Source of the DNA: Candidatus Delongbacteria bacterium
Lineage (GTDB): Bacteria > UBA4055
Assembly: GCA_016937995.1 (NCBI GenBank)
Contig: JAFGVM010000081.1
Span: forward strand, 1 to 34,942
Direction of reading: 5' to 3'
DNA: 34,942 nt
Part shown: piece by piece, positions 1 to 34,942 of the stretch
Layout: every line of letters starts with the position of its first letter
Position numbering within the stretch: position 1 is the stretch's first letter
The notes under the pieces: generated by a model
Databases searched by the model: none
What the model saw: the letters and a program-made list of their open reading frames with translations, nothing else
Told to the model about the DNA's origin: nothing
Translations under genes and position numbers: made by a program

Positions 1-86
1 AACTCTAAAAATAAAAATATGAACTTATATAATCAAATCTTAATGAGTTACAACGATTTTAGCACCCACTTTTTGACCATTAACCC
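1..86. mobile_element. Possible insertion-sequence terminus (family unknown)
   Basis: Minus strand reads GGGTTAATGGTCAAAAAGTGGGTGCTAAAATCGTTGTAACTCATTAAGATTTGATT, with an IHF-like AATCAAATCTTAA at 31-43. It supplies the last codons of the ankyrin ORF. No transposase or second end in the window, so this is inference only. Confidence 0.3.
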
Positions 87-356
87 TAATTTGTCGGTTT
101 CACTGTCAAAAACCTTTTTAAGTTGTTCATAAAGATACAGCTCGATCTCTTTAAACTGATTCTTTCTCGCGATCTCAAGAGGAGATAATCCGTTTTTATC
201 TTTAGTAATAACAGACACACCGCTTTCAACAAGTGATATGACCTTGCTTAAATTACCATCTTCAATTGCTTTAAAAAGCTTATCTTCATTTGATGAGCAG
301 GAAAATAAAGATAAAATTACAGATATTATAATGATGATCCTAAAGATTTTATACAT
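48..356 (-). CDS. Small ankyrin-repeat lipoprotein, possibly 3'-truncated
   Basis: Hydrophobic signal with lipobox LFSC; ankyrin-like LFKAIEDGNLSKVISLVESGVSVITKDKNGLSPLEIA; SD AGGAG upstream. Confidence 0.7.
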   Translation of the reverse strand: MYKIFRIIIIISVILSLFSCSSNEDKLFKAIEDGNLSKVISLVESGVSVITKDKNGLSPLEIARKNQFKEIELYLYEQLKKVFDSETDKLGLMVKKWVLKSL

Positions 357-374
357 GATCTCTCCTATAAACGA

Positions 375-1598
375 TTAGATTACTTTCACCAGAAGAAAAG
401 TCTTCTTGCCTTTTTTCATCATGAACTCACCATTTGTGAGATCGTTTTTATCAAAAACAGAATTAATATCATTTACTTTCTTATCATTGATACTCAAACC
501 GCCCTGCTTGATCATTCTTCGTGCTTCACCCTTTGATTCGAAAAGATTTGCTTCGACTGTAATATCTACAATAAGTTTGTCAATTACTTTATTTTTGTCC
601 ATTTCGATGCTTGGGGCACCATCGCTTCCACCATTTAAAAATATGTTTTTTGCTGCTTCTCTTGCGGAATCAGCATTTTCGACACCGTGAAGTATTTTTG
701 TTGCTTCGTAAGCTAGTAATTCTTTGACCTGATTCAGATCTTCACCTTTATAAGTTTCAAACTTATTAATTTCATCAAGGGGTATGTAAGTAAATATTTT
801 TATGAATTTTATTACATCCTCATCTGTTGAATTTCTCCAGAATTGATAATATTCATATGGTGTAGTCCATTCGGGATCAAGCCATATTGCTCCGCCTTCA
901 GTTTTCCCCATTTTTTTTCCATCAGATTTTGTTAAAAGTGGAAAAGTCATTCCCATTCCCTCTCTTGCATCAATCCTACGTATCAATTCAATTCCAGCGA
1001 TAATGTTTGACCATTGATCATCTCCACCAATTTGTAATTCACATTCGTATTTTCGTGATAATACATAAAAGTCATAAGCCTGCATTATCATATAATTGAA
1101 TTCCAAAAATGATAACCCCTTCTCCATTCTCATCTTAAAACATTCAGCTGCCAACATTCTGTTCACTGTGAAATGTGGTCCGACAGTTCTAATAAAATGT
1201 ATATAATTTTCATTCCCTAACCAGTCGTAATTATTCACTAGAAGTGCTTTTTCTTCTTTAAAGTCTATAAAATGAGATAACTGTTTTTTTATTCCTCGAA
1301 GATTTTCTTGAATTTTTTCATCAGTTAGCATTTCTCTCATACTGTCTTTACCACTCGGATCCCCAACCAGAGCAGTAGCTCCTCCAACAACACAAATAGG
1401 TCGGTGCCCTGCTCTTTGCATATGCGAAAGTAGCATAATAGGCATAAGATGACCTACGTGCAATGATTCTTTAGTCGGGTCAAAGCCTACGTACATGCTT
1501 ATTTTTTTATTATTCAGGATGTTTTCAATTCTTTCTTCAGGGACAGTGATCTGTTTAATAAAACCACGTTGTTTAAGCTCTGTAAATAAATTCGACAT
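375..1598 (-). CDS. tyrS: Tyrosine--tRNA ligase
   Basis: YVGFDPT..SLHVGH (HIGH), QIGGDDQWSNI, KKMGKT (KMSKS), C-terminal S4 domain (SKGEARRMIKQGG). Confidence 0.98.
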   Translation of the reverse strand: MSNLFTELKQRGFIKQITVPEERIENILNNKKISMYVGFDPTKESLHVGHLMPIMLLSHMQRAGHRPICVVGGATALVGDPSGKDSMREMLTDEKIQENLRGIKKQLSHFIDFKEEKALLVNNYDWLGNENYIHFIRTVGPHFTVNRMLAAECFKMRMEKGLSFLEFNYMIMQAYDFYVLSRKYECELQIGGDDQWSNIIAGIELIRRIDAREGMGMTFPLLTKSDGKKMGKTEGGAIWLDPEWTTPYEYYQFWRNSTDEDVIKFIKIFTYIPLDEINKFETYKGEDLNQVKELLAYEATKILHGVENADSAREAAKNIFLNGGSDGAPSIEMDKNKVIDKLIVDITVEANLFESKGEARRMIKQGGLSINDKKVNDINSVFDKNDLTNGEFMMKKGKKTFLLVKVI

Positions 1599-1648
1599 TT
1601 CTTTTCCTACTTTTCTGTTTGTTAATAGTTTGCAATAGACTCAGTATA

Positions 1649-1677
1649 AATATATTTACCCATGAATGATTTAACAA
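1649..1677 (-). promoter_or_regulatory. Putative sigma70 promoter of tyrS
   Basis: Minus strand TTGTTA-N17-TATATT. Confidence 0.55.
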
Positions 1678-1696
1678 GCAAAATATATTTAGTTAA

Positions 1697-1725
1697 TTGA
1701 TTATTCTAACATACATGATTATATT
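1697..1725 (+). promoter_or_regulatory. Putative sigma70 promoter of glnS
   Basis: TTGATT(1697-1702)-N17-TATATT(1720-1725). Confidence 0.55.
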
Positions 1726-1760
1726 GTGGGTCTTAAATATAACATTTACAGGTAAGTTCC

Positions 1761-3407
1761 ATGAAAGAAGAAATTACAAGATCGAATTTTATTAAGACGT
1801 TTATTGATGAAGACCTCGAAAGCGGTAGATTTTCTAAAGTTCACACCAGATTTCCTCCTGAACCGAGCGGATATTTGCACATTGGACATGCAAAAGCAAT
1901 TGTGATCAGTTATGGAATTGCAGAGGAGTATAACGGCTTATATAACCTGAGGTTCGATGATACAAATCCTCTAAAAGAAGATAAAGAATATGAGCTTGGT
2001 ATTATCAGAGATATAAAGTGGCTTGGTTTTGACTGGGGGGACAGATTATTTTACGCTTCAGATTATTTTCCTATCCTGTATGATTTTGCAGTTGAACTTA
2101 TAAAAAAAGGCAAAGCATATGTTTGCGATCTAAGTCCTGAAGAAATGAAAATTTATAGAGGAACTCTTACTGAACCGGGTAAGGACAGTCCATACAGAAA
2201 TCGAACTGTCAGTGAAAATATGGATCTGTTCGAGAGAATGAAAAATGGAGAATTTTCTGAAGGATCAAAAGTACTCAGAGCCAAGATTGATATGGCCAGT
2301 CCAAATATGAATATGAGAGATCCTGTGATGTACAGAATTCTTTTTAAAGAACATCATAGATGTGGTAAACAATGGTGTATCTACCCGTCATACGATTTTA
2401 CTCACGGACAGTCAGATTCGATAGAAGGTATCACTCATTCATTATGTGACCTGTCTTTTGAAAATCACAGACCGTTATACGACTGGTTCATAGAAGAATT
2501 AGGAATATTTCATTCAAGGCAGATCGAATTTTCCAGACTGAATCTTTCACATACTGTTACTAGTAAGAGAAAATTGAAGGAATTAGTTGAAAATGATATA
2601 GTTAAAGGTTGGGATGACCCAAGATTGCCGACTTTGATCGGACTTAGAAGAAGGGGTGTGCCTCCAGAAGCTATAAAAGAATTTGTCGGAGCGATCGGCA
2701 CCAGTAAAAAAGAGGGTGTTATAGATGTTGAAACATTTGATTATTATATCAGAGAGAATTTAAAACTTACGAGCTCTCATATAATGGCAGTTCTTGATCC
2801 GGTAAAATTAGTAATAAATAATTATCCTGAAGATAAATGTGAAATTTTAAATCTTGAAAATTTCCCGAATCTTAAAGATTCAGAAACACGTGAAGTAAAA
2901 TTTTCGAGAACATTGTATGTTGAAAGGGATGATGTAAAAGAAGAAAGTGATGAAAAGTTTTTTAGGCTTGCTCCGGGTAACTATGTTAAGTTGAGAAAAA
3001 CTTATATAGTTAAGTGTACAGCTGTTGAAAAGGATAATAGTGGTAGAATCGATACAGTTTATTGTGATTTAGTACCTGATTCTCAGAAGAGTATGAAAAT
3101 TGACAGTAAAAAAGTGAATGGTATAATTCACTGGGTATCTGCTAATGACTCAATTGATGCTGAAGTAAGAATTTATGACAAACTTTTTACTAAAGAGAAC
3201 CCTTTAGATGATAAGGGTGCGGATTTTAAGGAATTTATTAATAGTAATTCCCTGAGCGTATATAAAAATTGTAAGATCGAGAATAGTGTTGCAAAAGCAA
3301 AACAGGAAGATAGATTTCAGTTTGAAAGAGTGGGTTATTTTTGTGTTGATATGTTGGATTCCGTTGATGGAAAACTGGTATTCAATAAAACATTATCTTT
3401 ACGCTAA
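1761..3407 (+). CDS. glnS: Glutamine--tRNA ligase
   Basis: TRFPPEPSGYLHIGHAK, LRFDDTNP, LRAKIDMASPNMNMRDPV, SKRKL, GWDDPRLPT, IHWVS, FQFERVGYF; no C-terminal YqeY domain. Confidence 0.97.
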   Translation: MKEEITRSNFIKTFIDEDLESGRFSKVHTRFPPEPSGYLHIGHAKAIVISYGIAEEYNGLYNLRFDDTNPLKEDKEYELGIIRDIKWLGFDWGDRLFYASDYFPILYDFAVELIKKGKAYVCDLSPEEMKIYRGTLTEPGKDSPYRNRTVSENMDLFERMKNGEFSEGSKVLRAKIDMASPNMNMRDPVMYRILFKEHHRCGKQWCIYPSYDFTHGQSDSIEGITHSLCDLSFENHRPLYDWFIEELGIFHSRQIEFSRLNLSHTVTSKRKLKELVENDIVKGWDDPRLPTLIGLRRRGVPPEAIKEFVGAIGTSKKEGVIDVETFDYYIRENLKLTSSHIMAVLDPVKLVINNYPEDKCEILNLENFPNLKDSETREVKFSRTLYVERDDVKEESDEKFFRLAPGNYVKLRKTYIVKCTAVEKDNSGRIDTVYCDLVPDSQKSMKIDSKKVNGIIHWVSANDSIDAEVRIYDKLFTKENPLDDKGADFKEFINSNSLSVYKNCKIENSVAKAKQEDRFQFERVGYFCVDMLDSVDGKLVFNKTLSLR

Positions 3408-3429
3408 GTCATATTTTTTATTTTTCTAT

Positions 3430-3460
3430 AACGGAAATCTTCAGATTTCCGTTTTTTTTT
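3430..3460 (+). terminator. Intrinsic terminator after glnS
   Basis: AACGGAAATC-TTCA-GATTTCCGTT followed by a T run. Confidence 0.9.
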
Positions 3461-3484
3461 AATCTATTTTGCAATTTTTTTTGC

Positions 3485-3513
3485 TTGTCAAATATATATA
3501 TATATACTATATT
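3485..3513 (+). promoter_or_regulatory. Putative sigma70 promoter of the PPIase operon with an (AT)7 spacer
   Basis: TTGTCA(3485-3490)-N17-TATATT(3508-3513); the spacer contains ATATATATATATATA (3492-3506). Confidence 0.6.
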
Positions 3514-3563
3514 CATTGGAGTTTCTAAATTAGGTATAAATCAAAACATTCAGGAGTAACTTA

Positions 3564-5024
3564 ATGAGATTTATCAAAGCAACCGCAGTAATCATAGCAA
3601 TAATAACTTTAATAGCCTGCAAACAAAATTCAAACAACTCTAAATACGTAGTTACATCTTCTGTAGGTAATATCATTTTTTCCGACTTTCAGGATCAGAT
3701 GTTAAAGAAAGAATTTGAAGGTGATAAGCTTAAAGCTGCAAACAGTAAAATGGAGCAGAGAGAAAGATTTCTAAATTCAATGATAATGGATAATATCGTA
3801 AAGGATATGGCCGCAAAAAATGATCTTGACACTGTTAAAACCGTAAAGGATAAGTTCCATAATATTTTGTTTTACGATGCGATAGTTAATCACATGGTCG
3901 TTGATAGTGTTGAGAGTAAGATCTTCAGCCAAAAGGATGTTCTAGATACCTATGAAAAGAAAAAAACAGATTACTTCCCTAAACATATTCTTATAGCTGT
4001 AGATAAATCGCTGAACGATACACAGGCAAAAATGAAAATAGATTCCATTTACAATGAATTGGTGTCAGGTAAGGATTTCTCAGAACTCGCAAAAAAATAT
4101 TCATCAGATAAAAAAACAGGTGTTAACGGAGGAGAGTTGGGGTGGTTGCACTCTTATGACCTTCTTGAAGAATTTGAAAATGTATTGATAAAGCTTAAGA
4201 AAGGTGAGATATCAAAGCCTTTTAAAACAAAATATGGATATCATATCGCATTATTATCGGACATTAAAAATAATGAAGACCTGAAACCTTTTGAAGAAGA
4301 GAAGGGTGTTATAGAAAAGGAGTTGACGGCTAAATACGGAAAAGAATATTCAAATGAAAGCAGAAAATTTCTTGATAACATAATGGTAAGGTTAAATGTC
4401 AGAATAGACACTTTGGGTATTAAAACTCTCGTTAAGCAGTATAGAAAGAACGAACTGGAATTTAAAGATACCGACAAAGATCCTATTTCCAGATTCTCAA
4501 ATGAAGACAGAAAAAAGATCCTGGCAAGTTTCAATGATGTCAAGATTGATATTGATACTCTGCTGACAATGATGGGAACAATTCAGATCAATAAAAGACC
4601 ACCTCTAAAGAATCTAAACAACGTTATAGATATTCTGAAGAATATTCTAAAAATAAAAATGCTAGAGAATTATGCAGAAAATTTGGGTTATACAAAACGA
4701 CCGGAACTGATCGAAAAAGCTAAAGATGCAATGTTGCCTACATACAAAGATGTACTTATTAACAAGCTTGTAAAATCTAAAATTGAGATTTCTGAAAAGG
4801 AAATTGAGGAATTTTACAAGGAAAACATGGACAAATATAAAACACCTGAAGGATACGATCCGATCGATAAAGTAAAAGCAGGAATAAAAAATTCAATTAA
4901 AGGTAAAAAATTCAAAAAAGAGCTGAATAAATGGGAGGATGACCTTTTTAAGAATTATGATGTTAAAGTAAACAAGGTGCTATTGGAAGAAACCTTCTAC
5001 TACGTAAGTGATGACAAACAATAG
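3564..5024 (+). CDS. Parvulin-type peptidyl-prolyl isomerase lipoprotein (PrsA/PpiD/SurA-like)
   Basis: Lipobox LIAC; KHILI, DFSELAKKYSSD..GGELGW, GEISKPFKTKYGYHI; SD CAGGAG. Confidence 0.9.
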   Translation: MRFIKATAVIIAIITLIACKQNSNNSKYVVTSSVGNIIFSDFQDQMLKKEFEGDKLKAANSKMEQRERFLNSMIMDNIVKDMAAKNDLDTVKTVKDKFHNILFYDAIVNHMVVDSVESKIFSQKDVLDTYEKKKTDYFPKHILIAVDKSLNDTQAKMKIDSIYNELVSGKDFSELAKKYSSDKKTGVNGGELGWLHSYDLLEEFENVLIKLKKGEISKPFKTKYGYHIALLSDIKNNEDLKPFEEEKGVIEKELTAKYGKEYSNESRKFLDNIMVRLNVRIDTLGIKTLVKQYRKNELEFKDTDKDPISRFSNEDRKKILASFNDVKIDIDTLLTMMGTIQINKRPPLKNLNNVIDILKNILKIKMLENYAENLGYTKRPELIEKAKDAMLPTYKDVLINKLVKSKIEISEKEIEEFYKENMDKYKTPEGYDPIDKVKAGIKNSIKGKKFKKELNKWEDDLFKNYDVKVNKVLLEETFYYVSDDKQ

Positions 5025-5038
5025 GGATTACTGAAAAT

Positions 5039-6445
5039 ATGCGAAAATTTATACTTTTAATACTCATAATGTCAGTAGCAGGAAGTTATGCTGCTTTGGA
5101 TTCAAATCTGGTATTAACACCCGGTTATGAAAACAAAGTATTGGCTACGATCGATGGTAAAGAGATCAAAGAATTTGATGTTTTTGGTATTCCCAGCTTT
5201 TCAAAGATTAGAGAAAAGATCAGTTTGCAAACAAGAATTGCAAAGATCCAGGACCATATTCTGGATGTGATTTTTCAGAAAGAGGGTAATACTCCTGAAA
5301 TTACAAATTCAGTTGATTACGTCAAAACCTATAACATGATATCAAAAAAGATCTCAGTCGATCAATTCAGGGATGATCTGATTGATAAGAAATTTCTAGG
5401 AAAAAGACAGATCGAAGAATATTACGAACTTAATAAGGATAAATATCCTGAAGGAATGAAAGATATTGCGAAAATTAAAGAAGATCTACGAAATTCTAGG
5501 AAAAGAGAGATCGATTCATTCATTTCTCACACACTTGATTCATTGAAAATTGATAAGAAAGTTGAGTATAACGAAGAATTACTGAGAAAGATAGCAGAGA
5601 TAAGATTGTCAGAGCCTTCTGTATTCGCAGATTCTTTAAAATCTATTGGTTTAGGGAAAGTATTGGTAAGTTACAAGGATCAGAAAAAAACCATTACAGA
5701 CCTGTATGCAGTTGTAAGAAATTTTAAACCATACCACATGGATAATTTAAATAATATAAGAGTTTTAAAATCTTTGGTAGATGGTGAGATATTAAATGAA
5801 CTGTTGGCTGAAATAGCAAAATCAAAAGGGTATTTAGATGATAAAAGGGTAATCGAGAATTCAAAAGATAAAATGAAGTATTTTATTTCTTCTGAGTACA
5901 AAAAAAGATTATTCCAGGTTGATAATTTCAAACCTACAAAGGATGAGCTGATCGACTATTATATTGAGCACAAAGATGATCCTGAACTTAAAACCAGAAA
6001 AAAAATGTGGACTTTTGAAATATTTAAAGCTTACGACAATTCAGACAGTATTGACACCAATGATAAAATTAAAGTTGCTTTGGAACTTGAAAATATTCGA
6101 CAAAAGATACTCAATGGTGAAAGTTTTGAAAAATACGCAAAATTCTACGCAAGGCCAAGTACAAGAGATGGAGAGCTTGGTTACATATACAGGACTGACT
6201 ATGCTATGATAGGTGAAACCGCTGATAAACTTGAAGTTAATGAGATCTCTGAGTTGATAATTCAACAGAAAGCAATATCGATAGTAAAAGTGACAGAGAT
6301 AAAAAATCCACAATTGTATAAATTCGATTATGTGGAGGAGATAGTTAAGAATAGGGTGATTGACCAAAAGAGAGATAAGTTCAAGGACGAATTAAAGAGT
6401 AAACTTTTTAAAAAATACAATGTTGTGTTTTTAGGCGAGCAATAA
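5039..6445 (+). CDS. Secreted parvulin-family foldase with degenerate PPIase domain
   Basis: Signal peptide; VLATIDGKEI; GESFEKYAKFYA..DGELGYI; catalytic His motifs not evident. Confidence 0.8.
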   Translation: MRKFILLILIMSVAGSYAALDSNLVLTPGYENKVLATIDGKEIKEFDVFGIPSFSKIREKISLQTRIAKIQDHILDVIFQKEGNTPEITNSVDYVKTYNMISKKISVDQFRDDLIDKKFLGKRQIEEYYELNKDKYPEGMKDIAKIKEDLRNSRKREIDSFISHTLDSLKIDKKVEYNEELLRKIAEIRLSEPSVFADSLKSIGLGKVLVSYKDQKKTITDLYAVVRNFKPYHMDNLNNIRVLKSLVDGEILNELLAEIAKSKGYLDDKRVIENSKDKMKYFISSEYKKRLFQVDNFKPTKDELIDYYIEHKDDPELKTRKKMWTFEIFKAYDNSDSIDTNDKIKVALELENIRQKILNGESFEKYAKFYARPSTRDGELGYIYRTDYAMIGETADKLEVNEISELIIQQKAISIVKVTEIKNPQLYKFDYVEEIVKNRVIDQKRDKFKDELKSKLFKKYNVVFLGEQ

Positions 6446-6457
6446 ACCGGAGATAAA

Positions 6458-7720
6458 GTGAAAAGTGTTATATATATCCTGATAGCCATACTGTTTTATG
6501 CGAGCAGTACTCGATGCGAAATAATTGATAGAATATCTGCTGTGGTCGGAGATGAGATCATTTTGCAAAGTGAAGTCTATCAATTGGTAGAGCACCAGAA
6601 ATATATGCTGAGCGGGAATTATAACAAAGCGGAACTCAGGCAGATGGTACTTGACGAGCTAGTGTCTGCAAAAATATTATATGATGTCGCACTAAAAGAC
6701 ACCACCATAACTGTTGAAGATGAGGAAGTAGAACGGATATTGGATGACAGGATAAATTCTGTTCTTGAGAGAGTTGGTGGAGAAAAAAATCTTCAGGAAC
6801 AATACAATACTACTGTTAGCAAACTAAAAAAAGAATATAGAACTGAAATAAGAAAAACTCTGTTCGTCGACAAGCTTAAAAACAGAAAACTTCAAAAAAT
6901 CGATGTTTCAAGAAAGGAGATCGAGGATTTTTATAACAATTTTAAAGATTCTATTCCTGAAGTAAAATCAACGATATCACTCAGTCAACTGGTCATAAAC
7001 AGCAGTGATGAGTCATTAGCATTACAAAAAGTATTTCAAAAACTTAAAGCCATTAAAGAAGAAATAATTTCAGGTAAGATCACTTTTGAGGAAGCTGCAG
7101 AAAAATACTCACAGGATCCTGCTTCAGCCAAAAACGGTGGTGAACTGGGTATCACTTCAAGAGGTGATCTTGTTACAGAATATGAAATATCCGCTTACAA
7201 CCTGAATGAAGGAGATATTTCTGAACCGGTAAGAACAGCTTTCGGGTATCATCTGATCAGACTGAATAAAAAGATCGGCGAGAAGATAAATACATCTCAT
7301 ATACTCATAAAAGCCACACAAGATGAAGCAGATGATGATGCAGCTAAAAATAAAGCACTACTTGTTAAAGATTCCATAATGAACAAGTACATGACATTTG
7401 AGGAAGCTGTTAAAAAATATAGCTCAGATCCGGTGTCTAAAGCTAAAAATGGCAGGATAGGAATTCTTAAAACTGATGATCTTGATCCAAAATATCAGGA
7501 TATTTTCTCGGATTCGAAAATTGGATTTATAAGTGATCCGCTCAAGCAAAACGATGGGTATTATGTTTATAAGGTCATTGATAAACAATCTGCCCATAAA
7601 GTTGACTTAAAAACTGATTATAGTATGTTGAAAAATCTTGCTTCAGATCGTAAGAGACAGGAAGTTATGAAAAAATGGATTGAAGAGCTGAAAGAAAAAG
7701 TGTATATTGAAATCAAGTAA
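6458..7720 (+). CDS. surA: SurA-like periplasmic chaperone/PPIase
   Basis: GTG start; IIDRISAVVGDEIILQSEV (SurA N-domain); two parvulin domains (FEEAAEKYSQDPASAKNGGELG; SHILIK..FEEAVKKYSSDP). Confidence 0.88.
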   Translation: MKSVIYILIAILFYASSTRCEIIDRISAVVGDEIILQSEVYQLVEHQKYMLSGNYNKAELRQMVLDELVSAKILYDVALKDTTITVEDEEVERILDDRINSVLERVGGEKNLQEQYNTTVSKLKKEYRTEIRKTLFVDKLKNRKLQKIDVSRKEIEDFYNNFKDSIPEVKSTISLSQLVINSSDESLALQKVFQKLKAIKEEIISGKITFEEAAEKYSQDPASAKNGGELGITSRGDLVTEYEISAYNLNEGDISEPVRTAFGYHLIRLNKKIGEKINTSHILIKATQDEADDDAAKNKALLVKDSIMNKYMTFEEAVKKYSSDPVSKAKNGRIGILKTDDLDPKYQDIFSDSKIGFISDPLKQNDGYYVYKVIDKQSAHKVDLKTDYSMLKNLASDRKRQEVMKKWIEELKEKVYIEIK

Positions 7721-7745
7721 TGTGTAAATTACAAGGATAACGTTA

Positions 7746-10544
7746 ATGCAGAGTAACTACCGGTTTTTATATCTTATAATTCTATTGGTAGGCAGTATTT
7801 TTGCTACAGAAGTGGAGTTGTCAGAGGTAAATGAAATATTAACAAATAAGCACAAAGAGATCGGGAATGGCTTGATAAAAAATGTGCAGATTGCTCCGTT
7901 TAACGAAAATTTAATGAGCTTTGAAGTTCACTATGCGGATGATAAAACCATCAAGTTATTTTTGTATAATATCGAGGAAAAATCAATTTATCAGATCCAG
8001 TCTGCAAACTACTCCACTGGCAAAAAAAGCAAGAAAAGATATTATTTAAAAGATCAGGGTGTATCATGGCATCCAACTGAGAATTGGTTTACATTTTACG
8101 GAAATGGTCATTTGAAAAGAGATCAGTTATTTCTGTGTAAAGTTTTAGTGCCACAACTTATAAACGACTTCTCGGTTAAAGGTTACATGTTAGACATAAG
8201 GGAGAAGAAAAATACAAGGAGCTATTATAAGCAGCCATGTTTTGATTCAGAGGGAAAAAACATATTTTTTTCAAGAAGGATCGAGCTGAAAGATAAAAAA
8301 GCAAGATATAACAGAACGTATAATATCGCTTATATTGAGAATGTTATTTCAAAAGAGGAATCAAATTTTTCAGATATAGAATTTAAAACTGCAGTTGAAA
8401 AGAAATTTGATCAAATTTCTCCGATCTGTTCACCTACTGATCCGAAACTTGTTGCATATATTTCTTACAGGAACATGAAAAAAAGAGGTGGTGAATTCTA
8501 TCCTGATTATTCTTTGAATATCGTGGATATTTCCACCCAGGAAATAGCTGTGGTTGACAAAATGGACGGATATGATGATTACCCGTTCCAATGGAGTCCT
8601 TCAGGTAATTATATATTTTATTACAAGGCACTTTCACTTCTCATGACCAAGCAGGAATTCATTGATGATAAGATGAACGTGTTAAACCTTAAATTCGCAA
8701 AGGTAACGAGAGAAGGCAACACTATTAAAACATTTGTACAGTCCAATCCTAAAAGTGATATATTGCTGGATGACATAACCGGTAAATTTCACGGAATAGC
8801 TTTTTTGAACGATGAAAATATTCTGGTTTCAAAATATGATCCTATGGAAGCAATTACTTTAGTTGATATTCAAAAATGGAAAGATCTGGATAAGAAATAT
8901 TCAACTAAGCTTGATTTTAGTAATGATACGGATTACCCTATACTTGTTGGAAGTAAATTATTTTTTGTTTCTTATGAACTTGTCAATGACAATCTGGTCA
9001 TTGCCGCAAATTTTTCAGATGTGAAGATAAGTCTGCCTGATGGTCAATCAAGGATATTAACTTCAGCTTCTGCGATAGAGGAACAGATAGAGAAGTTCAA
9101 TGCTAAAATTTCTGAACATAATAAAGAAATTGAACCTATAGAAAAAGAATTGTCACAATTACAAAGTTCTCTTGATGCCGAAAATAAAATATTCACTGAA
9201 CTTACATCTCAAAAAGAAAAATTATCTTCCGTCAGGGATACTGAACTAGCTACATTGAACAGTTACAGAGAGAAAAAATCTTCAGGTCTTGAAACAGAAC
9301 AGGAGATAAGTAAACTGGTTACTCAGAAAGCGGAAATAGAAGCTCAAATAAAAAGTAATCAGGAATTAGTTGATGTTGAAAATGAGAAGATAAGAAAATT
9401 ATTACAAAATAAATCATCATTACAAGCTGATAAGAATACATCATTGGAATTGATCGTTCAATATAAGAGTAATCTAGCTGAAGTGTTACTGGCTGAAACA
9501 GAGATAACGACTATAAAGAACAATATAAACAAAGCAAAATTGGAAATTTCAGAAATAGAAAACAGCATGACAAAACTAAATGCTGAAATTGAAGAAGAGA
9601 ACAATCTTAAATCCAAGTTGGAATCAGATCTTGCAGCAAAAAATACTGAGAAAGCCAAAGCACGAGGGAATATAGATAATCTAAAGATCGAAAAAGCTAA
9701 AACTCTTGAATCGGAAGGAATGCTGGCAAGTTTTCAAAATCAGCTAAAAGAATTGAAAACAAAATCAACTAATATAGACAGCGAGATTAAGAAACTTCAG
9801 GATGACTTAAATTCAGAGAACTCTGCTTTAGCAAATAATGAAACTGCTATGAACTCAAAATCAAAAGAAAAAAGTGATCTTATAGCTTCAATTGAAAAAC
9901 TGAATAGAGATAAAACAGCTTCTGAATCCAAAAATATAGAAGAGCAGGTAGCATCATTACAAACAAAGCTTGATCAGTTGAATACTGAATTGGAAAAAAC
10001 GAATGATAAGCTTGGTACTTTTACATCTTTAGTTGCAGAGGAGAATAAAGCACTTGAAACCAGCAGGAAGACTTTAAAGGAGAAAAACGAAGAGAAACTT
10101 ACTTATATTAAAGACATCGAAAATTTAAAAACTGCTAAAGCACAAGCAATTAAAGATGAAACTTTAGCTAAGCAGAAAGAGGAAGAAGAACTTGCTGCAA
10201 AGAAGGAAGCAGAAGAACTTGCTGCAAAGAAGAAAGCAGAAGAACTTGCTGCAAAGAAGAAAGAGGAAGAGGAAAAATTGCGAAAAGAAAAAGAGGCTGC
10301 TGAACTTGTTGCAAAACAAAAGAAGGAAGCTGAAGAACTTGCTGCAAAACAAAAGAAAGAAGCTGAAAATCTTACACAAAAAGATACTGCTACTTCTGAA
10401 GAGGATGAATATTCAGATGATGATGAATACGTTGATGAGGATGAATACGTTGATGAGGATGAATATATAGAAGATGAGGAAGACTACTTTGACAATAATA
10501 CTACAACACCTACAACGTCAGGATCCACAAGGAGAAGAAGATAA
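7746..10544 (+). CDS. Secreted TolB-like beta-propeller with long coiled coil, K/E/A repeats and acidic tail; function unknown
   Basis: Signal peptide; PD40-like motifs (VSWHPTE, PCFDSEG, PICSPTD, FQWSPSG); heptad-rich residues ~445-805; EELAAKK repeats; DEYVDE repeats. Confidence 0.75.
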   Translation: MQSNYRFLYLIILLVGSIFATEVELSEVNEILTNKHKEIGNGLIKNVQIAPFNENLMSFEVHYADDKTIKLFLYNIEEKSIYQIQSANYSTGKKSKKRYYLKDQGVSWHPTENWFTFYGNGHLKRDQLFLCKVLVPQLINDFSVKGYMLDIREKKNTRSYYKQPCFDSEGKNIFFSRRIELKDKKARYNRTYNIAYIENVISKEESNFSDIEFKTAVEKKFDQISPICSPTDPKLVAYISYRNMKKRGGEFYPDYSLNIVDISTQEIAVVDKMDGYDDYPFQWSPSGNYIFYYKALSLLMTKQEFIDDKMNVLNLKFAKVTREGNTIKTFVQSNPKSDILLDDITGKFHGIAFLNDENILVSKYDPMEAITLVDIQKWKDLDKKYSTKLDFSNDTDYPILVGSKLFFVSYELVNDNLVIAANFSDVKISLPDGQSRILTSASAIEEQIEKFNAKISEHNKEIEPIEKELSQLQSSLDAENKIFTELTSQKEKLSSVRDTELATLNSYREKKSSGLETEQEISKLVTQKAEIEAQIKSNQELVDVENEKIRKLLQNKSSLQADKNTSLELIVQYKSNLAEVLLAETEITTIKNNINKAKLEISEIENSMTKLNAEIEEENNLKSKLESDLAAKNTEKAKARGNIDNLKIEKAKTLESEGMLASFQNQLKELKTKSTNIDSEIKKLQDDLNSENSALANNETAMNSKSKEKSDLIASIEKLNRDKTASESKNIEEQVASLQTKLDQLNTELEKTNDKLGTFTSLVAEENKALETSRKTLKEKNEEKLTYIKDIENLKTAKAQAIKDETLAKQKEEEELAAKKEAEELAAKKKAEELAAKKKEEEEKLRKEKEAAELVAKQKKEAEELAAKQKKEAENLTQKDTATSEEDEYSDDDEYVDEDEYVDEDEYIEDEEDYFDNNTTTPTTSGSTRRRR
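10185..10367 (+). repeat. Intragenic tandem repeats: 3x27 bp (EELAAKKxx) and 2x33 bp (ELxAKQKKEAE)
   Basis: GAAGAACTTGCTGCAAAGAAG units start at 10185, 10212 and 10239; 33-bp units at 10302 and 10335. Confidence 0.9.
10404..10475 (+). repeat. Intragenic 4x18 bp repeat (DEYSDD/DEYVDE/DEYVDE/DEYIED)
   Basis: GATGAATACGTTGATGAG exact at 10422 and 10440, variants at 10404 and 10458. Confidence 0.9.
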
Positions 10545-10545
10545 T

Positions 10546-11259
10546 ATGAAACTTACATCATTACGGATATTAATGGTCTTATTCTTTACCTTTATCTTTT
10601 TTTCATGCACTAAAGAGATGAATATCAAAGATATGGGATTTGAGAAAAGTTTTTCAATCGCAAAGAAAAAATATCTAAATGAAAATTATATTCAGGCCCT
10701 TGATGATTTTAATGTATTATTATTGAACTATGGAGGCGAGACCGGTATTGATTCTGTACAATTTCTACTCGCTGATACACATTATAAACTGGGAGAATAT
10801 TATTCCGCATCATACGAGTTCAATAGATTAACCGAAAGTTTCCCAGAATCTAAATTAGCGGAAGAGTCATATTTTAATTCAGCTATGAGCTATAACGAAT
10901 TATCCCCAATATATTCACTTGATCAAAAAGAAACTTTTACAGCTATATCGAAATTTCAATTTTATCTTGATCTTTACCCATTCGGTAAATTTGCTGAGAA
11001 ATCTAATGAACATATAATCCTTTTAAGAGAAAAACTTGCAAAGAAGGAGTTTGAATCGGGCAGATTGTATCTGAAGATGGATCAACCCAGAGCAGCGAAA
11101 CTATATTTTCAAGAGATAATTAACAATTATTACGACACATCATACTATGTTCAATCCTTAAAATTTATAGCAGAAGCATATGATTCGATGAAGGATAATT
11201 ATAACTCACATCTTTTTGAAAAAAAATATGAAGAAGCTTTAAAAGACAATGCCAAGTAG
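10546..11259 (+). CDS. bamD: Outer membrane protein assembly factor BamD
   Basis: Start moved to ATG 10546 (SD AAGGAG upstream, lipobox FFSC); TPR pattern, LSPIYSLDQKET..AISKFQ..YP..LAKKEF..LYLK. Confidence 0.9.
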   Translation: MKLTSLRILMVLFFTFIFFSCTKEMNIKDMGFEKSFSIAKKKYLNENYIQALDDFNVLLLNYGGETGIDSVQFLLADTHYKLGEYYSASYEFNRLTESFPESKLAEESYFNSAMSYNELSPIYSLDQKETFTAISKFQFYLDLYPFGKFAEKSNEHIILLREKLAKKEFESGRLYLKMDQPRAAKLYFQEIINNYYDTSYYVQSLKFIAEAYDSMKDNYNSHLFEKKYEEALKDNAK

Positions 11260-11815
11260 AATAGGAATATTTGGAGGTTCATTTGATCCGGTTCATAATG
11301 GACATTTAATAATTTGTAATTTAATTCGTGAAGAATTAAAATTGGAAAAGATAATATTTGTTCCTGCTTACAGATCACCACATAAGAAAGTAAGTAAATA
11401 TACAAAACCCGATGAAAGATTCGAAATGTTAAAGTTGGCTATTGGAGATAATGAGCACTTCAATATATCTGATTTCGAGATCAAACATAACAGGATGGTT
11501 TACAGTATTGAAACGTTGACTCATTTTAAGGGAATTTATCATGATTGCGAATTGTTCATGATATTAGGTTCAGATTCATACAACAATATTTCAAAGTGGA
11601 AAGATCCTGATAAAATAAAGAATATCGCAAAACTCGTTGTAGCCTCCAGAGATAACATTGTAATTGAAAACGAAGTTATTTGTGCTAATACACCAATTAT
11701 TGAAATATCATCTACAATGATCAGAGATAGAATAAGAAAAAATTTAAGTATTAAATATCTTGTAAATCCCGAAGTTGAACACTATATTTATAAAAAAAAG
11801 TTGTACGCAAATTAA
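11249..11815 (+). CDS. nadD: Nicotinate-nucleotide adenylyltransferase
   Basis: IGIFGGSFDPVHNGH, SPHK, ILGSDS..WK, ISSTMIR. Confidence 0.96.
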   Translation: MPSRIGIFGGSFDPVHNGHLIICNLIREELKLEKIIFVPAYRSPHKKVSKYTKPDERFEMLKLAIGDNEHFNISDFEIKHNRMVYSIETLTHFKGIYHDCELFMILGSDSYNNISKWKDPDKIKNIAKLVVASRDNIVIENEVICANTPIIEISSTMIRDRIRKNLSIKYLVNPEVEHYIYKKKLYAN

Positions 11816-11846
11816 GAAATATCAAGAATTTATTTGGTAGAAGATA

Positions 11847-13211
11847 ATGTCTGAAGAAAAAAATAACAACTCAAAAAGTGGATACAAGGATGTCCTAAAT
11901 AACCGAGAAGGAAGTGAAGGTCCAAGTATATATGGTAGCTTCAGAAAAAGAATCCTCGATGAAAATGAAAAGCAGATATACGATAAGGTTCAGGACGGAG
12001 CTTCAACTGGTTATAATTTTGAAGGAGAAAGTACTTTAGAAGGTGATTATATACGTAAAGTTGATAAGAAAGTTGTCGTTTTGTATGTTGTTATATCAAC
12101 GATCATATTAACCTCTCTCATAATATTCCTTTACAGCTTAATCCCGGGGCCAGAAGATAAATTCAAACAGTACAAATCTTTAAGAGCTGAATTTGAAAAA
12201 TTAAGCGTTAAAATGAGCCAGAAAAGAAAAGAAATTGAAACTATTGTGCTGGAATTAAAATCTAATGAAAAATATAAAGATCTTGAACTTGAAGATTCCG
12301 AAGGCAGCATTCTATCTGATCAGCAGTTGGAAACTCTTTCAGAAAAAGCAGAAACTGAAGATGATAAAGGGATCAAATCCAAGATTAATACTATTGTGCA
12401 AACGGATAAGGAATTAAAAGAGCTTCAGAAGAATATCCAGTCTAAATATAAAGGTCTTGAAGCACCTGAGGTAATGACAGATGAGATCGGCCATGAAGAG
12501 ATAGCACTAAGCTATTTAATAAATACCAAAGGTCTTGATCATACAGAAGCGTTAAATCTGCTGGAAAGTGTCAATATTTTTGATTATGCATATGAGGGAT
12601 TATATGTTTGGAATTTTTATGAGGATGGTTTTTATGGATCATTTATTACAAAGGGTGAAGCCGATAAAACTCCAAATGAAATAAAAAAATTAGCTAAACG
12701 GGCTTTCAAAGCAAGGATTAATGCATTACTTACTGAAAAGCAGAAATTAACTGAAAAGATAGAGATGCTGGAAGCTGAGAACAGAAGAAATAATACTAAT
12801 AAAGAAATCGATGACTCTCCGGTTGTTGAGAAAGAAGATACCGATGATACTCCTGCTGATACATATGAAGAAAAAAATATAGTTGAAGTTAAAGCGATCA
12901 ACTACAAATTACTCAGTTTTGATTACGCTCAAAAGAAAGGTGTAATAACTGAGTCTATGTGGGATGGAGTCAAGCTAAACAATTCAAGAGGAATCGATTA
13001 CGCTTCTAAAGTGGATTTCTCAGTGACCGATAATCTTATAATTAAACCTAAGCAATTTGGTCTTTCAACTTTTACAGAAGTTTATGTTTTCCCGAAAAGT
13101 TTAGTCGCCTCAGGATATATAGACGTGATAAAGAAAAATACAGAATGCAGAATAGAATTTAACGGCCTAGATAATTTGAACGGTAAAAATTTATTGATCA
13201 TTGCAAAGTAG
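11847..13211 (+). CDS. Hypothetical single-pass membrane protein with coiled coils
   Basis: Long ORF; TM segment VVVLYVVISTIILTSLIIFLYSLI; coiled-coil segments flanking a globular YVWNFYEDGFYGSFITKG region. Confidence 0.75.
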   Translation: MSEEKNNNSKSGYKDVLNNREGSEGPSIYGSFRKRILDENEKQIYDKVQDGASTGYNFEGESTLEGDYIRKVDKKVVVLYVVISTIILTSLIIFLYSLIPGPEDKFKQYKSLRAEFEKLSVKMSQKRKEIETIVLELKSNEKYKDLELEDSEGSILSDQQLETLSEKAETEDDKGIKSKINTIVQTDKELKELQKNIQSKYKGLEAPEVMTDEIGHEEIALSYLINTKGLDHTEALNLLESVNIFDYAYEGLYVWNFYEDGFYGSFITKGEADKTPNEIKKLAKRAFKARINALLTEKQKLTEKIEMLEAENRRNNTNKEIDDSPVVEKEDTDDTPADTYEEKNIVEVKAINYKLLSFDYAQKKGVITESMWDGVKLNNSRGIDYASKVDFSVTDNLIIKPKQFGLSTFTEVYVFPKSLVASGYIDVIKKNTECRIEFNGLDNLNGKNLLIIAK

Positions 13212-13234
13212 AATACTTGAATTTACAAAGATAT

Positions 13235-13265
13235 AGCAGCGGATCATTAAATATCCGCTGTTTTT
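13235..13265 (+). terminator. Intrinsic terminator closing the PPIase-bamD-nadD operon
   Basis: GCAGCGGAT-CATTAAAT-ATCCGCTGT followed by T run. Confidence 0.8.
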
Positions 13266-13294
13266 ATTTAAGATTGAATTTAGAGAATGGAATT

Positions 13295-14668
13295 ATGAAA
13301 ATAATATTGATAATACTACTACTGACAAATTCTTTTATTTTTGCAGAAATTCCAGAAAAAGCACTTACATTAGATGATGTTATTGCCATGAGCAGACAGA
13401 GTCTTGATTTTAAAAAAATCAATATCTCAGTTATGGAACTGGAAAGATCGAATGATCAACTGTTTTATTATTATTTCCCTAAACTGGAGATGAATACCTC
13501 TGCAAATTATGACCACTATGCAGATTCATCTAATTCATCACAAAATACTATAATGGGACTAAATTTAACACAGAATTTTATTTTTAACAGTAAACTGTCA
13601 GCAACTTTAAGTGGGACTAATCTGTTCGAAGAAAAGTACAATATGGGCAAAAGATTCAGTGTTTCATTATCAGCTGATATCCATTATAAAATGAAATTAA
13701 TGCAGGAGTATGATACTCAAAAAAGATATAATATGATCCAAAAACTGCAGGTTGATGAAAGTGCAAGGGAGTTCTATTTAAATGTTATAGATCGTTTTTA
13801 CAGTTTATACCGGTCTATTAGTCAATTTGAAATAGAAACAAAAGGCTACGAACTAAGCTTGAAGCATTATAACGAGGGGGTAGCAAAATACAAGGCGGGA
13901 ATCATTCCTGAAGTAGAAATGCTTGACCTTGAGTTGTATCTTCAAAGGAAGGAACTTTCTTTAAAAAGGAGTAAAAACGCTTTGTCTTATGCAAAGGAGG
14001 ATTTCAACCGTTATTTTAATCTGCCCCTTGATTATGAGATCAGAGTGAAGCATGCTTTAGAGGTAGTGGATGAATATTTGATAGATATTCATTCTGATCT
14101 TGAAAAAATATTGAATTCAAATCCTGATCTGTTGATCACCAAGTACAATATAGAAAATAAAAGTGACGAAATCATAGATGTCCATAGATCTAAATCTATA
14201 AAAGGTAATATAGGGGTCAGTTTTTCAACAGAAAGCACAAATACAGATTATGATCTCAATTTTGATGAGAATGCCGGTACCACGTCTTACTATCTTGGTC
14301 TAACTATACCTATATTTGACAAAGGCGAATTTTTTAATTCACTTGATATAGCAAAACTTAACTATAAACTTGCAAAAGAAGAGTATAGAAATAAGGAAAA
14401 AGAATTAGAAAATACACTAAGAGCAAAAGTGCGTACTTTGAATTTGAATTATGAAAATTTAAAGATATCAAAAAAAAGTTTTGAACTATCAGAAAAGATA
14501 TATAATATCTCACAGAAGAGATTTGAGAACGGTTTGATCACATCAAAAGACTTTATACAAAATCAGATTGATTATATGAATAACAAGCAGGACATGATCA
14601 ATAGTGAGATCGATTATATATTGATGGTTTATGAATACAAAAAATTTATCGGGATCGACCTGTTTTGA
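13295..14668 (+). CDS. TolC-family outer membrane efflux protein
   Basis: Start moved to ATG 13295 (signal peptide MKIILIILLL); LTLDDVI, YFPKL, KYKAGII, LTIPIFD, RFENGLITSKDF. Confidence 0.88.
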   Translation: MKIILIILLLTNSFIFAEIPEKALTLDDVIAMSRQSLDFKKINISVMELERSNDQLFYYYFPKLEMNTSANYDHYADSSNSSQNTIMGLNLTQNFIFNSKLSATLSGTNLFEEKYNMGKRFSVSLSADIHYKMKLMQEYDTQKRYNMIQKLQVDESAREFYLNVIDRFYSLYRSISQFEIETKGYELSLKHYNEGVAKYKAGIIPEVEMLDLELYLQRKELSLKRSKNALSYAKEDFNRYFNLPLDYEIRVKHALEVVDEYLIDIHSDLEKILNSNPDLLITKYNIENKSDEIIDVHRSKSIKGNIGVSFSTESTNTDYDLNFDENAGTTSYYLGLTIPIFDKGEFFNSLDIAKLNYKLAKEEYRNKEKELENTLRAKVRTLNLNYENLKISKKSFELSEKIYNISQKRFENGLITSKDFIQNQIDYMNNKQDMINSEIDYILMVYEYKKFIGIDLF

Positions 14669-14676
14669 TTAAACTT

Positions 14677-15816
14677 ATGAAAAATATTGCTAAGAAAGAT
14701 AATTTGATAGAACTTAGAAAATTATTGCATTCTAAAGCTGAACTGTCAGATAATGAGATCAACACTTCAAAGATAATTAATGACTTTATAAAGATTCATG
14801 ATCCGGATGAAATTATATCTTTCAAATACGGGTCAGCATTTGTTTTTGATAGTGGAAATGCAGGTTTAACTGTTGTTTTCAGGGCAGATATGGACGGATT
14901 ACCTATTCATGAGGAAAATGACCATGACCATGTGTCAATGAACGACAATGTATCTCATGCATGCGGACATGACGGTCATATGGCAATATTGTGTGGGTTA
15001 GCTGAAAAAATATCAGCTGATAAACCGGATAAAGGTAAAGTGGTTTTATTATTTCAGCATGCAGAAGAAACCGGAGAAGGTGCCAGATACATCGCAGATC
15101 ACATTAATTTTAGAGAGTTAAAACCGGATCATATTTTCGGTCTGCATAATATCCCCGGTTATAAAAAAGGCAAAATTATCTTTAAAAATGATAATTTCAC
15201 TTCTGCTTCTCGGGGAATAGTATTAGAACTTATTGGTAAAACATCACATGCCAGTGAACCCGAAAAAGGTATAAATCCTGTCTTTGCAATTAAGAAACTT
15301 ATTGAAAGTTTATATGAAATACCGAAGGATCCATGTTTTAAAGGTTTTGCTTTGATAACTTTTGTGTATATAAAACTTGGGGAAATAGCCTTTGGGACTT
15401 CACCTGGATATGCTGAAATTATGATCACTGTAAGATCAGAATTAAATGTTGAAATGGACTTAGTGGTTGAAAAGATAGAAGAAAAGATAAATAATATAAC
15501 TACTGAAGAAAAATTGAAGTATAAAATTTCATATAAAGAAATATTTCCTGTTGTTCATAACGATAATTTATCAAATAAGTTAATTGTTGATGCTGCTAAA
15601 AAAAATAATTTCAGTATCGAGGAATTGACAGACCCTTTCAAATGGTCTGAAGATTTTTCTTACTACACCAATAATTTCAGAGGTGGATATTTTGGTATTG
15701 GATCGGGACTAGATCATCCGGGCCTACATAACAGCGATTATGATTTCCCTGATGATATCATTAATATTGGGGTTGAGATGTTCTATCAGATATATAAATT
15801 AACATTGAAAAATTAA
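14677..15816 (+). CDS. M20D-family amidohydrolase
   Basis: RADMDGLP, HACGHDGH, FQHAEETGEGA, GLHN, SEDF, LHNSDYDF; start may instead be TTG 14665. Confidence 0.92.
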   Translation: MKNIAKKDNLIELRKLLHSKAELSDNEINTSKIINDFIKIHDPDEIISFKYGSAFVFDSGNAGLTVVFRADMDGLPIHEENDHDHVSMNDNVSHACGHDGHMAILCGLAEKISADKPDKGKVVLLFQHAEETGEGARYIADHINFRELKPDHIFGLHNIPGYKKGKIIFKNDNFTSASRGIVLELIGKTSHASEPEKGINPVFAIKKLIESLYEIPKDPCFKGFALITFVYIKLGEIAFGTSPGYAEIMITVRSELNVEMDLVVEKIEEKINNITTEEKLKYKISYKEIFPVVHNDNLSNKLIVDAAKKNNFSIEELTDPFKWSEDFSYYTNNFRGGYFGIGSGLDHPGLHNSDYDFPDDIINIGVEMFYQIYKLTLKN

Positions 15817-15874
15817 GTATCTTTGTTGAAATGATATTGACTGATGAACCTACATATTGAGATGATCTAAGAAC

Positions 15875-15903
15875 TTGACATATCGTGTAAAATGACTTAT
15901 ATT
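15875..15903 (+). promoter_or_regulatory. Putative strong sigma70 promoter
   Basis: TTGACA(15875-15880)-N17-TATATT(15898-15903). Confidence 0.7.
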
Positions 15904-15935
15904 AAAATGGATATACACAAAGGGAAGAGTTGCAG

Positions 15936-16322
15936 ATGAAAAATATAATATTAATAATTCTTATCGTTATAGGGGTTGTTTTAGGCTCAACATCTATATT
16001 GAATTTATCTATTGTAGCTGAAACTAACCTTGTGAAGATCCAGTGGACAACAAATACAGAAACAAATGTTAAACAGTTCATCATAGAGAAGTCATCTGAT
16101 AATGTTAATTTTGAATCGTTCACGGTTGAGACGCCAAAAGGAAGTGCATCATCTTACGCAATTATTGATTCAAATCCTTATTCCAAGAACGCTACACTTT
16201 ATTACAGGGTAGTGGTAGAGGACTATGATGGAACAAAAAACATATCAGAAACAATAAGTGTGACTATCAGTACTGCGGGTATTCCAGCTACTTGGGGAAG
16301 TATCAAAGCAATGTTCAGATAG
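15936..16322 (+). CDS. Small secreted Ig/FN3-like protein with C-terminal TWGSIKAMFR motif
   Basis: Signal peptide; VKIQWTTNTETNVKQFIIEKSSD..F..YAIIDSNP..YYRV..EDYDG pattern; own promoter and terminator. Confidence 0.8.
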   Translation: MKNIILIILIVIGVVLGSTSILNLSIVAETNLVKIQWTTNTETNVKQFIIEKSSDNVNFESFTVETPKGSASSYAIIDSNPYSKNATLYYRVVVEDYDGTKNISETISVTISTAGIPATWGSIKAMFR

Positions 16323-16343
16323 GAGTTCTTTTGTTCGAAATTT

Positions 16344-16366
16344 AGCGAGTTTTACTCGCTTTTTTT
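16344..16366 (+). terminator. Intrinsic terminator
   Basis: AGCGAGT-TTT-ACTCGCT followed by TTTTTT. Confidence 0.85.
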
Positions 16367-16402
16367 ATTTAAAAAAATAAACAGAATAAAAATATAATAT
16401 CC

Positions 16403-16431
16403 TTGCAATTAGACTTAAAATATTATAATAT
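16403..16431 (+). promoter_or_regulatory. Putative promoter of the ruvB-queA operon
   Basis: TTGCAA(16403-16408)-N17-TAATAT; an overlapping TATAAT lies at 16424. Confidence 0.45.
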
Positions 16432-16526
16432 TATATACTTGTAGAGCACTGGTTCAATGCGAATATAATTATGAATTTGTTTACTAGTTGTGCTTGATTC
16501 AGGATTATGTTTTTTAAGAGGATAAT

Positions 16527-17540
16527 TTGAGAGAAACTATTTTAACAGGTTCGGAATTGAATGAGGATATCAAGATCGAACAATCCTTAAGACCTTTAAA
16601 ATTTGATGATTTTGTAGGACAGGAGAAGATCAAAGAAAATTTAAAGGTTTATGTAGAATCTGCTCATATGAGAAAGGATAGCCTTGATCACGTTATACTG
16701 CATGGACCCCCCGGACTGGGAAAGACCACTTTGGCATATATTATAGCTAATGAACTTGGAGTAGACATAAAAGTGACCTCCGGTCCAGTTTTGGAAAAAG
16801 CTGCGGATCTGGCAGGCCTATTAACAAACTTAAATGAACATGATGTGATATTTATTGATGAAATTCACAGACTTGCTCCAATTATTGAAGAGTATTTATA
16901 TCCTGCAATGGAAGATTATTCGATCGATATAATGCTCAGTAGCGGACCGGCAGCTAACAGTGTGCAACTAAAATTACCGAAGTTCACTTTGATTGGAGCA
17001 ACAACGAAAGCAGGAAATCTTACGTCACCACTCAGAGCCAGATTTGGGATCACTTGCAGGATGACATACTATAATTCGGATGAGATCTATCAGATCATTA
17101 AAAGAAGTGCAAAGTTGCTTGAAATTCATGTTGATGAAGATGGTATCATGGAAATGGCAAAACGATCAAGAGGGACACCAAGAATTGCAAACAGAATTTT
17201 GAGAAGACTCAGAGATTATGCTCTTGTTAAACACAGTGGAAAAATAACAAGAGAGATAGCCATGAGTGGACTGGATTCTCTAGATATTGATCATCTGGGA
17301 CTTGATGATATGGATAGGGATATTATAACTACAATGATCGAGAAATTCGGTGGAGGTCCTGTTGGGATCAAAAATATAGCTGTTGCTGTAGGTGAAGAGA
17401 GTGATACGATAGAGGAAGTTTATGAGCCATATTTGATACAGGAAGGTTTTATTCAAAGAACACAAAGAGGAAGGATCGTTACGGAATTAGCATATAAACA
17501 TTATGGTTATAAAGTAAATAATTCTGGTTTGGGGATTTAG
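16527..17540 (+). CDS. ruvB: Holliday junction branch migration helicase RuvB
   Basis: TTG start with SD GAGG; LRP..F..GQ, GPPGLGKTT, FIDEIHRL, GATT, SRGTPRIANR, EPYLIQ. Confidence 0.98.
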   Translation: MRETILTGSELNEDIKIEQSLRPLKFDDFVGQEKIKENLKVYVESAHMRKDSLDHVILHGPPGLGKTTLAYIIANELGVDIKVTSGPVLEKAADLAGLLTNLNEHDVIFIDEIHRLAPIIEEYLYPAMEDYSIDIMLSSGPAANSVQLKLPKFTLIGATTKAGNLTSPLRARFGITCRMTYYNSDEIYQIIKRSAKLLEIHVDEDGIMEMAKRSRGTPRIANRILRRLRDYALVKHSGKITREIAMSGLDSLDIDHLGLDDMDRDIITTMIEKFGGGPVGIKNIAVAVGEESDTIEEVYEPYLIQEGFIQRTQRGRIVTELAYKHYGYKVNNSGLGI

Positions 17541-17543
17541 AAA

Positions 17544-18575
17544 ATGTTAGAACTTTCGGACTATGATTATGATCTGCCAAAGGAACTTATAGCTCAGGAA
17601 CCAGCTGAGAAAAGAGACAGTTCAAGATTACTCATAGTTGACAGGGAGTCGAATAAAGTTTGTATGAAAAATTTTACTGAAATAGTAGACTATTTCAATA
17701 AAGGGGATGTTCTAGTAATTAATGAAACCAAGGTAATACCTGCAAGATTTTATGCTAAAAGAAAAGATACAAATGCTGAAATTGAAATATTCCTTCTAAG
17801 AGAAATTTCAGAAAGAACCTGGGAAGTTATGGTAAAACCCGGAAGGAAAGTAAAACTGAATATTGAACTACTTCTTCCAGGAAACGCTATTTGTGTAGTT
17901 AAAAGTATCACTGATACCGGAACCAGAATAGCTGAATTTAAGTACGATGGTGATTTTATTAAGTATATCTATGAAAATGGACATGTTCCCTTGCCTCCTT
18001 ATATAGAAAGGGAATCAAATGTAAATGATAAAGAAAGATATCAGACAGTATTTGCAAACAAACCAGGAGCAGTTGCAGCACCTACGGCCGGACTGCATTT
18101 TACTGATGATTTATTAATGAAAATTGAAGAAAAGGGTGTAAAAATAGCAAAAATAATTCTTCATGTTGGAATAGGCACTTTCCAGCCTATAAAAGTGAAA
18201 AAAATTGAAGATCACAGGATGCACGAAGAATATTATGAAGTTTCAAAAGAAGCAGAGGTTATGATAAATAGTGCAAAAAAAAATAAAAATAAAATAATTG
18301 CACTTGGGACTACTTCAGTGAGGGCGATAGAATCTGTTGCTGATGATAAGGGAAAGATACATTCCAGTAATGGTGAAACGGATATATTCATATATCCTGG
18401 CTATAAATTCAAAGCAGTTGACAAACTGATAACAAATTTTCATCTACCAAAATCTTCTCTAATGTTACTGGTATCAGCATTCAGTTCAGTGGATTTAATA
18501 AAGAAGGCATACAAAAAGGCCGTTAAAGAAAAATTTAGATTTTTCAGCTATGGCGATGCAATGATAATAATATAA
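17544..18575 (+). CDS. queA: SAM:tRNA ribosyltransferase-isomerase
   Basis: YDYDLPKELIAQEP, PLPPYI, YQTVFA, AAPTAGLHF, LHVGIGTF, GTTSVR, TNFHLPKS, FFSYGDAM. Confidence 0.98.
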   Translation: MLELSDYDYDLPKELIAQEPAEKRDSSRLLIVDRESNKVCMKNFTEIVDYFNKGDVLVINETKVIPARFYAKRKDTNAEIEIFLLREISERTWEVMVKPGRKVKLNIELLLPGNAICVVKSITDTGTRIAEFKYDGDFIKYIYENGHVPLPPYIERESNVNDKERYQTVFANKPGAVAAPTAGLHFTDDLLMKIEEKGVKIAKIILHVGIGTFQPIKVKKIEDHRMHEEYYEVSKEAEVMINSAKKNKNKIIALGTTSVRAIESVADDKGKIHSSNGETDIFIYPGYKFKAVDKLITNFHLPKSSLMLLVSAFSSVDLIKKAYKKAVKEKFRFFSYGDAMIII

Positions 18576-18604
18576 AAATTAAATTAAATTAGGAGTTCTA
18601 CATA

Positions 18605-20014
18605 ATGATCTGTCCAGAATGTAAAACACTAAATCCGAATTCGATCAAAAAGTGTATTAAGTGCGGTGCTAAATTAGAAAAAAGTGATGCACCAAAAAAG
18701 AAACCTGAAAAAAGAACAAGTATTAAACCTCAGAAACAAGTAGCACCTACACCTGTAAAAGTCCAAAAACAAAAACCGGCCGGAGGTGGCGGAGAGGAGA
18801 AGAAAGGAAAAGGCATATATGTAGTTCTTCTTGTAATATTAGCTGCTGTCGGAGCATATTTTACAAAACCTGATCTTGCTAGTTTTAAAGAATTCATTAC
18901 AAGCAGTATTCAAGCTGATCAAGAAGATGCTTTCTTTCAATCTTTAACGAAGGATGAATTTATTACCAAAGGATTGGTAGATTCACTTGACTATCAGGAC
19001 ATGTATGTATGTGCAATGATAGAAGTTGAAAGCAAAGGAAATACAAGAAAATATCTTGGTATAGCAAAAAGCTGGTACGACATTACTTCTCAGGAAGTTG
19101 CTCCAGATACAACTGCTGTTGCTGAAGCTGATTCAGTTTCGTCAGAAGATCTTACGGATAAAAAAAATAATGATGTCTATGATGAATACAATGACATATA
19201 TCTTGGAAAAAAGAGTAAAGGCCCACAGGATACGACCCTATACAAATCTTTATCTGATGCTGAACTTGCTCAAAGGAATAAGAAGCTGAGAAAACCGAAT
19301 GAGAAAATTTATTACGCAAAAGACAATAAGAAAATGATGCTGGTCCCTGCTCAAACCTTTAAAATGGGAAGTGATAAAGGGTCTATGATTGAAAAACCTT
19401 CTCACACGGTTAAAGTTAGAGCTTTTTACATGGACGCAACTGAGGTCACTAATATTCAGTTTAAAAGATTTTTGAAAGAGACAGGATATAAACCTAAAGG
19501 CAGTCTAGAGCATTTGAAGGATAGAAGGTTCAATCATGATAACCAACCTATAGTGGATGTAGATTATTATGACGCAGCTGAGTATGCTAAATGGGCAGGT
19601 AAACGACTGCCAACTGAAAGAGAATGGGAATGTGCTGCGAGAGGTGGAAAAGGATTAAAATATGCAGTTGGAGATTCTATCAGCACTGATATGGCGAGTT
19701 ACGGACTGCCGATAACAACAGGGAGTCCTGCAAGAGTAGGTAATTACAAGGAAAATGTCTACGGTATCAGTGATCTGAGCGGTAACGCAGCTGAATGGGT
19801 TTCAGGAGTTCTTACGGCATATCCTGGAAACAAAGCGATGTTCTCAGGTTACGGAAAAAATAGGATCGCTCGGGGAGGGTCATGGCTTTCAGAGGAAAAC
19901 GAAACTACAACTTTTGCCAGAAAACATTTGGATATTTCAAATTCTACCGGAAACATCGGATTCAGATGTGCTATCGGGCATGATATGGTAATGAAAATTG
20001 AGAACTCAAAGTAA
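18605..20014 (+). CDS. Zinc-ribbon, TM-anchored protein with FGE-sulfatase (SUMF1-like) domain
   Basis: CPEC..CIKC at the N-terminus; TM helix; FKMGS, EVTNIQF, AAEYAKWAGKRLPTEREWECAARGG, DLSGNAAEW, RGGSW, IGFRC. Confidence 0.88.
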   Translation: MICPECKTLNPNSIKKCIKCGAKLEKSDAPKKKPEKRTSIKPQKQVAPTPVKVQKQKPAGGGGEEKKGKGIYVVLLVILAAVGAYFTKPDLASFKEFITSSIQADQEDAFFQSLTKDEFITKGLVDSLDYQDMYVCAMIEVESKGNTRKYLGIAKSWYDITSQEVAPDTTAVAEADSVSSEDLTDKKNNDVYDEYNDIYLGKKSKGPQDTTLYKSLSDAELAQRNKKLRKPNEKIYYAKDNKKMMLVPAQTFKMGSDKGSMIEKPSHTVKVRAFYMDATEVTNIQFKRFLKETGYKPKGSLEHLKDRRFNHDNQPIVDVDYYDAAEYAKWAGKRLPTEREWECAARGGKGLKYAVGDSISTDMASYGLPITTGSPARVGNYKENVYGISDLSGNAAEWVSGVLTAYPGNKAMFSGYGKNRIARGGSWLSEENETTTFARKHLDISNSTGNIGFRCAIGHDMVMKIENSK

Positions 20015-20050
20015 TTGAGATAAGATCTTTTTAGATCAGGAGGTATTATT

Positions 20051-21286
20051 ATGTCAACTTCGTCTAAATCAAATGCAATAGTATTAACGATGATTATGAT
20101 AATAATGATCGTAGGAGCTTTACTTTATTTTCTTGGTGGAGAAGTTAAATCTGACAAATATGTGATAAGACAGGAATTCTTCACAGGTAAAATGAGTGCT
20201 ATAACTGATGAAGGCTGGTACTTTAAATTTGGTTATGTCACGGAATTCAATATATCTGATATTATATGGTTCAGCGCAGATGCTGAAGAGGGAAGAGAGA
20301 AAGATGAATCAATTCGAGTTAGATTTAATGATGGTGCTTCAGCCCAAATATCAGGTTCTGTAAGATTTGTTTTGCCAACTGAACCGGACAAACTTATTCA
20401 ATTGAAGAAACAGTTCGGAACTTTTGAAAGAATTAAGAAGGAACTTGTTATACAGGTGGTCAATGAAGCGATTTATCTTACAGCTTCTCTGATGAGTTCA
20501 AAGGAGTCATATACAACTAAAAGAAGTCTTTTCTCTGATTATGCACAGGATCAAGCACTGAACGGTGTTTTCAGGACAAGAACGAATGAAATATTAACGA
20601 GAGATTCATTAACCGGTGAAGTTTCAACTTTTACTGAGATAGAGATCCTGAGAGATCCGAAAACAGGTGAGATACTGAGAAAAGAATCAGCCTTAAAGGA
20701 TTATGGTGTAAAATTAAAGAATTTTGTTGTTAAAAGAATTCAGTACCCGGACAATATTTTAGTTCAGCTTGATGAGCAGCAACAGGCTTTAATGGATGTT
20801 CAGAAAGCTAAAGCGATGGCTCAAAAAGCTGAGCAGGAAGCTATTACAGCTGAAAAAGAAGGATTAGCTAAGATAGCTATAGCAAAAGCTAAAGAGGAAG
20901 CAGTAAAGATCCAGGCGGTTGTTCAGGCAAAAAAAGTCAAAGAAGTAGCTGTGCTGGAAGCAGAAAAAGCCTTAGAGGTTGCAAAACTTGATAAGATGGC
21001 CGCAAAAGAATATAAAGAAGCAAAGGACCTAAGAGCTGAAGCTGATGCTAATGCTGCAAGAAAACTGATACAGGCGGACGGAGCACTTAAGCAAAAACTT
21101 CAAACATATGAAAATGTAATGAAATTCTGGGCTGATGCCTACACTAAACAAAGACCTACTCCTGATATTGTTATAGGTGGCGAGGATAAAAAAGGATGTG
21201 GTAATGCCGCAGAGCAATTTATGAATTTACTCAGCATTAAAGCTCTAAAAGATCTATCGCTTGATATGAATGTTAAAAATAAATAA
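20051..21286 (+). CDS. SPFH/band-7 domain membrane protein with flotillin-like coiled tail
   Basis: N-terminal TM; IRVRFNDG..ISGSVRF; Ala/Glu/Lys-rich AEQEA..AEKEG..AEADA tail; SD GGAGG. Confidence 0.8.
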   Translation: MSTSSKSNAIVLTMIMIIMIVGALLYFLGGEVKSDKYVIRQEFFTGKMSAITDEGWYFKFGYVTEFNISDIIWFSADAEEGREKDESIRVRFNDGASAQISGSVRFVLPTEPDKLIQLKKQFGTFERIKKELVIQVVNEAIYLTASLMSSKESYTTKRSLFSDYAQDQALNGVFRTRTNEILTRDSLTGEVSTFTEIEILRDPKTGEILRKESALKDYGVKLKNFVVKRIQYPDNILVQLDEQQQALMDVQKAKAMAQKAEQEAITAEKEGLAKIAIAKAKEEAVKIQAVVQAKKVKEVAVLEAEKALEVAKLDKMAAKEYKEAKDLRAEADANAARKLIQADGALKQKLQTYENVMKFWADAYTKQRPTPDIVIGGEDKKGCGNAAEQFMNLLSIKALKDLSLDMNVKNK

Positions 21287-21302
21287 TTTGTTCAAAAACT
21301 GT

Positions 21303-21331
21303 TTGCTTTTTGTAAAATGATTTATTATATT
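21303..21331 (+). promoter_or_regulatory. Putative sigma70 promoter of rpmE
   Basis: TTGCTT(21303-21308)-N17-TATATT(21326-21331). Confidence 0.6.
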
Positions 21332-21379
21332 CGTGCTGCTGTAAGTAAAGCATGAAATTAGAAATTAAGGGGTTTATAG

Positions 21380-21595
21380 ATGAAAAAAGATATTCATCCA
21401 AAATATGAAACTGCAACAGTGTCATGTGTATGTGGAAATACTTTTGAGACAAGAACAACAGTTGGAGAGATCAAAGTAGAGATCTGTTCAAACTGTCATC
21501 CTTTTTATACTGGAAAAACAAGACTTCTTGATACTGCCGGACGTGTTGATAAGTTCATGAAAAAGTATAAGATCGCTGAAAAGAAAGAAGACTAA
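21380..21595 (+). CDS. rpmE: 50S ribosomal protein L31 (zinc-binding type)
   Basis: [33 protein letters not shown]. Confidence 0.98.
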
Positions 21596-21627
21596 CTTTC
21601 CGGTCTGAGTTTCAATATTTTAAAATT

Positions 21628-21660
21628 AAAAGCACATACTTTACAAAGATGTGCTTTTTT
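21628..21660 (+). terminator. Intrinsic terminator after rpmE
   Basis: AAAAGCACAT-ACTTTACAAAG-ATGTGCTTTTTT. Confidence 0.75.
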
Positions 21661-21676
21661 ACTTTAGGGGTATAAG

Positions 21677-22621
21677 TTGAAAGAAGAAAAGATATCTATT
21701 GGTGGCCAGGCAGTCATAGAAGGAGTTATGATGAGATCACCTCAATATATTTCCACAGTTATTAGAAGAGCTGACGGTTCTATGGAAGACAGAACCGATA
21801 AATTCATTCCTTTGTCAAAAAGATATAAAATATTAAATCTACCTGTCCTTAGGGGAGCGATCAGTTTATTTGAGATGATGAAGGTCGGTATAGGAACATT
21901 GAACTGGTCGGCAGATAAAGCTATTGAAGATGAGAACATTGCAAAAGGTAAAGAAGTGGATGTAAATAAGGAAAAATCATTCCTTCAAAAGTTGTTTGAT
22001 GCAGTTGGGACTTCAGTTATATTGCTTATATCTCTGGGTATATTTATGTACATACCTTACAAGTTAACTAGCTACCTAAAAGCAATTGATGGTAATCAAT
22101 TTCTTTTCAATTTATTTGCAGGGATTATAAGAACTGCATTCCTGATATTATATATGTATGCGATCAGTTTTATGAAAGATGTTAAAAGACTTTTTGAATA
22201 TCATGGTGCAGAGCATAAGACAATTGCCCTATACGAGCAGAAGCTTGAACTGACTGTTGATAATGCAAGAAAACAAAGCCGTTTTCATCCCAGATGTGGT
22301 ACTAGTTTTATTCTGATAGCTGCGATCATTACAATATTTATTTTTTCAATTTTTGATAGTATAATGTATTTGTTTTATCAATATCCGAATGTTATCTCAA
22401 GGATAGGTGTTCATTTATTGTTCGTTCCCTTTGCAGTTGGAGTTTCATTTGAGTTATTGAAGCTTTCTGATAAATATTCTACTAACATACTTGTCAGGCA
22501 GCTTATTAAACCGGGTCTTTGGTTGCAGAAGATAACTACAAGTGAACCGGATGATAAGCAACTGGAAGTTGCAATTGAGTCTGTAAAGCTGTCCACAGCT
22601 TACTTAAATGATAGTGATTAA
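21677..22621 (+). CDS. DUF1385 (YqhQ-like) membrane protein
   Basis: IGGQAVIEGVMMRS, FEYHGAEHK, HPRCGTSF, PGLWLQKITTSEPDDKQLEVAI. Confidence 0.93.
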   Translation: MKEEKISIGGQAVIEGVMMRSPQYISTVIRRADGSMEDRTDKFIPLSKRYKILNLPVLRGAISLFEMMKVGIGTLNWSADKAIEDENIAKGKEVDVNKEKSFLQKLFDAVGTSVILLISLGIFMYIPYKLTSYLKAIDGNQFLFNLFAGIIRTAFLILYMYAISFMKDVKRLFEYHGAEHKTIALYEQKLELTVDNARKQSRFHPRCGTSFILIAAIITIFIFSIFDSIMYLFYQYPNVISRIGVHLLFVPFAVGVSFELLKLSDKYSTNILVRQLIKPGLWLQKITTSEPDDKQLEVAIESVKLSTAYLNDSD

Positions 22622-22635
22622 TGTTCGTGATTTGC

Positions 22636-22666
22636 AGGGGATACCTTCAAATCGTCCCCTCTTTTT
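22636..22666 (+). terminator. Possible terminator after DUF1385
   Basis: AGGGGAT...GTCCCCT stem followed by CTTTTT. Confidence 0.5.
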
Positions 22667-22673
22667 AAAAGAT

Positions 22674-22699
22674 AGATCCTGAAATAAATTCAGGATGAC
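22674..22699 (+). repeat. REP-like palindrome, copy 1
   Basis: AG-ATCCTGAA-ATAAA-TTCAGGAT-GAC. Confidence 0.8.
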
Positions 22700-22717
22700 A
22701 AAGAAGGAGGATGAATT

Positions 22718-23731
22718 ATGAAATTTTTATTGATCTGTTTAACATTATTTACAAGTTTATTCTCACAATTTTCAAGTAGTGTTGATTATAAAGAATTATC
22801 TAGAAAAAAAAATTCATTCGGTTTAAGCTTAACTAATTTTACAGCTGAGAACCAATGGGATACTGATTTTATTAATGGCGTTGACACTGTTAAATTCACT
22901 GGTGTATATGATCATCTTGGAGATAAAATTGAACTCGATGGTTTTTATTACTTAAATGAAGACAGATTGATTTATAGACTTGGATTCTCACTGGACACAT
23001 ATTCTTCTATAATTAAGATCGATACACTGGGTTTCAGAGAAAGATTTGTACCTGATGAAAAAAATCTGGCATGTAGTTTCGGAGAGCTCGGATATGTTTT
23101 TGGAGAAGATGAATTCGGTGGTTCTGTAGGATTCAATTTATACTCGATAGATGAAAGAAAATGCTTTATAGGTTCAGTTAACGGATTTATTAACAGTAAA
23201 ACAGTATCAGGTAATAGATATGGTGCTGATCTGGGTTATATATTTGTATCTGATGACTCTTTAAGGTCATATGTTAGATCAAATAATGTCATATCTCCCG
23301 ATATCAAATTCGGTGTACACTACATTTATTCCGGTTATACATATGATCTGAAGTTTTATTCCGGTTTAAATCTATTTGACTCAGAGATATATGAAGAAAA
23401 TGCATATATTAATTTTAGTGTATCATACAATAGAAGTTTAGAAAAATTGAAAACCGATCTTTTATTTAATGTAGGTTCGAATGTTACTTCGGAATTTGAT
23501 ATTCCAGAGATCCAACTACCATTTCTTTATTATGGGGTTGCGGTTGAGAATAAATTTTTTGGGGAGAAATTCAGGTTGTTGATAGGATGGAGGTCTGAGA
23601 TGTATTATGCTGTTATAGGTAGTTTTGATGATATATCTGAGTACATCCCTGCTCATTATCCTGCAATGTTCGATCTGGAACAGACCATGACTAGGAATAA
23701 ATTGTTGATCGAAGTGAATTATTTGTATTAA
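22718..23731 (+). CDS. Hypothetical outer-membrane beta-barrel protein
   Basis: Signal peptide, aromatic/Gly-rich amphipathic strands, C-terminal beta-signal-like LLIEVNYLY; SD AAGGAGG. Confidence 0.7.
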   Translation: MKFLLICLTLFTSLFSQFSSSVDYKELSRKKNSFGLSLTNFTAENQWDTDFINGVDTVKFTGVYDHLGDKIELDGFYYLNEDRLIYRLGFSLDTYSSIIKIDTLGFRERFVPDEKNLACSFGELGYVFGEDEFGGSVGFNLYSIDERKCFIGSVNGFINSKTVSGNRYGADLGYIFVSDDSLRSYVRSNNVISPDIKFGVHYIYSGYTYDLKFYSGLNLFDSEIYEENAYINFSVSYNRSLEKLKTDLLFNVGSNVTSEFDIPEIQLPFLYYGVAVENKFFGEKFRLLIGWRSEMYYAVIGSFDDISEYIPAHYPAMFDLEQTMTRNKLLIEVNYLY

Positions 23732-23739
23732 GTTAAATA

Positions 23740-23768
23740 AAAAAGGTCAGGATTATCCTGACCTTTTT
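23740..23768. terminator. Bidirectional intrinsic terminator
   Basis: AAAAAGGTCAGGA-TTA-TCCTGACCTTTTT between convergent genes. Confidence 0.9.
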
Positions 23769-23770
23769 GA

Positions 23771-23796
23771 AAATTCTGAATCAAGTTCAGAATGAC
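23771..23796 (+). repeat. REP-like palindrome, copy 2
   Basis: AA-ATTCTGAA-TCAAG-TTCAGAAT-GAC. Confidence 0.8.
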
Positions 23797-23803
23797 GATC
23801 TAA

Positions 23804-25858
23804 TTATATCCCGTATTCATCTAACGGTATGTTCAACTCTTCAGTACCTGCAACAGCAAATCGCCCGTTCCTGATTATATCAAATTTCTCTCCATCTTCT
23901 GCAATAGCAGTAATGAATTCAATATCCTCGTAAGGAAGTGTTATATCAGTATGAACATTTGTATAAGCTTTTGAATAATCCTCTTTTCTGTTCAAGGTCA
24001 TTGAATTATCTCTTGCAGTGATCTCTTTATTGTCAATAGGGTTGTAAACAGCCATATCTTCAGTGTGAGAGAAGCACGTATCACCAATAGCAAAATGAGG
24101 TCCCATTTTTTCTATTATTAGAACTGGGAGGACATCCAGTATCTTATACTTTTGAGCAACTACATAAGCTAAAGTATTTGTACCGATTGCAAATTCACCG
24201 ATTGGTAATGTCTTATGTGGGAAGATAAGATTCTCTTCGATAAATTTCTTATTTTTAGCTTCTTCATCATAGTTCGCACAGCTGTAGTCAGAGATGAATC
24301 CATCTTTAAAAGTCAGGTTGAGTTCTTTGTATTTCAAACCGCCCAGGAAGGTTTCTTTAATATGAAGAGTTCCATTAGTTCCTTCAAGTTGAGGACTTGT
24401 AAATACTTCACCAACAGGAATGTTCACATCCGCTCCGCAGTTACAATAATTTGTCTGCTTGGAAGGATCTGTCAGCTTCTGATTCTTGATGATAATATCT
24501 GTAAGGTTACCATTCTGACCTTTGATGTGTACTTTAGTAGATCTGTCAAGAACATCAATGATGTTCTTTTGAATTACTTCATATCTTTCACTTTCAAGCA
24601 TGTTAATTTCAAGAGTATCTTCAAATATAGCTTCAAATTCTCCATCGATCTCTGGTGAAGGGAACGAAATTATACAGAAACTATTTTCAGTCCTAGGCAT
24701 ATATTTCTGTTGAGTTTGAGAATTTGTCATCATCATCTTCTGGTATATTTTCTGTTGTTCAGGATCTAATGACCATGCTGAATCTTTATTTTCTGGAGCA
24801 AAAGGTTTCTCTCCAAATTTTGTTACAGCGATCACACCTGAATACTGCTTGGTATATTCATCAGTATTTTCCCATGCTATTTTTGTTTGTTCTATAGACT
24901 TTTCAGCCAGTGATTCATCAAGGAACGATGCAATTGAGAATTTATGATCATGACCTAATTGTTTGTTTGCAGAAGTTGAAGCAGGAGATCTAACGATCGA
25001 GTCTAAATTATATTTTTCCTTAAGAAGTACGATCACTCTTTTTATCAATTCTTCCTGACCAATCTGACAAACAATCATAACGGTTGATTTCATTGACATA
25101 TCTTTATTGCTCTTAACGAATCCCTGCTCGTATGCTTTAACTATCTGAAGAGCCAAAATATCAAGTTTTTCTTTTGAGTATGATTTTAAAAAATTAGCTG
25201 TCTTGATCTCATTTTCGGTGATGTACGGGTCGAACTTGAACATGTATCTTAGATCGGATGGATCAGAATCGAGGATCACATCCTTATAGTACGTCAATTC
25301 TTTGTCAAACATTGCTTTTATGCCAATTATTCTTGCTTCCAAGTTCATTTGTTGCTGATATCTTCTCACTATTTCAGAGATAGATCTTGTTTCGATATTT
25401 AAAGTTCCATTAAAATAGTTGAAAAGTTCTAAAAAAAGCTTATTATATTTGTCCATTTCAAAGATCTTGTGTTCAAAAGAATAATTCCTGTAAGATCTGT
25501 ATATCTGATAAAGCACATAGAAAATTTTACCGATCTGCTCTCCGAAAATTTCTACAGAATAAACAGGATTAGCATAGGATCTTCCATAGTTTTCCGGCAA
25601 TATTTCTTCACTGAAACCATTGAATGTCTTTTGAAGTTCTTCAAAAGATTTATTATTGAAGAAATCATCATTGATTTTTTTTTCGTGCTCATAAAAATAT
25701 ATTATTAGATCAGCACACTTTATAAGAAAAGTTTTAAATTTCTCATCAATAGTTGTTACAGGTAATTTTAGAGCTATTTCTTTAATCAATGAGATATTTT
25801 TTTCATAGCTGTCCAGGATAGGTGCATTTATCTCTGAATAAAATTGTTTAAAATCCAT
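23804..25858 (-). CDS. M29-family aminopeptidase (long form with N-terminal extension)
   Basis: Start moved to ATG 25858 (SD TGGAG); NIPVGEVFTSP, GEFAIGTN, EKMGPHFAIGD, HTDIT. Confidence 0.9.
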   Translation of the reverse strand: MDFKQFYSEINAPILDSYEKNISLIKEIALKLPVTTIDEKFKTFLIKCADLIIYFYEHEKKINDDFFNNKSFEELQKTFNGFSEEILPENYGRSYANPVYSVEIFGEQIGKIFYVLYQIYRSYRNYSFEHKIFEMDKYNKLFLELFNYFNGTLNIETRSISEIVRRYQQQMNLEARIIGIKAMFDKELTYYKDVILDSDPSDLRYMFKFDPYITENEIKTANFLKSYSKEKLDILALQIVKAYEQGFVKSNKDMSMKSTVMIVCQIGQEELIKRVIVLLKEKYNLDSIVRSPASTSANKQLGHDHKFSIASFLDESLAEKSIEQTKIAWENTDEYTKQYSGVIAVTKFGEKPFAPENKDSAWSLDPEQQKIYQKMMMTNSQTQQKYMPRTENSFCIISFPSPEIDGEFEAIFEDTLEINMLESERYEVIQKNIIDVLDRSTKVHIKGQNGNLTDIIIKNQKLTDPSKQTNYCNCGADVNIPVGEVFTSPQLEGTNGTLHIKETFLGGLKYKELNLTFKDGFISDYSCANYDEEAKNKKFIEENLIFPHKTLPIGEFAIGTNTLAYVVAQKYKILDVLPVLIIEKMGPHFAIGDTCFSHTEDMAVYNPIDNKEITARDNSMTLNRKEDYSKAYTNVHTDITLPYEDIEFITAIAEDGEKFDIIRNGRFAVAGTEELNIPLDEYGI

Positions 25859-25880
25859 ATTATTTCTCCATTTTAAATTA

Positions 25881-25906
25881 AAATTCCGAAACAAGTTCAG
25901 AATGGC
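25881..25906 (+). repeat. REP-like palindrome, copy 3 (degenerate)
   Basis: AA-ATTCCGAA-ACAAG-TTCAGAAT-GGC. Confidence 0.7.
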
Positions 25907-25939
25907 ACTTTTGGTAGTAATGAGATACTTTTTACAAAA

Positions 25940-26689
25940 TTAAAATGCGGTAGTATAAATAACACGGACCTCTCTTCCAAGAGTTTCTCCAGTGTTTTTA
26001 AGAATATCTTTCACGTCGAACTCAAGATGCAGAACATTCTCAAAAGACCATCTTAATCCAATATTCAAGTATCCGTTACCTTTATTATTTCCTTCTTTAC
26101 TATTGTCATTCCAGGCAAAATCGTATTCGCAAAGCAAATTAACAGTGGGGACTATGCTCTTATCGAATCCGATGAACATATTAATGTTATCATCACCCTC
26201 GTATGGGTCTTCTTCAGTAACACAATAGTTAACTCCCCAATGGAAGCCTAAAGTCCCGAATTGTCCTTCAGCAACATAATAATTTTTGCTTAATACAAGA
26301 TAAAATCCTTTTGATTTGATCGCAAATCTGTCTCCAAGCCATTGTCCTGCTCCCTGGCTGTCAAAACCTACAGAAACATTTGGATAATAAAAATCCTCTT
26401 TAAATGCCAGGAACTGAATTCTCATCCCAGGTTGTCCATTCCATGCAGGAGTCTGATCACCTATAATGTTGGATGTACCATAACTGACACCAAAAAAGAA
26501 ATTCTCAAACACACCAATATTAACTTCTCCCATCATACCGTTAGATGCATAAAGTCTTCCACCTATTTCGATCTCAGCTCTGTTTAAAGAATATGCGGTT
26601 GGTGTATCAATGAGTCTTTTTGTGAATGCATCCTGACTTAACAGTACATTAACAGTGATTAAAGCAAAAATAAAGAAGATCTTTTTCAT
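25940..26689 (-). CDS. YjbH-like outer-membrane beta-barrel protein
   Basis: Signal peptide; LIDTPTAYSL, GFYLVLSKNY, GYLNIGLRW; terminal Phe (VRVIYTTAF). Confidence 0.7.
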   Translation of the reverse strand: MKKIFFIFALITVNVLLSQDAFTKRLIDTPTAYSLNRAEIEIGGRLYASNGMMGEVNIGVFENFFFGVSYGTSNIIGDQTPAWNGQPGMRIQFLAFKEDFYYPNVSVGFDSQGAGQWLGDRFAIKSKGFYLVLSKNYYVAEGQFGTLGFHWGVNYCVTEEDPYEGDDNINMFIGFDKSIVPTVNLLCEYDFAWNDNSKEGNNKGNGYLNIGLRWSFENVLHLEFDVKDILKNTGETLGREVRVIYTTAF

Positions 26690-26711
26690 TACAGTATCCC
26701 TATTGTTTTTT

Positions 26712-26739
26712 AAAAAAAAGGCACGATATTTCGTGCCTT
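26712..26739 (-). terminator. Intrinsic terminator after the GlmL-like operon
   Basis: AAGGCACGA-TATT-TCGTGCCTT with an A run on the left (U tail on the minus strand). Confidence 0.85.
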
Positions 26740-26748
26740 GAATTAATT

Positions 26749-27873
26749 CTATTTTTCGATCATTTCAATGTTAGCTCTTGGGATCAATACATCTTTACCA
26801 TCCACATTAGCTATCATTACTCTGACCCAAGTTCCTGATTCAACTTTGTGAAGTTCTACAGGAAGGCTTACTACAGTTCCAAGTTTTCCAAAATAAGGTG
26901 CTCTAATGATCCTGATCTGGTCACCGGTCTCAATTCCAGTCTGTGCATAATCTTTAGACGTATTATCATCGATATTCTCGTTATGCGTAATGATTATTTC
27001 AGGTCTCATAACACCTGCTCTGATCTGTGTAGCACCGTTAATTGATGCTTTATAGCCTTCGTACTTTTTTAGAAGATCAAATGTTCTTTGTGCCATTGGG
27101 ATAGTTCCGAAACCTTCTGTAAGGATCAATGTGAATCCGATATCCTCGTGACCGGTTATAGCAACACCCAGATCTCTGCCCAGAATATCCTTGATGTCCT
27201 GGTATTCGAAACATCCACTGATAATTCCTTTTACACCAATTTCTTTAGATTTCTTCAATGCTTCAGGTGTTACTTTAGATCCTGCTACAATTACTTTTCC
27301 TTTCATTGCTTCAGTGATCATTGTCTCATTCAGAATTGTTTCAGGTGAGGATGAAGCCATCATAATTTCACCCTGAGTTTCTCCACCAAGACCAATGATC
27401 CCCTGTATATGAACACCGGTAGTTCCCATGATCACACCTTCTTTTGGTATTTCCTCAAGAACCTTACCATCTACATAAGCATCAATTTCTACAGGAATAG
27501 CAGGAGCGTTAAAAATAACCTGTCCGGTAATTCCGGATATCTGACTTACTGTGCCGGTAATAGGTGCCTTATATTCGCTCTTAAAGAATCCGAAAAATCC
27601 TTTACTTTGAGCAACTAATTCGCCTTTTGTTACCTGATCACCCTCCTTTTTTAACATTGCCTCTGGTAATTCGCTTGCTTTTCCTAAAGCTAACTGACCT
27701 GCAACATTGATAGGGTATACTTTGCCGGGTAATTCTGTTTTTGCCACAATAGTACGGGCATCTATCATATCATCTTTTTTTACTAATACGTCACCAAGAA
27801 GCGGTAGTTTTCGGGTTTTTTCGATCTCAGTCTTTGCTGCAACTTTTAATCCCGGTGTATATGCATGAGCCAT
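26749..27873 (-). CDS. Hypothetical protein cotranscribed with the GlmL-like gene (barrel-sandwich hybrid segments, C-terminal KOW-like domain)
   Basis: SD AGGAG; KKEGDQVTKGELVA..KAPITGTVSQI (biotinyl/lipoyl-like fold pattern); GDQIRIIRAPYFGKLGTV (KOW-like). Confidence 0.8.
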   Translation of the reverse strand: MAHAYTPGLKVAAKTEIEKTRKLPLLGDVLVKKDDMIDARTIVAKTELPGKVYPINVAGQLALGKASELPEAMLKKEGDQVTKGELVAQSKGFFGFFKSEYKAPITGTVSQISGITGQVIFNAPAIPVEIDAYVDGKVLEEIPKEGVIMGTTGVHIQGIIGLGGETQGEIMMASSSPETILNETMITEAMKGKVIVAGSKVTPEALKKSKEIGVKGIISGCFEYQDIKDILGRDLGVAITGHEDIGFTLILTEGFGTIPMAQRTFDLLKKYEGYKASINGATQIRAGVMRPEIIITHNENIDDNTSKDYAQTGIETGDQIRIIRAPYFGKLGTVVSLPVELHKVESGTWVRVMIANVDGKDVLIPRANIEMIEK

Positions 27874-27909
27874 AAAACTCTCCTATTAAAAAACTTTTAA
27901 AATTATTAG

Positions 27910-29826
27910 TTAAACACCATCTTTATCAGACTTTGGAACATAATTCTTTGAAATATCCCACTCTCCAAGCATTTTTACACGATCTTTAAAATCTTTAGAG
28001 AATTTGAATGGTCTACCTCTTGTATCTATGATCAGACCAACCACTCCACCTCTTAAATTTCTAGTTACAGTTTTACCTTTTCCAGCTCCAACATCGAAAC
28101 CTTTTGCAGGTTCTATAACAAATTTCACTTCTTCATCGTATGGGAAATCATATCTGATAACCTTATTAGATTCGATCCATTCATTTAATTTAGTTCCATC
28201 AGGAAGTTCAGCTGTGATCTTTACAACTTCTTTGCCTTCTTTGATCTTTCCTACAGGACAAATGCTCATAGCCAAATGAATCAGACAGTCCTTATCGAAA
28301 ACTTCCATAGCAGCTCTTTCACAACCAGGAGCATCAACTTCAGATAGAACTCCGAGTTGAGGCATCATGAAGATCGAATCTACTGCCAGTTCTGTAATTC
28401 CTTCAGGTAGAAAAGCGTCAACGAGCATGTGTGCGGACTGACTTCTAAGAGGAGCATGAGAAAGAACACCTCCTGAACCTACAAGCATATCAAGCTCCAT
28501 CATGTTTATGATAGAGTCACTTGTATCAGTATCACTGAATGCATCAGCAATACCTTTTTCCTGCTGAATACCCTTTAATCCAACTGCGAAAGCTTTATGC
28601 TGAATGAAGGAGAGTCTTAAAGCCTCTCTTGCAATCGCCTGCTCAACATCAAGATCCTGTTTTGACTGAGGAATAGTTGTAGGACGGATCATTTTATTTC
28701 CTATTCCGTTCCTAAGTTCAGATTCATCCATTTCAAAGGGAACCCATCTCATAATATCATCTAAACCAGACTCCAAAAGAACATTTGAAACAGAATATGA
28801 CATTCCCAGATTAGCAGATACAGTTCTGTTGAATTTCAGATGTTGTTTACCTTCTTTATCCTCAAGTTTAAATACAGAGAAAATATCAGTCGTAGCACCA
28901 CCAATATCTACACCGACAACATTTTTATTCTGCAATTCACCGATCTTTTTTATGATCAGGCCAACTGCTCCCGGTGTAGGCATAATGGGTGCATCAGTCC
29001 ATTTCATTAATTTATTATAACCAGGAGCCTGTTGCATAACATGTTCCATAAACAGGTCATGGATCTTGTCTGAAGCAGGTCTTAAATTTTCATGTTCCAG
29101 CGAAGGTCTAAGATTAGGTACGATACTTAACGCTGTATCATTTTCCAAGATCTTTTTAATATCTTCCTGAGCTCTCTGGTTCCCTGCATATATAACAGGA
29201 AGTGCATAGCCTGCACCAAGTCTTGCAGTCGGTCTTGCTGATTTAACAAGTTCAGACATTCCTATAACATGTTTAGGTTTTGCCTGATCCGTTTCTCCGG
29301 CAATTAGTATCATATCCGGTCTTAATGCTCTGATCCTTTCAATCTTTTCATGGGGAAGTCTTCCATCGTTGATCGCCAATACATCCATAACGATCGCACC
29401 TGCACCCAAAGCTGCTCTCTGAGCAGATTCGGCTGTCATTCCTTTAACTACTCCGAATACCATCATCTGAAGACCTCCACCTGCTGAAGAAGTGGATATG
29501 TATATATCACATCCTTCTTCGATGCCTTCAGAATTTACCGTTTTTCTCAGAATTTGCTCATTAGCTACAAATGTTCTCTTCTGGTTGTAATATTTACTAC
29601 CTTTTGCAGCATCTGACTTATAATATTCAGTAGCTAATTCTTCAAGTTCCATAATTGCATTCAGTACACCTTTAGTAACATCTTCAAATGGAGCTTCAAC
29701 AGTGGTAGGGGCTTCACCCCTGACAAGCTGACGATATTCATCGCCAACTTTTTCGATCAGGATCGCTTTTGTCGTAGTTGATCCGCAATCGGTTGCAATG
29801 ATCGTTGTGACTTCTTGGTTGGACAT
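27910..29826 (-). CDS. GlmL/MutL-family (glutamate mutase L-like) ASKHA ATPase
   Basis: TDCGSTTTKA, APTTVE, SSAGGGL, AALGAGA, VIYAGN, MPTPGAV, VDIGGATTDIFS, GSGGVL; SD GAGGT. Confidence 0.88.
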   Translation of the reverse strand: MSNQEVTTIIATDCGSTTTKAILIEKVGDEYRQLVRGEAPTTVEAPFEDVTKGVLNAIMELEELATEYYKSDAAKGSKYYNQKRTFVANEQILRKTVNSEGIEEGCDIYISTSSAGGGLQMMVFGVVKGMTAESAQRAALGAGAIVMDVLAINDGRLPHEKIERIRALRPDMILIAGETDQAKPKHVIGMSELVKSARPTARLGAGYALPVIYAGNQRAQEDIKKILENDTALSIVPNLRPSLEHENLRPASDKIHDLFMEHVMQQAPGYNKLMKWTDAPIMPTPGAVGLIIKKIGELQNKNVVGVDIGGATTDIFSVFKLEDKEGKQHLKFNRTVSANLGMSYSVSNVLLESGLDDIMRWVPFEMDESELRNGIGNKMIRPTTIPQSKQDLDVEQAIAREALRLSFIQHKAFAVGLKGIQQEKGIADAFSDTDTSDSIINMMELDMLVGSGGVLSHAPLRSQSAHMLVDAFLPEGITELAVDSIFMMPQLGVLSEVDAPGCERAAMEVFDKDCLIHLAMSICPVGKIKEGKEVVKITAELPDGTKLNEWIESNKVIRYDFPYDEEVKFVIEPAKGFDVGAGKGKTVTRNLRGGVVGLIIDTRGRPFKFSKDFKDRVKMLGEWDISKNYVPKSDKDGV

Positions 29827-29886
29827 TAATTACCTCAAAATTTATGTTAATTAATACATTTTACATAACTTCTTAATCAAGTAAAG

Positions 29887-29915
29887 AATATATTTATAAT
29901 CAGGGATTTTAGCAA
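29887..29915 (-). promoter_or_regulatory. Putative sigma70 promoter of the GlmL-like operon
   Basis: Minus strand TTGCTA-N17-TATATT. Confidence 0.6.
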
Positions 29916-30142
29916 GATTGTTTTTATTTTTTAATTACAATGAATATGACAGGATGTTGATATTACGGTGCGAGATGCTACCGTATCTGTTTTCAAAGAA
30001 TTTTTAGATTGATTAATCAAAATTATTTGATCAATTTATGTTCATTATAAATCAGGCTGAAGAATGTATTGAGATTAAAATTTAGGTAGAGTTGTATACT
30101 GTTTTGATCATTAGATCAGGGTTTGAAAGAAAGGGAAAAGAG

Positions 30143-30766
30143 ATGAGAATGAAAAATATATTTATAATAGGATTATTAGCACTGGGAATTTGGTACTGGT
30201 ACGATATGCAGCCGGTTACTTATGGTCATGGTCAGATAGCACCGGATGCACCGAAACAAGTTTTAGGTTCAAAGAAAAAATTCAACTTTAAAGACGATTA
30301 TGAAATTTTACCTTTAGCTACTTTTGATATAACTGCCAGAGTACTTTCAAGAAAGAGATACTGGACTGGTAGAGATTCCGAATTAGCTCCGGTCGATCTG
30401 GCTTTAGGTTGGGGCCCGATGTCTGATGAAAAAGTACTGGATCAACTTAAAATAAGTCAGAGTAACAGATGGTTCTATTGGAGATGTAAAAAGTTACCTA
30501 TACCTCAACAGGATATTCTGTATAATTCTGCGAATATGCATCTTATTCCGGCTGATGATCAGATCGAAAGCAGAATAAAAGATGCTAAAAAGGGCGATCT
30601 TGTAAAGTTCAAAGGTTACCTTGTAAGGGTTGAAGGGGATAAGGGCTGGTACTGGCAGGGTTCACTGAGCAGAACTGATACAGGTGATGGAGCTTGTGAA
30701 GTTGTTTTCGTAAAGGAATTTGAGATAATAGATAAAGACAGTGTCCTGTCTAAAATGAAAATGTAA
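30143..30766 (+). CDS. Hypothetical N-terminally anchored exported protein
   Basis: Start moved to ATG 30143 (or 30149); N-terminal hydrophobic helix; motif-like APVDLALGWG, SANMHLIPA, SLSRTDTGDGACE. Confidence 0.8.
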   Translation: MRMKNIFIIGLLALGIWYWYDMQPVTYGHGQIAPDAPKQVLGSKKKFNFKDDYEILPLATFDITARVLSRKRYWTGRDSELAPVDLALGWGPMSDEKVLDQLKISQSNRWFYWRCKKLPIPQQDILYNSANMHLIPADDQIESRIKDAKKGDLVKFKGYLVRVEGDKGWYWQGSLSRTDTGDGACEVVFVKEFEIIDKDSVLSKMKM

Positions 30767-30776
30767 TTTATTTTTA

Positions 30777-30805
30777 TTGCTTTTGTAATTAGTTTGTTGT
30801 ATTTT
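30777..30805 (+). promoter_or_regulatory. Putative promoter of the T9SS cargo gene
   Basis: TTGCTT-N17-TATTTT. Confidence 0.4.
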
Positions 30806-30852
30806 TAATTTGCGGTTATCAAAATATCTTAAAATTTAATGGGGTATATAAA

Positions 30853-32466
30853 ATGAAAAAGACAGTTTTAGTAGCTTTTATTGTTTGCTTTTCATCGTTT
30901 CTTTTTTCGCAGACTCAGGTCCAGGGCGATGTGCTTACTTCTACGTGGACATTAGAAAATTCTCCTTACGAAATTATGGGAGATATTGTAATCCTGAATG
31001 GTGAAAGACTGACAATTGAAGAAGGTGTTGAAGTCGTTTTTTATGGACATTATATGATAAATGTTCAGGGTTCGATCGTTGCGAATGGAACATCTGATGA
31101 AATGATAACTTTCCGGTCAGTTGATGAAGAGACCAAATGGTTCGGGATAAGATTTCTATATACCACCGACAACAGTCCGTCAACAATAAATTATTGTCAT
31201 ATCCGGGATGCTAAGTCAATTTTGGAAGAACTCACTGGTGAAGATGCTTGGGACCTTAGACACGGTGGTGCAATATACTCAAGGAATTTTTCAAATTTCA
31301 CAGTATCGAACTGTATAATTGAAAATAATATAGCTGCAACGGGTGCAGGGATAGGGCTTATGTACTCAAGTCCAACTATCAAGGACAATTTGATAAGATA
31401 CAATTTATCAACAGGACCATCTTCCGGTTGGGGAGCAGGTATTTCAATTGCAATGGACAGTAATCCAATGGTAAGAGGCAATATCATTGAGTATAATGCA
31501 TGTGAAGGTCCAAATTATTGCGGTGGATCAGGAATGTATATTGAGCAGGCAGAACCAAAAATACATAATAATATAGTCAGGTATAACACAGTCTCTCATT
31601 CAGCTAAGAATTATGACGGAGCTGCCTTTTATATTCATACTGCAAGCCCTCAATTCGTAGGGAATCTTATTTACGGTAACTATGGACTGGATAATGTGAA
31701 TGACGGTGGTGGATTTTTTCTGTATATGTGTAACTCCCATTTCGTAAACAATACTATAAAAACAAACCTTGCAAGCAGGGGAGGGGGATTCTTTTTTAGA
31801 GAATCAAGTCCTGTTTTTCATAACAATATAATCAGATACAACGACGATCTTGGAGGTGGTGAGCAGATATACTTAAACGATGATAATTGTGATCCTGATT
31901 TTATTAATAACAATATCCAGGGTGGGGTTGAAGGATTTGGGGGAAGCGGAGCTGATTCCTATACAGGAGATTATATAAACAATGTTGATGAAGACCCCAA
32001 ATATGTTGATGCAAAGGGTGACGATTTTAATCTAACTTCTGACTCCCCTTGTGTTAACTCCGGTTTAAGCTATATCGAAGGGTTTGAATTTCCTCTGGAT
32101 GACCTGAACGGAAATTTAAGAATATTTGGTGATGATGTTGATATGGGAGCTTGCGAATTTGGTTCTACTTCTGAGATTCAGAATGGAGAATTGATAATTA
32201 AGAATTTCACTTTAGATCAGAATTATCCTAATCCATTTAACCCAACAACAACAATTAAGTATTCTATATCCGAAACTTCTTCAGTTAACCTGAACGTATA
32301 TAACATGCAGGGACAACTGGTAAAAAATTTAGTTAATGAAGTTCAAAAAGCAGGTATTCATAATGTTGAATTCAGAGCGGATGACATAATAAGCGGTGTA
32401 TATTTTTATTCATTGGTCTTAGATGGTGCCGTTACCGAAAGTAAAAAGATGATATTAGTTAAATAA
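30853..32466 (+). CDS. Right-handed parallel beta-helix protein with T9SS type A sorting domain
   Basis: Signal peptide; WTLENSPY..LTIEEGV; repeated GGAIY/GAGI..N..I..N; DLNGNLRI..VDMGACEF; CTD LDQNYPNPFNPTTTIKY..VYNMQGQLV..SGVYFY..KKMILVK. Confidence 0.92.
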   Translation: MKKTVLVAFIVCFSSFLFSQTQVQGDVLTSTWTLENSPYEIMGDIVILNGERLTIEEGVEVVFYGHYMINVQGSIVANGTSDEMITFRSVDEETKWFGIRFLYTTDNSPSTINYCHIRDAKSILEELTGEDAWDLRHGGAIYSRNFSNFTVSNCIIENNIAATGAGIGLMYSSPTIKDNLIRYNLSTGPSSGWGAGISIAMDSNPMVRGNIIEYNACEGPNYCGGSGMYIEQAEPKIHNNIVRYNTVSHSAKNYDGAAFYIHTASPQFVGNLIYGNYGLDNVNDGGGFFLYMCNSHFVNNTIKTNLASRGGGFFFRESSPVFHNNIIRYNDDLGGGEQIYLNDDNCDPDFINNNIQGGVEGFGGSGADSYTGDYINNVDEDPKYVDAKGDDFNLTSDSPCVNSGLSYIEGFEFPLDDLNGNLRIFGDDVDMGACEFGSTSEIQNGELIIKNFTLDQNYPNPFNPTTTIKYSISETSSVNLNVYNMQGQLVKNLVNEVQKAGIHNVEFRADDIISGVYFYSLVLDGAVTESKKMILVK

Positions 32467-32481
32467 ATTATGTTGATAATG

Positions 32482-32513
32482 AAAAAAAAGCGATCCAATG
32501 ATCGCTTTTTTTT
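32482..32513. terminator. Bidirectional intrinsic terminator
   Basis: A8-GCGATC-CAAT-GATCGC-T8 between convergent genes; overlaps the radical SAM stop codon. Confidence 0.92.
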
Positions 32514-33498
32514 ATTTAGTTTTCTTCCCTAAGAAAAATTCCCGCATATATGGTCCGGTTGCATCAAGAAAATCTGAAACACCACTGAACCTTGAAGTTG
32601 CAAAATATTGATACCAACCACATTGCCTTGTACAATTTGCCATGGTTTTTCTGTCATTGATAGCTTGAGAACTGTTTAAAAAATCCATAAGATCATCTTC
32701 CTGAAGTTTTATCGTCTTTTTCTTAAGGGTTCTGCATGGATAGAATAACGATCCGTCAGCATCGATGATTATTGAACTCGGACTGCAACCGCCTTTCTTT
32801 TTTCTTACCTCCTTAAAGTAAGAATTCGGAGTAATGATAGTCTCAGGATATTTTTTCTTAAGTCTTATTATCTCTTTTTCAAGTTTATCAAAATCCGGGA
32901 AATGATCATCAGTATTGTCTAAGTGTACTGCAGGCATTAAAAGTATCTTACTGCCAGAGTCATAGCATTGTTTTACTTTATCCTCAACATAAGGTTGATC
33001 TTCTTTTGCAACAACTGTTTGAACACAAACTATCATGTCAAATTTATTAATTTCTTTCAACGAGTCGAATAAGTGCATATTATCATGACCTTCATCTATG
33101 GAAATATGAAGAAAGTCGATATACTTCTGATATCTGTACCATGGATAATCAAGAATATTTTTCTGACTTGTAGTGAACAGAAGATAAAATGGTTGTTTGT
33201 AGGTTTCTTTCAGGATATCTTCGATATCATTTCTTAGAAGTGGTTCTCCACCCTCTAAAGACAATAGGAATAAAGATGATCTTCCAAGATTTCTTATTAT
33301 TTTTTTTATTTCATCTGTAGGTATATCCGGTGTCTGGAAATATTTCATGTCGCAGAATTTACAATTAAAATGACATCTTGATGTTACTTTCAGAGAAGCA
33401 TAGAATGGGAATTTTTCATTGATAAAGTTTCTACCTGAGCATTTTAATACTTCCAGGTATCTGCTGAATGATAATTTCCTGATCTTTTTTATCGGCAT
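32512..33498 (-). CDS. Radical SAM protein with Twitch/SPASM-like C-terminal cysteines
   Basis: CHFNCKFC (CxxxCxxC), GGEPLL, ISIDEG, C-terminal C..DGSLFYPC..CTRQC. Confidence 0.92.
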   Translation of the reverse strand: MPIKKIRKLSFSRYLEVLKCSGRNFINEKFPFYASLKVTSRCHFNCKFCDMKYFQTPDIPTDEIKKIIRNLGRSSLFLLSLEGGEPLLRNDIEDILKETYKQPFYLLFTTSQKNILDYPWYRYQKYIDFLHISIDEGHDNMHLFDSLKEINKFDMIVCVQTVVAKEDQPYVEDKVKQCYDSGSKILLMPAVHLDNTDDHFPDFDKLEKEIIRLKKKYPETIITPNSYFKEVRKKKGGCSPSSIIIDADGSLFYPCRTLKKKTIKLQEDDLMDFLNSSQAINDRKTMANCTRQCGWYQYFATSRFSGVSDFLDATGPYMREFFLGKKTK

Positions 33499-33602
33499 TA
33501 TGGATCCTGTATTTATATCAGCTGGAAAAGTACAAAAAATAATGGTGATTTACAAGAATATATGATATATTGTGATTTAACAAATTAAACAATCGGTAAT
33601 TC

Positions 33603-34202
33603 ATGGAAGAATACAAGAGACTCTTCATTGCAGTCAAAGTTCAAATTGAACCATCACTTGAGAAATATATTTTATCATTGAAGGAGTTATTCGGTGATTC
33701 ACGTATTAAATGGGTAAGATCCGATAATCTTCATTTAACTCTAAAATTTCTCGGTAAAACTCATATCTCAAAGATTGATAATATTTCTATTGAATTATCA
33801 GAAATAGCCGGAAAAAGTGAACCTTTTAACATGAAGATACAGGGAAGTGGAGTTTTTAAAGATTTTTTTAGACCTACAATTCTGTGGGTTGGAGTTAGGA
33901 ATCATGATATCTTCGATATATTAAAAAATGATATTGAAAACAAAATGGGCGATCTAAATTTTCAGATAGATCATAAGCGATTCAAACCTCATTTAACTAT
34001 TGGCAGGATCAAAGAAATTAACAAAAGGGATGAATTTGAAAAATTTGTTAGGAGTTACGAACATATTTTATTTCAGATGATCAATGTTAATGAAATTATT
34101 TTATATGAGAGTATTTTAAAGCCAGAAGGTCCTGAGTATGTCGAGTTAGAGAAGTTTAAAATGGGGAAGAGCGGAACCGGGCTTGTTACTGAAAGGTTTT
34201 AA
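33603..34202 (+). CDS. thpR: RNA 2',3'-cyclic phosphodiesterase (2H phosphoesterase)
   Basis: [34 protein letters not shown]. Confidence 0.95.
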
Positions 34203-34942
34203 ATTTTTTCTTCTATCAACTCTTCTAATATCCTTATTCTGTCCCTGTATTCAGCTGCTCTTTCAAATTCAAGGTTCTCAGCTGCTTCCATCATTAAAGC
34301 TTCCAGCTCAATAATTTCATTCCTTGCTTCATTTAATTCCTTGTAAGCAGCTTTCACTTCTTTAACCTTTTCAAGTTGTTCGTCATCCTGCATTTGAGTT
34401 TGTTTAAGAATATCCTCAGTGGATTTGTAAATAGTTTTAGGTGTTATGTTATACTTTTTGTTGTACTCGATTTGAACCTGTCTTCTTCTGTCAGTTTCAG
34501 ATATACAATTTTCCATTGACTGAGTTACTTTGTCAGCATAAAAAATAACTCTTCCATTAACGTTCCTTGCAGCCCTGCCTGAGGTCTGGAGCAATGATCT
34601 TCTGTCCCTGAGAAATCCTTCTCTATCAGCATCGAGAATGCCTATCAAAGAAACTTCCGGAAGATCAAGTCCCTCTCTCAAAAGATTTATGCCTACAAGA
34701 ACATCAAACTTCCCGAGCCTAAGTTCTCTGATAAGCCTTACTCTGTCCAGAGAACTTATTTCACTGTGTAGATATCTTGCCCTGACACCGTTCTCTTTTA
34801 GATACGTTGTAAGATCTTCAGCCATTCTTTTCGTAAGAGTGGTAATGAGTACTTTTTCTTTATTATCAGTTGTTTTCTTTATTTCCTCCATCAGATCATC
34901 GATCTGACCTTTAGAAGATCTTACCTCTATCATTGGGTCCAA
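34199..34942 (-). CDS. uvrB: Excinuclease ABC subunit B, C-terminal part (5' end outside window)
   Basis: [47 protein letters not shown] domain [15 protein letters not shown]. Confidence 0.98.

Follow-up and report, generated by a model that had tools for sequence, protein, structure and literature searches.

A GlmL/MutL-like ATPase and its partner group with widespread but unstudied membrane-protein genes, possibly a new kind of nutrient importer

Introduction

GlmL/MutL, the accessory and reactivating protein of glutamate mutase, and the related Or-4 of ornithine degradation belong to the Pfam family PF13941 and have the ASKHA fold with its nucleotide-binding motifs. The genuine GlmL loci are ordered GlmS-GlmL-GlmE and encode a GlmL of 462–474 residues (six of six loci examined, of eight retrieved). 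In diol dehydratase reactivase, an ASKHA ATPase is paired with a swivelling domain. In DdrAB and PduGH this ββα domain acts together with the ATPase, and the client of DdrAB is a dehydratase. In the systems of the ECF and MsiK types, few soluble ATPase units of the ABC fold serve many dispersed modules that lie beside catabolic genes, and the ECF-like membrane subunits are small, with about 5–6 transmembrane (TM) helices each. PilM (with PilN) and FtsA are actin-fold proteins that dock on bitopic membrane proteins. The PF01968 systems, namely hydantoinase A, oxoprolinase and acetone carboxylase beta, have a HyuB-type partner.

The window analysed here is a stretch of 34,942 nucleotides from a Candidatus Delongbacteria bacterium (contig JAFGVM010000081.1). 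It holds a 638-residue ATPase that shares family, fold and motifs with GlmL and Or-4. Such proteins are labelled “glutamate mutase L” or “methylaspartate mutase” in the databases, a mis-annotation that falsely implies glutamate fermentation in many uncultured lineages. In the library searched, no paper names DUF6754, PF20539 or PF13941, uses the GlmL-like and TIGR01319 names with this meaning, or describes the system.

Results

Organisation of the locus

The two genes of the preliminary description were recovered on the reverse strand. The ATPase gene lies at 27910–29826 (638 residues) and the partner gene at 26749–27873 (374 residues). The spacer between them, as read from the sequence, is 36 nt long (27874–27909). 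A Shine-Dalgarno-like GAGG precedes the ATG of the ATPase, and AGGAG at 27884–27880 that of the partner. Ten nucleotides past the partner stop codon begins an intrinsic-terminator-like hairpin (26739–26718, reverse strand) with a 9-bp stem containing five G-C pairs, a loop of four and a T-run, in agreement with the terminator described earlier. The promoter described at 29887–29915 did not hold up. Its candidate –35 and –10 elements (29915–29887) lie in the divergent intergenic region of 265 nt that precedes the ATPase gene (29827–30091) and match at 9 of 12 positions, but 5.5 kb contain 23 matches of this quality and shuffled sequence yields 20.2 ± 4.4, which is indistinguishable from chance. 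A search of the window for B12 mutase genes, glmS and glmE included, found none, as stated before. The window is also free of any Rfam family and therefore has no cobalamin riboswitch.

A long-form ATPase distinct from GlmL

The ATPase matches PF13941 (MutL) with 397 bits and an E-value of 1.4e-118 over residues 9–513, covering model positions 1–449 of 450 (gathering cut-off 27 bits). Structure matches, which include Hsp70s by Foldseek, and VIA-align give it an ASKHA fold. Its assignment as a GlmL/MutL-like ASKHA ATPase is confirmed. On the other hand, its scores are below the cut-offs of NCBIfam NF040745 for GlmL (204.5 bits vs 475), NF040744 for Or-4 (204.4 vs 600) and TIGR01319 for glmL_fam (141.9 vs 204.05). 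Its identity to genuine GlmL is 30% over 408 residues. These sequence comparisons mark the 638-residue protein as a distant GlmL paralogue of a long form. In a sample of 201 Bacillota genomes, the long forms (frames of about 600–655 residues, 180–255 bits) make up a score class separate from the genuine GlmL (frames of roughly 445–500 residues, 475–698 bits). Apart from PF13941, Pfam and NCBIfam gave only Hydantoinase for the ATPase, with no match to the transporter ATPase families, ABC and others. PDB sequence searches returned no match for either protein of the pair.

Three motifs, DCGSTTTK (13–20), DIGGATTD (307–314) and GSGG (450–453), are invariant in 38 homologues, and we assign them, by comparison with the ASKHA consensus, to the phosphate-1, phosphate-2 and adenosine motifs. 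The extra C-terminal domain noticed earlier was confirmed. It covers residues 514–638, is beta-rich and confidently modelled (pLDDT blocks 89–95), and carries a motif whose residues G593, G594, G597, D601, R603, G604, R605 and P606 are invariant in the 38 sequences. GlmL, which is about 170 residues shorter, is without this domain. Moreover, unlike GlmL, the long-form ATPase in no case lies between GlmS and GlmE, is always accompanied by the partner and co-occurs with DUF6754 modules, and the partner was absent from the six genuine GlmL loci.

The three-domain partner

The partner consists of a barrel-sandwich hybrid domain (about residues 8–150), a swivelling ββα domain (about 153–297) and a KOW/SH3-like barrel (about 311–374), with an invariant YTPGL motif in its N-terminal part. 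No Pfam family was above cut-off; RnfC_N/NqrA_N reached 23.3 bits, under the cut-off of 25.6. The barrel-sandwich fold resembles NqrA (4u9o_A, Z 7.5, rmsd 2.8, 67 residues aligned). The middle domain resembles Enzyme I (2wqd_A, Z 9.6, rmsd 2.6, 105 residues aligned) and rifampin phosphotransferase (5hv1_A, Z 8.9). There is no invariant histidine in the 36-sequence alignment, and the position presumed from the motif to correspond to the phospho-histidine of Enzyme I seems, by eye, not to be conserved.

Since the partner carries a swivelling domain, the analogy with diol dehydratase reactivase drawn in the preliminary description has a structural basis. In DdrAB the swivelling domain is inside the ATPase chain, whereas here it is on the partner, combined with the barrel-sandwich and KOW-like domains. 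No DdrB-like subunit was noticed. Dehydratase_LU had no match in this genome, and because the control was matchless too, this absence is weak. By analogy, the pair and DdrAB may share the logic of an ATP-driven domain movement that opens a client.

The partner family comprises 3,564 clusters at 50% identity and is found in at least 596 species-level genomes. Across phyla, the ATPase keeps about 60% identity and the partner about 54%. Such conservation of both soluble proteins suggests, at the sequence level, a central cellular job.

Evidence for a heterodimer

The ATPase gene lies on the same strand and at most 2.5 kb upstream of the partner gene in 54 of the 71 loci with at least 2 kb of upstream sequence. 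Among 51 longer relatives (counted as protein clusters), 49 are fusions of ATPase and partner, mostly of roughly 990–1005 residues with a few truncated at 659–719. These fusions span 99–100% of the partner (88% in one cluster) at 45–51% identity, and the AHAY(S/T)PGL motif is kept internally in those sampled. The present genome also encodes, on another contig, a fused paralogue of 981 residues.

Structure prediction gave a complex of the two proteins with an ipSAE of 0.77 (0.77, 0.77 and 0.78 in the individual runs), against 0.00 for the best of three controls. The runs had at least 80% of contacts in common, and the pLDDT of the partner was at least 83. Of 157 solved complexes, 116 attain this ipSAE mark, as do 2 of 215 mismatched pairs; these rates are only rough because own alignments were used. 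The predicted interface is built from invariant motifs on both sides: residues 372–392 (with NKMIRPTT) and 457–460 of the ATPase, and TEGFG (252–256), ATQIR (281–285), the KOW motif (323–328) and PRAN (365–368) of the partner. Fusions and modelled complex together support an ATPase–partner heterodimer.

Conservation of the pair within eight genes, four of them for membrane proteins

Collecting the neighbours of the partner gene across phyla recovered a conserved order in many of them: c7, c4, ATPase, partner, DUF6754, c3, c5 and c6, of which the last four encode membrane proteins. Contrary to the earlier proposal, the operon is not self-contained; the pair is the soluble core of this larger set. 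The synteny counts refer to the 80 best-scoring of 596 loci, which are a non-random sample. In these 80, the pair and the complete set of four membrane genes occur together in 24, while DUF6754 is present in 30, c4 in 35 and c7 in 20. Taxa named for the partner loci are Zixibacteria, Ignavibacteria, Marinimicrobia, Lentisphaeria, Synergistia, Terriglobia and Eisenbacteria. In two loci (L020 and L079) the partner stop codon overlaps the DUF6754 start. The parts are scattered over five contigs in the present genome, which has two DUF6754-c3-c5-c6 modules together with c4 and c7 on contigs C17, C40, C69 and C14. At the level of whole genomes, DUF6754 is present in 35 of 36 partner-holding genomes (16/16, 5/5, 10/10 and 4/5) and in none of 14 model genomes, E. 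coli among them. One partner-holding genome had no DUF6754 match and two of ten had no PF13941 match; these are metagenome-assembled genomes and may be incomplete.

The topology of the module proteins was predicted from hydropathy. In DUF6754, an FN3-type domain on the outside would be followed by one TM helix, a cytoplasmic domain with some 190 residues and a final TM helix; c3 would have 5–6 TM helices and c6 about five; c5 would have two TM helices around an extracytoplasmic domain of about 210 residues. Hydropathy combined with K/R counts assigns the core of DUF6754 to the cell interior and the domain of c5 to the exterior. The DUF6754 proteins of this genome carry an N-terminal extension of about 350 residues. 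The remaining two proteins are small, c7 with about 150 residues and two TM helices and c4 with about 130 residues.

The searches of Pfam, NCBIfam and PDB profiles gave no match for c3, c5, c6 or the DUF6754 core and recognised no transporter fold or family among the module proteins. No Pfam transporter family matched c3 or c6 at E-values up to 1. PDB profiles returned only FN3 for DUF6754 and nothing for c5. By hhalign, DUF6754 showed no relation to c5, nor c3 to c6. The ESM Atlas returned only its own family for DUF6754 and no usable match for c6.

Discussion

The ATPase-partner pair is best read as a heterodimer and the soluble part of a membrane system, most likely a shared ATP engine for substrate-specific uptake. 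We give this reading a probability of about one half. The two genes would encode an obligate cytoplasmic heterodimer of an ASKHA ATPase and a three-domain partner. In the modelled complex, the invariant motifs of the partner pack on the ATPase, with the N-terminal (S/T)PGL segment predicted beside the phosphate-binding loops. The dimer would be the soluble ATP-using part of a multi-subunit membrane system that also comprises c7, c4 and at least one four-gene module. It would dock on the cytoplasmic face of interchangeable, substrate-specific modules and drive the import of peptides, derivatives of amino acids or further nutrients, being shared among them as one ECF or MsiK-type ATPase serves many modules. 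The preliminary description had called the pair a distinct and uncharacterised ATP-dependent machine and left its client unnamed. The first part stands. As to the client, a membrane module is likely rather than a soluble enzyme, which also separates the pair from DdrAB.

The current database name implies another role, a reactivating chaperone for an adenosylcobalamin enzyme encoded elsewhere, for example methylmalonyl-CoA mutase (MCM). Membership of PF13941 speaks for it, as does the match of the ATPase to DdrA (2d0o_A, Z 10.2, rmsd 4.6, 258 residues aligned), given that a reactivase pairs an ASKHA ATPase with a swivelling domain. MCM is also found here and in 44 of 51 genomes with the partner. 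Since MCM matches in 8 of 14 model genomes as well, this co-occurrence has little weight. Moreover, no MCM-family match was obtained in 7 of 30 partner-holding genomes, one of which is without any B12-binding domain, and MCM is served by a G-protein chaperone of its own, according to a published account (PMC10356863). A helper of glutamate mutase was discounted in the preliminary description, and the results agree: in addition to the sub-threshold GlmL, Or-4 and glmL_fam scores, glutamate mutase E (GlmE) is above cut-off in none of 46 partner-holding genomes (0/16 and 0/30), PF06368 has no match in this genome, which is 97% complete, and no mutase gene is among the conserved neighbours of the 80 best-scoring of 596 loci. 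The genuine GlmL loci, with their different order, length and lack of the partner, point the same way. Lysine aminomutase, EutB and diol dehydratase also gave no match here, the absences for PF09043 and PF02286 being weak because their controls were matchless too. The check proposed earlier, whether genomes with the pair encode an adenosylcobalamin mutase, came out negative for GlmE and positive for MCM in most of them. The B12 link is weakened, and only weakened because MCM is present here and in those 44 genomes. We regard the B12 chaperone as very improbable.

Another reading makes the pair a catabolic enzyme in place of an engine, a soluble ATP-dependent one of the hydantoinase, oxoprolinase or acetone carboxylase type, acting on a small molecule that the module brings in and that it would phosphorylate or open. 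Foldseek suggests this reading, since its leading matches for the ATPase are acetone carboxylase beta (5svc_B, E 2.4e-8), N-methylhydantoinase (9h03_A) and acetophenone carboxylase (5l9w_B), with low TM-scores of 0.26–0.31. A marginal PF01968 match points the same way, with 24.1 bits for the whole protein against a cut-off of 22.9, although no single stretch passes. Amidohydrolases and a hydantoin-type racemase near Bacillota modules would fit such an enzyme, but one or two pairs for up to eight modules with differing neighbours do not fit a single substrate. The cross-phylum identity and the invariant residues at the predicted interface suit a machine part better, no HyuB-like subunit is among the conserved neighbours, and the Enzyme I phospho-histidine seems to have no counterpart in the swivelling domain. 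We regard such an enzyme as quite unlikely. An envelope-assembly, secretion or scaffold machine is unlikely as well, but less so. Here the ATPase would be FtsA- or PilM-like and dock at the membrane, organising or remodelling a membrane complex with no solute uptake, and its putative cargo would be surface proteins, lipoproteins or polysaccharide. In VIA-align, which covered residues 4–505, the ATPase indeed matches FtsA (Z 13.5 and 13.4) and PilM (Z 11.8) best; sugar kinases, ParM and DdrA reach Z 10–11 in the same list, so that these scores reflect the generic ASKHA fold. The outward FN3-type domain and the N-terminal extension of DUF6754 are consistent with an envelope role, and so are the ExbB, ExbD, TonB or TolB genes that follow the pair in about 10 of the 80 best-scoring of 596 loci and the signal peptidase II or Wzi genes that adjoin four modules. 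The genes of the pair are likewise associated with bitopic membrane proteins, as in PilM-PilN and FtsA systems. Pilus and divisome genes are absent from the cluster, however, which has no conserved secretin, pilin or known assembly factor, and the partner and the C-terminal domain are without counterpart in those systems. The system is also found in Bacillota, with many module copies next to hydrolase genes.

The shared uptake engine is favoured by one Bacillota genome in particular. Of its ten DUF6754 matches, eight are four-gene modules, yet it has no more than two pairs of ATPase and partner, and these lie at a different locus. Immediately beside four of the eight modules, in the same orientation, are genes for amide-bond hydrolases (Amidohydro_3, gamma-glutamyltranspeptidase, M20 and DUF885). 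Eight modules common to two pairs, with hydrolases beside half of them, point to a shared ATP engine for uptake modules. The Bacillota genomes are related, so that their catabolic neighbourhoods amount to about one observation. As in ECF and MsiK-type systems, few soluble ATPase units would serve many dispersed modules that lie beside catabolic genes, with c3 and c6 similar in size to ECF-like membrane subunits. This is a possible likeness in mechanism and not homology; the ATPase here has the ASKHA and not the ABC fold. To our knowledge, no ASKHA ATPase energises a transporter. It is possible, but rather doubtful, that the system is a new class of primary active importer, neither ABC, P-type nor rotary, in which ATPase and partner power interchangeable DUF6754-c3-c5-c6 modules as an ECF-like shared engine. 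Every module would then be specific for its own peptide, derivative of an amino acid or sugar. In a sharper form of this idea, the (S/T)PGL segment of the partner would enter the nucleotide cleft and gate ATP turnover, or would itself be phosphorylated. If engine and modules do work in this way, a new energy-coupling principle for membrane transport would be added, and it would help to explain nutrient uptake in the FCB group, PVC, Zixibacteria, Marinimicrobia and related phyla that dominate sediments and oceans.

The surroundings of the modules were also scanned for regulatory RNAs. Three lysine riboswitches occur in eight partner-holding genomes, none in front of a module, and in 21 loci with modules or pairs Rfam gave only one T-box, one TPP and one FMN riboswitch, none directly before a module. 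GntR and hydantoin-racemase genes lie near Bacillota modules, in line with uptake. Outside Bacillota, the neighbours in 23 module loci are mostly housekeeping genes, which speaks against it. On the side of uptake, in other phyla one module each is preceded by a set resembling transaldolase, FGGY kinase and fucose isomerase, by an enolase-superfamily gene and by Amidohydro_1. In 10 of the 80 best-scoring of 596 loci, genes for glycine cleavage lie ahead of the cluster.

The gene pair in the window

The feature is real, and the preliminary description of it was largely right. Both reading frames lie on the reverse strand as described, one encoding the ATPase (638 aa, 27910–29826) and the other its partner (374 aa, 26749–27873). 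They are separated by 36 nt; AGGAG precedes the partner ATG by 6 nt, and GAGG stands ahead of the ATPase ATG. The proposed terminator was recovered on the same strand (26739–26718) as a hairpin whose 9-bp stem is followed by a T-run, beginning 10 nt past the partner stop codon. The promoter proposed at 29915–29887 is a 9-of-12 match, and 23 equal matches occur within 5.5 kb versus 20.2 ± 4.4 in shuffled sequences; it is thus at chance level and carries no weight. An Rfam scan of the window gave no family match, so the cobalamin riboswitch is indeed absent there.

The remaining genes of the window are housekeeping (tRNA synthetases, SurA/PPIases, BamD, RuvB, QueA, UvrB, M20 and M29 peptidases). 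Just past the terminator, a 249-aa protein (25940–26689, reverse strand) has a signal-peptide-like start and a weak, sub-cut-off match to YjbH, an outer-membrane beta-barrel. The next gene on that strand, two downstream of the pair, encodes a 696-aa protein (23804–25894) whose M29 aminopeptidase domain spans residues 342–679 only, and its N-terminal 340 aa gave no match. Two forward-strand ORFs of 932 aa (7746–10544) and 454 aa (11847–13211) have no Pfam match and may be unrecognised outer-membrane biogenesis components, because they are set in a run of SurA/PPIase, BamD (YfiO) and OEP genes.

The ATPase and the question of B12

The ATPase belongs to PF13941 (MutL; 397 bits, residues 9–513), yet it fails every GlmL-defining feature that could be tested. 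Its scores fall under the cut-offs of NF040745 (204.5 vs 475 bits), NF040744 (204.4 vs 600) and TIGR01319 (141.9 vs 204). As a positive control, 201 Bacillota genomes were searched with the NF040745 profile. Genuine GlmL (at least 475 bits) was found in 49 of them, in frames of roughly 445–500 aa, together with a second class of frames of about 600–655 aa scoring 180–255 bits, in which the window's ATPase scores. The order B12-binding small subunit, MutL (462–474 aa), GlmE was seen in all six genuine GlmL loci examined, from eight loci, and the ATPase shares 30% identity over 408 residues with one GlmL from those loci. In three Bacillota genomes (G133, G174 and G209), the GlmL model matches frames of about 1,240 aa from its position 1 to 307–309 (about 254 bits), with a weak match at its tail; these appear to be a further fused or extended form within the family.

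The predicted structure of the ATPase (pLDDT 72.2) has the ASKHA fold. VIA-align matched it with FtsA (Z 13.5), PilM (11.8) and DdrA (10.2), and Foldseek with acetone carboxylase beta, N-methylhydantoinase and Hsp70s. The extra C-terminal domain that had been proposed is real, since residues 514–638 are confidently modelled as an added beta-rich domain (pLDDT about 90) and hold the invariant motif GG..G...D.RGRP. The mean column identity is 63% over 38 homologues from several phyla.

A B12-related reading of the pair is weak. The earlier statement that no glmE accompanies the pair extends to the whole source genome, where neither GlmE nor EutB was detected by profile search. Lysine aminomutase and diol dehydratase gave no match there either, a weak absence as the same profiles were silent in the controls. 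Whether genomes with the pair encode any AdoCbl mutase received a divided answer. GlmE was above cut-off in none of 46 partner-holding genomes. The source genome has methylmalonyl-CoA mutase, as do 44 of 51 genomes with the partner, but 8 of 14 model genomes also gave a match and 7 of 30 partner carriers lacked it. Diol dehydratase reactivase resembles the pair in architecture, an ASKHA ATPase with a swivelling domain, here in trans; this is a likeness and not membership.

The partner and its pairing with the ATPase

The partner matched no Pfam or NCBIfam family above cut-off, and a PDB sequence search gave no match. Its predicted structure (pLDDT 85.8) consists of three domains. Residues ~8–150 form a barrel-sandwich hybrid domain (NqrA 4u9o_A, Z 7.5; urea carboxylase carrier domain, 7.3), residues ~153–297 a swivelling beta/beta/alpha domain (Enzyme I 2wqd_A, 9.6; rifampin phosphotransferase, 8.9; RraA, 8.4; pyruvate kinase C-domain, 8.1) and residues ~311–374 a KOW/SH3-like barrel (NusG, 8.2). 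These Z-scores are middling and were taken as fold assignments only. Invariant segments of the alignment include Y5-T6-P7-G8-L9, QGI.G.GGE, GVAITG.E, TEGFG, NGATQIRAGV.RPE, IR.P.FG and PR.N.E. An invariant histidine was sought in the same alignment and none was found; a PTS-like phospho-histidine relay in the partner is therefore unsupported.

At least 8,000 candidate relatives were found for each protein, with identities between phyla of about 60% for the ATPase and 54% for the partner. The partner family comprises 3,564 clusters at 50% identity (E up to 1e-3) and occurs in at least 596 genomes (596 of the 599 candidates listed). Among the 80 best-scoring of at least 596 loci, 71 had enough upstream sequence; in 54 of these, the ATPase gene has the same orientation and is found no more than 2.5 kb ahead of the partner. 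The other 17 are mostly records titled WOR-3, Stahlbacteria or Sumerlaeota, and 8 of 10 genomes in which the partner is unlinked encode the ATPase elsewhere. Of 51 longer partner relatives, 49 are ATPase–partner fusions of roughly 990–1005 aa (a few truncated, 659–719 aa). Partner coverage in them is 99–100% in all but one cluster, and AHAY(S/T)PGL is kept internally in the aligned fusions behind a variable linker. The partner is present in all 16 genomes of the source phylum, most of which also have fused paralogues (frames of ~980–1040 aa). That of the source genome (981 aa, contig C1, L002:1465–4410, forward strand) joins a PF13941 ATPase to a long-form partner that contains an inserted stretch of about 80 aa and lacks the YTPGL motif; a histidine-kinase fragment and a LuxR-type response regulator gene immediately precede it.

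The multimer prediction that had been suggested gave an ipSAE of 0.77 in each of three runs, with a best control of 0.00, and supports a predicted binding of the ATPase by the partner. In calibration, 116 of 157 solved complexes and 2 of 215 mismatched pairs reached the ipSAE mark, a benchmark that is only rough here because our own alignments were supplied. On both chains, the confident predicted interface coincides with invariant motifs. Its residue list includes residue 6 of the partner as well as residues 16 and 311 of the ATPase, one in each phosphate loop, and residue 6 may contact these loops. The overall result indicated that the ATPase and the partner work as one unit.

Two variants of the pair were also seen. 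Five Bacillota-titled loci (L018, L044, L045, L071 and L075) carry two tandem pairs, one with a longer partner (450–470 aa), so that the engine of these lineages may be hetero-oligomeric. In four of these loci, genes for the small conserved proteins c7 (about 150 aa, two TM helices) and c4 (about 130 aa) are interleaved; L018 has c4 and no c7 within the locus, the c7 of that genome being further upstream (L138). In Ignavibacteria- and Zixibacteria-titled records, c8, a protein of about 260 aa with no family and a C-terminal hydrophobic segment, sits between the ATPase and the partner (L022, L026, L030, L054, L057, L061, L062, L064, L068, L072, L080, L081 and L085).

The conserved membrane gene set

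ORFs of the 80 loci were called, clustered and re-mapped by tblastn, so that conserved neighbours could be compared across phyla as had been proposed. The conserved order is c7, c4, ATPase, partner, DUF6754 (PF20539), c3, c5 and c6, where DUF6754 is the only neighbour with a Pfam family and the others have no match. The DUF6754–c3–c5–c6 module is often present in two copies, and in some lineages c4 comes after the partner, or the module is found upstream in the opposite orientation. Complete sets of ATPase, partner and all four module genes were seen in 24 of the 80 loci (DUF6754 in 30, c4 in 35, c7 in 20). In L020 and L079, the stop codon of the partner and the start of DUF6754 overlap. In a single record (P0255, 707 aa), the partner reads straight into an FN3–DUF6754 protein without a stop, either as a genuine fusion or through loss of a stop codon.

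DUF6754 was found in 35 of 36 partner-holding genomes tested vs 0 of 14 model genomes. The view of the pair as a self-contained operon must consequently be given up. The source genome itself holds two modules (C17: 58–4178 and C40: 62–4172), c4 (C69: 4224–4619) and c7 (C14: 12870–13343), all on the reverse strand of other contigs. A crude prediction from hydropathy and K/R counts places the N-terminal domain of DUF6754, of FN3 type in a PDB profile search, outside the cell and its core of about 190 aa in the cytoplasm, with one TM helix between the two and a final one after the core; in c5, an outer domain of about 210 aa is bracketed by two TM helices, and c3 and c6 are polytopic. Very probably, it is through this pair that the DUF6754 membrane system uses ATP (probability about 0.85).

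The pair is a marker for a widespread ATP machine, membrane-associated and so far undescribed. A literature search, with most subscription journals outside its coverage, returned no paper naming DUF6754, PF20539 or PF13941, and none on TIGR01319, 'GlmL-like' or 'MutL-like ATPase' in this sense.

Possible role

Copy number and neighbours are the best clue to function. One Bacillota genome has ten DUF6754 matches, of which eight lie in four-gene modules, a ninth is truncated at a contig end and the tenth is a fragment. It has only two ATPase–partner pairs, which stand with c7 and c4 at a separate locus (L071). Amide-bond hydrolases (Amidohydro_3, gamma-glutamyltranspeptidase, M20 and DUF885) are the immediate same-strand neighbours of four of the eight modules, and the 42 flanking proteins scanned include seven amidohydrolases in total, a GntR regulator and a hydantoin-type racemase. 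In a second Bacillota genome, an M20 peptidase gene is two genes ahead of the cluster. Because few engines, many modules and catabolic neighbours fit the pattern, the pair might be a shared energising unit for substrate-specific uptake modules, a tentative reading to which we give rather less than even odds.

Module flanks in other phyla are mostly housekeeping (73 proteins, 23 loci). The exceptions are a transaldolase, an FGGY kinase and a fucose-isomerase-like gene ahead of one module, an enolase-superfamily gene ahead of a c7–c4–module cluster, Amidohydro_1 beside another module, and TldD/PmbA, proline dehydrogenase and a decarboxylase beside yet another. Glycine-cleavage genes lie upstream of the cluster in 10 of the 80 loci, and a lipoate ligase gene lies downstream in L020. 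Three lysine riboswitches were found in eight genomes sampled, and none of them precedes a module. In a Bacillota genome (G019), two unannotated ORFs (337 and 280 aa), ThiE and a HAD hydrolase form a same-strand run that begins with a TPP riboswitch (L109:28–127, forward strand); the run resumes beyond a 444-nt gap with an amidohydrolase and a DUF6754 module.
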